This document shows positions 1 to 64,000 of a DNA stretch of 64,000 nucleotides, piece after piece. Within the stretch, counting starts at the first letter, position 1. The number at the start of each line of letters is the position of its first letter. A program made the position numbers and the translations under genes. The stretch lies in assembly GCA_945859975.1 (NCBI GenBank), contig CAMAPH010000004.1:32001-96000 (forward strand), read 5' to 3'. The notes beneath the pieces are model-generated. The model was not told the origin of the DNA. It worked only from the letters and a program-made list of their open reading frames with translations, and did not search any database. Source of the stretch: Chthonomonas calidirosea. GTDB lineage: Bacteria; Armatimonadota; Fimbriimonadia; Fimbriimonadales; Fimbriimonadaceae.

Positions 1-26
1 ACCGCTTCCTCGTCAGAAGGTAAACG

Positions 27-74
27 AAAAGACCCTGTGCTCGGATGAATCCCGAACACAGGGTCGTGCTTTTT
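27..74. terminator. Probable bidirectional intrinsic terminator
   Basis: Stem GACCCTGTG(31-39)/CACAGGGTC(57-65), A-run before and T-run after; lies just past the stop of the minus-strand 970-aa gene. Confidence 0.7.
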
Positions 75-86
75 CAACCTGGGCGA

Positions 87-2999
87 CTATGGGTTGAGGA
101 CGGTGATCTTCAGGCCCTTCAGACCTTGGCTCAGAATCCGCCCGTAGACGTTCGTCGCGCCACGAGCTACTCCCGACACGGTGAACGTGCCAGTGCTACT
201 GCCTGCCGGAATCACGATTTCGGTTGGCATCGAAACGATACCGTTCGACTGCTGAGTCAGCACGATGGTCACTGGCTGAGGCGTGATCGTATTCAAGTTG
301 ACGGTAACGGTTGTGGACTGCCCAACGTTCACGGTTGCGTTCGATGCCGTTATCGAAGCGATACCGATGAACACGGAGGAAACCGTGTTTCGCACCGTTG
401 TTCCCAGCGCCGTCGCGGTCACGGTTGCGTCCCGAACGACCTTATTTGATCTGATTTGGAAAGCAATCGAGCCGCTGCCTTCTGGGATAAAAACAGAGGA
501 AGGCACGATCAGATCAGGCGAACTTGACGCAAGATTCACCGTCACGCCTCCTGCGGGAGCGCGGCCAGTGAGGCCAACAATTGATTGGTTTGAGCCGCCA
601 ACCAAGAAGTCATAGACTTTAACAGAAGCTAAGTAAGTGCCACGTGGCAAAACTTGGATCGTGTCGACTTTTCCGCCAAAGCTCGGCGTTGCTTCAATGG
701 AGACGGTTGTCGCGACATTCACGGCAGAGCCGAAGATGAAGAACGATACTTTGCTTTGCCCTTCGGGAACGAGGACGGTCGCGGGGCAGTAGATGGCGGA
801 TGGGTTGCTATTGGTCAACGCGACCAACAAGCCACCCGGAGGCGCGATCGACTGAAGCGCAACGGTTACGGAGGAAGACCCATGTTCAGAGAATTGGTCT
901 TGGGCAATAGTGATCGATCCTACACGCACCGATCGGATCGTGAGTGACGTGGATCCAGAGATGACGCCGGTTCCGGTCGTGCTGACCGTGACATTGGCAT
1001 CTGTTCCAACCTGAGACGACTGAGCAACAAAGGTTGCCGTTGTTGCGCCGGCTGGCACGGTAACGGTGGCAGGCACGGAGAAAGCAGCGTTGTCACTCTC
1101 AAGTCCAACCGTTCGGTCAGCGGACTGAGCAGAGGCGAGGGTAACGGTACCGGTAATCGGCTTGCCACCAGCAAGGCCCGAGGTTGGGAAGGAAACGTAT
1201 GCCTGAACCGGCGCTGCCTCCATGCGGTACACATAGGCACCACCTTTTTTGCTGTCCTTAACGTTCGCACCGACGATGAATGAGTCCCCAGAGGCCGACA
1301 ACGCACGGCCGAATTGGATGTAGCCCGATCCGTAGATGGAAAGATCACTTGGCAGCAAGGTTGAGTTGTAACTCCAGCCTGAGCCATCAGGTTCGAAAGT
1401 ATGTACTCCGCCTCTTCCGTAATACGGAGTATCGCGGTCGTGGTAGTACGGCTGGCCGATAATGATCGAGTTGTTTGAAATCGCGACAGACTCGCCAAAG
1501 TACGAGTATTCCTGTGGCTCCGGGCTTGACAGGATCGCTTTTTCGATCCACGCCCCCCCTTCGCGCCGAAATATGAGGACTTTGCCATCATAACCCTCAA
1601 AGCCGTTTCTAGCGGTAACGCAAGCGGTGTCTCCAGAAATCGTTACGAAGTGGCCAAACCCGAACCAAAGCGGCGAAACACTCGGCACAAGAGTCTCTGA
1701 TACCCAACCAGATTCGCTGCGGGTGAAAACATAGGCATTTCCTTCACGGTCGACTCCCTCTTCAAGGGCACCAACAATCAAGCTATTTCCTGAAGCATCG
1801 ATGGATCGGCCGAAACTTCCGGAATTCTGTAGGTTTGGAGAAACAAACTGGGTTTGTTCCGTCCAACCTGCCTCGGTTGCGGCAAATTCGTAGACCCTAC
1901 CGGCGTAGTATATACCTTCCACCGGCGCATTTGGAGCGCCAACGAAAAGTGATCTTCCGGCTAGCTTGACCGAAATCCCAAACCCGAAGCCGTTCTGAAC
2001 ATCCGCGCCGGTAAAGCTAGCGCTCTGGGTCCATGTCGAGCCGGACTTTGAAAAGACGTAGACCTTTCCGGCATACCCTTGACCATTGGCCGTGGAGAGT
2101 GGAGACCCAATCGCAATGACATCGCGGTCAATCGACACCGAATGCCCAAAGAATGCGTATTGTTCTGGGTCACTTGCTACTAAAGTTGCTTGCTGCGTCC
2201 ATGACGAGCCACTTCGAGTGAAGACGTACGCACATCCTGCACCTTCGAATCCGTTTGCGCTTGAGTAATATGCACCGATTACGGCCGTATCACCCGAGAT
2301 CGAAACGGAATCACCCGCATAGAGCCGCTGAATGTTTGGATTTTCGGCGGGGGTGAGGATTGCTTCTTCTGTCCAAGTCGGGTCGATGGTTACCGGATAC
2401 ACCGCATCTTGGTCTTCGACACCGATTACGATTTCTTGACCCCGTAGCTGCATTGTGGAAGCCAGTTTCTTTCCGGTGGCATCCCAAACTTTGAGGCCCG
2501 AATAGGAAAGATTGTCTTTTGCGCCGTTAAACTCGATGCGGTCAGGGCCGGTTTGCTTCAGCTTCGCGCCGGTTGTGGCCAACTTCACCCAGAGATTGCC
2601 AGTGCCTTGTTTTTCGTCGATTCTGAACCAGTGATGCAGGCCAGCAGCTTCGTTTACGTACCATTCCGAAAAGCCTGGGCGGTCGAAGGAAAGCTTGCTG
2701 AAGCCAGTTTTGTCCTTGCCAAGGCTCGCCTTCGGTTTCGCCGCGAGCACGGAGCTATCTCCGTTTCCGAAAGCAACGGTTCGAACCGAGACATCGGCAA
2801 CGGTGACTCGACCAACAGAATTAGCCCGGAACACAAAGCGACCAGGCTGTTCTCCGGAGAACTCGTCTCGATCGGACTTGATGAGACGTTGAGACTGGGA
2901 GAGCGCGAGCCTCAAATCTGGATGGTTTGCAAGGGAATCTTGGCCGGACGGAGCCGGAGCCGCAAGACCCGCAATAAGTGGAAGCAGGATCAAGTGCAC
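87..2999 (-). CDS. Secreted FG-GAP repeat beta-propeller protein with C-terminal Ig-like repeats
   Basis: Signal peptide; N-terminal domain ending YPVTIDP; repeated FGxSVxIxGxxxxIGA...GxxYVF units; C-terminal repeats of the VPxxVxxPxG type. Confidence 0.85.
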   Translation of the reverse strand: MHLILLPLIAGLAAPAPSGQDSLANHPDLRLALSQSQRLIKSDRDEFSGEQPGRFVFRANSVGRVTVADVSVRTVAFGNGDSSVLAAKPKASLGKDKTGFSKLSFDRPGFSEWYVNEAAGLHHWFRIDEKQGTGNLWVKLATTGAKLKQTGPDRIEFNGAKDNLSYSGLKVWDATGKKLASTMQLRGQEIVIGVEDQDAVYPVTIDPTWTEEAILTPAENPNIQRLYAGDSVSISGDTAVIGAYYSSANGFEGAGCAYVFTRSGSSWTQQATLVASDPEQYAFFGHSVSIDRDVIAIGSPLSTANGQGYAGKVYVFSKSGSTWTQSASFTGADVQNGFGFGISVKLAGRSLFVGAPNAPVEGIYYAGRVYEFAATEAGWTEQTQFVSPNLQNSGSFGRSIDASGNSLIVGALEEGVDREGNAYVFTRSESGWVSETLVPSVSPLWFGFGHFVTISGDTACVTARNGFEGYDGKVLIFRREGGAWIEKAILSSPEPQEYSYFGESVAISNNSIIIGQPYYHDRDTPYYGRGGVHTFEPDGSGWSYNSTLLPSDLSIYGSGYIQFGRALSASGDSFIVGANVKDSKKGGAYVYRMEAAPVQAYVSFPTSGLAGGKPITGTVTLASAQSADRTVGLESDNAAFSVPATVTVPAGATTATFVAQSSQVGTDANVTVSTTGTGVISGSTSLTIRSVRVGSITIAQDQFSEHGSSSVTVALQSIAPPGGLLVALTNSNPSAIYCPATVLVPEGQSKVSFFIFGSAVNVATTVSIEATPSFGGKVDTIQVLPRGTYLASVKVYDFLVGGSNQSIVGLTGRAPAGGVTVNLASSSPDLIVPSSVFIPEGSGSIAFQIRSNKVVRDATVTATALGTTVRNTVSSVFIGIASITASNATVNVGQSTTVTVNLNTITPQPVTIVLTQQSNGIVSMPTEIVIPAGSSTGTFTVSGVARGATNVYGRILSQGLKGLKITVLNP

Positions 3000-3258
3000 G
3001 GGGGATTCTCGCCGATGCGTTCAGGGAAACGCAATGGTTTTGTTCAAGTGCAAAAAACGATGAAGTATATGCCTTATTCCGTTTTCTATTGACTTTGCCC
3101 GGAATGGCCTAGATGCTTTATTTTGCAGAGTTAACGCAAATAAATTCCACTACCTGAAATCCATCCTTCGGCCGATCGGTCTTGATCCTGCCAGCCTGCA
3201 ATGCCGAGCCTTGTCGCAGAAAAACTGACCTGGACAGGCTGAGCTGAGGGGAAAAGGG

Positions 3259-3334
3259 TGGCTGCCGCAACAGGACTCGAACCTGTGACCAGCTGATTAA
3301 CAGTCAGCTGCTCTACCAACTGAGCTATGCGGCA
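3259..3334 (-). tRNA. tRNA-Asn (GTT)
   Basis: Reverse complement TGCCGCA-TAGCTCAGTTGGTAGAGC-AGCTGACTGTTAATCAGCT...GGTTCGAGTCC...TGCGGCA-G-CCA; 76-nt cloverleaf with encoded CCA. Confidence 0.97.
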
Positions 3335-3352
3335 ACGCTATGAAGATATTAC

Positions 3353-5296
3353 CTAACCTGATTTGCGGAAAACGAGACCCGTTTCGGCATATGCTGGTTG
3401 GATTTCTACGGCACCGTTTTTCACGGTCACGGTCGAGGTGTTTTCGGCCGTGGCGGCGAGGTCGAGACTCTGGACGGTGTAGGTGCCGTCCAGCAGCGGC
3501 AAACCGCTGAGGGTGACCTTTGAGCCGGGTTTCGCTAGCAGGCGGACGGAGGCCCAACTGCCTTCGCTGAGGCCGTGGGCTTTTGCGGAATCGGCAAGGC
3601 CGGGCAGGCTGAAGGAACTGAAGTTCACCCAGTCCGCGCCAAGGTTTTCGACCTTCACGCTGACCTCACCTTTTGGCACGGCGAACTCGATGGGTTCCGG
3701 AACGCGAGTTTCGTTTTCTCCGGCAGGAAAGTCCCGCTTGTAGACTTCCGCGCCATTGACGCTAATTCGCAGATTCGCCCCGCCTTTGGAAGCGCTCGCG
3801 ATGCGGAAGCGAGCCTTGCCAGGTTCGGCAAGGCGGAATTTGAATTCGAGCGGCACGTACATTGCCTTGTTACCGCCGGTCGCGCCGATGAGGTACGAGC
3901 TGACTTCGCCTTCTTTGTCCCATTCGGCAGGAAGGTTGAACGTTCCCGTTTTCGACTTGCCCCAACCGATGCCGGGACGGAAGACGAGATCGACGTTTTG
4001 GCCGGAAATGGTTCGGATTGTGACCGGCGCGGCAGTGCGGTGATTACCAAAATCAGCCACCTTCATGAACGCAGCGGCGCGAGCGAAGATGGGATACAAA
4101 TTATCCTTCTCTACTCGATCCCAGTACCAGTACTGCCCTGCCCCGGCGTGACCGGCTAACAGACCGGCATAGATGCCATCGCGAACGCCCTGCTTGTAGT
4201 CCGGGCCATCGGGTGGGCCGAACTCGCCGAAGAAGCCGGGCTTGTCGGTTGGGAACTTGCGCTTCCCGATCGCGGCGAGCACATTGGCCGGATAGGTGTG
4301 CGGCTGATAGAAGTCCAACTTGGCGTAAAACGCGTCTTCGACGGCAGGAATGGGATCGCTGCTGCTGGTGACCAAGTGGTTGTAAGGGTCGATGCCACGT
4401 AGGTAGTCGGCCATTTCTCCGTGCCAGGTTGCGATGTCCGGCCACCGGTCTTGGTAACGGGCTTCCACCCATTCGACTTCGTTGAAGAGCTCCCAGCACA
4501 TGACGCTGGAGTAGTGGCCGTAGCGAGCTACGGCATATCGCAGCCAGTTTTTCGAGCGGCGCTTTGCCTCAGCATTCGTGAAGAAATCGCCCGGATCCTT
4601 CAGGAAGCCGCCTTTTGCGGTGTTCCAAGGGTTGTCTTGCCAGTTCGGGTTCACGCGGGTGGTCCACTGACCGTGGTGGAACAGTACGAACTGGGCGTAT
4701 TGACCATGCGTGGCAGAGGCGCTGAGCAGGCTGTCCCACTTTTCGAGCGCGGGCGGGTTGAATTCGCCATCTTTGACCGTGCCTTCGACCGGCCACCAAG
4801 GGTTCTTGCCGTCCCAGTGACAGGCCCAAATTCGGGTCCAGTTGGTGCCGTTCTCGCCCATCTTCTTGAGTGACTCGGTCATCGGCGGAAGGTCGCCGTT
4901 TTGCCAGCTTAGGTTAAAGCCGAGCGGAACGTAGGTGCTGCCGTCGTCGAAGATAAAGCCGGTGTCTCGTCGCTTTACAAAGCCTTTTGAGATGGACTCG
5001 GTGGCTTGTACGGTTCGAGTGGTGGGAGCTTGAATGCTCGGTTTGCCGTTTCGTAGCAGGGTTGGCGTGTAAGTTCCAGGTGTCTTGGTAACGAGGATGG
5101 CTTTCCAGGAACCATTGCCCGTGTAGAAGGCTAGTCGCTCTTCGGCCTTTCCGTCCGGTGCGGTGAACTTGACCCGGACGTCGTTTTCGGCGGGATCGTA
5201 AGGGTTGCCGCTGAATTCGATTTTGAATTCAGCGACGGCGGGTCCGTACCACGTTGTAACGAAGCTCGACGTGAGCCCCAGAACTGCCATTAGCAT
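3353..5296 (-). CDS. GH5-like glycoside hydrolase with N-terminal DUF5060-like domain and C-terminal beta-sandwich
   Basis: NPYDP N-terminal motif; WELFNE acid/base and GEFG nucleophile motifs of clan GH-A. Confidence 0.75.
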   Translation of the reverse strand: MLMAVLGLTSSFVTTWYGPAVAEFKIEFSGNPYDPAENDVRVKFTAPDGKAEERLAFYTGNGSWKAILVTKTPGTYTPTLLRNGKPSIQAPTTRTVQATESISKGFVKRRDTGFIFDDGSTYVPLGFNLSWQNGDLPPMTESLKKMGENGTNWTRIWACHWDGKNPWWPVEGTVKDGEFNPPALEKWDSLLSASATHGQYAQFVLFHHGQWTTRVNPNWQDNPWNTAKGGFLKDPGDFFTNAEAKRRSKNWLRYAVARYGHYSSVMCWELFNEVEWVEARYQDRWPDIATWHGEMADYLRGIDPYNHLVTSSSDPIPAVEDAFYAKLDFYQPHTYPANVLAAIGKRKFPTDKPGFFGEFGPPDGPDYKQGVRDGIYAGLLAGHAGAGQYWYWDRVEKDNLYPIFARAAAFMKVADFGNHRTAAPVTIRTISGQNVDLVFRPGIGWGKSKTGTFNLPAEWDKEGEVSSYLIGATGGNKAMYVPLEFKFRLAEPGKARFRIASASKGGANLRISVNGAEVYKRDFPAGENETRVPEPIEFAVPKGEVSVKVENLGADWVNFSSFSLPGLADSAKAHGLSEGSWASVRLLAKPGSKVTLSGLPLLDGTYTVQSLDLAATAENTSTVTVKNGAVEIQPAYAETGLVFRKSG

Positions 5297-5388
5297 CCCT
5301 TATATTTACCGGGTTTCCATCCTGCCTACAAGCATTTTTTCAAATACTAGTAGGTCTGCGTATACAACGGGCTCTAAGTTGGGACGGC

Positions 5389-6891
5389 TTAGTTGTCGTC
5401 GTTCTTGCTGGCCGGTCGGGTTCGGAGCCGGGCCCACTCGCGCAGATCGCCAATTTCCTCGCTCATCATAACGCTCAGCGGCACCACGCTTTTCGCTTCG
5501 GTAAGAAGGTCCTTTTGGGTGACTTCCTTATCCACATGGAAGGCGGAATGAAGGGCGCCAACGACCACCTGCTCGATTTCGGCTCCGCTGAATCCGGCGG
5601 TGGCTTCGGCGAGAGGTCCTAGTTTGAACTTGCCCGGATCGCGCTTTCGCTTGGCGAGGTGGATGCGGAAGATTTCGGCTCGTTCGTCCTTGTCGGGCAA
5701 GTCGACGAAGAAGATTTCGTCGAAGCGACCCTTTCGGAGCATTTCCGGCGGGAGGGCGGAGACGTCGTTGGCGGTGGCGATGAGGAACACCGAACTGGTC
5801 TTTTCGCTCATCCAGGTAAGGAAGGTGGCAAAGACGCGGGCGGTGGTGCCGCTGTCGCTCACGTTTCCACCGCTGACGCCGGCGAAGCCTTTTTCGAGTT
5901 CATCGGCCCAGAGGATGCAGGGCGCTACGGACTCGGCGGTTTTGATCGCCTTGCGAATGTTCTCTTCGCTTTGCCCGACGAGGGAGCCGAAGATTCGGCC
6001 GACGTCGAGCTTGAGGAGCGGGAGGTTCCAATGCGCAGCGACGGCTTTTGCGGTGAGGGATTTTCCACAGCCTTGGACGCCCAAGAGGAGGATGCCTTTG
6101 GGTGCTGGGATGCCGAAATCGCGCGCTTTATCCGTGAAGCTGGTTTGGCGCTTTTCAAGCCAGTCCTTCAGCAACTCGAGTCCGCCTACATCTTTCAAGT
6201 GCGCCTCTGGGGCGTAGTACTCCAGCGTTCCGGACTTTCGAATGATCTGCTTTTTCTCTTCGAGGACGACTTCGACATCAAACTTCTTTCGCTCGACGAG
6301 GCTGCGGGCGAAGGTGCTTTCGATTTCGTCGAGGGTGAGTCCTTGAGCGGATTTGACTAGCAGTTCTCGCTCAAGCGGTTCGAGTTTCGGATCGATGTTG
6401 ACGTTGTCTTTGACCGCGCTGATGACTTTTTCGAGGCAGGCGGAAATTTCATCCACATCGGGCAGTGGGAAGTCGATGACGGTGACGTCTTTTTCCAGGT
6501 CCGACGGTAGGTTGAGGGTCGGGCCGGTGAGGATCAGGGTCTGGGTGCGGCCGCGGAGCCGGAGAGCAAGGTCGCGGAGGAGGCGCACGACCCGGTAGTC
6601 CTTCATGTACGGATGGAAGTCGCGGAGAAGGAAGACGGTGTATTCCGGGGCCTCGTGGACTTGGGCAAGAGCTTCTAGTTCTCCGGGCAGGCCGGAGGTG
6701 CGGGTGGCCATTCCGGGTCGCGAGACGGGCGGGCGCATCCCTTGGGTGACCGACCAAGTGTGGACGGTGCGATTCAGCCCGCTACAGATTCTTTGCAAGG
6801 CTTCTTCGACGCGACGCTCCTCCCAGCTCACCACGTAGAGAATCGGGTACTTGGCCCGAATCAGGATTTCGATCTCGCGGATCGGATTCAT
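5389..6891 (-). CDS. AAA ATPase, Ycf46-like
   Basis: Walker A GVQGCGKS, Walker B ILWADE, TAN...[20 protein letters not shown]; degenerate N-terminal AAA module. Confidence 0.9.
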
Positions 6892-6969
6892 GTTCGGATG
6901 ATGCTACCGAAATGGTTCGGGCGGCGTTGCGCCGATTGGGTGATAATGCTCAGGGCCAGGGGGAATCCA

Positions 6970-8253
6970 ATGACGGACTTAGACTTGATGCTGCGGTTTA
7001 TGCTGCAGGTAATGATCGTTTTGGCGGCCTGCAAAGCCGTCGGCTGGATTGGCTCGAAGTACCTTGGCCAAACGCAGGTGGTGATGGAAATGGTCACCGG
7101 GGTTCTGCTCGGGCCGTCGGTGCTGGGGCGCTCGATGCCGGAACTTCAGGGCTACTTGTTCCCTCGCAAGTTGGAAGGTTTGGCGGGCTCTCACCCTTCG
7201 ATGTCGATCCTGTACATCATTGCCCAGATCGGGCTCGTTTTGTACATGTTTTTGATCGGGCTAGAGTTCGATATTAAGCTCATCTCGAACCGGATTGGTG
7301 GCGCAGTATCGGTTTCGCTTGCCGGGATCATCGCGCCGTTTGCGCTCGGGTTTGGCATTGCTTACATGTATCGCGACCGGACCGACTTGTTTGCGCCGGC
7401 GATCACGGATACAAACGCAGCGATCTACCTTGGGGCGGCGATGTGCATTACGGCATTCCCAATGCTCGCGCGGATTTTGTACGAGCGCGGAATCGCGCGG
7501 ACTTCGATGGGGACGCTAGCGCTGGGCGCCGGGGCGACGGACGATGCGGCGGCTTGGTGTCTGCTGGCGATGGTGTTGGCCTTTAGCAAGGGCAACATGA
7601 ACATCGCGTGGCTCGCAATTGGCGGCGGAATTTTGTTCGGCGTGGTGATGCTGACGCTCGGGAAAAAGTTGCTCAACCGACTGGCGGTGTCCACAAATGA
7701 GACGGGGAAGTTTTCGCAGGGGCAGATGACGACGGTCATCTTGATCCTGATGGCAGGTGCCTGGTTTACAGATGCAATTGGGATTTATGCCGTGTTCGGC
7801 GCATTCTTGGTCGGGTGCGCGATGCCGCGTGGGCGGTATGCGGAGGCGATTCGCGAGCGGCTTGAACCGATGACGGTTTCGTTCTTGTTGCCGTTCTTCT
7901 TTGTTTACAGCGGGCTCAATACGAACATCAATTTGATTTCAGGAACCGAGCTTTGGACGGTGACGATTGTAATTTGTCTAGCCGCCATCTTCGGGAAGGG
8001 CGTAGCTTGCGCGTTGGCGGCCCGGGCTTCGGGCGAGCCTTGGCGAGAGAGCTGGACGATTGGCACTCTCATGAATGCGCGCGGACTGATGGAGCTGATT
8101 ATCTTGAATATCGGCCTTCAGCAGGGCGTGATTACGCCGACGCTTTTTGCGATCATGGTGGTGATGGCGATTGTGACGACGCTGATGGCGTCGCCGCTGT
8201 TCTTGCTGATCTATGGCCGGGTGGAGCCGAGTGCGGCTCCAGCGACAGCTTAG
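6970..8253 (+). CDS. Cation:proton antiporter (CPA2/KefB family)
   Basis: Multi-TM protein with GLEFD, ITAFPMLARIL, TDD and MNARG motifs; start moved to ATG 6970 after a GGGGGA SD-like tract. Confidence 0.9.
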   Translation: MTDLDLMLRFMLQVMIVLAACKAVGWIGSKYLGQTQVVMEMVTGVLLGPSVLGRSMPELQGYLFPRKLEGLAGSHPSMSILYIIAQIGLVLYMFLIGLEFDIKLISNRIGGAVSVSLAGIIAPFALGFGIAYMYRDRTDLFAPAITDTNAAIYLGAAMCITAFPMLARILYERGIARTSMGTLALGAGATDDAAAWCLLAMVLAFSKGNMNIAWLAIGGGILFGVVMLTLGKKLLNRLAVSTNETGKFSQGQMTTVILILMAGAWFTDAIGIYAVFGAFLVGCAMPRGRYAEAIRERLEPMTVSFLLPFFFVYSGLNTNINLISGTELWTVTIVICLAAIFGKGVACALAARASGEPWRESWTIGTLMNARGLMELIILNIGLQQGVITPTLFAIMVVMAIVTTLMASPLFLLIYGRVEPSAAPATA

Positions 8254-9341
8254 AGGGCGCGGTATTCGTTCCCGAAGACTTCGAGCTCTTCCATCGTTCC
8301 CACGCTAACGCGGAGGAAGTTGGGGTGGCCGACGTGCTTTCCGGAGCGGACGATCACGCCTTTTCGCAGCAGGGCTTGGAAGACCGGGTCGGCTTCGCGG
8401 TGGAGGTCGGCGTAGGCGAAGTTCGCATAGCTTTCGACCGGGGTGCCGCCGGTCTGCTCAAACAGATCCTTTAGGAACTGCAAGCCGAGGGTGTTGTTCT
8501 CGACGGTTGTTCGCAAGTGGTCCGTGTCATCGAGGGCGGCGACGGCGGCGACCTGGGCGAGGCTGTTGACGTTGAACGGCTCACGGGCGCGGTGGTAGGC
8601 ATCGACGACGCTCTTCGGTGCAAACCCGAACCCGACGCGGATGCCAGCGAGGCCGTAAGCCTTCGAGAAGGTGCGGAGTCCGATGACGTTGTAGCCTTCG
8701 CGCACGAGGTCGGCGCTGTTTGGCATGTCTGGCGCATGGGCGGCGAACTCGAAATAGGCTTCGTCAAGAACGAGCGTCACGTGGTCAGGAAGCTTGTTTA
8801 GGAAGGCTCGAATGGCGGTGCCAGTGACAACGGTGCCGGTGGGGTTGTTGGGGTTGGCAACGAAGATCACACGAGTATCGGGCGTGACGGCTTCGAGCAT
8901 CCGGTTGAGATCGTGCTTGTGATCGGCGTCAAGAGGGATTTTCGTGAGTTTAGCCGGGGCGAGGTGGGCGGCGGCATCGTAGCGCACGAAGCTCGGGTTG
9001 CCCATGATCATCTCGGTGTCGGGACCGTCCAGGAAGAGCAAGCCAATAAGATGAATCAGCTCGTCGCTTCCGTTTCCGAGGAGGATGTTTTCGGCTTCGA
9101 GACCGAACTTTGCCGCGATGGCGTTTCGGATGGTGGCGGCGCTTCCGTCTGGGTACTGGTGGAGGTTGGCAGCGGCGCGCTGGATGGCCTCAACGGCCAG
9201 CGGCGATGGCCCAAAGGGATTCTCGTTGCTGGCCAGCTTGACGACGCGATCGAGGTTGAACTCACGCTTGACGTCCTCGATCGGTCGCCCAGGCGCGTAG
9301 GGCTCCATCTGAAGCACGTTCGGGCGAATGATTGCGGACAT
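8250..9341 (-). CDS. hisC: Histidinol-phosphate aminotransferase
   Basis: KLASNENP, GNGSDELI, NPNNPTG, LDEAY and RTFSKAYGLAGIRVG PLP-lysine motif. Confidence 0.95.
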   Translation of the reverse strand: MSAIIRPNVLQMEPYAPGRPIEDVKREFNLDRVVKLASNENPFGPSPLAVEAIQRAAANLHQYPDGSAATIRNAIAAKFGLEAENILLGNGSDELIHLIGLLFLDGPDTEMIMGNPSFVRYDAAAHLAPAKLTKIPLDADHKHDLNRMLEAVTPDTRVIFVANPNNPTGTVVTGTAIRAFLNKLPDHVTLVLDEAYFEFAAHAPDMPNSADLVREGYNVIGLRTFSKAYGLAGIRVGFGFAPKSVVDAYHRAREPFNVNSLAQVAAVAALDDTDHLRTTVENNTLGLQFLKDLFEQTGGTPVESYANFAYADLHREADPVFQALLRKGVIVRSGKHVGHPNFLRVSVGTMEELEVFGNEYRAL

Positions 9342-9370
9342 GGTAAGATTGTCCTGATTTTAGGGGCGGC

Positions 9371-10471
9371 TTAGATTGCAATCGCGTTCGACACGCTGTG
9401 CTCGCGCACTTCGTCTGCGGTTACTTCCCTGCCCAGCTTTTCGGAGAGGTAGATGCCTTCGGAGATGAGCATGGTGTTGAGGGCGATTTCGGCGGTGGGG
9501 ATCAGTTCGACTTCGTCGTTCAGCGCGGCGATCCAGTGGGACTGGGAGTTGCCGTACTTTTTGCCAAGGCCTTCCACGGTTTCCCAGCGGAAGCTGGCGG
9601 CGCCGATGTCGGCGGTAGCGCTCATCGCGAGGTTGCCGTAGTTTTTGAAGAAGCCGAACGGCCAGAGGCGGATGCCCGCATCGCTTCCGAGAATGACGTT
9701 TCCGTCGAGCCCGTCCAGGTTCACCGCCCAGGCTTCGATGATGTCGAGGGACTTGTTGCCTTCGAAGCGGACGAAGCCTAGGCCGAGTTCTTCGACGTCG
9801 TACTGAGCGATATCGCGGCGCTTCTCGTCCATCCAAATTTCTTGGTAGGTCTTTCCGGTGATGCGCTCGACCTTTGGATTGCCGAGGAGGAAGAGGTGGA
9901 CGGAGATGTGATAGACCCCCATGTCGTACAGCGCGCCCCCAGCGGCGTTCTTCTTCTGCACGAACGGAGGGGTGGCGTAGCCGTCAACGTAGGGTCTTCC
10001 GCGTCGACGGAATCCGGTGGAACGGGAATGGTAGACGTTGCCCAGTTCACCGGCATCGATGAGCTCTTTGGCGGCTTTGACTTCGTCTGAGTAGATCGTT
10101 CCAAGTTGGATGTGGAGCTTCTTGCCGGTTCGGAGGGCGGCGTCTCGCATTGCCACGGCGTCTACGTAAGTGCCGGCCATGGGCTTTTCGCAGTAGGTGT
10201 GCTTACCGGCTTCGAGGGCGGCGATGGAGACCGGAGCGTGGAGGTTGTTGTAAAGGCAAACGTCGACGGCGTCGACGTCGTCGCGCTTCAGGATTTCGCG
10301 GAAGTCGGTGGTGACTTCGGGGATGCCATAGGTTGCGGCAGATTTTTCGGCTGCTTCGCGGTTCAGGTCGCAGCAGACCACCATCTCGGCATCGGGAATG
10401 TCTTTGTAGTTCTGCATGTGTTGCTGTGCGATTTGCCCGCAACCAATAATTCCAATCCGAATCTTGCCCAT
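9371..10471 (-). CDS. Gfo/Idh/MocA family oxidoreductase
   Basis: GIIGCGQIA Rossmann motif, CEKP, GGALYDMGVYH. Confidence 0.9.
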   Translation of the reverse strand: MGKIRIGIIGCGQIAQQHMQNYKDIPDAEMVVCCDLNREAAEKSAATYGIPEVTTDFREILKRDDVDAVDVCLYNNLHAPVSIAALEAGKHTYCEKPMAGTYVDAVAMRDAALRTGKKLHIQLGTIYSDEVKAAKELIDAGELGNVYHSRSTGFRRRGRPYVDGYATPPFVQKKNAAGGALYDMGVYHISVHLFLLGNPKVERITGKTYQEIWMDEKRRDIAQYDVEELGLGFVRFEGNKSLDIIEAWAVNLDGLDGNVILGSDAGIRLWPFGFFKNYGNLAMSATADIGAASFRWETVEGLGKKYGNSQSHWIAALNDEVELIPTAEIALNTMLISEGIYLSEKLGREVTADEVREHSVSNAIAI

Positions 10472-10541
10472 AGCATCGCGTAGTTTGCGCGAGTTGGCCA
10501 GATTTGTCTAGCCCAACTTCGAGCGTTATGCATCGGCCAAA

Positions 10542-11288
10542 ATGAGCCGTATGTTCACGGTTTCTGTCGCGTTGGCAACGTTGCTCGTGTCTCCCCAGTC
10601 CGCCGCTCCGTTTGAGGAGAAAATTCCCGGTACGCTCGCGAGTTTCAAGATGCAGCCAATTCCGGCCCCGCCGGGCGGCAAGCCGTTCTACATTTCGACA
10701 ACCGAAGTCACCTGGGACGTTTTTGACATCTGGGCGTTCCGATTGGACCAGAGCGTTGAAGACCAGGCCAAGGGTGTGGACGCCGTTTCTCGTCCGAGCA
10801 AGCCCTACGGCGCACCAGACAAGGGCTTTGGCCACAAGGGCTATGCCGCGCTGGGCATGACTTACTTAGGCGCCCAGACGTTCTGCGGCTGGCTGAGCAA
10901 GAAGACCGGCAAGAAGTACCGGTTGCCGACCGAAGCCGAGTGGGAGTACGCCGCTCGCGCCGGTGCTACCACCGAGCCGGAGTTGGACAAGGTGGCTTGG
11001 TTCTGGGACAACGCGGAGGATAAGGCTTGGGGCGTTGGTACGAAGAAGCCAAATGCGTGGGGTCTTTTCGACACGCTTGGCAACATGGCGGAGTGGGCGG
11101 TCGATAAGGACGGAAAGCCGGTCACTTGCGGCGGCCACTACCTTTCCAAGAAGGGGCAGATTGGGTTCACGGCTCGCGCTTATCAGATTCCGAAGTGGAA
11201 CGAAAACGATCCGCAGAACCCGAAAAGTCGGTGGTGGCTCGCGAACGCGCCATTCATTGGAATTCGTCTTGTTTGCGAATTGCCGTAA
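10542..11288 (+). CDS. Secreted formylglycine-generating-enzyme (SUMF1/EgtB) domain protein
   Basis: RLPTEAEWEYAARAG, PNAWGLFDTLGNMAEW, GIRLV; signal peptide; alternative start ATG 10551. Confidence 0.88.
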   Translation: MSRMFTVSVALATLLVSPQSAAPFEEKIPGTLASFKMQPIPAPPGGKPFYISTTEVTWDVFDIWAFRLDQSVEDQAKGVDAVSRPSKPYGAPDKGFGHKGYAALGMTYLGAQTFCGWLSKKTGKKYRLPTEAEWEYAARAGATTEPELDKVAWFWDNAEDKAWGVGTKKPNAWGLFDTLGNMAEWAVDKDGKPVTCGGHYLSKKGQIGFTARAYQIPKWNENDPQNPKSRWWLANAPFIGIRLVCELP

Positions 11289-11346
11289 CTGGCTATACTC
11301 GCAAACAAGCGGGGCTCGTTCCCTGCATATTCACGGAGCACTTTCA

Positions 11347-12597
11347 ATGTCGAACCAAAATGAACTCTCTCGCCGCGATTTGATCGCGAAGACGGCCGTG
11401 GCCGGCGCCGCAATGGCCGTCCCTTCTTTCGTTTTTGCCGGTTCTCAGGCGCAGATTAAGGTTGGCTTGATCGGATGCGGCGGACGTGGCACAGGCGCAG
11501 CGCAGGACAACATCGCAGCCGATTCGAGCACCGTTCTCTGGGCAATGGGCGACGTTTTCCCAGATCAACTCAAGGGCTCGCGAGACAGCCTGAAGAGCAT
11601 GGGCGACCGATACAAGGTTACGGACGACCGCGCATTCAGCGGTTGGGACGCCTACAAGAAAGTTATCGAGAGCGGCGTTGATGTTGTGATCCTTACCACT
11701 CCTCCGGCTTTCCGACCGATGCACCTCAAGGCTGCAATCGCAGCCGGAAAGCACGTCTTCATGGAGAAGCCGGTTGCCACCGACGCGCCGGGAATCCGCA
11801 GCGTCATGGAGTCGTCGGACATCGCGGCATCGAAGAAACTTTCGATCGTGGCCGGAACTCAGCGACGACACGATTTTGCCTACCGCGGCGCGATGGAGCG
11901 AATCCACAACGGAGACATTGGCGACGTCGTTGCGCTTTACGCCTACTGGAACCAAGGCGGTCTTTGGATGAACCCACGACAGGAAGGCTGGTCCGACATG
12001 GAATGGCAGCTTCGAAACTGGCTGTACTTCGCTTGGCTCTCGGGCGACCACATCACCGAGCAGCACGTTCACAACCTTGACGTTTGTAACTGGGCCATGA
12101 AGGGCCACCCGGTTAAGGCAACAAGCCTTGGCGGACGGCAGGTTCGAACCGATAAGGCATACGGCCATATCTTCGACCACTTTGCTACCGAGTACGAGTA
12201 TGCCAACGGCGTAAAGATGCTCAGCATGTGCCGCCAGATTGACGGTACGGCCTCTCGTGTTTCCGAGCACATCGTTGGTTCGAAGGGCACGAGTAATGCT
12301 CAGTCGATTAAGGCGGCTAAGGCCTGGCGATTCGAAGGCGACCGAACCAATCCTTACGTTCAGGAGCACAAGCACCTGATCGCTAGCATCAAGGAAGGCA
12401 AGCCGATCAACGAAGGACGCCAGGTTGCGGAAAGCACGCTCACCGCAATCATGGGCCGCATGTCGGCTTACACGGGGCAAGAAGTGACCTGGGAACAGGC
12501 GCTGAAAAGCGAGGAAACACTGGTTCCGGCGAACCTAGCGTTCGGTCAACTTGAGACTCCGGCCGTTGCGGTTCCGGGCAAAACCACGCTGAAGTAA
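11347..12597 (+). CDS. Tat-exported Gfo/Idh/MocA oxidoreductase
   Basis: SRRDLI twin-arginine signal, GLIGCGGRG, FMEKP, QHVHNLD; start moved to ATG 11347 after GGAG. Confidence 0.9.
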   Translation: MSNQNELSRRDLIAKTAVAGAAMAVPSFVFAGSQAQIKVGLIGCGGRGTGAAQDNIAADSSTVLWAMGDVFPDQLKGSRDSLKSMGDRYKVTDDRAFSGWDAYKKVIESGVDVVILTTPPAFRPMHLKAAIAAGKHVFMEKPVATDAPGIRSVMESSDIAASKKLSIVAGTQRRHDFAYRGAMERIHNGDIGDVVALYAYWNQGGLWMNPRQEGWSDMEWQLRNWLYFAWLSGDHITEQHVHNLDVCNWAMKGHPVKATSLGGRQVRTDKAYGHIFDHFATEYEYANGVKMLSMCRQIDGTASRVSEHIVGSKGTSNAQSIKAAKAWRFEGDRTNPYVQEHKHLIASIKEGKPINEGRQVAESTLTAIMGRMSAYTGQEVTWEQALKSEETLVPANLAFGQLETPAVAVPGKTTLK

Positions 12598-12598
12598 G

Positions 12599-13519
12599 GT
12601 GGAAATCACCCGACGAAAGATCATTCAGTCCGGCCTTGCGGCCGGACTGACCGTCGCCGCCGCGCCGATTGCGGCGGCGTTTCCACGCGATAAAGCCATG
12701 GCACCCAAATTCAAGCTCAAATACGCGCCGCACTTTGGCATGTTCCAAAACCACGCCGGCTCAGACCTCGTCGACCAGTTGAAGTTCGCGGCCGACGAAG
12801 GGTTCACTGCCTGGGAAGACAACGGCATGAAGGGCCGCTCCGTGGCCGACCAAGAGCGTTGCGCGAAGGCGATGACGGACCTCGGAATCACGATGGGCGT
12901 CTTCGTTGCGAACGACATTGACTGGAACAACCCGACTCTTACGACCGGATCGAAAGATCATCTAGACAAATTCCTGAAGAATTGTCAGGATTCGGTGGAA
13001 GTCGCTAAGCGCGTGAATGCGAAGTGGATTACGGTGGTGCCGGGCACGTGCGATCTGCGCCAGGACATTGGTTTTCAGACGGCGAACGTGATTGAAGCAC
13101 TTCGCCGAGGCAGCGATATTCTCGCGAAGCATGGTCTTGTTATGGTGCTGGAGCCACTCAACTTCCGCGACCACCCAAATCTTTTCTTGAACAAGATTCC
13201 GCAGGCGTTTAGCATCTGCCGCGCAGTGGACAGCCCAGCCTGCAAGATTCTCTTCGACATCTACCACCAGCAGATCCAAGAAGGAAACTTGATTCCGAAT
13301 ATGGACCGGGCCTGGAGTGAGGTTGCTTACTTGCAGATTGGCGACAATCCGGGCCGTAATGAGCCGACTAGCGGCGAAATCAACTATCTCAACGTGTTCA
13401 AGCACGTAAACGCGAAGGGCTTTACCGGCGTGCTTGGGATGGAGCATGGGAACTCGAAATCCGGAACGGATGGCGAGCGAGCGGTTATCGACGCTTACCG
13501 AAAGTCGGACGCGTTCTGA
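12599..13519 (+). CDS. Tat-exported hydroxypyruvate isomerase / xylose-isomerase-like TIM barrel protein
   Basis: TRRKII signal; LEPLN, FDIYHQQ, QIGDNPGRNEPTSGEINY. Confidence 0.88.
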   Translation: MEITRRKIIQSGLAAGLTVAAAPIAAAFPRDKAMAPKFKLKYAPHFGMFQNHAGSDLVDQLKFAADEGFTAWEDNGMKGRSVADQERCAKAMTDLGITMGVFVANDIDWNNPTLTTGSKDHLDKFLKNCQDSVEVAKRVNAKWITVVPGTCDLRQDIGFQTANVIEALRRGSDILAKHGLVMVLEPLNFRDHPNLFLNKIPQAFSICRAVDSPACKILFDIYHQQIQEGNLIPNMDRAWSEVAYLQIGDNPGRNEPTSGEINYLNVFKHVNAKGFTGVLGMEHGNSKSGTDGERAVIDAYRKSDAF

Positions 13520-13524
13520 GCAGC

Positions 13525-14538
13525 ATGAGCGAATTTGATCCCGAGTTGCATCCGCACCGGCGGTTCAACCCGCTCCTAGACGAATGGGTTCTGGTGTCGC
13601 CGCACCGGACCCAGCGTCCTTGGCAGGGGCAGCAGGAAAAGTCTTCCCTGCCAGACCGCCCTGCGTACGATTCGACTTGCTACCTGTGTCCGGGCAACGT
13701 TCGGGCGAATGGAGAAGTCAACCCAGCGTACGAAAACACTTTTGTTTTCGTGAACGACTACTCGGCGCTTCTTTCGGGCACACCGGAGGGGGTTCTTGAA
13801 GATGGAATATTCCGATCAGAGGCAGTGCGGGGCGAGTGCCGCGTCATTTGCTTTTCACCTCGGCATGACCTGACGCTATCTCGCCTGAACCAAAGCGAGT
13901 TGGAACTCGTGATTAACTTGTGGGCTTCGCAGTCGGCAGAGCTTGGAGCACGTTACGGCTGGGTGCAAATTTTTGAGAATCGAGGCGAAGCGATGGGCGC
14001 CTCGAACCCGCATCCGCATGGCCAAATTTGGGCAAGCGAGCATTTGCCGAGTTTGATCGTTCGTGAAGGTGCGTCTCAGGCTCGCTACAACGCCGAGCAC
14101 GGATCCCGATTGCTTCTCGATTATGCTGAGCGAGAGGTTGAATCGGGCTCGCGAGTGGTGTATGCCAATGAAGATTGGGCGGTAGTTGTGCCGTTTTGGG
14201 CAACGTGGCCGTTCGAAACGATGGTGCTTCCGCGGTTTGCGGTCGGTCGGCTTGAGGAGATTAAAACGCAGCGGCAGAGCCTTGCAGATGCGCTCCAAGG
14301 ACTGCTCAAACGATACGATTCCTTGTTCGATTGCCCGTTCCCGTACAGCATGGGTTGGCATCCCGCCCCATATTCTGGAGACTTTACGTCGTCTTGGCAG
14401 CTACATGCCCACTTCTATCCGCCATTATTAAGAAGCGCAACGGTTCGAAAATTTATGGTTGGATACGAAATGATGGCGGAAGCCCAGCGAGACTTAACTC
14501 CGGAACAAGCAGCCCAGCGGCTACGGGATGCGATTTAG
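13525..14538 (+). CDS. galT: Galactose-1-phosphate uridylyltransferase
   Basis: HRRFNPL, SPHRTQRPWQG, CYLCPGN, catalytic SNPHPHGQIW, PPLLRSATVRKF. Confidence 0.96.
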   Translation: MSEFDPELHPHRRFNPLLDEWVLVSPHRTQRPWQGQQEKSSLPDRPAYDSTCYLCPGNVRANGEVNPAYENTFVFVNDYSALLSGTPEGVLEDGIFRSEAVRGECRVICFSPRHDLTLSRLNQSELELVINLWASQSAELGARYGWVQIFENRGEAMGASNPHPHGQIWASEHLPSLIVREGASQARYNAEHGSRLLLDYAEREVESGSRVVYANEDWAVVVPFWATWPFETMVLPRFAVGRLEEIKTQRQSLADALQGLLKRYDSLFDCPFPYSMGWHPAPYSGDFTSSWQLHAHFYPPLLRSATVRKFMVGYEMMAEAQRDLTPEQAAQRLRDAI

Positions 14539-15071
14539 TGGCTAAGCCAGTAACCTTTATCACTCCGCCAAACCGAATCGAGCGCTGGAAAAAACTCTGG
14601 GCGACGCCAAAGAAACTCAACGAAGCCGAGACCGACGCGGCGTTTGACGAGTTCTTGGACAATTTGGTGCCAACGCACATGCACACGTTGTTCCTGCGGA
14701 AGTTTGGCCTGCCCAAAGCATCCTTCGGAAACCGATTCTTCAACGACGAATCGATGTACCAAAACTGGGATCTGAAGCTGACTCAGCTCCTCGCTGCGGA
14801 AGGGCCGCACATCGAAGCCACGGTGATTTACGGGTCGCCCGACAAGCTTGAAGCGCACACGCTGCGCGGCGAACGTCGACGATCCCTGAGGGACATCGTG
14901 ATCGACGATTGGCACGCGGCTTGCGCCATCGTCCGCTCTGACCGCGTTCATCTGTACGTTTTCATCGAGCCCAAAATGCGGGGCTGCATCGTTCGGTCGC
15001 TCAAACTCTCGAACGTTGCCGCCGAAGAGGAAACGCCCGAAGAACCAGAGTTTGTTGAGTTCGAACCCTGA
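14538..15071 (+). CDS. Hypothetical protein
   Basis: GTG start overlapping galT stop; 177-aa ORF with acidic tail. Confidence 0.65.
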   Translation: MAKPVTFITPPNRIERWKKLWATPKKLNEAETDAAFDEFLDNLVPTHMHTLFLRKFGLPKASFGNRFFNDESMYQNWDLKLTQLLAAEGPHIEATVIYGSPDKLEAHTLRGERRRSLRDIVIDDWHAACAIVRSDRVHLYVFIEPKMRGCIVRSLKLSNVAAEEETPEEPEFVEFEP

Positions 15072-15120
15072 GCGGCAGAATCTGCTGAGAACACTCTTTT
15101 CGCGAGGCATCGTGCGAGCA

Positions 15121-15154
15121 GTTAACACTGCCTTAACGTCGTGTCAGACAGAAT
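15121..15154 (+). promoter_or_regulatory. Pho-box-like 11-bp direct repeats plus -10 element upstream of alkaline phosphatase
   Basis: GTTAAC(15121), CTTAAC(15132), GTCAGA(15143) at 11-bp period; CAGAAT at 15149-15154, 6 nt before ATG. Confidence 0.7.
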
Positions 15155-15160
15155 GAGGGG

Positions 15161-16690
15161 ATGAAGTTTTCGCGACGTTCACTTTTAGGCACCGGTCTTG
15201 CGGGTGCTGCTGGCATCGCATCCGGCGCTGGCGCGTTTGCGTCCTTGCAGGGCTACGGCGCGAAGCAGTCGAAGATCAAGAACATCATTTTCTTGGTCGT
15301 TGATGGCATGGCCCACCAGACGATGGGAATGGTCGACGTGCTTAGCCAGTTGAACGCCGGAAAGTCGTCTTACTGGGGTTGGCTGATGGACCAAAAGTTC
15401 GTGACGAACGGTCTGCAGGCCACCCAATCCCTCAACTCAATTGTTACCGACTCGGCCGCGGCGAGCTCGGCCTGGGGGAGCGGTCAGCACATTTTCAACG
15501 GGATGATCAACATGTATCCCGATCAGACCGCTTTAAAGACGCTGACGACTTTGATGCACGAGAAGGGCGTCCGAACCGGCCTTGTGACGACGACCACGAT
15601 TACGCACGCGACTCCATCGGGCTTCGCTGTTTCGATCATCAATCGCGACCTTGAACCGATCATCGCCGAGAAGTACCTGACCTCCGGCGTGGACGTTTTG
15701 ATGGGCGGCGGTAACCGACACTTTGCGGGCGACAAGCGCAAAGACAAGCGCGACATGTATCCCGAGTTTGAAAAGGCGGGCTATACGGTGGTTAAAGATC
15801 GTGACACGCTGATGAAGACCAAGAGCAAGAAGGTGCTTGGCATCTTCTCCGAGAGCCACCTTCCGTTCTCGGTCGACCGAAACAACAGCGCAGAACTTCA
15901 GAAAACGGTCCCGACCTTGGCCGAGATGACGAAGCACGCGATCGAGAATCTCAAGGACAGCAAGAACGGGTTCCTGCTTCAAGTTGAAGGCGGCAAAGTT
16001 GACCACGCTGGCCACGCGAACGACCTCGCTTCCATCGTTTACGATCAGATCGCTTTCGAAGAAGCCGTCAAGGTTGCGGTTGAGTTTGCGCTTAAGGACA
16101 AGGAGACCCTGGTCATCATTACCGCCGACCACGCCACCGGCGGGCCATCGGTAAACGGCATGGGCGACGAGTACGTGGATTCCAACAAGGGACTCATGAG
16201 CGTTAACGGAATGAAGGCGAGCTACGAAGTGCTGGCCCGAAAGTTTGGCGCCAGCCCAACCGCAGATTCGATTCGCGACATCATCAAGGCCGTTCTTGGT
16301 CTCGAGCTGAGCGCGGCCGAAGCGTCTGCGATTGTGGCCGGGCAAAAGGGCCAAGGGCCATTCAACATTAGCGGGTTCCTGAAGGCGAGCGGAATGACAA
16401 TGGCCAATATCTTGGGCAACCACACTGCGGTCACCTGGACGAGCGGAAACCACACCGCCGAGCATGTGCTCGTGACAGCGCTAGGACCTGGCAGCGAGAT
16501 GATCAAGGGACTCACCCGCAACGTTGAGTTCTTCGACTTCATGTTGGCGGCTAAAGGCATCAAGCACAAGAATCCGACGATGGACTACGCCACCGCGCAA
16601 GGCCATTACGAGAAAATGAAGCTGAGCCTTGACCAGGAATGGATTGAAATGTATTCTGTGCATGAAGATTGCGGTTGCCACCACGGCTAA
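15161..16690 (+). CDS. Tat-exported alkaline phosphatase (PhoA-type)
   Basis: SRRSLL signal; IIFLVVDGM, VTDSAAA (catalytic Ser), THATP, EGGKVDHAGHAND, TADH. Confidence 0.93.
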   Translation: MKFSRRSLLGTGLAGAAGIASGAGAFASLQGYGAKQSKIKNIIFLVVDGMAHQTMGMVDVLSQLNAGKSSYWGWLMDQKFVTNGLQATQSLNSIVTDSAAASSAWGSGQHIFNGMINMYPDQTALKTLTTLMHEKGVRTGLVTTTTITHATPSGFAVSIINRDLEPIIAEKYLTSGVDVLMGGGNRHFAGDKRKDKRDMYPEFEKAGYTVVKDRDTLMKTKSKKVLGIFSESHLPFSVDRNNSAELQKTVPTLAEMTKHAIENLKDSKNGFLLQVEGGKVDHAGHANDLASIVYDQIAFEEAVKVAVEFALKDKETLVIITADHATGGPSVNGMGDEYVDSNKGLMSVNGMKASYEVLARKFGASPTADSIRDIIKAVLGLELSAAEASAIVAGQKGQGPFNISGFLKASGMTMANILGNHTAVTWTSGNHTAEHVLVTALGPGSEMIKGLTRNVEFFDFMLAAKGIKHKNPTMDYATAQGHYEKMKLSLDQEWIEMYSVHEDCGCHHG

Positions 16691-16748
16691 GCAAAGTCAC
16701 GCATTTACGTAGTTGGCAAGGGGCGGCGTTTAGGTTAAGCTATTAAGG

Positions 16749-17516
16749 ATGGCGTCGCCCATATCAATCCAGTTTTGGACCCTGAGAACCATACTGAATG
16801 CGGAAAGTGCGCCAGAGATCATGCAAGAACTGGCCAAAATTGGCCTAAACGGAGTGGAGGGCGTAGCGCCCGGCTTTTCTAACTCCGATTTTCGCAAGTA
16901 CATGGCCGATCTTGGAATGGTCATCAGTTCCAGCTTTGGACCAACGCCAGAACCTGACAACCTTCAGAAGATCGTTGACGACCTAGGCGAGCTGGGAACC
17001 AACCTTCTGACCGGTGGCTTCTGGATTCCTGATCTTGAAACAAAGGATTCAATCAAGGCGTCAGCCGAAAAGCTGGCCTGGGCCATTCCTGAACTGAATA
17101 AGCACGGCATTGAGTACGCCATGCACAACCACTGGATGGAGTTTGAAACTCGAGACGGGATTCGGGTTATGGATCTCATGATTGAGCACTGCCCTGACCT
17201 CTGCCTGGAACTCGATATTTATTGGGCAAGCAACTTTGGCGAGCATAACAGTGCCGACATCTGCCGCCAATACGCCGACCGCATCACGCTATTGCACGTG
17301 AAAGATGGCCCCTTGGTCAAGGACCAGCCAATGGTCCCACTCGGACAAGGAAAAGTGCCGGTTCGAGATTGCATCGAAGCCTGTCAGCCAAAATGGTTAG
17401 TCATAGAGCTTGATGAGTACGAGGGTGACATGATGCACGCCGTCCGCGAAAGCTATCAATTCCTTATGAAAGAAAAGCTTGGCCTTGGCCGAGTTGCCGT
17501 GGACGAAAACCCATGA
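16749..17516 (+). CDS. Sugar phosphate isomerase/epimerase (xylose-isomerase-like TIM barrel)
   Basis: MHNHWMEF, ELDIYW, LHVKD, VIELD motifs. Confidence 0.88.
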   Translation: MASPISIQFWTLRTILNAESAPEIMQELAKIGLNGVEGVAPGFSNSDFRKYMADLGMVISSSFGPTPEPDNLQKIVDDLGELGTNLLTGGFWIPDLETKDSIKASAEKLAWAIPELNKHGIEYAMHNHWMEFETRDGIRVMDLMIEHCPDLCLELDIYWASNFGEHNSADICRQYADRITLLHVKDGPLVKDQPMVPLGQGKVPVRDCIEACQPKWLVIELDEYEGDMMHAVRESYQFLMKEKLGLGRVAVDENP

Positions 17517-17863
17517 ACGCCAGAAGCATCACCTTTTTGCCAACCAAAAATCTTAAGGCGACCGACCGCTTTTACCAAGGCATGCTCGGGCTACAACTTG
17601 CGCTCGACCAAGGCGTCTGTCGCATTTACTCCGTCGGCATTGATGGCGCTTGGGGATTTTGTGAGAACGTGCCGCTCCTCGACGATCCGAGCAAAGTCAC
17701 CCTCACCATGGTGGTTCCAGACGTCAACGAGTGGCATGTTCGCCTGACCGTTGAAGGTGCAACCGTAGACGGTCCGCCGCGGATCAACCAGCGATTCGGG
17801 ATCCAGCATTTCTACACAACCGACCCGAACGGCTATCGGCTCGAAATTCAGAAATTCCTCTGA
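17513..17863 (+). CDS. VOC (glyoxalase/bleomycin resistance) family protein
   Basis: FYQGMLGL and FYTTDPNGYRLEI motifs; ATGA overlap with upstream gene. Confidence 0.85.
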   Translation: MNARSITFLPTKNLKATDRFYQGMLGLQLALDQGVCRIYSVGIDGAWGFCENVPLLDDPSKVTLTMVVPDVNEWHVRLTVEGATVDGPPRINQRFGIQHFYTTDPNGYRLEIQKFL

Positions 17864-17870
17864 GCCTTGT

Positions 17871-17920
17871 ACAAAAAGAAGGGCGAGTCACCGCGGGTGA
17901 CTAGCCCTTCTTTTTGTTTT
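17871..17920. terminator. Bidirectional intrinsic terminator
   Basis: ACAAAAAGAAGGGC-GAGTCACC...GGTGACTA-GCCCTTCTTTTTGT between convergent genes. Confidence 0.9.
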
Positions 17921-17923
17921 GCC

Positions 17924-18370
17924 TTACTTCTTGGCGAGGAACGGCTTGATTTCGCCGATCCAGCTTGATGGAGTCGAACCAGGCGTGAAGCCCGAAGTTC
18001 CGAGCACCTTACCAGCCGAGTTCAAAATCAGGACGGTTGGGAACCCTTGGATTTCATACTTGTTGGCAAGCGCTTCGTTCTGCTTGCTCAGCTTCGCATC
18101 CTGCTTGGTTCGGCGTGGGAAGTCGAGCTCGAGAAGGACCACATTCTTCTCCGCCCACTTCATGAACTCAGGCTTGGAGAAAACGTCCTTGTGCAAGCGA
18201 ATGCATGGCGGGCACCAGTCGCTGCCGGTGAAGTCAGCTAGGATCGGCTTGCCCGTTTTCTTTGACTGCTTCACTGCTTCGTCGTAGCTGGTCAACCACT
18301 TTGGACCAGCGGCCATTGCACCGGCAACCAGGAGCAGCGCCGCAATACTAAAGAAACTCTTCATACCCAT
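17924..18370 (-). CDS. Secreted thioredoxin-family protein
   Basis: FTGSDWCPPC motif, GFPT, signal peptide. Confidence 0.9.
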   Translation of the reverse strand: MGMKSFFSIAALLLVAGAMAAGPKWLTSYDEAVKQSKKTGKPILADFTGSDWCPPCIRLHKDVFSKPEFMKWAEKNVVLLELDFPRRTKQDAKLSKQNEALANKYEIQGFPTVLILNSAGKVLGTSGFTPGSTPSSWIGEIKPFLAKK

Positions 18371-18404
18371 GTAAAACGCACGGTACCACGATTCAGTTCA
18401 TTGA

Positions 18405-20234
18405 TCAAAGCATTTTAAGGCTAAATCGCCGATACTTTGCCAACCCGAGTTGAGCGTTGTTGTGACTTAGCCCCACGAGACCCACCTCGACCGGGCCCTC
18501 AGCGATGGTCACGGAGTGCAGCAGTTCAAGCTCTTTCCCTTTGCGGGCAACAAATCCCTCGAGTTTGGTTCCGGTTCGGCGAAGGACGAGTTGCGTGCCA
18601 GCGAGGTCGCCAGTAGCGGCTTTGGGACCGATCATCTCCCTTCCAGCGGTCCCCCGGTGAGCAAACTGAGCCTCGCCCGATGGGAAAACCGAAAGAAGAG
18701 TGGCGGCTGCATTTGGCTCGAGCCCAAAACGGACCATGACTCCAGCTTTGGCGTACGCATCGGTATCGCGCAACGATTCGATTTCGCAGGAAATCTCGAA
18801 GTCACCCGAGACCGACTGATGCAGGAAGCGGAACTGGTCGCGGTCGCCCCAGATATCGCTTCCGCCGCCGAAGAGTTCAAGCTGGGGTTCTCGGTACTTA
18901 GCACCGCCTGGTCTCGCGCCTCCGACGTCGGTCTGCATCCATCCGGGTACAGCGTCGTTCGCGGGTGCGACGAGAATGGGTAATGGCGGCTTTGGTAGCG
19001 GATCGAACTTTGGATTCTTCGCGACCATGAACTTTCGGAGAGGCTCATTTACGGCAAGTGCCATTGTTCCGAGCCCCTTCATATAGGACTCAATCCCAGC
19101 TTTCGAGTCGTTTCGGAAGTCGACCTTGGGTGCTGGCGCCTTGCTGGTGACCATTCCCCATGTTGCCGATCCGACGCCGCCATCTCGGCTCATCACCTTA
19201 TACGACCACATCGTGCTCATCCAGCCGTAGGAGGCATGGAGGTCGTAGTACCGCCGCATCATGCCCCCCCCGCCGGCGCCGTTGAAGACCACATTGAATT
19301 CGCCGATCAGGAACGGTGCGTTCGTCGCATTCTGTTGTTTCTCAACTTCTTTCAAGCGATTGATGTGCGCGACGTGAGTTGGGACGGTCGGCGCTCCGCC
19401 GCCGAACAGACCGGGATAGTAGTGCATCTGAAAGCCGACATTCTTCCAGCCGTTCTGCTTCGGGTTTCCGTAGTGACCAAAGTCGTCGTAGTTGCCCATC
19501 GCAAGGATCAGCTTCTTATTGTCGATGGCACGGACGACGGGATACAGCCGCTTAAAGAGGGCAACTTGCTGGGGCTTAGTGCCGCCGTACGGCTCGTTAA
19601 ACAGGTCGTATGCGACTACATTCGGGTTCGAGCGGTATCGCTTGGCAAACTCTTTCCAAAGCCACTCGGCTCGCACTTGATTCGATTCAACCGTCCAGAC
19701 TTTGTTTTGCTCGCTACGGCCAGTATGGTCATACGGGCTCTGTCCGCCCTGAATACCGTGTAGGTCGATGATGGTGTACATGCCATGTTCGGCCGCCTTC
19801 TTCACCGCGAGGTCCACCCAGCGGAAGGCGTTCGGCTTCAGTTTCATTGGGGCGCGGTCGTCTTCGAACATTCGATAGTTCAGTGGGAGCCGAACGAGGT
19901 TGAAGCCAAAAGACTTGATGAGCTTCCAGTCTCGGTCCTTCATCCAGTTGGAGTAGAAGGTTTCCATCAGTCGGTCCTTCTCTGCCTCGCCAAATCGGCT
20001 GGTCAGGATTTCCTCCACCTCGTACTGATCTTTGTAGCCCGAGAGTTCGAGCATCCACATCTCGAGGATCAGCCAGTTTCCGAGATTGCAGCCTTTGAGG
20101 GTGACGGGCTTTCCGCTGGCCGTGACCATCTTTTCTCCCCGGGGCAAAAGTTCCGGCAGGTTCTTTGTTTGCGCTACGGTCGCCGATGACACGAGGAGGG
20201 CTAGGGCTGCGATCATGATAATTCGTTTTATCAC
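18405..20234 (-). CDS. Secreted GH5 glycoside hydrolase with C-terminal beta-sandwich domain
   Basis: GCNLGNWLILE, VRLP, DLHG, YDLFNEP, IGEF; C-terminal GSDIWG...AKAGVM domain. Confidence 0.88.
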   Translation of the reverse strand: MIKRIIMIAALALLVSSATVAQTKNLPELLPRGEKMVTASGKPVTLKGCNLGNWLILEMWMLELSGYKDQYEVEEILTSRFGEAEKDRLMETFYSNWMKDRDWKLIKSFGFNLVRLPLNYRMFEDDRAPMKLKPNAFRWVDLAVKKAAEHGMYTIIDLHGIQGGQSPYDHTGRSEQNKVWTVESNQVRAEWLWKEFAKRYRSNPNVVAYDLFNEPYGGTKPQQVALFKRLYPVVRAIDNKKLILAMGNYDDFGHYGNPKQNGWKNVGFQMHYYPGLFGGGAPTVPTHVAHINRLKEVEKQQNATNAPFLIGEFNVVFNGAGGGGMMRRYYDLHASYGWMSTMWSYKVMSRDGGVGSATWGMVTSKAPAPKVDFRNDSKAGIESYMKGLGTMALAVNEPLRKFMVAKNPKFDPLPKPPLPILVAPANDAVPGWMQTDVGGARPGGAKYREPQLELFGGGSDIWGDRDQFRFLHQSVSGDFEISCEIESLRDTDAYAKAGVMVRFGLEPNAAATLLSVFPSGEAQFAHRGTAGREMIGPKAATGDLAGTQLVLRRTGTKLEGFVARKGKELELLHSVTIAEGPVEVGLVGLSHNNAQLGLAKYRRFSLKML

Positions 20235-20281
20235 ATTTCCCCGTTACGACGCGACACCAGATTGGATACAATTTCTACGGG

Positions 20282-20575
20282 ATGAAGTTTATTGACCAAT
20301 TGAAGTCCAACGAAGGGAATTTGCTCGCGGCTGGCATTGCATGGACCATCGGACTCGCTTGGTTCACCATCGGAGGCTTCTACCTCGGCACGATCTTCGG
20401 CAAGAAGCACGTTTACGATTTACAAGCGAAAGATATTTCCGGAATCGGTGTCAATGGCCTGATCATCGGATTCCTTGTTGGCGTCGGCGTTGCAACGTTC
20501 ATCACCTTCGCTTATCCCAAGTCGACCAAGCGAGACGAAGAAGCAGAAGCGGCTGCCGAACACGCGCACCACTAA
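20282..20575 (+). CDS. Small two-TM membrane protein
   Basis: 97-aa ORF, two hydrophobic helices, acidic/His tail; TACAAT upstream. Confidence 0.7.
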   Translation: MKFIDQLKSNEGNLLAAGIAWTIGLAWFTIGGFYLGTIFGKKHVYDLQAKDISGIGVNGLIIGFLVGVGVATFITFAYPKSTKRDEEAEAAAEHAHH

Positions 20576-20588
20576 GTTTGCTGAGCCG

Positions 20589-21638
20589 CTAAGCGGAGTA
20601 AGTTCGGCCCTTCCACTCGGTTTTTCCGGTCTTCCGCCAAATCATCGAGCGGACAATCGTCGCGGCTCCGATCGTCAATACGAGCGGCATCACGAGCACC
20701 GGCCATTTTGAGGCGCGGGCCGAGAGCGACACCATAAAGCCGGACCACGTGAGCAGTGCGAGGGTCCATGGTTCAAGAACCCATCCCCATCCCAAGAAAA
20801 GCAGGAAGAGTGCGAGCAGCGCACTGCCCAAAAAAGAATTGGTGATTTCGAATGAGTTCTTGCTGAACCCGTCGAAGGCTTGTCGCCAAGTTTCGTACAT
20901 GCGCACGGTCATGACTTGCGTGAGGTTGAGAGTCCAGACCTTCACGCCCTTTTTGGCCAGCAGTCGCCCCATGGCGACGTCTTCCATGATGCGTCCTTTC
21001 ACCGCTTCGTGCGGCGCGATGGCTTCGTAAGTGGATCGTCGCCAGGCCTGAATTTGTCCGTTCAGGAATTGGCTATGCCCGAGCCCGGTGCGATCGACGA
21101 GGCCGAAGGGGTTGCTCGCGAGCAGAATCCAACCCACCCACGCGGCGAAAAGTGGTTCAAGCCCGCGTCCAGGAAATACCTTTGGGATTCCCGTGAGGAC
21201 ACCCAGCTTTGGATCCGTCTCGGCCATGTGGGCTAAACGCGCAATAAAGTCTGGGCACACCTCCGTATCGGCATCTAGGAGGATTAGCCACTGGTTCTCG
21301 GGGTTCTCGAGCGCATGGTGGCAAAGGGTGTAACAGGCCCGGTTCTTACCGGTCCAACCTTGCGGAAGCGCCGAAGATGAGCGGATTACACGCGCGCCGA
21401 GGGACTGGGCAACTTCTCCGGTTCCATCGTTCGAATCGTCATCGAAAACGACGGTCGGAATCTGTTTCACCAGTTCCGGGAGCAGTCGCCTCAGGTTCTC
21501 AGATTCGTTTCTAGCCGGAATGAGCGCGATCCAGCCGGTGGCTAAGCCATCAATCTTTTGGGTTGGCCGCTTCATGAGCAGCCAATTGACGGTACTAACT
21601 GTCGCGTTTAGGCCGTAAAGCACCCACAGCAGGGTCAC
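20589..21638 (-). CDS. Family 2 glycosyltransferase (CrtQ-like)
   Basis: IPARNE, DDDSNDGT, GWTGK, LDAD, EDV motifs; C-terminal TM helices and WKGR. Confidence 0.85.
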   Translation of the reverse strand: MTLLWVLYGLNATVSTVNWLLMKRPTQKIDGLATGWIALIPARNESENLRRLLPELVKQIPTVVFDDDSNDGTGEVAQSLGARVIRSSSALPQGWTGKNRACYTLCHHALENPENQWLILLDADTEVCPDFIARLAHMAETDPKLGVLTGIPKVFPGRGLEPLFAAWVGWILLASNPFGLVDRTGLGHSQFLNGQIQAWRRSTYEAIAPHEAVKGRIMEDVAMGRLLAKKGVKVWTLNLTQVMTVRMYETWRQAFDGFSKNSFEITNSFLGSALLALFLLFLGWGWVLEPWTLALLTWSGFMVSLSARASKWPVLVMPLVLTIGAATIVRSMIWRKTGKTEWKGRTYSA

Positions 21639-22585
21639 CGGTTCCAGAACTCCGGATCATCGGAGCCGAGATACCAGATGGTAATGCCCGGAATGCCATA
21701 TCTTTTCGCGATCCCATGTTTCGCCCACATCGCTTGAGACCCGGAGAAATAGACCTTATCTTTCATCAGCTCACCGCTCATGAGATCCATTACGGCTTCA
21801 CGGCGGTTAAAGTCTTCGATCCGCAGGCTCAACGCGGGTTTTCTGGACCAGTCGTAGCCATAACCCGCCACGCCTAGTCGCAATTTTTCTCTAGGAACCC
21901 GAGTGAGGGCGTACTTGACCACTCGCTCGACCCAATCATTTGGCGCAATTGCCCCGGGTTCGCTGGTATCCCAGTGGAAGTCGTAGGCCATGATGCGCAC
22001 CGAATCGGCCGCGGCACCGAGCGCCTTCCAGTCATGCGCATTTGGCGCTTCCCAACCCACCTTGTCGCTTTCTTTCGCGTGGACGGTGACGCTGAGGTGC
22101 TTCTTCCCCATTGCGGCCTTCAGCTCGCGGACGAACGCGCTGTAGCGGTCAACGTCATCGGCTTTCATTGCCTCGTAGTCAAGGTCCAGACCGTCGAGCT
22201 TGTCCACCTTGATGAACTGCAGAAGCTGATCGATGTGGCGCTTTCTACTCGCCGGGGTGGCAAGCACCTTTGTGATTCGAGTGGGCTCAAATCCGTTCTC
22301 CCCGTAGTTGTTGATCATGCCGAGAAGACGGATTTTGCCGGCGGTGATCTTTCGGACTTCGGCGCGGAATTGGGGGGTAACGCCGTAGGCGTACTTCACG
22401 CTACCATCGGGCTGAACGGTGAGCCAGCCGGGAAGAATCTCAGACAGCTTTGCTCTTCGAGCCTTCAGCGCCTTTAGGCAGTTGGGGTTCCAACTCACGA
22501 TCCAAGCCGACCGTTGAGGGTCGGGATACTTTGGTTTCGGGGTCTGTTGACTGATCCATCCAAGCGCCATTGCCGTGAGCAGCAT
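21635..22585 (-). CDS. GH18 glycoside hydrolase
   Basis: DGLDLDYE (DxxDxDxE), IMAYDFH, WYLG. Confidence 0.85.
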   Translation of the reverse strand: MLLTAMALGWISQQTPKPKYPDPQRSAWIVSWNPNCLKALKARRAKLSEILPGWLTVQPDGSVKYAYGVTPQFRAEVRKITAGKIRLLGMINNYGENGFEPTRITKVLATPASRKRHIDQLLQFIKVDKLDGLDLDYEAMKADDVDRYSAFVRELKAAMGKKHLSVTVHAKESDKVGWEAPNAHDWKALGAAADSVRIMAYDFHWDTSEPGAIAPNDWVERVVKYALTRVPREKLRLGVAGYGYDWSRKPALSLRIEDFNRREAVMDLMSGELMKDKVYFSGSQAMWAKHGIAKRYGIPGITIWYLGSDDPEFWNR

Positions 22586-22624
22586 TCGGCTAGGCTACCT
22601 TTCCCAGACCCCGACTGATCGGCG

Positions 22625-23134
22625 TTACTTGCGGCGGTAGGTGGACTTCATGAACGAACGCCAACTGCCATCTTCGCTCTGGCCCCAGGCGGTCATCGTT
22701 CGGGTGTTTTCGTCGATAAGTTCGTGCACGTCGCGGTAGTTCGCGGTTTCGCCGTCCTTCACCATGCTCGGCCCTTCGCAGTTGAGGGTCATTACCTTGT
22801 CATCTTCGCTGAGCTCGCCGAAGTACTTCCAGAGGTGCAAGGACGCGGAAGCGAACCAGCAGCCGCGGTATTCATTGAACGAAACGTCCCACCCAAGGGC
22901 CAGTTTGTGGTGCATCGACTCGCCGTCGGGCATCGTCATTTCGCCCTCGCCGAAAGCCCAAAGTCCGCCGAGCATGGTCACCCTCTCGCTGCCTTCGCTG
23001 GTCATCTCTGGTCCGGTTGGTCCCATCGACATTTCGGTGGTGATGGTCCATTCGCCGACGAGGTTTTGTAACCAAGCGTGTTCGGCAACCGGCTTGGTTC
23101 CGGAAGGCGGGGTTTCTTCTGTGGTTTCGCTCAT
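22625..23134 (-). CDS. DUF1579-like protein
   Basis: EHAWLQNLVGEW, MLGGLW, C-terminal FMKSTYRR; start moved to ATG 23134 behind GGAG. Confidence 0.75.
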   Translation of the reverse strand: MSETTEETPPSGTKPVAEHAWLQNLVGEWTITTEMSMGPTGPEMTSEGSERVTMLGGLWAFGEGEMTMPDGESMHHKLALGWDVSFNEYRGCWFASASLHLWKYFGELSEDDKVMTLNCEGPSMVKDGETANYRDVHELIDENTRTMTAWGQSEDGSWRSFMKSTYRRK

Positions 23135-23299
23135 CGTTCGCTCCGAAGACGAGTATACGAGTTGCGTGTGATGTAATGTTTTGGGAATCTGTATGTACAG
23201 AAACGCAGATCGAATGGACAAGCGCGGCTAGCTTAAGAGGCTGTTCAGATGCTCTACGTCAATTCGGCTACCGGCCAAGCAGAAATTGAACCGGTGGAG

Positions 23300-23374
23300 T
23301 GGTGGGCGGTACAGGGATTGAACCTGTGACCCCTACAGTGTCATTGTAGTGCTCTACCACTGAGCTAACCGCCC
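23300..23374 (-). tRNA. tRNA-Val (GAC)
   Basis: Reverse complement GGGCGGT-TAGCTCAGTGGTAGAGC-A-CTACA-ATGACAC-TGTAG...GGTTCAATCC...ACCGCCC-A-CCA. Confidence 0.96.
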
Positions 23375-23408
23375 GAGCGAAGGTTCATTATGACACAACC
23401 TTCGGCAC

Positions 23409-23437
23409 AAAAAAAGGGTGCCGGCGAACCGGCACCC
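23409..23437 (-). terminator. Intrinsic terminator of the PEP-CTERM gene
   Basis: GGGTGCCGG-TTCG-CCGGCACCC followed by T7 on the minus strand. Confidence 0.9.
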
Positions 23438-23452
23438 GAGAATCTGCGAGGA

Positions 23453-24064
23453 TCAGGCCGACTTGCGGCGGCGGAAGAAGCCGAGGGCGCCGAGGCCGAG
23501 GACGGCGAGGGAGGCTGGCTCTGGGACAGGGTTCGAAGCGACGACCGAGACGTTGTCGATGTGGCTAACGAGGCCGTTCGTGTACGTCAAGAACTTGATC
23601 GTGCTGGCACCGGTCGCGGTGAATTCGAAGCTGTATCGCTTGGTGGTGTTGCCCGCTTCGTTACCCTGGAGGTTGCTGCCGAAGGAGGTGCCGTTGACCA
23701 TGAAGTCGACGCCGCCGTTGTACTGGGTGCCGCCGGTGTAGACGTCGAAGCTGACGGTGTACTTTTTGCCGATCTGGGTGGCAAGGGTCTGCTCGATCCC
23801 GCTGCCGGCTTTATCCGACGTGCCGCTGAGGTCCAGGTGCTGAGTCTGTTGTCCGAGGTAGCCGTTGCCGGTCAAGGTGACGTTGCGGCCGGATGGTCCA
23901 ACGACGTTCCAACCGGTGAGGCCGGTCGAACCCACGGCGTAATTCGTGGAGCCGCCCGACAAGGCGTTGGCTTCGAAGGTGCCGTTGATAACAAGGGATG
24001 CCTGAGCGGCAAACGGGAGAACGAGGGCAGACGCGGCAAAAGCGATTCGTGCAACAAACTTCAT
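23453..24064 (-). CDS. PEP-CTERM surface protein with DUF642-like carbohydrate-binding domain
   Basis: Signal peptide, INGTFE, C-terminal VPEPASLAVLGLGALGFFRRRK; true start ATG 24064. Confidence 0.9.
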   Translation of the reverse strand: MKFVARIAFAASALVLPFAAQASLVINGTFEANALSGGSTNYAVGSTGLTGWNVVGPSGRNVTLTGNGYLGQQTQHLDLSGTSDKAGSGIEQTLATQIGKKYTVSFDVYTGGTQYNGGVDFMVNGTSFGSNLQGNEAGNTTKRYSFEFTATGASTIKFLTYTNGLVSHIDNVSVVASNPVPEPASLAVLGLGALGFFRRRKSA

Positions 24065-24145
24065 GATTAAAAGTATGGATGCCCGCGCCGTGACTTCCTG
24101 TACCCATTTCATGGTCACGCGAACCCGGTAGCTCAAAATGGACGA

Positions 24146-24814
24146 ATGGCAACCATCCGCATCCTTGAGTCTCGAACGGACCCGCAATTCTGGCCGACAC
24201 TCGAACTCTACGTCGAGTCGTTTCCGCGCGATGAGCGCGTGCCGCTTGGGCGCATGGCGGAGTTTTTTGGCGGCGATGCGCGAGAGGGCAAGCAAGAAGG
24301 CAGCGTTTTGTGGCGGGTTGCGATTGCCGAAGAAGGGAGCGAGTTGGCGGGGTTCCGGGTGTTCGCCGTCGACCTGCAGTCCGGCTTGGTGTTTCTCGTC
24401 TATCTCGCCGTCGATCCTCGGTTTCGGCGGCGCGGGATCGGACAACTACTCATTGACTACGCAAGAGACGACAGTCAGCGGGAACTGGGCGAGAAGCCGC
24501 TGGTCGCGATGTTTTTGGAGTGCGAGCGGCCCGAGCTAGTGCAGGGCGAAGAGCACGAGAAGCGGAAGGAGCGACTTCGGCTCTTCGGCAAGTATGGGGC
24601 GCGCATCATTAGCCGAGCGTATGTGATGCAGAGCATGGGCGAAGGGCGCGATCCGGTGCCGATGATTCTGCTGGCGTATCCGATTGCCGAGAAAATCGAC
24701 TGGATTGAGGCGGTGAAGTCGTTCCACCGCCGGTTCCATAGCCTTCCGGCTGGGTCTTCCCTCGAAGTCGACTGTCTAAAAGGTTTAGAACCTACTCCGT
24801 TGATTCCGTACTGA
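24146..24814 (+). CDS. GNAT family N-acetyltransferase
   Basis: YLAVDPRFRRRGIGQLL acetyl-CoA binding motif. Confidence 0.85.
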   Translation: MATIRILESRTDPQFWPTLELYVESFPRDERVPLGRMAEFFGGDAREGKQEGSVLWRVAIAEEGSELAGFRVFAVDLQSGLVFLVYLAVDPRFRRRGIGQLLIDYARDDSQRELGEKPLVAMFLECERPELVQGEEHEKRKERLRLFGKYGARIISRAYVMQSMGEGRDPVPMILLAYPIAEKIDWIEAVKSFHRRFHSLPAGSSLEVDCLKGLEPTPLIPY

Positions 24815-25130
24815 TTGACCCGCCCGCGGCCGCTCCAGCGGCCCGTCTGGCTTGGTCTTTCGCGGCCTGGCCGACGCCCGATCCGCCACCCTGAATGTTC
24901 TCGGTGCCAGTCATCGGGGTCATTCCGCCCATAGCTCCGCTTCCGATCGGCGCGACTCCTCCCCCATTACCCTGGGCCGTGCTAGCAGGCGCCGTGCCGC
25001 CGGGTGCCGTGGCGCCAGGGGCTTCCGCTGGGACGGCAGGCTCGGCTGGCTTTGGCGGCTCGCAGCCAACAAGCAATGCCGAAGCAAGGACAAGCGTCCC
25101 GGACAAAAGAAGACCCATTCGATTTCGCAT
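24792..25130 (-). CDS. Hypothetical Pro/Ala/Gly-rich lipoprotein
   Basis: Lipobox LVGC; TAAGAT 6 nt before ATG. Confidence 0.7.
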   Translation of the reverse strand: MRNRMGLLLSGTLVLASALLVGCEPPKPAEPAVPAEAPGATAPGGTAPASTAQGNGGGVAPIGSGAMGGMTPMTGTENIQGGGSGVGQAAKDQARRAAGAAAGGSISTESTE

Positions 25131-25168
25131 GCCTGTATCTTAACCCTCCGTCGGCTCATAATCTAGAG

Positions 25169-25513
25169 GTGAAGCAACTTTCTCTCGTAGTCTGTGCAGC
25201 AATCTTGGCTGGGTGCATTGGGCCACAAGAAACGGCGGTCGAGAAGGAAGCGCCGGGAGCGGTGAACCGAATCGGCCAAGCTCCGGTTGCAGGCGAGGAC
25301 GCAACCCCAACCGGTACGGGGGAAGACAGTGGCCGAAGCCGCCTGAACATTGGAATGTTTGTCGATGACGTCATCTCGATCAAGGGTGCGCCCGCGCGGA
25401 AAGTGCATTCCCACGAAACCGAAGGGCAACATCTCGACATTTATGAGTACGACGACGTGAAGGTCACCTTCGAAAAAGGGAAGGTTTCGCGCATCGAACC
25501 GATCAACAAGTAA
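25169..25513 (+). CDS. Hypothetical lipoprotein (small SmpA/OmlA-like C-terminus)
   Basis: GTG start, lipobox LAGC, IGM..DDV...KGAP motif; CATAAT 6 nt before start. Confidence 0.7.
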   Translation: MKQLSLVVCAAILAGCIGPQETAVEKEAPGAVNRIGQAPVAGEDATPTGTGEDSGRSRLNIGMFVDDVISIKGAPARKVHSHETEGQHLDIYEYDDVKVTFEKGKVSRIEPINK

Positions 25514-25587
25514 GCGAGAATATTCTCAGGCCACTGCACAACACTAATCCACGATTCCCGGTCCGCAAACCTCGGTAAAGTAGCCCC

Positions 25588-27135
25588 ATGGTTACGGCCC
25601 TGATAGCCGGTGGATTATTGGCAATGACGCCCTCGCAGCAAGCAAAAAGCGATTTCGAAAAACGTGCAAACGACTGGCGCAATGGTGCAGTGGTCTACCA
25701 AGTTTTTGTAGACCGCTTTGTTCCACCAACGAACATTGCGTCCAAACAAAGTTTGTATCAAACTCCCCTAAAGCCTTGGACCGAGTTACCTAAGGCGCGA
25801 TTTGACGAGAAGACCAAGTCCTACCCCCACGTTTACGACTTTTGGGGAGGCGACCTCAATGGTCTGTCCACGAAGTTGGACTACATCCAGCAATTAGGCG
25901 CGGATGTTGTTTATCTCAACCCGATTTTCACCTCACCCAGTAATCACAAGTACGACACTACCGATTACCTAGAGATAGACCCCCAACTCGGAACGATGAG
26001 CGATTTCAAATCGCTTCTCAAACAGGTCCACGCCAAGAAAATGCGCCTGATGCTTGATGGTGTTTTCAACCACATCGGTAACGAGTCACCGATTTTTCTG
26101 GAAGCCAAGTCGAACCCAAAGAGCGCGCGGCGTGATTGGTTCTTCATCGGAAATGAGTACGAAAAGGGCTATCGCGGCTGGGCAGGGGTGAGTTCGATGC
26201 CAGCTTTGAAGCTCGAAAATCCCGAGGTTCGGGATTACCTCTGGAAGTCCAAGACGAGCGTGGTGAACCATTATCTCAAGCTCGGTATCGATGGCTGGCG
26301 GCTGGACGTCGCCTTCGAGCTCGGACCGGATTACCTTTCGGAACTGACAAAGTCGGCCCACGCCACGAAGAAGGGCTCGGCGGTGATCGGCGAAATCTCG
26401 GGATACCCCGCCGAATGGCACGGGGCCGTGGATGGCGTTTTCAACTTCCACAGCATCAACCTCGGCATCGAAATGCTGAATGGAAACGTGAGCGGTGGCC
26501 AAGTGGGACAGATGTACGACGACCTCGTCGCCGATGCCGGAATCGAATCGCTTCTAAAGGCCTGGCTAATAACGGACAACCACGATACGCCGCGACTTTC
26601 GAGCGTAGTAAAGGATTCCGAAACCCGGCACTTGGTGAAGGTACTGCAAATGACCCTACCGGGATCCCCCTGTCTCTACTACGGAACCGAACTCGGCCTT
26701 CCCGGTACAGGTGACCCCGAGTGTAGGGCACCTATGCCATGGGACAAAGTCACGGATTCGAATCCCGACTATGCGAGTACCAAAAACCTTTTGAAATTGC
26801 GGAAAGCAATGCCGGCGCTCAAGTACGGCGACTACAAGTCGCTTCGTACGGACAAATTGCTCGCATTCGCGCGCACCACCGATCGACTTCAGGACACCGT
26901 CATCGTGGTCATGAATCCTACGACCAAATCGGTTAAGGAATCGTTTGCCTCACGGGTTGGAAGAATCATGAGCTGGGGCGAGATGGTCGATGTGATGACC
27001 GGGAAAAAGTATCGTTCCATCACCGGAATGCTAAATCTCGAATTGCCCGCAAAGAGCGCGATGATCCTGGTCCCCATCACCGACCCATTTGGCGGTTACT
27101 CACCGTATCAGCGCATCCTCGATTCCGACGGCTAG
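25588..27135 (+). CDS. GH13 alpha-amylase family (neopullulanase/cyclomaltodextrinase-like)
   Basis: YQVFVDRF, GGDLNG, DGVFNH, DGWRLDVA, NHD, YYGTE. Confidence 0.92.
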   Translation: MVTALIAGGLLAMTPSQQAKSDFEKRANDWRNGAVVYQVFVDRFVPPTNIASKQSLYQTPLKPWTELPKARFDEKTKSYPHVYDFWGGDLNGLSTKLDYIQQLGADVVYLNPIFTSPSNHKYDTTDYLEIDPQLGTMSDFKSLLKQVHAKKMRLMLDGVFNHIGNESPIFLEAKSNPKSARRDWFFIGNEYEKGYRGWAGVSSMPALKLENPEVRDYLWKSKTSVVNHYLKLGIDGWRLDVAFELGPDYLSELTKSAHATKKGSAVIGEISGYPAEWHGAVDGVFNFHSINLGIEMLNGNVSGGQVGQMYDDLVADAGIESLLKAWLITDNHDTPRLSSVVKDSETRHLVKVLQMTLPGSPCLYYGTELGLPGTGDPECRAPMPWDKVTDSNPDYASTKNLLKLRKAMPALKYGDYKSLRTDKLLAFARTTDRLQDTVIVVMNPTTKSVKESFASRVGRIMSWGEMVDVMTGKKYRSITGMLNLELPAKSAMILVPITDPFGGYSPYQRILDSDG

Positions 27136-27140
27136 CCAAA

Positions 27141-27695
27141 ATGCGATCGTTCACCAATCTGGAACTTCCCTCCGACCGGCTACTGCTTCGACCTTTGCAG
27201 CAAGGCGACGCGGAAGAGCTGTTCCAGATTTTCTCGAACCCACAAGTGATGCGCTACTGGAGCCATCCGGCCTGGGAGACCATCGCCAGCGCAAGAGAGC
27301 AGATTGAGCTAGACGAGGTGGAGCTAGCCGAGGGCGACCACCTACGGCTCGGGATCATCCGCAAGCAGGATGAAGCCCTCATCGGTACCTGCAGCCTATT
27401 CGCCTTCGATATCCAAAACCGCCGCTGCGAAGTCGGCTACGCGCTTCATCCAGATGCTTGGCATCAGGGCTTCATGCAGGAAGCCCTCTGCGTACTGCTG
27501 GACTACGCCTTCGACACGCTCGATTTGAACCGTCTCGAGGCAGACATCGACCCACGCAATGTCGCGTCGGCCAAGAGCCTAGAACGCTTGGGCTTTGTGC
27601 AAGAAGGATTGCTCCGGCAACGGTGGATTGTGGGTGAGGAAGTTTCTGATTCGGCGCTATACGGGTTGCTGAAAGACGACTGGCGCAGTCGTTAG
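27141..27695 (+). CDS. RimJ/RimL-type GNAT acetyltransferase
   Basis: RLLLRP, EVGYAL, NVASAKSLERLGFVQEG. Confidence 0.9.
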   Translation: MRSFTNLELPSDRLLLRPLQQGDAEELFQIFSNPQVMRYWSHPAWETIASAREQIELDEVELAEGDHLRLGIIRKQDEALIGTCSLFAFDIQNRRCEVGYALHPDAWHQGFMQEALCVLLDYAFDTLDLNRLEADIDPRNVASAKSLERLGFVQEGLLRQRWIVGEEVSDSALYGLLKDDWRSR

Positions 27696-27930
27696 CAAGA
27701 AAAATTTCGGAAATTTTCGCAAAGTTCCGAACTTTCGAATCCTTCAGAAACTTGTGAGACTCTAACTATATGGGGACGAAAAACGCTGGTTCGTTCGAAA
27801 CGGTGGAATCTCTTCCCCAGCTTCACAGCGTCGTGGAACTCTCGCCGTACAGGATTTGAAGAGAATCCCAACACCTGTTCTGTGCAGACCCAAAGAGGAC
27901 CGGCGGTTGAACTGCCGGATACCGTGATCC

Positions 27931-29271
27931 ATGAGTACCGAAATCCTGGCAAGATTCCAATTTGCCTTCACATCCGCGTTCCATTACCTTTTCCCTCCCC
28001 TCAGCATCGGCCTTGGCCTGATCCTTGTGATCATGGAGGGGCTCTACCTAAAGACCGGTAAACCGATCTATCACCAGATGACCAAGTTCTGGGTGAACGT
28101 CTTCGCCGTCATCTTCAGCCTAGGCGTCGCCACCGGGATCGTTCTCGAGTTCGAATTTGGCACCAACTGGGCCACCTATTCCCGCTACGTGGGCGACATC
28201 TTTGGCAGCGCCCTTGCCGCAGAAGGCATCTTTGCCTTCTTTCTTGAATCTGGTTTCCTTGCCGTGCTCGTGTTCGGCTGGGATCGAGTCAGCCCGAAAG
28301 TGCACTTCCTGAGCACCTGCATGGTCGCGCTCGGCAGCACCTTCAGCGCCGTTTGGATCATCGTCGCGAACTCGTGGATGCAAACTCCCGCGGGCTACAA
28401 GATCGTTGGTGAGGGCAGAACCACCCGGGCCGAAATCACCGATTTCTGGGCGATGGTTTTCAACCCAAGCGCAATGGACCGCCTTTCACACACCGTGAGC
28501 GCGGCATGGATCACCGGGGCATTCCTTGTCATCAGCGTCAGCGCCTACTACCTTCGCAAGAATCGACACGTTGACTTCGCAAAAGCCAGCATGAAAATCG
28601 GTCTGACCGTTGCGGTCATGGCCAGTTTGCTGCAGCTTTTCACCGGACATAGAAGCGCAGACGGAGTCTCGGTCAACCAGCCAGCAAAGCTCGCCGCTTT
28701 TGAGGGTCACTATGACTCAAGCAAGCCGATGGACGGCTATCTGGCAGGCTACGTTGACGAATCGACCCAGTCGGTAAAAGGCGTGCGAATCCCGGTAGAC
28801 GGCTTCACAAGTTGGCTGCTTTACAAGGACGCGTCTCGACCCGTCACCGGACTCGACAAGTTCCCGAAAGAAGACCGACCGCCGGTTCAAGTGGTGTTCC
28901 AAACGTATCACTTGATGGTCGGCATCGGATTCACGCTCATTGGTCTCTCGATCCTCGCCGCCTTCATGGCATGGCGGAACATCCTTTGGGAGAACAAGCT
29001 CGTCTTGACCGTGCTCAGTTGGTCCGTGCTGTTGCCGCAACTTGCTAACCAAGCCGGGTGGGTTTCGGCAGAAATGGGTCGCCAGCCGTGGGTTGTTTAC
29101 AACATTCTGCGCACGAAGGACGGCCTTTCGAAGGTCGTGAAAGCCGAGCAGATTCTGGCCAGCATCATCATTTTTGGTGCCATCTACGCGCTCCTCTTCT
29201 TCCTCTTCATCTATCTTCTGAACAAGAAGATCAAGACTGGGCCAGCCGTAACGGCGGAGGTGCCAGCATGA
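27931..29271 (+). CDS. cydA: Cytochrome bd ubiquinol oxidase subunit I
   Basis: [43 protein letters not shown]. Confidence 0.97.
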
Positions 29272-30296
29272 ATCCGTTCAACTACTTGCCGGAAATCTGG
29301 TTCTTCCTTGTTGGTGTCCTCTTGCTTGGATACGCGATTCTGGATGGCTTCGATCTGGGCGTCGGAGCATGGCTTCTCCGAGCAAAAGGCGATACCGACC
29401 GCCGAATGCTTCTCAACGCGATCGGCCCCGTTTGGGATGGCAACGAAGTCTGGCTTGTCGTCGGCGGAGGTGCGCTGTTTGCCGCTTTCCCAAACGTCTA
29501 TGCCACCGTATTCAGCGGCTTCTACTTGCCGTTCATTCTGCTGCTCGTCGGCCTCATCTTCCGCGCGGTTGCGATCGAGTTCCGCAGCAAAGAGGAAGGC
29601 ACTCGCTGGCGATCCTTTTGGGATGCGAGCTTCTCAATTGCTTCCATCCTGATTGCCGTGCTGAGCGGAGTCGCGCTCGGGAACATCGCCCTCGGCGTCC
29701 CGATTGGTAGCGACGGCGAATACGCTGGCGGGTTCTTTAACCTGCTGAATCCCTACGCGCTGATCACGGGAGTCACCGCCCTGGCGCTATTCATGATGCA
29801 CGGAAGCATCTATCTCGTCCTCAAGACAGAGGGCGAGCTACAGGAAACAGCTCGCGGTTGGGTGAAGAACGGCATGATCTTCTTTATCGTGATGTACGGC
29901 ATCTTGACCATGGCGACCCTCATCTTTGCGCCTCACATGGCATCGAAGATTCAGAGTAATCCATGGTTCATCTTCCTTCCGATCGTGACGATGCTATTCG
30001 TCGCCAACGTGCCGCGCGAGATCTCTCGTGGCAAGGAGATGAATGCGTTCCTTTCGAGTTGCGGCGTCATTGGCTCGCTGCTCGCACTGTTTGGACTGGG
30101 GCTGTTCCCGAACCTTGTGCTCTCGAGCCCAACCGCGGCGAACAGTCTCACCATCTATAACTCATCGTCAAGCCAGGCCTCGCTGACCACGATGTTCTAC
30201 ATCACACTCCTCGGATTTCCCTTTGTAGTGGCTTACACATTTGCCATATATTGGGTTTTCCGCGGGAAAGTCCAGTCGCACTCGTTGCACTACTAA
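29268..30296 (+). CDS. cydB: Cytochrome bd ubiquinol oxidase subunit II
   Basis: LDGFDLGVG, GPVWDGNEVWL; ATG 29268 overlaps cydA stop. Confidence 0.96.
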   Translation: MNPFNYLPEIWFFLVGVLLLGYAILDGFDLGVGAWLLRAKGDTDRRMLLNAIGPVWDGNEVWLVVGGGALFAAFPNVYATVFSGFYLPFILLLVGLIFRAVAIEFRSKEEGTRWRSFWDASFSIASILIAVLSGVALGNIALGVPIGSDGEYAGGFFNLLNPYALITGVTALALFMMHGSIYLVLKTEGELQETARGWVKNGMIFFIVMYGILTMATLIFAPHMASKIQSNPWFIFLPIVTMLFVANVPREISRGKEMNAFLSSCGVIGSLLALFGLGLFPNLVLSSPTAANSLTIYNSSSSQASLTTMFYITLLGFPFVVAYTFAIYWVFRGKVQSHSLHY

Positions 30297-30303
30297 GCCG
30301 TTT

Positions 30304-30340
30304 TTGGATTGGCCGGTCCCGGATGGACCGGCCAGTCCAA
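30304..30340. terminator. Hairpin after cydB
   Basis: TTGGATTGGCCGGTCC/GGACCGGCCAGTCCAA inverted repeat; no clear U-tract. Confidence 0.55.
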
Positions 30341-30356
30341 ACGCTAAGCTAGAACG

Positions 30357-31022
30357 GTGACGCGCTACGATCGTTCGTCCATCAAACTCGCGGTCGGGCT
30401 TGCCGCGCTGGCGGGCTACGTGGACGCATCTGGATTTCTCGCAACGGGCGGACTGTTCGTTTCGTTTATGAGCGGAAACTCGACCCGATTCGCGGTTCAG
30501 CTTTCCGAAGGCAAATTCGAACTTGCGGGCCTAACGCTGGGAGTCCTTGGGCTGTTTGTGACGGGCGTGGTGCTGGGGTCTGTCATTTCTCGCGTGAGCG
30601 CGGCTCGCCGGAAGGCCGCCGTTCTGTTCTTTGTCGGAACCTGCCTCAGCATCGCCGCCGTGTTGTACGGACTCGGACAGCAGCGTGCAAGTACCGCCTT
30701 CCTAATCCTTGCCATGGGCGCAGAAAACACGGTGTTTCAACGCGACGGCGAAGTCACCATCGGTCTCACTTACATGACCGGCACCCTCGTGAAGCTCGGC
30801 CAACAGATCGCCGGCATGTTCTTCGGCGGCCCGCGCGATGGTTGGCTCCGATATGCCCTGAGCTGGGGCGGGCTGGTTACGGGGGCGGTGCTGGGCGCGC
30901 TTGGCCACGCCAAGTTTGAGCAGTACAGCCTCTGGCCAGCGGCGGTGGCTGCGTTCGCTTTTATGTTTGTTGCCAATAGACTACAGTCCGCTGAACCTGA
31001 GCCCGCACGACCTAACGATTAG
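30357..31022 (+). CDS. YoaK/DUF1275 family membrane protein
   Basis: AGYVDA, FVSFMSGNST, AMGAEN, TYMTG. Confidence 0.88.
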   Translation: MTRYDRSSIKLAVGLAALAGYVDASGFLATGGLFVSFMSGNSTRFAVQLSEGKFELAGLTLGVLGLFVTGVVLGSVISRVSAARRKAAVLFFVGTCLSIAAVLYGLGQQRASTAFLILAMGAENTVFQRDGEVTIGLTYMTGTLVKLGQQIAGMFFGGPRDGWLRYALSWGGLVTGAVLGALGHAKFEQYSLWPAAVAAFAFMFVANRLQSAEPEPARPND

Positions 31023-31047
31023 GCTTGAAAGTCGGTATTACTAATCA

Positions 31048-31341
31048 GTGGTCAGCTCTGCGCTCGCACGGTTCAAGTTCATCGGAATGCTCGAAGGCGC
31101 GTCGTTCCTCATCCTTCTTCTCATCGGAATGCCGCTGAAATACATCGCAAAGATGCCGGAGGCGGTTTACATCACGGGAAGTCTGCACGGCTTCTTGTTC
31201 GTGGTGTACATCATCGCCCTTTTGCTCGCCTGGAACAAAGAAAAGTGGCCGTTCAAAACCGCCTTCTTCGCCGGAGTCGCTTCCGTGCTCCCGCTCGGCC
31301 CGTTCGTTTTCGACCGCTGGCTAGAAAAGCAAAAGGCCTAG
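31048..31341 (+). CDS. DUF3817 family membrane protein
   Basis: EGASFL...GMPLKY, HGFLF, ASVLPLGPF. Confidence 0.85.
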   Translation: MVSSALARFKFIGMLEGASFLILLLIGMPLKYIAKMPEAVYITGSLHGFLFVVYIIALLLAWNKEKWPFKTAFFAGVASVLPLGPFVFDRWLEKQKA

Positions 31342-32111
31342 CTCTTCAGAATCTGGACTTCAATCTTTCGGAACTGAACTGGGTGGCTCTCGGACTGAAG
31401 GCTGATCGTGCCTTCCGGAATAAGAAGCTGACCGTCTCGGATCAGCTTCTTGCCATCGGCATCTTTCGGATCAAGCTGCGGCTTCGAATATCGCATCACT
31501 TCTTCGCCGTTGATGCGATGGATGATCTCGCCCTTGCCGTGAACCTCCACCTCGGCGGTCACCCACTGTTCGCCCGGGAAAGTCTTGGAAGTTGACTCCG
31601 TACAATGTTGCGTGTGCAGCTTGCCCTTGTATTCCACATTAGTGCCGGGCGTGCAAAGGTTAGCCGTAGATCGAGTCTGGCCGGCATCGGCACCCAGAAA
31701 CTGGACTTCGATCGAAACCGGGAAGTCCTGATCGAGTCCGATCGTTTCCGGTCGCTGACCGTGGATCATAAAGCCCGAATTCTTGTATGCCCACCCCGGA
31801 CCGCCCTTGCACTGCTCGCCAATGAACCGGTACTCCGCCCGAATCTTATAGCTGCCGTACGGCACTTTGTAATACAAATGCCCATACCGCTCGTTGAAGT
31901 TATCGTACTTTTCGTAGCCAACCGTGATCGCGCCGTCTTGGACCCGGAAGGTGTTGCCGAAGTTGTCACCCAGCTTATAGCCCTTGATCTTCGGCGTCCA
32001 GCCGCTCAGGTCTTTCCCGTTGAAAATGGAGAACCAGTGGCCATCCAAAGTGGAATTGGCCACGGTTGGAGCCAGAAACAGGGCAGCGAGAAGAGCGACC
32101 GGGGCACGCAT
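31338..32111 (-). CDS. Secreted DUF1080 (3-keto-disaccharide hydrolase family) protein
   Basis: FNGKDLSGW, NSG, IEVQ, LQSE..PVQFRKI; ATG 32111 lies 6 nt after TAGCGT. Confidence 0.88.
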   Translation of the reverse strand: MRAPVALLAALFLAPTVANSTLDGHWFSIFNGKDLSGWTPKIKGYKLGDNFGNTFRVQDGAITVGYEKYDNFNERYGHLYYKVPYGSYKIRAEYRFIGEQCKGGPGWAYKNSGFMIHGQRPETIGLDQDFPVSIEVQFLGADAGQTRSTANLCTPGTNVEYKGKLHTQHCTESTSKTFPGEQWVTAEVEVHGKGEIIHRINGEEVMRYSKPQLDPKDADGKKLIRDGQLLIPEGTISLQSESHPVQFRKIEVQILKS

Positions 32112-32136
32112 CACACAACGCTACCCCGAACGATGG

Positions 32137-34527
32137 TCAGTCTTCGTCGCGAACGTCCATCCCGAACCGGCGAACCGCGCCCGGATACGGCACGTTGCCC
32201 TTCACGCTCCGCCAAATCGCTTCGTTCAAAGCGATTTCCTGGCTCAGCGTCAACTGGTCGGGCTCGGAGAAGTCGATCGCTGCGAGCAGCGGAGTTTCTT
32301 TCGCCGCCGGATTCTTAGCTTCGAGGTCCGTCTTCGGCCGCTTGGCCACATACGGCGTGAGATCTGGCTTGTTGTGGAAGCTGCGATACATCGGCGTCGC
32401 CGCGGCATCGAACTGGCTCATCGGCTGCAGGCCCAGGATCAACTCGATGGTTCGGACGGTCGAAGTCGTCGTGTAGTGAGTTCGGTCCAGGCCCGAGTTC
32501 CGGGTGTACGGAGAAATCACGAGGCTGACCGTTCGGTGCGCGTCCACGTGGTCGGGACCGTTTTGCGCGTCGTCTTCCAGAACGAAGATTGCGAACTTCG
32601 ACCAGTAACTGCTCTTGGAGATCGTCTCAACGAGCTTGCCAAGACCGTAGTCGTTGCTTGCCACCGATGCCTGTGGGGTAAAGGCTCCGGCCCGGGTTCC
32701 ACTCGTGTGGTCTTCGCTCAGGGCCATCACCATGAAGTCCGGCATGGTCTTCTTCGCTTCGAATTCCTTGAACTCGTTGATGAAGATGTCGACCGCTTTG
32801 TAGTCGCGCTCGTTCTTTGATCGCGCCGAAGCCCAGGCGTCGCTGCGCCGATCGGTGGTGTGATAGTAGTAGGTTCGATATGTCTTCCCGGCCCGACGAA
32901 CCTGGTCCCAGATGAAGCCCGATGGGGTCGTCGAGAGTTCCAAGCTCAACCGCGGTGTTCCCTTTCCGCTGTACTGCTGCGGCCAGGTGCGCTGCATGAA
33001 GTCCGGAACGTAAGCGCCCTTACTCCAATGGTGCCCGTCAACCGAGACTTCTCCGCTCGCATAAAAGTTGTCTTGTAGAACGAAGTCCATTGCCAGTTGG
33101 CGGTGGTTCGGGGCGACGTCTTCTCCGAACAAAGTCAGTTTCGGATCACCGTTACCGTACGGCTTCCCGTTCTTCTTCAGGTCGCCGAACATCTGGTCGT
33201 AGGTTCGGTTTTCCTTGATGATGTACAGAACGTGCTTGATCGGCGATGGGTCGCCGAGGCGACTTGGGATTGGGCTCGTGCCAGCTTTCGGCGCGGTCAG
33301 TGGCTTTTCCACGACGCCTTCTCGGTACGGCGACAGATCGCGGACCTGCTTCGACATCTTGTCCAGCTCCGCTCCCTTCGGCACATCGACCTTTGTGAGC
33401 AGGCCTTTGAGGAGAACAACGATGTACGGATATCCCTTTGGCGCGATTGGATCGATCTTCTCGGTGTCGCCGTTCGGTCCGGTTCCATACCCTTTACCAG
33501 CAGCAGCAAGGAGCGTCTTGCCATCGGCGAGCACGCCGAGCGCGGTCGGATAAGCGCCGGTCGGAACAAACCCTTCCACCCGGGTCGCCATTCGGTCGGC
33601 GATATTCAAGATTCCGACGCAGTTGTTGTCTGAGTTTGCTACGTAGAGTCGCTTTCCGTCGGCGGTCAGGGCCAGTGCATGCGGGGTGGAGCCGGCCGGC
33701 GCATTGGGCCAAGGTCGGGTGTTGATTCGCTCTTCCCGCGTGCCGGTGTAGAGGTCGAAGATGTCAACCGTGTCGTCGTTTCCGCATGAGACAAAAAGTC
33801 GATCGCCCTGCACGAGCAGGTCGTTCGGGTGCCGTCCGGTTGCGTAGCTCTTCGTGATCGTGAATTCCGTCGCGTCGATTCGGATGGCTCGCTCTGCGCC
33901 TTGAAGCGAAACGAGCATGTCGTAGCCCACGCGTCGAACCTGGTGCGGAGATGACCCAACCGGCAACGCCAGCTTAGCGACGGACGCGCCCGTTTCGAGG
34001 TCAATCTTGCGGAGCTCATCTCCGGCCGCAAGGGCGACGACAACATACTTTTCATCCGCCGTTAGCTGTAACCCAGCCAGCCAGCCGGTGTTGCCCTTGA
34101 TCTCGGTAACCGGCAAAGTCTTTTCGAGTTTGAGTTCTCCATCCAGCGCGACCGAAACGATGTGAATGTTATTCCCGGTCCCGCCGCTCACCACGAGCTT
34201 GCTCGAATCTGCCATCCAAGCCATGCCGATCCACGCGCGGCCGAGGCTTAACTTCTTGGCAACTTTGCCCGTAGCAGCATCGACTACGAAGAGCTGATGA
34301 CTCCCTTGCCCCGCCGAAACGAAAGCGATCCATTTTCCGTTCGGGCTTGACACCCCACCCGCCGCGAGGTCGCCAATGGTTTCGCTCGGACCTGCCGGGG
34401 AGATTCGCCAACCAGAAGGGAGATAGGTCGCTACTTTCGGCTGAAAAGCGGTGAACGCAACGGCCGAGGCAACAACGGCGATTCCGGCGATGAGAGTTAG
34501 CTTCTTGTTCATTTCTGGGATTCTCAC
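32137..34527 (-). CDS. Secreted YncE-type beta-propeller / alkaline-phosphatase-superfamily phosphoesterase
   Basis: Propeller repeats then IKHVLYIIKENRTYDQMFGD, DNFY..GEVSVDGH, DHT, EDDAQNGPDHVDAHR; start GTG 34527 or ATG 34512. Confidence 0.88.
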   Translation of the reverse strand: MRIPEMNKKLTLIAGIAVVASAVAFTAFQPKVATYLPSGWRISPAGPSETIGDLAAGGVSSPNGKWIAFVSAGQGSHQLFVVDAATGKVAKKLSLGRAWIGMAWMADSSKLVVSGGTGNNIHIVSVALDGELKLEKTLPVTEIKGNTGWLAGLQLTADEKYVVVALAAGDELRKIDLETGASVAKLALPVGSSPHQVRRVGYDMLVSLQGAERAIRIDATEFTITKSYATGRHPNDLLVQGDRLFVSCGNDDTVDIFDLYTGTREERINTRPWPNAPAGSTPHALALTADGKRLYVANSDNNCVGILNIADRMATRVEGFVPTGAYPTALGVLADGKTLLAAAGKGYGTGPNGDTEKIDPIAPKGYPYIVVLLKGLLTKVDVPKGAELDKMSKQVRDLSPYREGVVEKPLTAPKAGTSPIPSRLGDPSPIKHVLYIIKENRTYDQMFGDLKKNGKPYGNGDPKLTLFGEDVAPNHRQLAMDFVLQDNFYASGEVSVDGHHWSKGAYVPDFMQRTWPQQYSGKGTPRLSLELSTTPSGFIWDQVRRAGKTYRTYYYHTTDRRSDAWASARSKNERDYKAVDIFINEFKEFEAKKTMPDFMVMALSEDHTSGTRAGAFTPQASVASNDYGLGKLVETISKSSYWSKFAIFVLEDDAQNGPDHVDAHRTVSLVISPYTRNSGLDRTHYTTTSTVRTIELILGLQPMSQFDAAATPMYRSFHNKPDLTPYVAKRPKTDLEAKNPAAKETPLLAAIDFSEPDQLTLSQEIALNEAIWRSVKGNVPYPGAVRRFGMDVRDED

Positions 34528-35387
34528 TTGCCCGCTTCGACCTTCGGAAGCGTGCTGACGATATCACGAAGCATCTTCTGCTCCTTCACGACAACTTGAG
34601 CCATAAGCTCGTCTACCTTTGCCTGCTTGGCCTCATCCGCCAGAGGCTTCTTGATGGCCACATCTTCGATCTCGGCCTTGCTCAGCCCAGCTTCTTTGCC
34701 GACCTCGCCGATCACGTTTCCAAGCTGGGTGCTCTGCTTCTCTCGGTACGACTTGCTCCAGCTCTTAAAGGCCGCCTGGTCTTTCTCCCAAGCCTTCGCG
34801 ATCTCCGGCGCGGACTTTGTGTAGTGCTTGATGCCGTCGGTGTACACCTGATTGATCAGCGACACGCCAGAAGCGACGCTCAGCGTGGTAATCGGCTCGA
34901 GCCCAATGATTCGGTAGCTCGCGAGCCTTAGCGCGGCAAAGTAATCGCTCGCGTCCTTGCCTTTCTCGGTCGCAAGCTTCTCACCGTGATTGGAGAGCGC
35001 GCGCAGAACGCTCAAACTCGACTCGTTCTCATAAGCCGGGAGCTCAGGGATGTAGTGAATGACATCCTTCTTTTCGTTGCCGGCAAGAAGCGACTTCAAA
35101 GCAGCGGATGTGTCGCCTTCCTTTGCGGCGACGGCGGCGCGAAGATAGTCCGTAAATCCGTTCTCGGGTTTCGCTTCTTCGGCGGTTTTCAGATACTCAC
35201 GCGCTTTTGCGGGTTCGAAGCTGGCGGTTTCGGAAACGCCCTTGAATGCGGCCCCTACCGTTGCATCAACATATTTCTGGTCCGGCGATTCGTTGGACTT
35301 CAGAATGTCTCCCCCGCGGGAGGCCCAAAGAAATCCGGCGACGGCCAAGAGAACGAATGCGATGGCGGGTAAGAACTTTTTTATCAT
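34524..35387 (-). CDS. Hypothetical exported alpha-helical protein
   Basis: N-terminal hydrophobic anchor, Lys/Ala-rich helical body; stop overlaps next gene start. Confidence 0.75.
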   Translation of the reverse strand: MIKKFLPAIAFVLLAVAGFLWASRGGDILKSNESPDQKYVDATVGAAFKGVSETASFEPAKAREYLKTAEEAKPENGFTDYLRAAVAAKEGDTSAALKSLLAGNEKKDVIHYIPELPAYENESSLSVLRALSNHGEKLATEKGKDASDYFAALRLASYRIIGLEPITTLSVASGVSLINQVYTDGIKHYTKSAPEIAKAWEKDQAAFKSWSKSYREKQSTQLGNVIGEVGKEAGLSKAEIEDVAIKKPLADEAKQAKVDELMAQVVVKEQKMLRDIVSTLPKVEAGK

Positions 35388-35422
35388 GGGTGGGCTGCGC
35401 AAAGAGTAGCGGTTTTGCCGAG

Positions 35423-35453
35423 AAAAGGGTCCATCCCTTCCGGAATGGACCCT
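35423..35453 (-). terminator. Hairpin / weak terminator after prepilin-like gene 1
   Basis: AGGGTCCAT/ATGGACCCT stem, short T-run on the minus strand. Confidence 0.65.
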
Positions 35454-35469
35454 GAGTTACGCGTTGACC

Positions 35470-36372
35470 TTATCGGTCGCAGCCGGCTTCTTTGACAGGG
35501 AAGCCGCAGTAATCTCTGCTCTCGGTTTCCCAATAGGTGAAGATTCCAGCCTGCTGGTATTCCCAAACGAGCTGTCGGATGGACTTCGCGGTGCCGGTGC
35601 TGGTTCGGTAATCCAGTTCCTTCTGGTACTTCGCGTGACCGTCTGCGAACGACCAGTTTCGGCCGCCCGTGTGTCGCTGTCCTCGCTCCCATCGACCGGT
35701 TCCGTTTCCGAGGTTGCCATAACCTGGGACGGTGTACCAACCGGAGAAGTTGAGGCCGCTGACTCGGGTCGAACCAACGTCGGTCGAGTAGAACATGTTG
35801 GCTGGCGTACCGATCTGGCTGAGGTTTCGGCCTCGATCGCCGGTCCATGGGCCCTCGCTGACTCGTCGGTAGCCTGGCATCAGAAGGTAGTTACCAGCGT
35901 ACGACGCAGGAAGAACCTTAACGAACTCGAGTCCGTTGTTGACGTCGGCCATGCCAACGTAAGCGCCTGGGACGCCAGCCGCCAAGAACATCTTTTCGAA
36001 GCAGCCTTCACCTGGCTTTCCGAAAACGCCCTTGTCAGCGTCGGCTGGACAAGCGATCATCTGCCAGTTCTTGCTGTATGGGAAGATGCCGGTGAGGAAG
36101 CTCTGAACACCCGAGAATTCGTCGTTGAGACCAGCGGTTCCGCCTGGAGCCGAGCAGGGTCCGATCCAGCCGGTTTCAGGAAGCATGTCATCGTAATCCG
36201 AGCTATAAAGAATAACCGCGGTACCGATCTGCTTCTGGTTGCTCAAAGATGTGGTTTTCTTTGCCGCTGCCTTGGCCTGGGCGAAAACTGGGAATAGGAT
36301 GGCGGCGAGAATCGCAATAATCGCGATAACGACGAGAAGTTCAATTAACGTAAAAGCATGCTTCTTGTGCAC
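35470..36372 (-). CDS. Prepilin-type N-terminal cleavage/methylation protein (DUF1559-like, H-X9-DG)
   Basis: KKHA-FTLIELLVVIAIIAILAAILFPVFAQAK; C-terminal H-TGGRNWSFA-DG; GGAG SD upstream. Confidence 0.93.
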   Translation of the reverse strand: MHKKHAFTLIELLVVIAIIAILAAILFPVFAQAKAAAKKTTSLSNQKQIGTAVILYSSDYDDMLPETGWIGPCSAPGGTAGLNDEFSGVQSFLTGIFPYSKNWQMIACPADADKGVFGKPGEGCFEKMFLAAGVPGAYVGMADVNNGLEFVKVLPASYAGNYLLMPGYRRVSEGPWTGDRGRNLSQIGTPANMFYSTDVGSTRVSGLNFSGWYTVPGYGNLGNGTGRWERGQRHTGGRNWSFADGHAKYQKELDYRTSTGTAKSIRQLVWEYQQAGIFTYWETESRDYCGFPVKEAGCDR

Positions 36373-36420
36373 AATAGTCTCCTCCGGCTACCCGGACTGC
36401 CTAGCATAGGCATCGACCTT

Positions 36421-36484
36421 GTTAAGCAAGGGTTAAGTTTTCGTTAAATCGTTCATAACAAATGAACCTTAACAGCATGTTAAC
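36421..36484. promoter_or_regulatory. Back-to-back Pho-box-like arrays in the divergent promoter region
   Basis: GTTAAG(36421), GTTAAG(36432), GTTAAA(36443) read as three YTTAAC on the minus strand; CTTAAC(36468), GTTAAC(36479) on plus; all 11-bp period. Confidence 0.75.
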
Positions 36485-36508
36485 CGTCAAAGGCGGCTTA
36501 CTTAGCTT

Positions 36509-36865
36509 ATGCGACGACTCATTTGGGCGGTTCTTCTGCTATCGGCTTTTGCACTAGTTGGGTGTGGAGAGTCCTCGGCACCGGTAAGCAGCGAGCAGAC
36601 CCGAGAAATGACCAGCACCCCATGGGGGATGTTCAGCGGCACCGGAAGAAGCGAAGGCATGCAAGTTCAATTTGATGCTGGAAACGAGATGACCTTCACC
36701 GATTCGACCGGCGCAAAGTCCGGAACGTACACCATGGACGAGGCAGCAAAACAGATCACCGTTGACCTCAATGGGCAGAAGCAAGTGTGGGGTTACAAGC
36801 GAGATGGCCTGAATCTAGAGATCACCTTCCAGGATGGTCGCACCGGCACGTTCACGATGCAGTGA
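36509..36865 (+). CDS. Hypothetical lipoprotein
   Basis: Lipobox LVGC, beta-rich 118-aa protein. Confidence 0.8.
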   Translation: MRRLIWAVLLLSAFALVGCGESSAPVSSEQTREMTSTPWGMFSGTGRSEGMQVQFDAGNEMTFTDSTGAKSGTYTMDEAAKQITVDLNGQKQVWGYKRDGLNLEITFQDGRTGTFTMQ

Positions 36866-36872
36866 TCGAAGT

Positions 36873-36889
36873 CTTAACAAATGCTTAAC
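36873..36889 (+). promoter_or_regulatory. Pho-box-like repeat overlapping the halogenase start
   Basis: CTTAAC(36873)-AAATG-CTTAAC(36884). Confidence 0.55.
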
Positions 36890-38581
36890 TATGACGTCGC
36901 AATCATCGGGGGCGGTCCTGCCGGGAGTACGCTCGGTACCTTAATCAAGAAGTACGCACCAGATGCTTCCGTAGTCATATTGGAACGCGAGCAGTTTCCC
37001 CGTGAGCATGTCGGGGAAAGCCAGCTACCCCTTATCGGAAGCATCCTCGATGAGATGGGAGTCTGGGAGAAAGTCGAAGCCGCCAACTTCCCCATCAAAA
37101 TAGGCGCCACCTACCGCTGGGGCAAAACGGACGACCTTTGGGATTTCGAGTTTCTCCCGGGCAAAGACTTCGTCGGCGGAGATCGTCCGGCAAAGTACGA
37201 AGGTGAACGCCGCAAGACCGCATTCCAGGTCGAACGGTCCATCTACGACAAAATCCTCCTCGACCACGCCCGAGAATGCGGCTGCGAAGTTCGAGAAAAC
37301 ACGTCCGTCACCCAAGTTCTCCATGAGGGCGGGGCGGTTACCGGACTCCAGACCACAGGCGGTGAAGTCAAAGCCAAATACTATGTCGACGGAAGCGGAA
37401 ATGCCGCGATCCTTCGCCGCGCACTTGGCGTTACGGTTGACGAACCAAGCCGACTGAAGAACGTCGCCTTCTGGTCCTATTGGGACGATGCCGAGTGGGC
37501 GGTGACCCTTGGCAAGGGTGGAACGCGGGTCAATGTCATGAGTCTCGGGTACGGCTGGCTCTGGTTCATCCCGATCTCCGCCACCCGAGTCAGCGTCGGC
37601 CTCGTTCTCCCTGCCGATGCGTACAAAGCCAAGAAGCTCCGCCCAGAAGATCTGTACCTTGAGGCGATCCAGAGCGAAGCGCTGATTTCGAAGCTCTTAA
37701 GAAACGCGACTCAACATGGACCCGTCCACGGAACAAAGGACTGGTCCTTCGTTGCCAACCAAATGGCCGGGCCGAACTGGTACTTGGTTGGGGAAGCTGC
37801 CGGATTTGCTGATCCCATCCTCGCCGCCGGTCTCACTCTCACCCACACCGGTGCACGCGAGCTTGCGTACATCCTTGTGGATCACCTGAAAGGAACAAAT
37901 GATCGCGATTGGCTGGCTTCGCACTACCAAGTCACCCAACAAAAGCGGATTCGCCAGCACATCCGCTTTGCAGACTACTGGTACACCGCCAACGCTCACT
38001 TCTCCGAACTCAAGGAGTTCGTCACCGAAATCGCAAAAGACGCGGGATTGGAGCTGACGCCGAACGAAGCCTTCCAGTGGCTCGGTACTGGCGGATTCAT
38101 CAACGATGACTGGCGCGTGGCGCGGGTAGCAACGTTCGCCCTTGGCGCGACCAAGCAGCTCACCCAGTTCTTCGGCGAAGGCGATTCCACTTGGGAAATT
38201 TCGAAGTTCAGCCGCTTCCGAGCTAATCTTGCGGGTGCCGAAGTCGAGACCGTCCCCGCGTTCCACATGGGCCAAATCTTGCTTAAGCAGTCTCTCCGCC
38301 GAGGTGAGGAAGTGCTGCCTCTGGTCGGCGTCTACCAAAAGTTGGCCGACTTTCTACAGCTCGAACGTACCGCGCAAGAGGTTCAAACCTTTCTATCGAT
38401 CACATGCCCGTCCCCGGTGGCGTATACCAACGGCATCGAAGTCTTCGAAGCGATGCTCGTTGCCGGCTGGGTCACCGGCCGCTGCGGGGCCGGCATACCA
38501 GGGTTCGAAATCCGCACTCCCGACCAGTCCGAGGTTCTACATCTGAACAATGATCAAGTAGAACCAATGATGAATTCTTAA
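36881..38581 (+). CDS. Flavin-dependent halogenase family protein
   Basis: GGGPAG FAD motif, FPREHVGES, FPIK (position of catalytic Lys), WLWFIP (WxWxIP), GEAAGFADP. Confidence 0.85.
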   Translation: MLNYDVAIIGGGPAGSTLGTLIKKYAPDASVVILEREQFPREHVGESQLPLIGSILDEMGVWEKVEAANFPIKIGATYRWGKTDDLWDFEFLPGKDFVGGDRPAKYEGERRKTAFQVERSIYDKILLDHARECGCEVRENTSVTQVLHEGGAVTGLQTTGGEVKAKYYVDGSGNAAILRRALGVTVDEPSRLKNVAFWSYWDDAEWAVTLGKGGTRVNVMSLGYGWLWFIPISATRVSVGLVLPADAYKAKKLRPEDLYLEAIQSEALISKLLRNATQHGPVHGTKDWSFVANQMAGPNWYLVGEAAGFADPILAAGLTLTHTGARELAYILVDHLKGTNDRDWLASHYQVTQQKRIRQHIRFADYWYTANAHFSELKEFVTEIAKDAGLELTPNEAFQWLGTGGFINDDWRVARVATFALGATKQLTQFFGEGDSTWEISKFSRFRANLAGAEVETVPAFHMGQILLKQSLRRGEEVLPLVGVYQKLADFLQLERTAQEVQTFLSITCPSPVAYTNGIEVFEAMLVAGWVTGRCGAGIPGFEIRTPDQSEVLHLNNDQVEPMMNS

Positions 38582-38611
38582 CAGTCACTTAACGCAATGG
38601 CGGAATACTCT
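38577..38611 (+). promoter_or_regulatory. Pho-box-like repeat plus candidate -10 upstream of prepilin-like gene 2
   Basis: CTTAAC(38577)-AGTCA-CTTAAC(38588), then TACTCT at 38606. Confidence 0.7.
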
Positions 38612-38641
38612 TGCCCATCTGCGATTCCGCAGGTGAGCAAT

Positions 38642-39625
38642 ATGAAAAAGGCATTCACCCTCATCGAACTTTTGGTTGTTATTGCAATCATCGCAATCCT
38701 GGCCGCCATTCTCTTCCCTGTTTTCGCTCAGGCAAAGCAGGCCGCTAAGAAGACTGCCGACCTCAGCAACACCAAGCAGATCGGTCTCGGACTTCAGCTT
38801 TACATCGCAGACACGGACGACATGTTCCCGCCAAGCAACCACCGCGAGAACAACTCGTCGGCGAACGAAGTTCACTGGAGCTGGATGATTCTTCCTTACA
38901 TCAAGAGCGAGCAGCTGTTCGTTTCTCCAGCCGACACGATTGGCGGATGGGCACCGGGTTGCTTCAACGAAGCAAACAACAACCGAGGTTTCGGCAAGCC
39001 AGGAATCCAGCTTAATGGCTGCGTTCAGCAGGGCTACCAGGCTGGCGTCTTCACCCTTCAGGTCGGACGAATCTCCTACGTTGCTAACCAGGCCATCATC
39101 GGTCGAAAGCGACAAGACAGCGACACGTCGAACGTTGTTAGCTCAACCGCGATCGACGGCGTGAGCTCCACCATCCTCGTTGCACCAGCCACCGAAAAGC
39201 AGTTCTGCATGCAGACCACGGCCGGCGGCGAATTCCGCAGCTACCGACCAGCTTTCGGTATCGGACGAAGCGGACAGCGAGACCTCAGCGGTTCTTCGCT
39301 TCCTTCCGCAGCTGACCTTCCGCTCGAAGCACTCACCGTTAGCGGCGCAAACACCGCCACCGGAAAGTGGGCTGGAAAGGGCACCGTCGGTCAGGTCTTC
39401 GATTGCGAACTCCGAACCACCAACGGCGGCGCAACCCACACCCTTCGATACACGAACGGTGGCCGATTCGACCAGGGCAACAACTACGTCTTCGCAGACT
39501 CGTCCGCGAAGTTCCGAAACACGTTGCAGACCTTCGATGTCCGCAACTACGCTTGGGGCAAGCAGGCCTACTCGCTCGGCGGCAGCGTTGTTGTCGACCC
39601 AGCGACCGGCTTCCCAGTCAACTGA
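38642..39625 (+). CDS. Prepilin-type N-terminal cleavage/methylation protein (DUF1559-like)
   Basis: MKKA-FTLIELLVVIAIIAILAAILFPVFAQAK; AGGTGA SD; C-terminal F-DQGNNYVFA-DS variant of H-X9-DG. Confidence 0.93.
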   Translation: MKKAFTLIELLVVIAIIAILAAILFPVFAQAKQAAKKTADLSNTKQIGLGLQLYIADTDDMFPPSNHRENNSSANEVHWSWMILPYIKSEQLFVSPADTIGGWAPGCFNEANNNRGFGKPGIQLNGCVQQGYQAGVFTLQVGRISYVANQAIIGRKRQDSDTSNVVSSTAIDGVSSTILVAPATEKQFCMQTTAGGEFRSYRPAFGIGRSGQRDLSGSSLPSAADLPLEALTVSGANTATGKWAGKGTVGQVFDCELRTTNGGATHTLRYTNGGRFDQGNNYVFADSSAKFRNTLQTFDVRNYAWGKQAYSLGGSVVVDPATGFPVN

Positions 39626-39645
39626 GCTTAAGCTCACATTCACGC

Positions 39646-39675
39646 GATGGCTACCGGGTACACCCGGTAGCCATC
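39646..39675. repeat. Perfect 13-bp intergenic hairpin between prepilin gene and phytase
   Basis: GATGGCTACCGGG-TACA-CCCGGTAGCCATC, no U-tract. Confidence 0.75.
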
Positions 39676-39692
39676 ACTGCGTCTACACCGCC

Positions 39693-40685
39693 ATGATCCA
39701 CGCCATCCTTCTTGCCGCCATCCCCTTCATCCCGCCAACGCTGGCCACCCAGCCGGTGCCCGACGATGCCGATGACCCCGCGATTTGGGTCAACAAATCC
39801 AATCCTTCGCAATCCCGCGTGATTGGGACCAACAAGGTTAAGCGACCAACCGGCGGACTTTACGTTTTCGACCTCGACGGCAAGGTCGTCCAAAAAATCT
39901 CTGGGCTGGATCGACCGAACAACGTCGACATCTATCAAAACTGGAACGGGCTCGATATCGCCGTTTGCACGGAGCGACTGCAGGGACGACTTCGAATCTA
40001 TAAAATCGATCCTAAGGGCACCCTGTCCGACCTCACCGGCAACACCGACGTCGCGATGAAAGGCACGGCCGACTACGGCGAGCCCATGGGCATCGCCCTT
40101 TGGAAATCGAAAATCACCGGCAACGTCTACGCCCTCGTGTCCCCTAAGCTCGGTCTGGCGGAGTCGTATCTGGAGCAATACCAGCTTAAGATGAACCCGG
40201 CGACCGCGAAAGTTGACGCGATCTTCGTCGGACGTACCGGCCAGTTCCTCGGCGGAAAAGAGATCGAATCGATCGCAACCTCGGTCGATGGGATCAGCGC
40301 CTTCTACAGCGACGAAACCTATGGCAATCGCCAACTCGTTCTTCAAGACCGCCCAAACGGCTACATGGACGCCCGTCCCGCCTGGAACACGGACTTCAAA
40401 GGCGACCACGAAGGCATTGGCCTTTGGGAGAAAGGCGCAAAACGATTCGCGGTCTTTACCGATCAGTTGAAGGACCGGAGCGTTTACACCGTGACCTCGT
40501 TCACCGGAACGCGACTCGGCCAGTTCACCGCTGGCGCAGATGAAACCGACGGCATCGCGGTCAGCTCCGCAAACCTAGGGCCAAAGTTCCCAGATGGCCT
40601 AATGGTGGTGATGGACAGCAAGAATCGGCGTTTTCTTTATTTGGGCTGGCGCGAGATCGCGCGAACGCTCAAACTAAAGAACTGA
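39693..40685 (+). CDS. Beta-propeller phytase
   Basis: DADDPAIWVN, IGTNK, RPNNVD, DHEG, DETDG, FPDGLMVV; start ATG 39693 with signal-like N-terminus. Confidence 0.9.
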   Translation: MIHAILLAAIPFIPPTLATQPVPDDADDPAIWVNKSNPSQSRVIGTNKVKRPTGGLYVFDLDGKVVQKISGLDRPNNVDIYQNWNGLDIAVCTERLQGRLRIYKIDPKGTLSDLTGNTDVAMKGTADYGEPMGIALWKSKITGNVYALVSPKLGLAESYLEQYQLKMNPATAKVDAIFVGRTGQFLGGKEIESIATSVDGISAFYSDETYGNRQLVLQDRPNGYMDARPAWNTDFKGDHEGIGLWEKGAKRFAVFTDQLKDRSVYTVTSFTGTRLGQFTAGADETDGIAVSSANLGPKFPDGLMVVMDSKNRRFLYLGWREIARTLKLKN

Positions 40686-41797
40686 TGCCAGAAACCGAGA
40701 AGCCAGAGCACGAACGACCGGCGAGCCCCTGGGCGTTCCAGGTCGCGGTCGTTGCTGGCATCCCCGTTCGGCTTCACATCACGTTCCTCCTGTTCCTCGT
40801 TTGGATCGGCTGGACCGGTCAAAGCCAATCCGGTTGGCAATGGCCGATCTACGTTCTCGCGGTGTTCTTCTGCGTCGTGCTTCACGAATTCGGCCACGCC
40901 CTGACCGCCAAAAAGTACGGCATCAAAACCACGAACATCACGCTTTATCCGATCGGCGGAGTGGCGATGCTAGAAAGTCGCCCGACCGCAAAGCAGGAGC
41001 TTTGGGTGACCATCATGGGGCCAGCGGTGAACGTCGTCATCGCCGGGTTGCTGTACCTCTACATGTGGATTTCGCCGCAGCAGTTTCAGCTGACCAGCGA
41101 CATTCGCGTCGGCGGAATTCTGCCTGCGCTCTTTTTCACAAACATCTCCCTTGCCTTGTTTAATCTCATCCCGGCGTTCCCGATGGATGGAGGAAGGATT
41201 CTGCGCGCCGCGCTTTCGCTTCGATTGGGCGAGTTGCGAGCGACCCGGATCGCGGCCGGAGTTGGCCAAGTTGTCGCCATCGGGCTTGGCGTTGCGGGCA
41301 TCATCACCAGCCAGGTGATCCTGATGTTAATCGCCTTCTTCGTTTTCCTGGTAGCAGGGCAAGAGCTCACCTCGACCGTCACCCGATCTCTCCTGGCGGG
41401 CCGAAAAGTTCGCGATGCGATGATGCGAAACTTCGCCACTCTCCCGCACGGAACCACCCTTCAAGAAGCCAGCGAATTGCTGATCGCGGGCAGCCAAACC
41501 GACTTTCCCGTGACCTCGGGCAGCGACGTGCTCGGAATTCTCGAACGAAGCGAACTATCCATTGGCCTCACCGAAGATGGCCCCCACGCTTACGTTGCCG
41601 GTCGGATGAACCGTAACGCCAACCGTTGCCGACCCGATGACGACCTAGAGTGGGCCGCCGAACAATTCGCCGCCGCCGGAAGACGTCCCGTGCTTGTCAT
41701 GGAAGGCGACGACCTTGTGGGCATGCTCACTCAGGAGAACCTGAGCGAGTTCATCATGCTCCAAGACGCTGCCTCGCGCCGGAAAAAGACTGGCTAA
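40685..41797 (+). CDS. Site-2 protease (M50) with CBS domains
   Basis: HEFGH, GPAVN, NLIPAFPMDGGR; C-terminal CBS pair. Confidence 0.93.
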   Translation: MPETEKPEHERPASPWAFQVAVVAGIPVRLHITFLLFLVWIGWTGQSQSGWQWPIYVLAVFFCVVLHEFGHALTAKKYGIKTTNITLYPIGGVAMLESRPTAKQELWVTIMGPAVNVVIAGLLYLYMWISPQQFQLTSDIRVGGILPALFFTNISLALFNLIPAFPMDGGRILRAALSLRLGELRATRIAAGVGQVVAIGLGVAGIITSQVILMLIAFFVFLVAGQELTSTVTRSLLAGRKVRDAMMRNFATLPHGTTLQEASELLIAGSQTDFPVTSGSDVLGILERSELSIGLTEDGPHAYVAGRMNRNANRCRPDDDLEWAAEQFAAAGRRPVLVMEGDDLVGMLTQENLSEFIMLQDAASRRKKTG

Positions 41798-43071
41798 TCC
41801 AGTTCCCAGTAGGAGGCAGTGGTGCAGAGGAAGGCCGAAAATCTCGCAGTCTGCGCAAAAGCCAAAAACTCGGGGTAGCCCTTTGGGCAGCGGATCGGGC
41901 CGAGATGAACAACTTCAAAGCCCCAGGACCGCGCTGTCTCCACTTGAAATTGCCAGGTCTCATTCGTGCGATTAATCGCCTCCGCGTGGCTCTGGTGAAC
42001 GTTCGGACTCGCACAAAACGCCACCCCATCCCAAGCTTGCGACGGGCGATTCCGATTGAGTTCGGTGAAATTGCCAGAACTTCCGGCAATGAGAGACGCT
42101 TCGGGAAGGAGCTGTCTGAACTCCACAAGCTTATTTTCTAGCCTTTGATAGTCCGTGATGACTACCCCGGCTACGTCAGCACCCTTCGCCACAAGAACTT
42201 CTAGCCTAGAAGTTGGATCACCAAGAAGCCATACAAGCGGACAAGGATCGTGCGGCAGCAGCGCATCTAAGGCCGCGGTGAACTGATCAACCGAGTCATC
42301 TGCGCTACTCCAGAGCGTGATTGCCCCGTCCAAATCCGTGCTGTCGAATGCTTGCGAATCGACAGTCGTGCGCGAACGCGAATTGTATGTTCGCTGGTCT
42401 CTTGGATTCTTGACGAGTCGAATCGTCACCGCCTGGTGGACCGGCACCCCGGCCGGCAACAAATACGGCCTCGGAAGTCTCGCCGGTCGGCCGTAGGTCT
42501 TAAACGAATAGTCCGACCAATTCCGCTGGTCCTCCATCTCGAAAACTTCGTGCTCAAACTCGAATGAAACTAAATGTCCTGCGACCTCATGCTCAAGCTT
42601 TTGAATGTCAAAGAACGGTTCGTGAGGCGAGATAAGCGTGGGGAATCTTCCGTGCGTTTGTGTGCCGTCTGGATGTGTCACGACGACTCTCTCCGCATGG
42701 ACCTCGTCTGGGTTATGCAAGACGCAGAACCCGGTTCGGCAGGTCTCAAAGTCACGTTGCGGAGTCGCAACGAGCTCGTAGCGCACCTCAAATTCTTTCA
42801 CTATCACGTGAACTTCAAGCTTGACCGCAACCGTGCCGTTGTCCACGGCATCACCCGTCCAGAACAGCTCAGCGCTTTCGCCAACTTTCTCTTCCACGCG
42901 TAGCACGGCATTTCGAATCTCCAGCGTGCCCCATTGTGAATTCCGGACTGCCGGATACAGGTCTTCGACAAAGTGAATGTTCCCGAGGCTTACGGTGGAA
43001 ACCGCTCCGCGAGCCGGATCGAATTGAATGAAGAATTCACCGAAATCGATCTGATAACCAGGCTGACTCAT
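41794..43071 (-). CDS. Hypothetical protein, D-apionate lactonase-like
   Basis: AVRNSQWGT, FEMEDQRNWSDYSFKTY, NFTELNR motifs recalled from that family; ATG overlaps prfC stop (ATGA). Confidence 0.6.
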   Translation of the reverse strand: MSQPGYQIDFGEFFIQFDPARGAVSTVSLGNIHFVEDLYPAVRNSQWGTLEIRNAVLRVEEKVGESAELFWTGDAVDNGTVAVKLEVHVIVKEFEVRYELVATPQRDFETCRTGFCVLHNPDEVHAERVVVTHPDGTQTHGRFPTLISPHEPFFDIQKLEHEVAGHLVSFEFEHEVFEMEDQRNWSDYSFKTYGRPARLPRPYLLPAGVPVHQAVTIRLVKNPRDQRTYNSRSRTTVDSQAFDSTDLDGAITLWSSADDSVDQFTAALDALLPHDPCPLVWLLGDPTSRLEVLVAKGADVAGVVITDYQRLENKLVEFRQLLPEASLIAGSSGNFTELNRNRPSQAWDGVAFCASPNVHQSHAEAINRTNETWQFQVETARSWGFEVVHLGPIRCPKGYPEFLAFAQTARFSAFLCTTASYWELD

Positions 43072-44675
43072 GCTTTCACCAAATTCCGCTTCCAATCCGC
43101 TTGCCTATGGAAAAAGATCTTGGGATTCTTGTCGATCAGATAGCCCAAGTGCCACTCCGAGCCAATGAGTACCGCTGGCTCACCGGTTCGAGTAAGTACG
43201 GCCTTCGCGTTCGACCCCCAATACACCGCGGCGATCTCCGCCTCGTCGCCCTCAAGCCAGCACATCAGGTCGTAGGAAAGCGGCTCCAGCATGGTCTTAA
43301 CGCCGTACTCGGCCTCTAGCCGGTACTGAATAACTTCAAACTGCAGCCGGCCAACCACACCGAGAATCGGGTTTCGCTGCGATGATTTCGGATCGAAGAA
43401 CACATCCGAAAGCCCCTCGTCGCAAAGCTGCTCGAACCCTTTTTCAAAGTGCTTAAACCGGTCGATGCTCCGGTTCACGAGCGTCGCAAACATTTCCGGC
43501 GCGAACGGCGTTACCTCATGAAAAGTCCGCGTCCCCTTGGCCGAAAGCGAGTCGCCAAGAATGAACGCTCCCGGATTTGTAAGACCCACGATATCGCCCG
43601 CATAGGCTTCCTCCACCGTCTCGCGGTCGTTAGCAAAAAGACGCTGGGGACGCGTCAGGCGGATCTGCTTGCCCATCCGCGCGTGGTTCACCTGCATGTC
43701 TTTCTCAAACCGCCCGCTGACCACCCGCATGAACGCTATGCGGTCACGGTGGTTCGGATCCATATTCGCCTGAATCTTGAAGATGAAACCGCTGAAAACT
43801 TCATCCTCAGGCTGAACTTCCACCTCGTCGGCGGTCCGGCTCTCCGGCGGTGGAGCCATACCAAGGAAGCGGTTAAGGAATAGCTCTACCCCGAAGTTCC
43901 AGATCGCCGAGCCAAAGAAGACCGGTGACAACTCACCCGCGAGAACCTTTTCCTGATCAAACTCTTCTCCAGCGATGCTGATGAGTTCGATCTCTTCCTT
44001 CAGGCGGGACAACTCCTGCGGCGTCAACGCCGCTCGTGCCTCGTCGGAGTCGAGCGGGAACACATCAACCGTCGCCTTCTGCGATCCGCCACCAACGCGG
44101 TTGAACAAATGCACCGTTTCCGACTCCCGGTCATAGATGCCTCGGAATTCGTCGCCCTGCCCGATGGGCCAGTTCATCGGCACGTTCTTGATGCCCAGAG
44201 TGTCCTCAACTTCCGTCAAAAGGTCCAGCGGACCAATGCCCGGGTGGTCCATTTTGTTGATGAACGTAAAAATCGGAATCCCCCGCTGGCGGCAAACGGC
44301 GAAGAGCTTTTTCGTCTGCGTTTCCACGCCTTTGGCGTTATCGATGAGCATCACCGCGCTATCGGCGGCGGTCAGCGTTCGGTAAGTATCCGCCGAGAAA
44401 TCATCGTGGCCGGGGGTGTCGAGCAGGTTCAGGACGTGATCGCGGTATTCGAACTGCAACACGGTCGAGGTGACCGAAATCCCTCGCTGCTTCTCAAGCT
44501 CCATCCAGTCCGAGGTCGCTTTGCGCTGATTCTTCTTCGCGGTGACGGTGCCAGCAAGCTGAATCGCACCTCCATAAAGCAGCAGCTTTTCGGTGAGGGT
44601 CGTCTTCCCCGCGTCGGGGTGGGAGATGATGGCAAAGGTTCGCCTTCGCGCAATTTCGGAAGCCAGTGCTGCCAC
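43068..44675 (-). CDS. prfC: Peptide chain release factor 3
   Basis: RRTFAIISHPDAGKTTLTEKLLLYGGAI, DTPGH, FKIQANMDPNHRDR. Confidence 0.97.
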   Translation of the reverse strand: MAALASEIARRRTFAIISHPDAGKTTLTEKLLLYGGAIQLAGTVTAKKNQRKATSDWMELEKQRGISVTSTVLQFEYRDHVLNLLDTPGHDDFSADTYRTLTAADSAVMLIDNAKGVETQTKKLFAVCRQRGIPIFTFINKMDHPGIGPLDLLTEVEDTLGIKNVPMNWPIGQGDEFRGIYDRESETVHLFNRVGGGSQKATVDVFPLDSDEARAALTPQELSRLKEEIELISIAGEEFDQEKVLAGELSPVFFGSAIWNFGVELFLNRFLGMAPPPESRTADEVEVQPEDEVFSGFIFKIQANMDPNHRDRIAFMRVVSGRFEKDMQVNHARMGKQIRLTRPQRLFANDRETVEEAYAGDIVGLTNPGAFILGDSLSAKGTRTFHEVTPFAPEMFATLVNRSIDRFKHFEKGFEQLCDEGLSDVFFDPKSSQRNPILGVVGRLQFEVIQYRLEAEYGVKTMLEPLSYDLMCWLEGDEAEIAAVYWGSNAKAVLTRTGEPAVLIGSEWHLGYLIDKNPKIFFHRQADWKRNLVKA

Positions 44676-44708
44676 GTCGGGAGATTGTACTTTGCGCCGG
44701 GTGGCCGC

Positions 44709-45704
44709 TCAATCTCGCGACGCCGTAAAGAAGCCACCGTAGTCCGCCTTGCGATCTCTCCAAACCGAATGGAAATGCACTTTGTCTGGGAAGTTCGCCC
44801 CCGGCTGGCAGATGAACTCGATCCACACGCTCGGTCCGTCGATTCGCACGTAGTCACCCGGCTTGCTCTGGGCGGTCGTCCCAGAAATCGCAACTCGCGT
44901 CTCGCCGAGTTCGGCAAAGTACCGCTTCTGGTAGGCATTGGCAAACGGCGAATCGCCGGTGTAAGCGATGATCGCTTTCTTGACCCAAGCTTGCGATGCC
45001 GGCGAGAGCTCGGTCACCGGGACACCCTGTCGAGCAGGAAACTTTCCGTCTCGCCCAGGCCCCACTACGACGTCGCCAAACGAATCCTTCAGCGTCGCCT
45101 TCGTAACTTGGTCTGGCGTGAGCGATTTGGCCAGCCCCGTGATCGCCGCTCGAACATTCGCGATCGGTGTAACGGTCTTTCCGTTAGATTCGAAGGACTC
45201 GGGCTCTAGCCCGAGGAAGTACGGCGAACTCCAGCCGCTCTCACCCTTGATCGTAATGTTCGCGGCAATGTGATGCCCACCCAACTGGATCATCCACGGC
45301 TCGGTGCGAGATGGCTCTCCCAAAATGGCGACGATGTACTGATTCGAGCTGTACGAGCCTGGACGGATTTTCTCCAACACTCCATCCGCTGCCCGAATGG
45401 ATTGGAACCGATCGAAACCTTTCGAACCAAGGACGGTCCGCGCAAGCTTAAGCGCTGCAGCGAGTTGGGGTCCGTTCAAGTCGCTGAACTGTACACCGTT
45501 CCGAATCTGAACTCCACCGGGCAAGTTGCTCCACTTTGCCGCCGATTCCTTGGTCAGCGGCAGTTTGGCCTTACCCACCTGAGCTGGTGTGAGCGTGGCA
45601 AGAAAGTCTTGCGTTGCTGCATAGATTGGGTGTTCAGACCGCATCGTAGTTGGAGGCAGCGCCATGGCTTGGAGAAGAAGCAATCCGAGAAGTTGGTGCG
45701 CCAC
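44709..45704 (-). CDS. Secreted DUF3500-like protein
   Basis: WSNLP, GGHH, YVRIDGPSVWIE, HFHSVWRD...DYG. Confidence 0.8.
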   Translation of the reverse strand: MAHQLLGLLLLQAMALPPTTMRSEHPIYAATQDFLATLTPAQVGKAKLPLTKESAAKWSNLPGGVQIRNGVQFSDLNGPQLAAALKLARTVLGSKGFDRFQSIRAADGVLEKIRPGSYSSNQYIVAILGEPSRTEPWMIQLGGHHIAANITIKGESGWSSPYFLGLEPESFESNGKTVTPIANVRAAITGLAKSLTPDQVTKATLKDSFGDVVVGPGRDGKFPARQGVPVTELSPASQAWVKKAIIAYTGDSPFANAYQKRYFAELGETRVAISGTTAQSKPGDYVRIDGPSVWIEFICQPGANFPDKVHFHSVWRDRKADYGGFFTASRD

Positions 45705-45807
45705 GGGAAAAGTTTAGAGGATTTGCCAGGAGCGCGATAGAGCGACTTTCGTTCGCGGCCCTAGCGGAGTGCCAGTCTCACCGTATATTGTAAGTGTGGG
45801 CGGGCCA

Positions 45808-46065
45808 ATGAACGAGGTCGAACAGTACGGAACAATTGCCATCCGGGAAATGCAAGAAGCACTTTCCCGTAGCCGTTCGGTGCTGTATGCCTTGTTCGGT
45901 GAAGTCGCAGGTGAGCAGATTCGGACAAACCGCGACCTTCGACCCCTCGTTTCTCAAGTTGTCCAATCGAAGGGGCAAGACCAAATTGCCGTGAATGCCC
46001 TCAGAACCGCTGCCGAGCTTGCACTTCCTAATTTAGGGAAGACCGAACTGACATCGGCGTTGTGA
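45808..46065 (+). CDS. Small hypothetical protein
   Basis: Helical ORF filling the intergenic space; start uncertain (45769 or 45808). Confidence 0.5.
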   Translation: MNEVEQYGTIAIREMQEALSRSRSVLYALFGEVAGEQIRTNRDLRPLVSQVVQSKGQDQIAVNALRTAAELALPNLGKTELTSAL

Positions 46066-46232
46066 ACGTGATCTCTGTCCCCCGCCGGTGAAGGCAGGAA
46101 ACCGCCCGGAAAGATCTGTAAAAGATGAGGAATTGATACTTCTCGGGGCTAGAGCCTTGCATCCTGGCGGACACTTCAGGGATAATCTTAGGTCCGATAG
46201 GCGGAAGTACGCCTGACGGTCCCAGGAGAATC

Positions 46233-46400
46233 ATGGCAAAGAAATCTGAAGCGCGCGAAATCATTCGCGTGGTGTGCACCGAAGACGGTAAGAACTACTA
46301 CACCACCACGAAGAACAAGCGCAACACCACCGAGCGACTTGAGCTCAACAAGTACAACCCCCGACTCCGCAAGGTGACCTTGCACCGGGAGAAGAAGTAA
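46233..46400 (+). CDS. rpmG: 50S ribosomal protein L33 (absent from the ORF track)
   Basis: Manual translation [62 protein letters not shown]. Confidence 0.95.
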
Positions 46401-46401
46401 G

Positions 46402-46590
46402 ATGCCAAACCCAAAACGACGTTTTAGCCACCAGCGAACGGCACTGCGCCGAACTCACTACACCACCGACCTGCCAGAGATTCAGCTGAACAAGCAGGCT
46501 AGCAGTGAGCCATTCTTCCTTCGCTTCCATGCCAATTCCGACGGCGTCTACAAGGGCCGTCAGCTTCCCGGCTTCAAGCAGAAGGGCTAA
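46402..46590 (+). CDS. rpmF: 50S ribosomal protein L32
   Basis: MPNPKRRFSHQRTALRRTH N-terminus and GVYKGRQ C-terminus; follows rpmG. Confidence 0.9.
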   Translation: MPNPKRRFSHQRTALRRTHYTTDLPEIQLNKQASSEPFFLRFHANSDGVYKGRQLPGFKQKG

Positions 46591-46611
46591 TCACCCGCCA
46601 AAACCTGGGGC

Positions 46612-46654
46612 AAAGACCCATCCAATCCGACCGGTTGGATGGGTCTTTCTGTTT
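46612..46654 (+). terminator. Intrinsic terminator after rpmG-rpmF
   Basis: AAAGACCCATCCAA/TTGGATGGGTCTTT followed by CTGTTT. Confidence 0.85.
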
Positions 46655-46680
46655 GTCCGAGACGTCTAGATAAGTGCCGC

Positions 46681-48342
46681 ATGATCGTAGAGCTAACCGT
46701 CGAGAATTTGGCCATCATCGAACGCGCCGAGCTCCAAATGGGACCGGGCTTCACCGCGCTGTCCGGCGAGACCGGCGCGGGCAAATCGCTGCTTATTGAC
46801 GCCATCGAGCTCGCCATGGGTGAACGAGCCGACACCGAACTCGTGCGCACCGGCGCTCCCAAGGCCAGCGTCCAAGTCGTCTTCGATCTCTCTAGCCAAC
46901 CTGCCCTGCGCGAAAAATGTGCCGACTTTGGGGTCGATCTCACCGAAAATCTACTCTTCGTGCAAAGAGAGGTCATGGCCGAAGGCCGGTCCGTTGCCCG
47001 ACTGAACGGCAAGACTTGTCCGGTAGGAACTTTGCGTGCGCTTGGGCCGCTCTTGGTCGATCTCCACGGCCAACACGATCACCAGGCCCTTCTCGACCCC
47101 GTGCGGCATTTGGCGTATCTCGACGCCTGGATTGGCCCAGAGCTCACTCCACTGCTTTCGGCGGTCGCAGACCGACTTGTTGCGTACCGCGCGGCCCATC
47201 AAGCTCTCCGTGCCTTTCGGTCGAACATTAGAGACCGCGAGCACAAGCTCGACCTGCTGCGATTCCAAGTCAAAGAAATCGAAACCGTGTCTCCCGTCGC
47301 GGGCGAATATGAAGAACTCGAATCCGCTCTCCAGCGACTGAAGTACTCCGAAAAGCTCGCCGAAGGGGTCTTCACCGCCCTGTCTGCCGTCGCCGATGCG
47401 GAAGTCAATGCCCAAGACCAACTTGGCCATGGTGCCCGGAGCCTGCAATCCCTCCTCAAATTCGACGAAGCCCTCCAAGCCCCCCTCGACCGCCTGACGG
47501 CAGCAATGGCCGAACTCGATGAAGCCATCTCCTACCTCCGCGACTACGCTGAGTCGCTCGATGCCGACCCCGGTCGGCTAGATGAAGTCACCGAGCGCAT
47601 GGATGCCCTCAAGCGACTGCGGCGAAAGTACGGCGAAAACGAAGCCGCCATCCTCGAATTCCTCATCAAAGCCCAAAACGAGCTTGCCCTTCTGGAAGAC
47701 GCCGAGGCAAGCGAGGATTCGCTCTTGGATGCAGAGAAGAAGGCAGCATCCGAACTCAGAGCGGCTTGCGCAAAAGTCACTTCCCTACGGCTCGCCAAAG
47801 GCATCGACTTCGCCGAAATCGTCGCCGATCAGCTTCGCGACCTTGGCATGGAGCGGGCAAAGTTCGACGTTCAGCGAACCGACAAAGAACCCGACGAATC
47901 CGGGGCCGACGAACTCATCTTTCTTTTCTCCGCCAACGCCGGCGAAGACCCGAAGCCGCTCAACAAAATCGCCAGCGGCGGAGAAATGAGCCGCGTCATG
48001 CTCGCTATCAAAACCGCTCTCGCCGGGCGCGCCGGAGTTCCGACGCTGATCTTCGACGAAGTCGACGCCGGTCTCGGCGGACGCACCGCCGCCATCGTCG
48101 CCCGCAAACTGGCCGAACTTGCGACTCACTACCAAGTGCTCGTCATCTCCCACTCTCCCCAAATCGCGAGCCGAGCGACAACTCACTTCCGAATTTCAAA
48201 AGCCGAGTCCAACGGCCGCGTCACGACCCGAATTGTCGGGCTTCAGCCAAAGGAACGCGAAGAAGAAATCGCCCGCATGCTCGCGGGCGAACACGTCACC
48301 GAATCCGCCCTCGCAAACGCAAGAGAGCTACTCGGTCTTTAG
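46681..48342 (+). CDS. recN: DNA repair protein RecN
   Basis: GETGAGKS, LHGQHD, ASGGEMSR, IFDEVD. Confidence 0.96.
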   Translation: MIVELTVENLAIIERAELQMGPGFTALSGETGAGKSLLIDAIELAMGERADTELVRTGAPKASVQVVFDLSSQPALREKCADFGVDLTENLLFVQREVMAEGRSVARLNGKTCPVGTLRALGPLLVDLHGQHDHQALLDPVRHLAYLDAWIGPELTPLLSAVADRLVAYRAAHQALRAFRSNIRDREHKLDLLRFQVKEIETVSPVAGEYEELESALQRLKYSEKLAEGVFTALSAVADAEVNAQDQLGHGARSLQSLLKFDEALQAPLDRLTAAMAELDEAISYLRDYAESLDADPGRLDEVTERMDALKRLRRKYGENEAAILEFLIKAQNELALLEDAEASEDSLLDAEKKAASELRAACAKVTSLRLAKGIDFAEIVADQLRDLGMERAKFDVQRTDKEPDESGADELIFLFSANAGEDPKPLNKIASGGEMSRVMLAIKTALAGRAGVPTLIFDEVDAGLGGRTAAIVARKLAELATHYQVLVISHSPQIASRATTHFRISKAESNGRVTTRIVGLQPKEREEEIARMLAGEHVTESALANARELLGL

Positions 48343-49713
48343 AGCCGCAACAAGCCGTTCTCTTGCCCCCGATTCATCCCCGACCGCCAGGTCGCCATTA
48401 AGAACCAGTTCCGTTAGCCAAGCCTTCCATTTCCCGATTTCCGATCCCGCGGTTAGCCCCGTGATCTCCATAATCTGCCCGCCCGTCAGCGGAGACTGCA
48501 ACTGGTCCGGCGGCGTGGCCTGCGAAACCGCCGCCAATTGCGCTCGCACCGGACCGAGATCAAGCTGGCGCACATCTGCTTTCAGACCGTTCGCATCTGC
48601 CTCGACCAGCCGAAGCAAATCGTCGACTGCCTCACCATACTCTCGCCACAGCCGCCGCGCTGCGCTGGCTGAGAAAGTTGGTGCACTGCCAATCCGCATA
48701 TGCCCTCGGACAAGGTGACTAATCGCAACCGCGTCACGCTCCGAGAACTTCAGCCGCCGTAAAATCTCCAGCGACATCTGCGCCCCGATGACCTCGTGGT
48801 TGAAGAACCGGATCCGCCCGTCCTCCTCCACCGTCCTCGTGACCGGCTTCGCGACGTCGTGCAGAAGCGCACCCCACCGGACCGTCAGCGAGTCGCCTGC
48901 CGCTGCCGAATTATCAAGCACCTTGAGCGTGTGCCCCCAAACATCGGCATCGTGGTAATGCCCCTGCGTCACCCCGATCATTGTCCGGAACTCCGGCAAC
49001 ATCCGATCCAGCAAGCCGAGCGTCATCAAATCCTGAAAAGCGGAAGATGCTGATCGCAGCATCAGAATCTTGTTGAGCTCGTCGCGAATCCTCTCCGCAC
49101 TGATGATCTCCAGCCGATCGCTTTCCTCGGCAATCGCTTCGTAAAGCCCCGGCGCAGGTGAGAAGCCGAGTTTCCACCGAAAACGAACTGCTCGCAGCAT
49201 CCGCAGCGGGTCCTCCGCAAACGTAGTGCGCGGATCTTTGGGCGTCCGCAGGAGCCGATCCTGCATATCCGGCAGTCCCGTTCCCAGCGTGTCAAGCACT
49301 TCGCCCGTGAACAAGTCCGCCCGAAGCGAGTTCACCGTGAAATCTCGTCGCAACGCATCCTGCATGTAGTCCGCTGGCTCCACCGTCGGCTTTCGCGACT
49401 CGCCACGGTAGCTCTCGGCGCGCGCGGTGATGAACTCAACCGCTACTCCGTCAATGGAAAGCATCGCCGTGCCGAATTGCTCATAGGTCACCGGATAGTG
49501 GTCCGCCAATCCTGCCTCGTACAAAAGCTGCACGAGGGCAGCTGCATCGCTCTGAGTAACGAGGTCGAAGTCGTCACTCACCGTGTTGCCCAGCAGGGCA
49601 TCGCGCACCGCACCGCCCACCAGAAACAGGTCCGTTTCCCACGCACTTCCGCGGAGCGCAGTCGCGACTTTTCCCAGCACGGGATGGATGAGGGGCAGGT
49701 TAAGTAGCGGCAC
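48328..49713 (-). CDS. cca: CCA tRNA nucleotidyltransferase with HD domain
   Basis: VGGAVRD, DFD, RRDFTVN, EDPLRMLRAVRF, LLHDVAKP. Confidence 0.88.
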   Translation of the reverse strand: MPLLNLPLIHPVLGKVATALRGSAWETDLFLVGGAVRDALLGNTVSDDFDLVTQSDAAALVQLLYEAGLADHYPVTYEQFGTAMLSIDGVAVEFITARAESYRGESRKPTVEPADYMQDALRRDFTVNSLRADLFTGEVLDTLGTGLPDMQDRLLRTPKDPRTTFAEDPLRMLRAVRFRWKLGFSPAPGLYEAIAEESDRLEIISAERIRDELNKILMLRSASSAFQDLMTLGLLDRMLPEFRTMIGVTQGHYHDADVWGHTLKVLDNSAAAGDSLTVRWGALLHDVAKPVTRTVEEDGRIRFFNHEVIGAQMSLEILRRLKFSERDAVAISHLVRGHMRIGSAPTFSASAARRLWREYGEAVDDLLRLVEADANGLKADVRQLDLGPVRAQLAAVSQATPPDQLQSPLTGGQIMEITGLTAGSEIGKWKAWLTELVLNGDLAVGDESGARERLVAALKTE

Positions 49714-49756
49714 GATTATCTCCGTTAGACCTTATTCGGTAAAACAGGCTCATTCT

Positions 49757-52135
49757 ATGACGTTCATTCTCACCGTATCTCTCCTAGCATTTCAAGCTAA
49801 GTCGTCATTGCCCGCCCCAACCGTTCCGCCGCTGAACGAAAATCCCGTCCTCGCTCAGCTGGAATCGAAGGCCGGACTCCGTTTTGATGATATGTTTCCG
49901 CGCCGCGGGATCAACGGCAAAACCGCGCGTGGCCTCAAGTGGTCGCCAGACGATCGCTACCTCGCCTACCTCTGGAACCCGATCGACGATCGAGGAAGCG
50001 ACCTCTGGCTCTATGACACCAAGTCGGGCGAAAGCAAGCGACTCACAAGCCCTCAGCTTATGTCCGCCTTCGACCGCGATGCCCTAAAGGCGGTCGAGCG
50101 CTACCGAAAGGAAGACGAAGAGTGGCAAAAGGTCGAACTCATGAACGACCTGGAGTATCGAGAGTGGCGGCTGAAGCGCAAAGAAGAGGACGCCAAACGA
50201 CGAGAACCTCAGCCGAACTACAACGGCATCAGCGAGGTCAATTGGTCGCCAAAAAGCGACGAAATCTTGATGACCTTCAAAGGCGACGTCTACCGCTGGA
50301 AACTCGGCGAAGCCAAGCCAGAGCGACTCACCAAGACCAAAGACAACGAATCTCAGCCAAAGTACACGCCAGCTGCGGATGGCTTCACCTACTCGCGCGG
50401 CGGGAGCGTCTATCGCGTCAAGTTCAACAGCCCGATTGTCGAACAGCTGAACCCAGATTTGCCGAACAACCTCCCCGTTTTTGGCTACAACATCTCGCCC
50501 GACGGCAAGAAGCTGCTAATCAACGGCGGACGCGACACCGGTCAGGACCGACAGATTCAGTACATCTCCTACCGAGACCGATTCGCAAAGGCGGTAACCA
50601 CCGGTCGCGGCGTTTCGGACGATGAGTTCAAGAACGAGCAGTACTTGTTCGTGTACGACATCTCCGCAAACGACGACCCAACCAAGCCAGAACAAAAGCC
50701 TTGGGAAGTTTGGAAGTGGGCCGGAGGAAAGGAGTGGCAAGAACTCTCGCTAAACGAGCGAGCTTGGAGTGCCGACTCGAAGAAGGTCGTCTTCGCGACT
50801 TGGAAGCGAATCCAGAAGGACTTCGCCGTTGTTGTCGCCGACCTTGAGAAGAAAGAACTCAAGACGATCTACAAGGCGAAGCCAGATGGTGAGCACGGAA
50901 CTCCCGGCATGGCCGATCCTTTCTTCACCCCCGACGGCACGAAGGTCATCACGATGCTCGACGCCTCTGGTTACCGACACGCTTGGATGCTCGACCCGGC
51001 CACCGAAGGTGCTACGCAGATCACCAAGGGCGATTACGAGGCCTACCCACAGCGAGTCTCTCCCGATGGAAAGACCCTCTTTGTCACGGCGAACAAAGAG
51101 CACCAGGCGCGCAATGACCTCTATGCGGTGAACATGGCCGACTTCGAAATGAAGCGCCTTACCAAGCAAGACGGCTTCTACACCGAGCCCGCCATCAGCG
51201 ATTCCACCAAGCAAATCGCCGCGCAGTTCCGAAACTGGAGCAACCTCACCGAAACATTCGTGATGGATGGCGGCGAAAAGCGCGTTACCACCTCGCACCG
51301 ATCCAGCATTTTTGAGCGCAACAACAAGGTCAAGCCTTCGCTGTTCACCTTCAAGAACCGACACGGGCAGACGATCCACGGGTTCATGTTCAAACCGGCG
51401 GACATGAAGCCGAACGAAAAGCGACCGTTGATGATTTACGTCTACGGCGGTCCGCTCGGAACCGGAAAATCGGTCGAGGATGGTTCGCTCAACACCACGG
51501 CTTACTGGTTCAACCAGTACCTTACGCGAGTAATGGGCTACGTCACCGTAACGATCGACACTCGCGGCCAGAGCGGCTACGGCAACGTGTTTGGTAAGGC
51601 CAACTTCGAGCAGCCTGGTATTCCGCAAACCGAAGACCTCAGCGACTGCGCTAAGTTCTTGATCCAGAATCACGGCGTCGATCCGAAGAAGGTCGCGCTT
51701 AACGGTTGGAGCTTCGGCGGCTTCCAAACCCAGATGTGCATGTACTCCGCCCCCGACGTGTTCACCCTCGGCATCGCCGGTGCGGGACCAACGGAGTGGC
51801 AGAACTACAACACTTGGTACACCACCGGCGTCATCGGCGCGGTGCCCAACTCCAAGCCAGATGACCTGGACAAGTACTCGCTCACCTACCTTGCAAAGAA
51901 CCTGCGCTCGCCGCTCCTCCTTCTGCACGGCATGGAAGATGACAACGTTCTGTTCCAGGACACCGTGAACGTCTATCGTAAGCTTCTGCAGTACGGTCGC
52001 GGACCGCTCGTAGAACTCGCCCTTGACCCGACGGGAGCCCACGGAATGGGTGGAGACATGGACAGCCGCGACCGCCACGCCATCTACCTCGCCTTCATTC
52101 AGAAGTGGTGGGGTCCTTTCATCGCCGGCAAGTAA
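49757..52135 (+). CDS. S9 family peptidase (dipeptidyl peptidase IV-like)
   Basis: Propeller repeats, VYGGP, GWSFGG nucleophile, HGMEDDNV; start ATG 49757. Confidence 0.92.
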   Translation: MTFILTVSLLAFQAKSSLPAPTVPPLNENPVLAQLESKAGLRFDDMFPRRGINGKTARGLKWSPDDRYLAYLWNPIDDRGSDLWLYDTKSGESKRLTSPQLMSAFDRDALKAVERYRKEDEEWQKVELMNDLEYREWRLKRKEEDAKRREPQPNYNGISEVNWSPKSDEILMTFKGDVYRWKLGEAKPERLTKTKDNESQPKYTPAADGFTYSRGGSVYRVKFNSPIVEQLNPDLPNNLPVFGYNISPDGKKLLINGGRDTGQDRQIQYISYRDRFAKAVTTGRGVSDDEFKNEQYLFVYDISANDDPTKPEQKPWEVWKWAGGKEWQELSLNERAWSADSKKVVFATWKRIQKDFAVVVADLEKKELKTIYKAKPDGEHGTPGMADPFFTPDGTKVITMLDASGYRHAWMLDPATEGATQITKGDYEAYPQRVSPDGKTLFVTANKEHQARNDLYAVNMADFEMKRLTKQDGFYTEPAISDSTKQIAAQFRNWSNLTETFVMDGGEKRVTTSHRSSIFERNNKVKPSLFTFKNRHGQTIHGFMFKPADMKPNEKRPLMIYVYGGPLGTGKSVEDGSLNTTAYWFNQYLTRVMGYVTVTIDTRGQSGYGNVFGKANFEQPGIPQTEDLSDCAKFLIQNHGVDPKKVALNGWSFGGFQTQMCMYSAPDVFTLGIAGAGPTEWQNYNTWYTTGVIGAVPNSKPDDLDKYSLTYLAKNLRSPLLLLHGMEDDNVLFQDTVNVYRKLLQYGRGPLVELALDPTGAHGMGGDMDSRDRHAIYLAFIQKWWGPFIAGK

Positions 52136-52143
52136 CGTCGAAA

Positions 52144-52171
52144 GCCGCCCCTAGTACAATCTAGGGGCGGC
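52144..52171. promoter_or_regulatory. 11-bp perfect inverted repeat with TACAAT as loop (terminator and tRNA promoter overlap)
   Basis: GCCGCCCCTAG-TACAAT-CTAGGGGCGGC, 12 nt before tRNA-Leu. Confidence 0.65.
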
Positions 52172-52183
52172 CTCTGAGCCGGA

Positions 52184-52269
52184 GCCCGGGTGGTGAAATG
52201 GTAGACACAGGGGACTTAAAATCCCTTGCTTGCAAGAGCGTGCGAGTTCGAGTCTCGCCCCGGGCACCA
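52184..52269 (+). tRNA. tRNA-Leu (TAA)
   Basis: GCCCGGG-TGGTGAAATGGTAGACAC-AGGGGA-CTTAAAA-TCCCT, long variable arm, GTTCGAGTC, CCCGGGC-A-CCA. Confidence 0.97.
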
Positions 52270-52297
52270 AGCCGCCGTCTGGAACGTCAAAAGAATC

Positions 52298-52618
52298 ATG
52301 GTCACGCTGGAACCAAGCGTCAAGGATGAGATCGTCTCCCGCCTAAAGGCGGTGCCGGGCGTGAGGAAAATCGTCCTGTTTGGTAGCCACGCACGAGGAC
52401 AGGCTGGACCAGACAGCGATATCGACCTGTGGATTGAAATCGACTCGGAACTCACCTTCTTCAAACGCCACGGCTTGCTCCGAGAACGCCTGTATGGGAT
52501 TCTGAGTCCGTTCGACTTGTACCCAGTGACCCCAGCTGAGGCCGAGAGACAGGCAGCGGACTTACATTCGATTACGAGCGAAGTCAAGCGGTCGGGAGTC
52601 GTTTGGTATGAAGCCTAG
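52298..52618 (+). CDS. Minimal nucleotidyltransferase (MNT), copy 1
   Basis: LFGSHARGQAGPDSDIDL (GS-X10-DXD); start ATG 52298. Confidence 0.88.
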   Translation: MVTLEPSVKDEIVSRLKAVPGVRKIVLFGSHARGQAGPDSDIDLWIEIDSELTFFKRHGLLRERLYGILSPFDLYPVTPAEAERQAADLHSITSEVKRSGVVWYEA

Positions 52619-52751
52619 TACGGTCGAGTGGCTTGACTTTGCCAAGGCTGACTTGCTTGGAGCACGGGTTCACGCGGAACCTACTAATCTTAAAAATCTC
52701 GTCCTATTTCACTGCCACCAAGCGTGGCGAAGAAGCGTCAGAAAGCCATGA
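52608..52751 (+). pseudogene. Truncated HEPN domain gene
   Basis: Manual translation MKPSTVEWLDFAKADLLGARVHAEPTNLKNLVLFHCHQAWRRSVRKP*; aligns to the N-terminal third of the intact HEPN downstream, then breaks. Confidence 0.8.
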
Positions 52752-53077
52752 TCACGCTGGAACAGAGCATAAAGGAGGAAATTGTCGCACGCATCCAAGC
52801 CGTCCCTGGAGTGCGAAAGATCGTCCTGTTCGGGAGCCATGCGACTGGAGAAGCGAACGAAAACAGCGACGTGGACCTATGGATTGAGACGGATAGTCCG
52901 GCTTCATATCATCAACGACAAGTGCAAATGTTGGTCGCTCTTCGCGGAATGAGGGTGCCAATCGACGTCATTGCCCTCACGCCGGAAGAAGTCAAGAGCC
53001 GTTGGGGTGTGCTCGGAACAATTGGTTTCGAAGTTGCAAAGGAAGGGGTGCTCCTCTATGAAGCAGATCACGCTTGA
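52748..53077 (+). CDS. Minimal nucleotidyltransferase (MNT), copy 2
   Basis: LFGSHATGEANENSDVDL; N-terminus nearly identical to copy 1. Confidence 0.88.
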   Translation: MITLEQSIKEEIVARIQAVPGVRKIVLFGSHATGEANENSDVDLWIETDSPASYHQRQVQMLVALRGMRVPIDVIALTPEEVKSRWGVLGTIGFEVAKEGVLLYEADHA

Positions 53078-53447
53078 GTGGCTGGACCGAGCAGCCGAAG
53101 ACTTCGACTTAGCTGAAGAACTTTTCCAGGCTGAAAGTAGGTTCAAAAACAACATCGCGTTTCTCGCCCAGCAAGCGTCCGAGAAGTATTTAAAGAGTCT
53201 TCTTATTGAGAACGAGATTGAGTTCCGGAAAACTCACTCTCTTCCGCTGTTGATTGAACTCCTTTTGCCCGCCTTCCCAACCGCTGAAACTGTTCGCCAG
53301 GAAGCTGAACTTCTAACTCCATACGCAGTCGCAAGCCGATACCCCGGTCTGCAAGTTAATGATGTGGATATCCGGCCAGCGATCGAAGCTGCGCGCACGA
53401 TTCGACAATTCGTAACTGGGCACCTACCTGCGACGGAAGGCGCCTAG
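53058..53447 (+). CDS. HEPN domain protein
   Basis: EWLDRAAEDF, FLAQQASEKYLKS, KTHSL, YAVASRYPG; overlaps MNT copy 2. Confidence 0.9.
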   Translation: MKQITLEWLDRAAEDFDLAEELFQAESRFKNNIAFLAQQASEKYLKSLLIENEIEFRKTHSLPLLIELLLPAFPTAETVRQEAELLTPYAVASRYPGLQVNDVDIRPAIEAARTIRQFVTGHLPATEGA

Positions 53448-53463
53448 GCTTCGCGTTCCCACC

Positions 53464-54474
53464 TCATTGGCCCCCAAGTACGTACTTCGCCCGCAGGTAC
53501 GAGACCTGATCAATCAACTCCCGGTTCTTTGTGGAATCAAGTCGGTCCCACCGCTTGCCGTACCAGCCGTCGCTTCCCACTGGGATCGAGGCAAGGGACT
53601 TCACCGGATCGAATGCAAGCACTTTTCGATGCGGTAGCAAGTTCTCAAACAGCAGGTGCGCAAAGCGAGCTTCGTCACGGATAACCTGCGACGCCGGGTC
53701 GACCCATCGACGATGGCAAGCCTTAGCGAGTTCATTGGTCTCGGGCAGGCGCAGTTCCCTTGCTGTTCGGAGCATCAAGGCGGAGTTGTAACTCCACTTC
53801 ATTTTCTCGATTTTCCCGTTCAGGTCGATGCTATCCCAGTAGAGGCCATCCGACGGGTCCCGCATATTCTTGAGAGTCCAGTCGTAGATTTCTTGCGCCT
53901 TCGCTCGGAGTTTCTTTCCGTCCCGGTGTTTCCCCACCGCCAAGCAAGCTGCCGCGACCGGGGCGTTGGAGCAGGAGTTCTTTGATGCCTTATCCGACTC
54001 TCGCCAATAAATCCCGCCACCGAGTTTTGCGTCTTCCCCGCTCAGCGCATATTCCAAAGCGCGCTCCGCCCGATCCAGAAACCGCTTCTCTTTGGTCAGT
54101 TCAAAAATCTCGACGAGAGCCATCGCCATCCAGGCGTTATCGTCGTAGTAGCGGTCAACCGGCTTCGGACCTGGTAGCACGTCATATCCCGGGACCGGTC
54201 CTTTCGGGTTCCAATACACCTCAACTGCGTCTGCGTATCGGATCAATCCGGACCGCAACGCAGGGTCCACCCGGGCCGCCGCGACCCAGGCACTCAGAAC
54301 GACTCCAACCGTCCAATTGAACGCGACGCCGCTCGCCTTTCCATCGGGCGAAATCGCTTCGGCCAGAAGGGATGAATTCGGCACCGAATAAGCCCGGACC
54401 GCCCGCTCGAAACCGAGGTTAGTGTCTTTTAAACACGCGACAGGCGACAAAACAACCAAAAGCGCGGCGATCAT
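53464..54474 (-). CDS. GH76 glycoside hydrolase
   Basis: YYDDNAW catalytic motif, GGIYW, KNSCSNAP, WSYN. Confidence 0.88.
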   Translation of the reverse strand: MIAALLVVLSPVACLKDTNLGFERAVRAYSVPNSSLLAEAISPDGKASGVAFNWTVGVVLSAWVAAARVDPALRSGLIRYADAVEVYWNPKGPVPGYDVLPGPKPVDRYYDDNAWMAMALVEIFELTKEKRFLDRAERALEYALSGEDAKLGGGIYWRESDKASKNSCSNAPVAAACLAVGKHRDGKKLRAKAQEIYDWTLKNMRDPSDGLYWDSIDLNGKIEKMKWSYNSALMLRTARELRLPETNELAKACHRRWVDPASQVIRDEARFAHLLFENLLPHRKVLAFDPVKSLASIPVGSDGWYGKRWDRLDSTKNRELIDQVSYLRAKYVLGGQ

Positions 54475-54610
54475 CTCAACATCTCCGGGTCTATCATAGC
54501 GTCAGAGTGATCAGAGACAAATCGCACACAATGTCCTGGGACTTTGCAAAATTTCATCTCAAGATTGAACGAATCGCCACTGTGAAACACTTATTAAAGT
54601 ACGTGCTCCC

Positions 54611-55777
54611 ATGACGCCAATCCGAAGTGTGCTCCTCACCACCGCGTGCCTGACGTTACTCGTGCCCTCGCTTGGACGAGCCTGTATCAACGACACCGAC
54701 ACCGTCGAGTTCGAACTCAAGAACATGAACTTGCTGGACGAGATCAATAAGGCAAAGGGCCACCGCGAAAAAGGGAGGCTCATTGGCGAACTCGTCATCC
54801 GCGCCGCCGCCGGCCGTTTCGAGCGGTTCCCGAAGAAATATTACGAAATGCGGATTAAGCGGCTGAACGCAGAGCGTGATCTCGATCCGTACGATGCCGA
54901 TGATTTAGCCGTAGCATACGATCGAATCGGCGACAGCAAATCAGCGATCCGAGTCATCCGCGCTTCCCTTTCCCAGCGTCAGGGCAAGAAAGAAGAGATG
55001 TACCGGTTCCACGCCAACTACGGAACCTTCCTTGCTCACGATTGGCTTAAGAGTGGAGCGAAGAAGTCCGACGTGAGCCAATTGGATGAGGCGGCTAAGC
55101 AGATTGAACTCGGGCTAAAGATCCAGCCTGACGCGCACTTTGGCCGGGAACGTGTACAGCTCCAACTACTGCGTTACCTATCCGCCCGAACTCGCGGCAA
55201 GGAAGACCGCCCCCTGTTTGACTTTCTGGCCAACTCTCTAAAGAGGGACGAGATTGCAATCGGGTTGTGCGGGCTCGTAATGATGGGTGCAGCCTACGAA
55301 TCCCCCGACGTATTTGCAACGATTGCACAGTGCCGACCATTCGTTTCCAATTCCGGAACGACGGTTGCCTGGTACCGAGCGGCAGAACTTCTGAAAACCC
55401 GTGAACCATTCTCAGAAATCGTTGACCCAGAAATCGACAGGCTCGTAGCAGACAAAGAGCTTCTCGCAGAAAAAACCGAGGGCTCGAAGTTATATGTTCG
55501 AATCCGACAAAACGGCGAGGCAGTTCACCAGCAGCGCTTGCGGTACATGTTCGATCGCCTTGACAAGGGGAACCATCCGGACTCCGATGAGTACTTCTGG
55601 ACGGATTGGAAAGAACCGGCGTATCCGGTCATTCATCAGACAAGCTACAACGAGCGCATGATGTTTCAACAAACCTTGGTGGCATTAGGAACAGCTGGCC
55701 TCATGCTCCTTGCCATCGGCTTTTACGTCCGTGAGCGCATCATCGCCAAGCGGAAAGCAAAGTTGCCGACCAAATGA
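54611..55777 (+). CDS. Exported hypothetical protein with TPR-like helices and C-terminal TM anchor
   Basis: Signal peptide, CINDTDT, DDLAVAYD, HANYGTF, PDAHFGRE; hydrophobic helix plus basic tail. Confidence 0.75.
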   Translation: MTPIRSVLLTTACLTLLVPSLGRACINDTDTVEFELKNMNLLDEINKAKGHREKGRLIGELVIRAAAGRFERFPKKYYEMRIKRLNAERDLDPYDADDLAVAYDRIGDSKSAIRVIRASLSQRQGKKEEMYRFHANYGTFLAHDWLKSGAKKSDVSQLDEAAKQIELGLKIQPDAHFGRERVQLQLLRYLSARTRGKEDRPLFDFLANSLKRDEIAIGLCGLVMMGAAYESPDVFATIAQCRPFVSNSGTTVAWYRAAELLKTREPFSEIVDPEIDRLVADKELLAEKTEGSKLYVRIRQNGEAVHQQRLRYMFDRLDKGNHPDSDEYFWTDWKEPAYPVIHQTSYNERMMFQQTLVALGTAGLMLLAIGFYVRERIIAKRKAKLPTK

Positions 55778-55794
55778 TTCCAAAATAGACCCCA

Positions 55795-56334
55795 GTGCAA
55801 TCCACCGCCGTCGACCTGCTGATCACCGGATTCGGACCGTTCCTCAACATTGAGGACAACCCGTCGAGCTATCTCGCCGAAAACTCCGGGCTCCCGTTCC
55901 GAATCCTGCCGGTCACGTTCGCGGGGGTGGAATCGTTCTTGGCCGAGTGCCAAGGAACGCCTCCGCGACGGTTGCTCATGCTCGGCGTTGCGGCCGGAAG
56001 AGCCAAGTTCACGCCGGAACTCTTCGGGTGGAATCTCATCGGCGACACCGCCGACGCCGCCGGCGTGACCCAGCCCGGACTCATTGAGCCCGATGGTCCG
56101 TTCTTCCGAGAGTCCACCCTCTGGAGCAAAACTCAACTCATCCAACTTGTCCTTGGCGGAACCACCGGCCTCAGCGGCAGCCCCGGACATTACCTCTGCA
56201 ACTATGCCCTGTACCGGGCGCTTGGCACGTTGCCTGGCACCAAAGTTGGCTTTCTCCACGTCCCCGGAGACCAACATATGACGCGAGAAGAGATGCAGCA
56301 GAGGTTTCAAACGGTGCTGAAAGAACTAAACTAG
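55795..56334 (+). CDS. Pyroglutamyl-peptidase I (C15)
   Basis: LITGFGPF, NPS, GHYLCNY (Cys), FLHVP (His). Confidence 0.88.
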   Translation: MQSTAVDLLITGFGPFLNIEDNPSSYLAENSGLPFRILPVTFAGVESFLAECQGTPPRRLLMLGVAAGRAKFTPELFGWNLIGDTADAAGVTQPGLIEPDGPFFRESTLWSKTQLIQLVLGGTTGLSGSPGHYLCNYALYRALGTLPGTKVGFLHVPGDQHMTREEMQQRFQTVLKELN

Positions 56335-56338
56335 GGCG

Positions 56339-57262
56339 GTGCCCCGCGTTTCGGTTTTGCTCACTTGCTACAACCACTTCCGCTATTTGCCGGAGGCGCT
56401 GGAAGGCATCCGTAATCAGACCTACCGCGACTTCGAAATCATCGCGATTGATGACGGAAGCACGGACGGCACGCGTGAATGGCTCTCACGCCAAACCGAC
56501 CTGAAAACCATCTTTAACGAGGACAACCTCGGCACCTACGGGTCGCTCAACGTTGCCCTCGCCGCCGCCGAAGGCGAGCTCGTCGCGATCCTCAATGACG
56601 ACGACGTGTGGCTCCCAGAAAAGCTGGAGAAACAGGTCGCGCTGCTCGACGCTCACCCCGAAGTCGGGCTGGTCCACACCGGCGGCTACTTCATTGATGG
56701 CGACAGCAACCGGACCGAAGGCAACCCGCTTGGCTTCCGCTTCCCCCGCTTCGAAACTGGCGACATCCTCCTTGGTTTGGTCTTCGAAAACAAAATCATC
56801 GCCAGTGCCGCCCTCGCCCGGACCGAAATTCTTCGCGAACTCGGCGGATTCAATGAGCGCTACTTCGGCAGCGGCGACTGGGAGATGTGGTTCCGCGTTG
56901 CCGAGGTAGCCGACGTCGGCTTCGTCGACGCCCCGCTCACCCTCTACCGGGTCCACGGAGCGAATGCGAGCCACAAGCTCGAACGAATATGGCGAGACGA
57001 CGAAATGCTCCGAGAGTGGATCCACGAACGCCTCGACGCGAACCTGAAGGCGGGACGATTGCATCCCCGCGACGTCGGTGAGTTCGGGGCGATGTCGTTC
57101 AACTTTGCCGCGCTCGGCACGGTGCAAATGCTCAACGGAAAGCCCGAGGACGCCCGTCGTAGCTATAAAAAGTCCCTGCGACTGAACCCGCTTCGTTGGC
57201 AAACCTACGCTCGGTATCTCCTAACCTTCGCCGGCCCGGCCAAGTTTCGAAAGTTTCTCTGA
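56339..57262 (+). CDS. Family 2 glycosyltransferase
   Basis: VSVLLTCYN, DDGSTDGT, LNDDD.WLPEKLEKQ, DWEMW. Confidence 0.92.
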   Translation: MPRVSVLLTCYNHFRYLPEALEGIRNQTYRDFEIIAIDDGSTDGTREWLSRQTDLKTIFNEDNLGTYGSLNVALAAAEGELVAILNDDDVWLPEKLEKQVALLDAHPEVGLVHTGGYFIDGDSNRTEGNPLGFRFPRFETGDILLGLVFENKIIASAALARTEILRELGGFNERYFGSGDWEMWFRVAEVADVGFVDAPLTLYRVHGANASHKLERIWRDDEMLREWIHERLDANLKAGRLHPRDVGEFGAMSFNFAALGTVQMLNGKPEDARRSYKKSLRLNPLRWQTYARYLLTFAGPAKFRKFL

Positions 57263-57386
57263 AATGCACAGATTCTTGAGAAAAACCCAGCAGTTCCTGC
57301 ATGATCCTTAACAATCGCCAGGGTTATGATCACGGGGGAACCGAACGACGCGCCAACTCGTAACTGCAGGTTCGAACAAGCGGAGC

Positions 57387-58532
57387 ATGTCCAAACGCAT
57401 TTATCTCGATTTCGCGGCGACTTCACCCTTACGGCCTGAAGTTAGGAAGGCCATGCTGCCGTGGCTTGAGTCGGGCAACCCAAGCAGCCTCCACATCGAT
57501 GGCCGCCGTGCGAAAGGCGCGATTGATCAAGCACGAGAACGGGTCAGCACCGCGCTTGGATGCGAGTTTGGGGAGTGCCTTTTCACCTCCGGTGCAACCG
57601 AGTCTGCCAATGCCGCCATCATCGGCGCTGCGGTCGCTAACGAGGATCCAACCCGACGGCGCGTGCTCATCTCCGCGGCCGAGCACCACTGCGTGCTCCA
57701 CACGCAGTCGATGCTGGAACGCCTGGGCTACCAAGTCACGCTGCTCCCCGTTGGCCGAGACACGAGACCTGACTTCGATAGAGTCGGAGCCGAACTGACC
57801 ACTGATGTCCTTCTGATCGCCGTCATGCACGCGAACAACGAGACCGGCGCGATCACGGACGTTGCGGCCATTGCTGATAAAGCTCACGAAGCCGGAGTCC
57901 TTGTGTTCTCCGACGCCGTTCAGACCTTCACCAAGATTCCCAACCTCGTCAAGAAGCTGAGGGCCGACCTCATCGCCGTTTCCGCCCATAAAATCGGCGG
58001 ACCTCAGGGTGTCGGCGCCTTGTACGTCAAAGCGGGAACCAAGCTGAAGCCGCTCGTCGGTGGCGGTGGCCAAGAACGGGAGCTCCGGGGCGGCACGGAG
58101 AACGTGGCCGGGATCATAGGCTTCGCCGGCGCAGTGACTTTGCCAATGTCCGACGCAATGACGAAGAGCGCCCGCGATGCTCTCCTAAAGCGCCTAATCT
58201 CCGGAGGTGCGGTGCCGACGCTTTCGCCGGAAACCCCGACCCTGAACACACACTGTCACGTACGGTTCCCAGGCGTCGAGTCAGAGTCGATGCTTATTCG
58301 CCTCGATCGCGCCGGGGTAAGCGCCAGCGCCGGAGCTGCCTGCAGCAGCGGAAGCCTTGAAGCATCACATGTTTTACTCGCCGCCGGATTCTCCGAGGCC
58401 GAAGCCAAAGAGGGGCTTCGCTTCACTTTGGGCCCCGGCATTGGGCCGAACGACGCCATTCTCGCTGCCGATCGAATCATCCAAGCCGCCCAGGCTATTC
58501 TGGGCATCGAGAAATCCCGAGTCGCCAGATAG
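57387..58532 (+). CDS. iscS: Cysteine desulfurase (IscS/NifS family)
   Basis: YLDFAATSP, GNPSSLH, NNETG, SAHKIGGP, SAGAACSSG. Confidence 0.92.
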   Translation: MSKRIYLDFAATSPLRPEVRKAMLPWLESGNPSSLHIDGRRAKGAIDQARERVSTALGCEFGECLFTSGATESANAAIIGAAVANEDPTRRRVLISAAEHHCVLHTQSMLERLGYQVTLLPVGRDTRPDFDRVGAELTTDVLLIAVMHANNETGAITDVAAIADKAHEAGVLVFSDAVQTFTKIPNLVKKLRADLIAVSAHKIGGPQGVGALYVKAGTKLKPLVGGGGQERELRGGTENVAGIIGFAGAVTLPMSDAMTKSARDALLKRLISGGAVPTLSPETPTLNTHCHVRFPGVESESMLIRLDRAGVSASAGAACSSGSLEASHVLLAAGFSEAEAKEGLRFTLGPGIGPNDAILAADRIIQAAQAILGIEKSRVAR

Positions 58533-58551
58533 CCTCTGGTACCTTGAAATT

Positions 58552-59940
58552 GTGAGTCTGCCCATCGAAGATCTAACGCCGCGACAAATCGTGGCCGAAC
58601 TGGACAAGTACGTCATCGGACAACAAGCCGCCAAGCGAGCGGTCGCCGTTGCTCTTCGAAACCGATACCGCCGACAGCAACTCCCAGAGGAGCGCCGCGA
58701 TGATGTGATGCCGAAAAACATTCTCATGATCGGCCCCACAGGCGTCGGCAAAACCGAACTCGCCCGCCGACTCGCGCAACTTGCCCGCGCCCCGTTCGTT
58801 AAGGTCGAAGCCACAAAGTTCACCGAGGTCGGCTACGTAGGCCGAGATGTGGATTCGATGGTTCGAGACCTGGTTTCCCACGCGGTCCGAATTGTAGAAA
58901 AGGAGAAGTTCGAGGCCGTTCGCGAAGAATCCGAGCGCCGAGCCATGGACCGACTCGTGGACATGGTCTACGATGGCCCGACTCCGTGGCAAACCAACTT
59001 CAACTACTTCTCTGACGACGCTGCCGAAACCGAAGCCAAGCCCGCGATCAGCGAAGAGGACTACCAAGCCGCTCAAGCATCGCTTCGCGCACAAATCCTT
59101 GCCGGTGAACTTGATAACCAACTCGTTGAGATCGACGTTGAAGAAGCCAACAACCCGTTTGTCCAGGTCTTCTCTGCGCAAGGCATCGAAGAAATGGGAA
59201 TCGACACCAGCGCACCCGGCGGACCGTTCGGGTCCCGCCGATCGACTCGCCGCGTGACCGTGCAAGAAGCCCATCCGATGCTGGTGGAAGAAGAGTCGAA
59301 GAAAATGGTTGATCGAAGCTCGATCAACCGGGAGGCGATCGTTCGCGCCGAGCAGACCGGCATCATCTTCATCGACGAAATCGACAAGGTCGCAATCAAG
59401 AGCTCTGGCGCAGGGCCCGACGTCTCACGAGAAGGCGTCCAGCGAGACTTGCTCCCGATCATCGAAGGTTCGACCGTGCAGTCGAAGTTCGGACCCATCA
59501 AAACCGACCATATCCTTTTCATCGCTGCCGGCGCCTTCCACATCGCCAAGCCAAGCGACCTGATCCCCGAGCTACAGGGTCGACTCCCGATCCGCGTCGA
59601 GCTCGAGAGCCTCACCCGGGGCGACCTTCGCCGTATTCTGCAAGAGCCTAAGAACGCTCTGGTAGGACAGTACTTCGACCTGCTCAAGGTAGACGGCGTT
59701 GAAATCGAGTTCACATCCGACGCGCTCGACGAAATCGCCGAGCTCGCCGAAGCGGTTAACGAGAAGATCGAAGACATCGGGGCGCGACGACTTCACACGA
59801 TGATGGAGCGACTTCTGGAAGAAGCCTTGTACGAAGCTCCGGAAACCGAACAGAAGCACATTCGGTTCAACCGAGAGTCGGTTCGAGCCAAGCTCGATCC
59901 ATTCGTCCGCAACCTCGAAACTTCTCGAAACGTGCTGTAG
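58552..59940 (+). CDS. hslU: HslU ATPase subunit of HslUV protease
   Basis: LTPRQIVAELD, GPTGVGKTE, EATKFTEVGYVGRDV, PELQGRLPIRVEL; start GTG 58552. Confidence 0.96.
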   Translation: MSLPIEDLTPRQIVAELDKYVIGQQAAKRAVAVALRNRYRRQQLPEERRDDVMPKNILMIGPTGVGKTELARRLAQLARAPFVKVEATKFTEVGYVGRDVDSMVRDLVSHAVRIVEKEKFEAVREESERRAMDRLVDMVYDGPTPWQTNFNYFSDDAAETEAKPAISEEDYQAAQASLRAQILAGELDNQLVEIDVEEANNPFVQVFSAQGIEEMGIDTSAPGGPFGSRRSTRRVTVQEAHPMLVEEESKKMVDRSSINREAIVRAEQTGIIFIDEIDKVAIKSSGAGPDVSREGVQRDLLPIIEGSTVQSKFGPIKTDHILFIAAGAFHIAKPSDLIPELQGRLPIRVELESLTRGDLRRILQEPKNALVGQYFDLLKVDGVEIEFTSDALDEIAELAEAVNEKIEDIGARRLHTMMERLLEEALYEAPETEQKHIRFNRESVRAKLDPFVRNLETSRNVL

Positions 59941-60036
59941 CAGAAAAAAGTTGGGAAGCTCAGAATACTTCTCCCTATAATCGAGTTGAGTGCGCCGACG
60001 AACGTCCTATCCTCGGCGCACAAGGTTTTGACTGAG

Positions 60037-61446
60037 ATGAGAATATACGGCACGCTTCCGGTTCTGGCCCTCATCTCGTCTTTTGCGTCCGCACAGACAA
60101 GCTTTTTGCCGGAAGAGCGAGACCGCATCACGCAATTTTGGAAGGAACCGTCACGGCTGGCGACGGTCGTGCCGGAGTCCGCCAACAAGCAAGGACTTTT
60201 TGTTGTGCGTCAAAGTCCAGAAGGTTCTTTTTGGCTCTGGAACTTTAACAAACTGCGCGGACTCGGCAAGGTTCCCCCAACCCAAACGGCACCCGTCGTT
60301 CCGGTCACATCGCCCGGTATCCAACCTGGTTCCGCAAAAGCTTGGGAAACGTGGCTTCAAGCAAAGCAGAAGTTCGATGAGTATCAAAGCGCTTTAGCCG
60401 CTAACGAGGAGAACCGCCTCGGCGGTTTTCCCACGGTGCCGCAAGTCGAGAGTCCCGACCCCGGTCCTGCTCCCTCAGATCTTGTCGCATTCGCGGGTGA
60501 ACCACCCCGATTCTTCGAGCCCGCACGACCGAACGAGTTTCGGATCGTGTTCCATGATGCGGAGTACCGCTACGTGGATAACGTGACCGTGCCGAAGCAG
60601 TACGCCTACTACCGATTCCGACAAGGCGTCCGCGCGGCTGGAAAACCCGTTAAGGCGATGCCAGACGACGAACTGAACTCACTGTTTGAAAAGGCCGGAA
60701 TCAGCCCCAAAATGTGCAAAACCATGCGGGCGGTTTCCCTACTCGAAGGGGGATTTGAGAGCGTAAACACCTATGACACTGGCTACTTGAGTGTCGGCGT
60801 CATCCAGTTTGCTGCCCTTTCCGAAGGCGGCGGCAGCCTCGGCGCGGTTCTAGCGAAGATGGAATTGGAGTCTCCTACGGCATTCCAAGAACACTTCCGC
60901 AACTTCGGAATCGATGTTTCGGATTCCGGCAAAATCCAGGTGTTTGATACCGACCAGCAGCAAGAGCTCGAGGGCCTAGATGCTGTACTCCGAATCATCG
61001 AAGACAAGCGACTCACCGCCGTTTTCCAGCGCGCCGGAGAGCGGAGCGAAGAGTTCCGCATCAGCCAACTCAAAGTTGCCTACGAACGGTACTACCCAGC
61101 AAACGATGTTCTGCTTCTGAACACCACGAAAGGACCGATTCAGGGAACGGTAGCGGAGGTTTTCCGCACCGATGCCGGAATCGCCACGCTGATGGATCGG
61201 AAGGTGAACACCGGCGGACTTGGGAACCTCACCGCTCTTCTCACTCAACTCGCCGAAAAGGTTGGGGCCACAAAACTTGCTGATCTCGCGACTTATGAGT
61301 ACGAGCTCACCGAGGCCATGCAGTACCGGCACAACTTCCTGAACGACGCTTCCCTAGAAAAGCCTGCCGAACCGAAAGTTCGCACTTTGCCATCGCGAGG
61401 AAACAACGGGCGGTTTGGTCGGACTGGCGTTCGGAAGGGACGTTGA
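60037..61446 (+). CDS. Exported hypothetical protein, possible lysozyme-like domain
   Basis: Signal peptide; EGGFESVNTYDTGYLSVGVIQF resembles a muramidase catalytic segment. Confidence 0.6.
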   Translation: MRIYGTLPVLALISSFASAQTSFLPEERDRITQFWKEPSRLATVVPESANKQGLFVVRQSPEGSFWLWNFNKLRGLGKVPPTQTAPVVPVTSPGIQPGSAKAWETWLQAKQKFDEYQSALAANEENRLGGFPTVPQVESPDPGPAPSDLVAFAGEPPRFFEPARPNEFRIVFHDAEYRYVDNVTVPKQYAYYRFRQGVRAAGKPVKAMPDDELNSLFEKAGISPKMCKTMRAVSLLEGGFESVNTYDTGYLSVGVIQFAALSEGGGSLGAVLAKMELESPTAFQEHFRNFGIDVSDSGKIQVFDTDQQQELEGLDAVLRIIEDKRLTAVFQRAGERSEEFRISQLKVAYERYYPANDVLLLNTTKGPIQGTVAEVFRTDAGIATLMDRKVNTGGLGNLTALLTQLAEKVGATKLADLATYEYELTEAMQYRHNFLNDASLEKPAEPKVRTLPSRGNNGRFGRTGVRKGR

Positions 61447-61518
61447 ACCCATTAGCTTTCTTGTTCTATAGCCCCGGGTGTATAATCCGGGCACCGAAAC
61501 CTCGGGCAAATTCCGGCC

Positions 61519-62310
61519 ATGCAACGCTTTATTAACTGGATTAAGAGTCTTTTCAACCGCACCATGGATCGGCTAGAAGATCCCGAGATGATGCTGGATC
61601 AAGCACGTCGCGACATGCAGCAGGCTCTCGTTGCTAACCGCGAAAAGGCCGTGCAGGCCATTACCCAGAAGAACCGTTTGCAGGGAATGCTGGAAGAGGC
61701 AAACAAGAAAAGCGCTCAACTAGAAAAGCAAGCCGCGATGGCATTGCAGCAAGGAAAGCGCGATCTCGCAACGAACTTCATGCGCGAGAAGATGACAAAC
61801 GACGCTACGATTGCAACGCTTCAGGCTTCGTACGATAGCGCCGTGCAGACCGTTGAGCAAGTTAAGGTCGCCATCAAGCGACAAGACGAAGAAGTTCGCG
61901 CCAAGACCGCCGAAGCCCTCGCCATGAAGGCGCAGTGGAAGCAGGCTCAGATTCAGAATTCAATCTCCAAAGCCCTCGACGGCTTGACCTTCGAAAACCA
62001 ATTTGAAGGATTTGGCGCCGCAAGTGAGCGAATCAAGGAAGCTCAGTCGGAGGCCGCTGCTCGACAAGAGATGTTCAGCACATCCATCCAAGGCAAGATG
62101 ATGATGATGGAAGACACCTCCCGCGACATGGAAGCGGAGAGCGAACTCGAAAAGCTGGAACAGCGACTGGGTCTCAAGCCGGCAACGCAAGAAGCGAGCA
62201 CCGCGACCGTTTCGGTTGGACTCAACGGAGTTGCCGCTAGCGAAGCCGTCATTCAGTCTGAAGCCGAGAAGCAACTCGAAGAACTCGAGAAGCGACTCAA
62301 GTCAGACTAG
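61519..62310 (+). CDS. pspA: PspA/IM30 (Vipp1) family protein
   Basis: LEDPEMMLDQ, long coiled coil; TATAAT at 61481. Confidence 0.88.
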   Translation: MQRFINWIKSLFNRTMDRLEDPEMMLDQARRDMQQALVANREKAVQAITQKNRLQGMLEEANKKSAQLEKQAAMALQQGKRDLATNFMREKMTNDATIATLQASYDSAVQTVEQVKVAIKRQDEEVRAKTAEALAMKAQWKQAQIQNSISKALDGLTFENQFEGFGAASERIKEAQSEAAARQEMFSTSIQGKMMMMEDTSRDMEAESELEKLEQRLGLKPATQEASTATVSVGLNGVAASEAVIQSEAEKQLEELEKRLKSD

Positions 62311-62312
62311 GA

Positions 62313-63452
62313 TCACTTTACGGTAGAGCCGATCCCGGACCTTGATGGCTTCGGGGTCGGCTTTTTTGTGATCAAAGCTCGGTACACCAGTTCTGTACTG
62401 GCCTCCATTGCCTCGGCGCTAAACAGCTTGCGCGCCCGAACCCGCGCCTTGCTGCTCATTTCAATTCGACGCGAGGAATCCTGCAACAACTCCATGCACC
62501 CCTGTGCCAGTGCCCGGACATCGTAGGCAGGCCGTAGAATTCCGACATCTGGCGTGACAACTTCTGGAATGCCACCAACGCGGGTTGCCACCGTCGGGAG
62601 GCCCAGAGCCATCGCTTCCACAAGCGCGATCCCCATTGCTTCCTGGTGGCTGGGGAATAAGAAGAGATCCATCGCCGCCAAGTACGGCCGAATGTCCGAC
62701 TGGTAGCCGACAAACCGAACGTGGTTAACGAGGCCGAGATCCTCGGTCACGGATCGTGCGGCATCGAGCCCATCTCCATCGCCTACCAGCAGATAGCAGA
62801 GATTCGGAAAGTGCTCGGTAAGGATTCCCACAGCCCGAATTCCGTCCTCAATCCCCTTCATCGCGGTGATGCGCGAAACCGTTCCGATGACCGGTCCAAC
62901 GTTATCCAGGCCCAGCGCCATCCGAGAGGCATCTCCGTTTGCGTGAAAGTCGGCCAGGTTCAGCCCGTTGTAAACCACGGTGACGTCGCTGGCCAAAATG
63001 CCCTGAGCCATCATGTGGCTCTTCACTTGTTCGCTCACCGCGATCATGTGGTCTGAGAAAGTGAACGAGAGCTTCCCGCTCATTCCATGCACGGTGCTCA
63101 CCGACGGCACTTTCGCAATCCGTGCCGCCAGTCCTCCGTTGACGCTGCTCGTGCTGAGGTGGGTATGAATGACGTCGTACTTTTCTCGCTTGATGTGCCG
63201 AGCCATTTGGATGGCGGCAACAAGATCGAGCTTTAGCCGAACCCGAAACTCTCGGTTTGCAAAGCCACGTGCACGCACCTGAGATCCGAACCGCTTGCCC
63301 GCGAAGGTCGCGAACTCGACCGTGTGTCCCGCCGCGCGTTGGGCCTCGCCAAGGGTAAGCAAAGAAAGCGCCGCGCCGTACACCGCTTCGCGAGCGGAGC
63401 AAATTTGTAAAATTCTGAGGCCAGAATTCGGCTGAATCGGACTAGGCGGCAT
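62313..63452 (-). CDS. Family 4 glycosyltransferase
   Basis: VIHTH, KG, PSHQEAMGIALVEAMALG, GGIPEVV. Confidence 0.92.
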   Translation of the reverse strand: MPPSPIQPNSGLRILQICSAREAVYGAALSLLTLGEAQRAAGHTVEFATFAGKRFGSQVRARGFANREFRVRLKLDLVAAIQMARHIKREKYDVIHTHLSTSSVNGGLAARIAKVPSVSTVHGMSGKLSFTFSDHMIAVSEQVKSHMMAQGILASDVTVVYNGLNLADFHANGDASRMALGLDNVGPVIGTVSRITAMKGIEDGIRAVGILTEHFPNLCYLLVGDGDGLDAARSVTEDLGLVNHVRFVGYQSDIRPYLAAMDLFLFPSHQEAMGIALVEAMALGLPTVATRVGGIPEVVTPDVGILRPAYDVRALAQGCMELLQDSSRRIEMSSKARVRARKLFSAEAMEASTELVYRALITKKPTPKPSRSGIGSTVK

Positions 63453-64000
63453 TTCGATATGCTCTAAGCAACTTCAGTAGGAACAGGGGTCCCCAGGTGT
63501 CTGCGCGAACATTGATCCTGCGCAAATCAAACTGATCCGACTCAGCCCGATTACTTCCCTTTCTGGTTCCGCATGCTGCTTCAAAGCCAGCCGTCTGAAC
63601 CACCCTTTTCACCGTCGCGTTGCTTTGCCCGTAAGGGTAGCAGAAAGTTTTGACGCAACGTCCAAAAAGCTCCTGAAGTTGGTCTTTTGCCCCGTTAACC
63701 TCGTCCGAAAGTTGATTTTCCGCAATATCCGCTAGGTGTGCGTGGGTTGCAGAATGGCAACCAATTCGGTTTCCAGCCGCCAACCACGCTTGCACCTCAT
63801 CAACCGACATCAGCGGTTCCAGCCCGTCGTCCCAATCATTCGTCGCCCCCAAGCGCTCCGAAACGAGATACACAATCCCGAAAAATCCGGTCGCCTGCAT
63901 CGCTGGACTCGCATATGTGAGGTTGTTTCGGTACCCGTCATCGAACGTAATCGCGATGGGTCGGTTTACGGAGAAGACCCCGTCATACGGCGCGAGATCA
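63442..64000 (-). CDS. Polysaccharide deacetylase (NodB/CE4), 5' end outside the window
   Basis: ITFDDGY, HSATH, FCYPYG motifs. Confidence 0.88.
   Translation of the reverse strand, partial: DLAPYDGVFSVNRPIAITFDDGYRNNLTYASPAMQATGFFGIVYLVSERLGATNDWDDGLEPLMSVDEVQAWLAAGNRIGCHSATHAHLADIAENQLSDEVNGAKDQLQELFGRCVKTFCYPYGQSNATVKRVVQTAGFEAACGTRKGSNRAESDQFDLRRINVRADTWGPLFLLKLLRAYRNAA

Follow-up and report, generated by a model that had tools for sequence, protein, structure and literature searches.

Pho-boxed prepilin-like proteins paired with secreted phosphatases: candidate organophosphate capture proteins in Fimbriimonadaceae

A 64,000-nucleotide stretch of a Chthonomonas calidirosea assembly (GCA_945859975.1, contig CAMAPH010000004.1; hereafter the window) carries two large prepilin-like genes, each preceded by a Pho box array and each close to the gene of a secreted phosphoesterase or phytase (Table 1). 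We read these proteins as pilin-fold capture proteins that would bind organophosphates and serve their uptake, filling the slot of the receptor in the phosphate-utilisation loci of Bacteroidetes, and give this reading a probability of about 0.5. On this reading, two older modules of the Pho regulon, both with a large H-X9-DG prepilin at the head, were recently joined to form the locus: one made of prepilin 1, a helical (lipo)protein, a small lipoprotein and a propeller phosphoesterase, the other of a prepilin and a phytase.

Table 1. Features of the locus, in positions of the window.
Feature	Position	Strand	Evidence or remark
DUF1080/PF06439, 3-keto-disaccharide hydrolase	31338-32111	minus	Pfam; probable passenger
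Secreted beta-propeller + phosphoesterase PF04185	32137-34512	minus	Pfam; beside prepilin 1 orthologues in relatives
Exported all-helical protein	34524-35387	minus	no Pfam family
Stem-loop with U run after prepilin 1, terminator-like or stabilising	35413-35440	minus	z -3.2
Prepilin 1, H-X9-DG type IV prepilin-like, 300 aa	35470-36372	minus	PF07963 36.9 bits
Pho box array of prepilin 1, three (C/T)TTAAC units, 11-bp period	36421-36448	minus	copies 36421, 36432, 36443
Pho box array of divergent lipoprotein operon, two units	36468-36484	plus	copies 36468, 36479
Small beta-rich lipoprotein	36509-36865	plus	no Pfam family
Box-like pair over halogenase start codon	36873-36889	plus	copies 36873, 36884
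Flavin-dependent halogenase, PltA/CmlS/CndH type	36881-38581	plus	
Pho box array of prepilin 2, two CTTAAC units	38577-38593	plus	copies 38577, 38588
Prepilin 2, head family A, 327 aa	38642-39625	plus	PF07596 29.4 bits
Perfect stem-loop, prepilin 2/phytase gap, no U run	39642-39682	plus	z -6.5
Secreted beta-propeller phytase	39693-40685	plus	PF02333 89 bits
Site-2 (M50) protease + CBS domains	40685-41797	plus	Pfam; probable passenger

The order of the nine genes described in a first-pass annotation held throughout, every gene being found at its position and on its strand. Both hairpins proved real, since 0/200 shuffles matched them, and a stem with z ≤ -2 follows the pilin stop codon in 16 of 25 folded pilin-phytase loci. 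The annotation had rightly assigned one TTAAC array to each prepilin gene; the locus contains four arrays, however, not two, all of them oriented with their own gene. The pair preceding the lipoprotein gene recurs in genomes G014, G045 and G020. The exact pair at the halogenase start is present in G014 and absent in G045, G020 and G157, and is lineage-restricted within this comparison. A mirror-image locus had been proposed as a unit. We dropped it as a conserved unit because the full layout is restricted to the present genome (G000), G014 and G045; judged from sequence, the symmetry is a recent juxtaposition. The window had been described as devoid of pilus machinery, and none was found in the range checked, 24-52 kb of the window. 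An Rfam search over the window returned three tRNAs only, and a scan for sigma-70 promoters gave 2 sites against 3.6 expected.

The (C/G)TTAAC 11-bp repeat is, judged from sequence, a Pho box of the cyanobacterial type. Its initial assignment as such was borne out by its presence ahead of pstS and phosphatase genes and by its match to the SphR consensus, CTTAACCT (PMC1906773). The likeness to the SphR box described there extends to the CTTAAC core, the 11-bp period and the location upstream from pstS and phoA; SphR requires at least three 8-bp units, whereas arrays here mostly consist of two exact units, with no more than a candidate for the regulator (PMC1906773). One of three OmpR-type genes is boxed (15.6), and the same gene scores 226 bits on TIGR02154, under the cut-off of 296. 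Genome-wide, TTAA pairs spaced by 11 bp number 33, as compared to 3-18 at the other spacings from 5 to 20. Further peaks occur at 4, 21-22, 26 and 30.

An exact 11-bp pair lies upstream of 13/47 large prepilin genes versus 23/2803 other genes (odds ratio 46, p 2e-15), while no control spacing between 5 and 24 other than 11 gives more than two prepilins. Counted as Pho boxes, the figures are 16 of 50 large prepilin genes versus 37 of 2761 other genes. With 16 members against 37, boxed pilins are about half as numerous as the other boxed genes and would thus make up a large part of the phosphorus response. The motif is not general to prepilins, in keeping with the original proposal, since 34 of the 50 lack it. 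The other boxed genes include pstSCA, alkaline phosphatase, purple acid phosphatase, a phosphoesterase, a GDPD-like gene, a phosphonate HD oxygenase and a phoB-like gene. The arrays of prepilin 1 (the highest seen) and of prepilin 2 both have a matrix score of 21.1. At the score of 14 or above used for counting boxes in relatives, pstS is boxed in 23 of 29 genomes (control spacings give 0-2), with high scores in families f1, f4 and f5 and scores below 14 in three f2 genomes; prepilin 1 orthologues are boxed in 20/29 cases. The box-prepilin pattern gave 61 matches in 24 of 46 genomes of the genus, and three control spacings together gave 14. Boxed prepilins are scattered over the prepilin tree (12 changes against a shuffled mean of 12.9). 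A single expanded clade of boxed prepilins finds no support in this tree, a weak one built on 166 columns from 48/50 sequences.

Association of the pilins with phosphatases, whose conservation the first-pass annotation had set as a check, is kept in relatives but is partial; the counts that follow come from related genomes, which are non-independent samples. A co-oriented prepilin gene lies directly upstream of the phytase gene in 14 of 25 relatives (background in the present genome, 1.1%), the remaining 11 including all 7 of family f4. The 25 pilins retrieved from pilin-phytase loci belong to only two unrelated head families (9 and 16), one of which spans three bacterial families. Prepilin 1 has orthologues in 39/201 genomes of the order, its own included. 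Of the 23 family genomes, 13 have a propeller phosphoesterase at its side, the enzyme in two of them being a different paralogue (36-38% identity), and in one further family genome the neighbour is a metallophosphoesterase. The present genome has 8 such propeller phosphoesterase paralogues. A strict rule of one pilin to one hydrolase failed on several counts. A phosphorus enzyme adjoins 5/16 boxed prepilins, the other 11 having none within two genes (77/91 neighbours scanned); no phytase or other recognised phosphatase is found within 1.5 kb of 17/29 prepilin 2 orthologues or in 15/30 family B loci; and all ten prepilin 1 orthologues fetched from f4 lack a phosphatase neighbour (10/10), yet 9/10 are boxed. 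Finally, in a near-identical genome the pilin upstream of this phytase has an unrelated head, although the enzyme is 96% identical between the two genomes.

Both prepilins score above the PF07963 cut-off and have a class III signal with a basic leader, a small residue at -1, F+1, E+5 and a hydrophobic helix. The -1 residue is Ala, as it is in the eight small pilins that the pilus cluster of this genome encodes. The PF07596 match of prepilin 2 (cut-off 23.3) covers only positions 2-65 of the 268 of the profile, and that of prepilin 1, at 19.6 bits, is under the cut-off. Prepilin 1 carries the C-terminal H-x9-DG motif (H228, D238, G239 and H240 are conserved); prepilin 2 does not, a degenerate F-x9-DS aligning with it. 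A search with prepilin 2 matched 175,405 cluster representatives, mostly via the shared N-terminus. Its model (pLDDT 94.8) most resembles PilA4 (Z 4.1, rmsd 3.8, 120 aligned, range 4-306), and 17 of 19 structure matches are type IV pilins or pseudopilins, every one with a Z below 5. As modelled, prepilin 2 is a type IV pilin core with an inserted head of about 200 residues. Foldseek with the whole model gave no hit at E ≤ 0.001 among PDB structures or models of viral proteins. The AlphaFold model of prepilin 1 reached a pLDDT of 40 alone and of 82-86 in complex runs.

Head sequences are 50-80% identical across genera within their families. Family A has invariant E76, H78, R143, R155, K156, R157 and R202; 12 basic residues are conserved at 90% or more among 28 heads, and a wider alignment of 64 sequences reduces the basic invariants to two, R155 and R202. 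Invariants in family B, the other phytase-linked family, are N146-E147-H148 and E170, D173, E175, E177, D179, E180 and H220, an acidic motif equally compatible with a metal site, a catalytic site and a binding site.

Among the neighbours, the helical protein is a candidate partner of prepilin 1. Its gene is immediately downstream in 13/17 closest loci, and in the alignment most relatives have a lipobox Cys that makes it a lipoprotein; searches gave only 7 homologues and 2 named loci, with a TPR-like lead and nothing firmer. Prediction of the complex with prepilin 1 scored 0.37, the best of three controls scoring 0.00; runs agreed in at least 69% of contacts, with a partner pLDDT of at least 81. 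The mark for complexes is reached by 116/157 solved complexes and 2/215 mismatches, but only 18 of the 157 did so with scores of 0.60 or less, as did both mismatches, which makes the support weak. The small lipoprotein, initially placed in the prepilin 2 arm, is rather a conserved divergent partner of prepilin 1: its gene was called in 15/17 closest prepilin 1 loci, and for 12 of these the product was aligned with the protein encoded in the window. Leads to its identity are lipocalin- or DUF5640-like, below 0.9 only. The product of the phytase gene, single-copy in the genome, is by prediction a beta-propeller phytase and matched Bacillus phytase structures at E 2e-22.

The halogenase, DUF1080 protein and protease had been listed as components of the locus; all three look like passengers. 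The halogenase has GxGxxG, WxWxIP and the lysine of the PltA FPxK motif, which we take to be catalytic. Considered as a phosphorus gene, it was rejected, since a genome of the genus can have as many as 16 copies and a prepilin lies within 1.5 kb in 13/28 halogenase loci, usually without a box; the gene looks like a recurrent passenger of prepilin-lipoprotein cassettes generally. The DUF1080 gene follows the phosphoesterase gene in G014 and G045, not in G020, and an M50 protease is near the phytase in 5/25 relatives; both are probable passengers.

That pilus machinery would be supplied in trans was confirmed at the level of gene content, T2SS and type IV pilus genes being present on other contigs. 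The genome has a complete T2SS, four PilB/GspE and four PilT-family ATPases and two secretins. Pho control of this machinery was rejected because gspE, the T2SS ATPase gene, has a box of 14 or more in just 2/29 loci; other ATPase genes score under 9. No match to PF00593 or PF07715, diagnostic here of TonB-dependent receptors, was found in the genome (95.8% complete), and the 61 relatives searched have at most 3 such receptors each, 31 having at least one. Other prepilins are probably under other switches. Prepilin genes directly follow the sole TPP riboswitch found in the genome (68 bits) and a cobalamin-riboswitch match that, at 27.8 bits, is below the cut-off of 31.5, and seven unboxed prepilin loci follow LacI-type regulators, 3/7 being beside glycoside hydrolases.

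Taken in sequence, the proposed mechanism would begin with Pi starvation which, we hold with high confidence, would activate an OmpR-type regulator at the CTTAAC 11-bp repeats, a motif and regulon defined from sequence. The stem-loop after each pilin gene may lead to more pilin than enzyme being made. After processing, the prepilin would stay anchored in the envelope through its pilin helix, presumably by means of T2SS or type IV pilus machinery that is encoded elsewhere and not Pho-controlled. Its inserted head would bind a class of organophosphates and deliver it to, or hold it near, the exported hydrolase. The phytase-linked families would bind phytate or polyphosphorylated compounds akin to it, and prepilin 1 would bind phosphoesters. 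PstSCA would then take up the Pi released. Retraction of a filament pulling the ligand through the secretin is the least supported step and a doubtful one. Even in the absence of a pilus, a pilin can help a cell to acquire iron, according to the portion of PMC13170364 covered; a filament, therefore, need not be involved here. We regard a nutrient-specific role in acquisition as probable and lean towards binding over catalysis by the heads. Whether the pilin is, by analogy, a functional stand-in for the TonB-dependent receptor or SusCD pair of Bacteroidetes loci is an even call.

Rather improbably, the pilins could instead be starvation-induced adhesins whose heads bind phosphorus-rich particles or surfaces (Ca/Fe-phytate, apatite, cell debris), keeping the cell at the substrate, with nothing carried inward, while exported enzymes work. 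The pilin core predicted for prepilin 2, the head exchange between near-identical genomes that is expected of exposed proteins, the enzyme-free majority of boxed pilins and the proposal, in the part of PMC13174399 covered, that type IV-like pili of Akkermansiaceae are glycan attachment devices all agree with this. Small-solute capture better fits the sister prepilins under TPP and probably B12 riboswitches, however, and the head identity across genera is unlike that of antigenically variable adhesins. Less probable is the view of the pilins as secretion or display adaptors, cargo-specific pseudopilins routing the neighbouring enzyme or lipoprotein via the T2SS or tethering it at the surface. 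The complete T2SS, the constant pilin-lipoprotein neighbourhoods, the weak predicted contact with the helical protein and the T2SS-dependent freeing of a lipoprotein under Pi starvation in Caulobacter (as partly covered in PMC2996285) are in its favour; yet the same phytase can follow either of two unrelated heads, the phosphoesterase paralogue beside prepilin 1 varies or is missing, and lone riboswitch-controlled pilins have no obvious cargo. Unlikely too is that the heads have hydrolase activity of their own or are metal-binding enzymes, with the pilin as their anchor, which would make boxed prepilins new phosphatases under common regulation with known ones. This would account for boxed pilins without enzyme neighbours and for the dense invariant polar residues of families A and B, but a binding site gives an equal pattern of conservation, and a new catalytic fold would be required for each of the many unrelated heads that stand under unrelated nutrient switches. 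A general starvation response of the envelope, with real Pho control and co-regulated genes clustered by promoter sharing but pilins unrelated to particular phosphorus compounds, would suit the recent mirror arrangement, the non-obligate adjacency (40-60%) and the entry of halogenase and protease without a phosphorus link, but is least probable, given that phytases are preceded by just two of many head families, one across three families, that the head swap left the pilin-phytase order intact and that pstS, alkaline phosphatase and like Pho genes have no prepilin neighbour here.

A Pi-starvation system based on a T2SS is found in Pseudomonas (Hxc/LapA), with the T2SS genes in the locus. Caulobacter ElpS likewise combines Pho control, a lipoprotein or phosphatase and type IV-family machinery, but its T2SS genes are inside the locus (PMC2996285), whereas those studied here are elsewhere and have no conserved box (2/29). 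Organophosphate capture by pilins would resemble the PUS/PusCD loci of Flavobacterium, as far as described in PMC8115612: Pi-starvation loci joining an envelope capture or transport component to exported phosphatases, in several unrelated versions, with a receptor gene beside a 3-phytase gene (Fjoh_1367/1368) and parallel carbohydrate loci of equal layout. PUS induction was measured; in the present case it is deduced from the Pho box. Unlike in PUS, no SusC/TBDT or SusD was found here, and the slot is taken by a type IV prepilin-like protein and small lipoproteins; sought as SusD-like lipoproteins, the helical protein and the lipoprotein gave no Pfam family at E 0.01. The Sulfolobus bindosome also uses substrate-binding proteins with class III signal peptides for uptake dependent on type IV machinery, but it is archaeal, binds sugars and has the dedicated Bas machinery (PMC4471445, in part); here the head is, by prediction, inserted in a pilin core, in a diderm bacterium, for phosphorus, with no dedicated machinery in the locus. 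In Akkermansiaceae MUL2, a type IV-like pilus is likewise tied to bacterial nutrient use, through one conserved glycan machinery locus in place of many dispersed, separately regulated pilins (PMC13174399, in part).

The N-terminal architecture and large paralogue number are shared with the Planctomycetes DUF1559 (PF07596, 'SBP_bac_10')/H-X9-DG proteins, which are annotated as solute-binding (PMC2754498, PMC4807772) or called of 'unknown function', with 68 paralogues in Planctopirus limnophila (PMC10632474). The parts of these three papers covered assign no ligand, regulator or partner to them; here there are a Pho box and conserved phosphatase partners. No single paper in the open literature, to which the search was confined, mentions both DUF1559 and prepilin. 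Nothing relevant on H-X9-DG and nothing on a pilin-phosphatase pairing was among the matches listed; on Pho, pilin and phytase in this group, the best 20 of 59 matches do not mention Fimbriimonas, and the part of PMC9414882 covered describes no receptor-phytase operon.

In Planctomycetes and related phyla, few unexplained paralogue families are as large as that of the DUF1559/H-X9-DG prepilin-like proteins. The present results define a Pho box for Fimbriimonadales and tie three head families to Pi starvation, two of them to phytase, thereby giving the pilin family specific phosphorus compounds as candidate ligands. Cultured Fimbriimonas ginsengisoli has a homologue of prepilin 1 (P0168, 54% identity), and together with the ties to the Pho signal and phytase this makes the function of the family testable. 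Uptake through the filament, if true, would amount to a new way of crossing the outer membrane. More speculatively, Armatimonadota and by extension those PVC bacteria that have dozens of DUF1559/H-X9-DG paralogues might import nutrients in general by a type IV filament, where others rely on TonB-dependent receptors. One shared secretin-ATPase machine would then serve an interchangeable library of pilins, one compound class per pilin, each under its own switch (Pho box, LacI repressor, TPP or B12 riboswitch), and phytate would be the first ligand candidate.

The first-pass annotation had read the TTAAC repeat of 11-bp period at this locus as a Pho box. The window spans positions 32001-96000 of contig C4 in the source genome (3.12 Mb, 95.8% complete), which named homologues assign to the Fimbriimonadaceae (Armatimonadota). 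This genome contains 31 exact TTAA-N7-TTAA arrays, including those upstream of pstSCA and of the genes for alkaline phosphatase, purple acid phosphatase, propeller phosphoesterase and an LpxH-like metallophosphoesterase. A matrix built from these five non-prepilin sites, with scores of at least 14 counted as a box, gave 14.9-15.6 upstream of genes for a phosphonate HD oxygenase, a second GDPD-like protein and a phoB-like regulator, the last at 103853-104527 of contig C4. The pstS gene is preceded by a box in 23 of 29 relatives, against 0-2 for control spacings; two of the 29 have little upstream DNA and three genomes of another family of the order (f2) score lower. The repeat core agrees with the cyanobacterial SphR box, CTTAACCT, as given in the accessible part of PMC1906773. 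Together, its occurrence before pstSCA and phosphatases, its presence before pstS in relatives and its match to the SphR box identify the repeat as a predicted Pho box, as originally proposed. Genome-wide, TTAA pairs also peak at 26, 30 and 4 bp, probably reflecting dispersed repeats.

Large prepilin genes make up a large share of the predicted Pho regulon, the majority of them lying outside it. Boxes precede 16 of 50 such genes versus 37 of 2761 other genes, a count that takes in the five training sites; with exact pairs the figures were 13/47 and 23/2803. Across the genus, the box-prepilin pattern had 61 matches, spread over 24 of 46 genomes; three control spacings combined gave 14. Orthologues of prepilin 1 and prepilin 2 are boxed in 20 of 29 and 15 of 27 cases, and members of a third prepilin family in 24 of 28. 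The putative regulatory site thus tracks the pilin family, not the gene neighbourhood. The boxed prepilins were not recovered as a single clade in a weak tree.

The pairing of prepilins with phosphate-releasing enzymes held up as conserved in relatives and family-specific, and proved partial: a phosphorus enzyme lies within two genes of 5 of the 16 boxed prepilins in the source genome (77 of 91 neighbours scanned). Conversely, a prepilin lies within two genes of 3 of its 8 phosphoesterase paralogues, versus 5.7% for any gene. Beta-propeller phytase is present in 25 of 60 relatives searched, and a co-oriented prepilin gene directly precedes it in 14 of these (genus, 11/15; families f2, f5 and f4 of the same order, 2/2, 1/1 and 0/7), the background in the source genome being 1.1%. 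Because related genomes are not independent, such counts are not probabilities. The 25 parsable pilins from 29 pilin-phytase loci carry only two unrelated kinds of head, family A (9, the prepilin 2 kind) and family B (16), the latter spanning three bacterial families. A strong stem-loop immediately follows the pilin stop codon in 16 of 25 pilin-phytase loci. In the relative G014 (locus L037), an unrelated family B head with its own stem-loop replaces that of prepilin 2 between flanks 95-97% identical on both sides. The exchanged stretch starts in the pilin helix and reaches the signal peptide of the phytase: a cassette exchange between the two kinds of locus. Of the 29 best loci with a prepilin 2 orthologue, 9 have an adjoining phytase (one convergent), 1 is split by a contig end and 2 have a different phosphatase alongside; neither enzyme was seen within 1.5 kb in the other 17. 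Half of the 30 best family B loci (15) contain a phytase. Orthologues of prepilin 1 occur in 23 of 147 genomes of the window's family and in 15 of 29 of f4; the cultured species Fimbriimonas ginsengisoli has a prepilin 1 homologue, P0168. In 13 of the 23, the orthologue has a propeller phosphoesterase beside it (a different paralogue in two), and in one more a metallophosphoesterase; no phosphoesterase adjoined it in the 10 f4 loci examined. An uncharacterised secreted family repeatedly adjoins boxed pilins or phytases (loci L282, L291, L298, L144 and L147). Its main domain had no Pfam match in three members scanned, and it is a candidate new phosphorus-scavenging enzyme.

All nine genes first listed for the locus were found there, together with both stem-loops and the repeat arrays. 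Each prepilin gene does have its own array; there are, however, four arrays in all, each oriented as the gene downstream, and the lipoprotein and prepilin 1 genes share an intergenic region with two separate divergent arrays. The mirror-image layout did not survive as a unit: its parts vary among the 17 closest prepilin 1 loci, and the pilin-phytase-protease block is missing from the relatives G020 and G157. The helical protein gene lies directly 3' of prepilin 1 in 13 of the 17 and the small lipoprotein gene is divergent from it in 15, with the halogenase in only 4. Other genera have the order phosphoesterase, lipoprotein, box, prepilin 1, helical protein. Within the lineage of the window, a halogenase gene was inserted after the lipoprotein gene, the phosphoesterase gene relocated behind that of the helical protein and the pilin-phytase-protease block added last; the mirror arrangement is a historical accident. 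Comparison with G014 showed that the 5' ends of the two prepilin genes are inverted repeats of each other (80% identity) on either side of the lipoprotein-halogenase segment; no inversion was seen among the three genomes sharing the layout.

Features of the window and of the source genome (C, contig; L, extracted locus)
Feature	Position	Remark
Alkaline phosphatase Pho box	15121-15137	16 kb left of locus
Alkaline phosphatase	15161-16690	PhoA-like, under NCBIfam cut-off; own Pho box
Prepilin inverted repeat	36257-36345 and 38666-38754	
Divergent arrays of prepilin 1 and lipoprotein	36421-36484	
Prepilin 2 array	38577-38593	
Halogenase	36881-38581	
Block replaced in G014	38752-39743	
Secreted DUF7948 protein	C78:381-2795	strongly boxed
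LpxH-like metallophosphoesterase	C18:10870-11691	strongly boxed; possible PlcP-type lipid-remodelling enzyme
Three tandem PilT-family ATPase genes	C38:8165-11575	fourth on C13
Eight tandem near-identical 124-aa pilins	C6:52911-57276	L183; in pilB-pilC-pilM-secretin cluster
TPP riboswitch	C2:19231-19337	above cut-off, only one found; directly upstream of large prepilin gene
Cobalamin-riboswitch-like match	C1:51086-51226	below cut-off; directly upstream of large prepilin gene
Tailoring-enzyme locus L153	C1:144603-146474	
Tailoring-enzyme locus L159	C8:61757-62665	
Tailoring-enzyme loci L049, L050		

The halogenase has the motifs of its family, PltA being closest among solved structures. This PltA/CmlS-type flavin-dependent family is expanded in the genus (up to 16 copies; loci L008-L054) and accompanies prepilin-lipoprotein cassettes, mostly unboxed, throughout it. 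Of 28 halogenase loci, 13 have a prepilin gene within 1.5 kb, and such a gene lies within about 5 kb of 7 of 9 copies in the relative G024 (one other was viewed with 1.5-kb flanks only). Prepilin-small lipoprotein-halogenase cassettes recur, often beside LacI regulators. PltA is a carrier-protein-dependent enzyme, and the halogenase resembles, below cut-off, the protein maturases QhpG and LodB; it may therefore modify the pilin or the lipoprotein. TPR-sulfotransferases and a biopterin-dependent aromatic amino acid hydroxylase are also encoded downstream of prepilin-lipoprotein pairs.

The predicted fold of prepilin 2 (pLDDT 94.8) gave weak structural matches (best Z 4.1, rmsd 3.8, 120 residues aligned), 17 of 19 of them to type IV pilins or pseudopilins, covering residues 4-306. 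The protein may thus have a pilin core, to which the N-terminal helix and the C-terminal strands around the H-X9-DG position contribute, and a large head inserted into it. In family A heads, 12 basic residues are at least 90% conserved in 28 sequences (two in a wider set of 64), and family B heads have a conserved acidic motif; either feature could serve phosphate binding, direct or via Ca, or catalysis. Complex prediction for prepilin 1 and the helical protein scored 0.37 versus 0.00 for the best control (contact agreement between runs at least 69%, partner pLDDT at least 81). Of 157 solved complexes, 116 attain the mark, as do 2 of 215 mismatches; with values up to 0.60, only 18 solved complexes do so, along with both of these mismatches. 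The prediction hints weakly at contact.

Pilus machinery had been expected in trans, and T2SS and pilus genes are indeed found elsewhere in the genome. Besides a complete T2SS cluster there are two more pilus clusters; the ATPases comprise four of the PilB/GspE kind and four of the PilT family, and secretins number at least two. A prepilin peptidase is suggested only by a sequence motif; NCBIfam profiles for it had no match in this genome. A conserved Pho box is absent at the machinery, gspE being boxed in only 2 of 29 loci. No TonB-dependent receptor was found in the 95.8% complete source genome; of the 61 genomes searched, 31 encode between one and three.

We propose, with a probability of about one half, that the prepilins are Pho-controlled, pilin-anchored organophosphate capture proteins, acting with exported hydrolases and PstSCA and with type IV filament machinery supplied in trans. 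The motif, sequence-based regulon membership, conserved family-specific pairing, pilin-type signal and presence of machinery were established in this analysis. Boxed prepilins would be induced through Pho control and processed, and the anchored protein would bind an organophosphate ligand; any transport of that ligand would be a further step. It is unlikely that the prepilins are instead adhesins for phosphorus-rich particles, and quite unlikely that they serve as cargo-specific adaptors for secretion or display. There is a slim chance that the heads are catalytic. Least probable is unspecific co-regulation.

In Flavobacterium, according to the portion of PMC8115612 available, a SusCD or TonB-dependent receptor is the Pi-induced capture component adjoining a phosphatase or phytase. 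The proposed capture system has the same layout and would resemble in its working both the Bacteroidetes phosphate-utilisation locus and the archaeal bindosome, as outlined in the accessible text of PMC4471445, but some features that define each of these are missing from it. LacI-type regulators precede seven unboxed prepilin loci of the source genome, with glycoside hydrolases beside three. More boldly, the filament might itself act as an importer whose pilin receptors are interchangeable, which is possible though doubtful. A solute-binding label for DUF1559 has been published, as an annotation, in the sections available of PMC2754498 and PMC4807772; no link of DUF1559/H-X9-DG prepilins to the Pho regulon or phytases was found in the open-access literature searched. 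What is new here is the proposed role of these pilins in phosphorus acquisition, its cross-genome test and the pairing of two pilin families with phytases.
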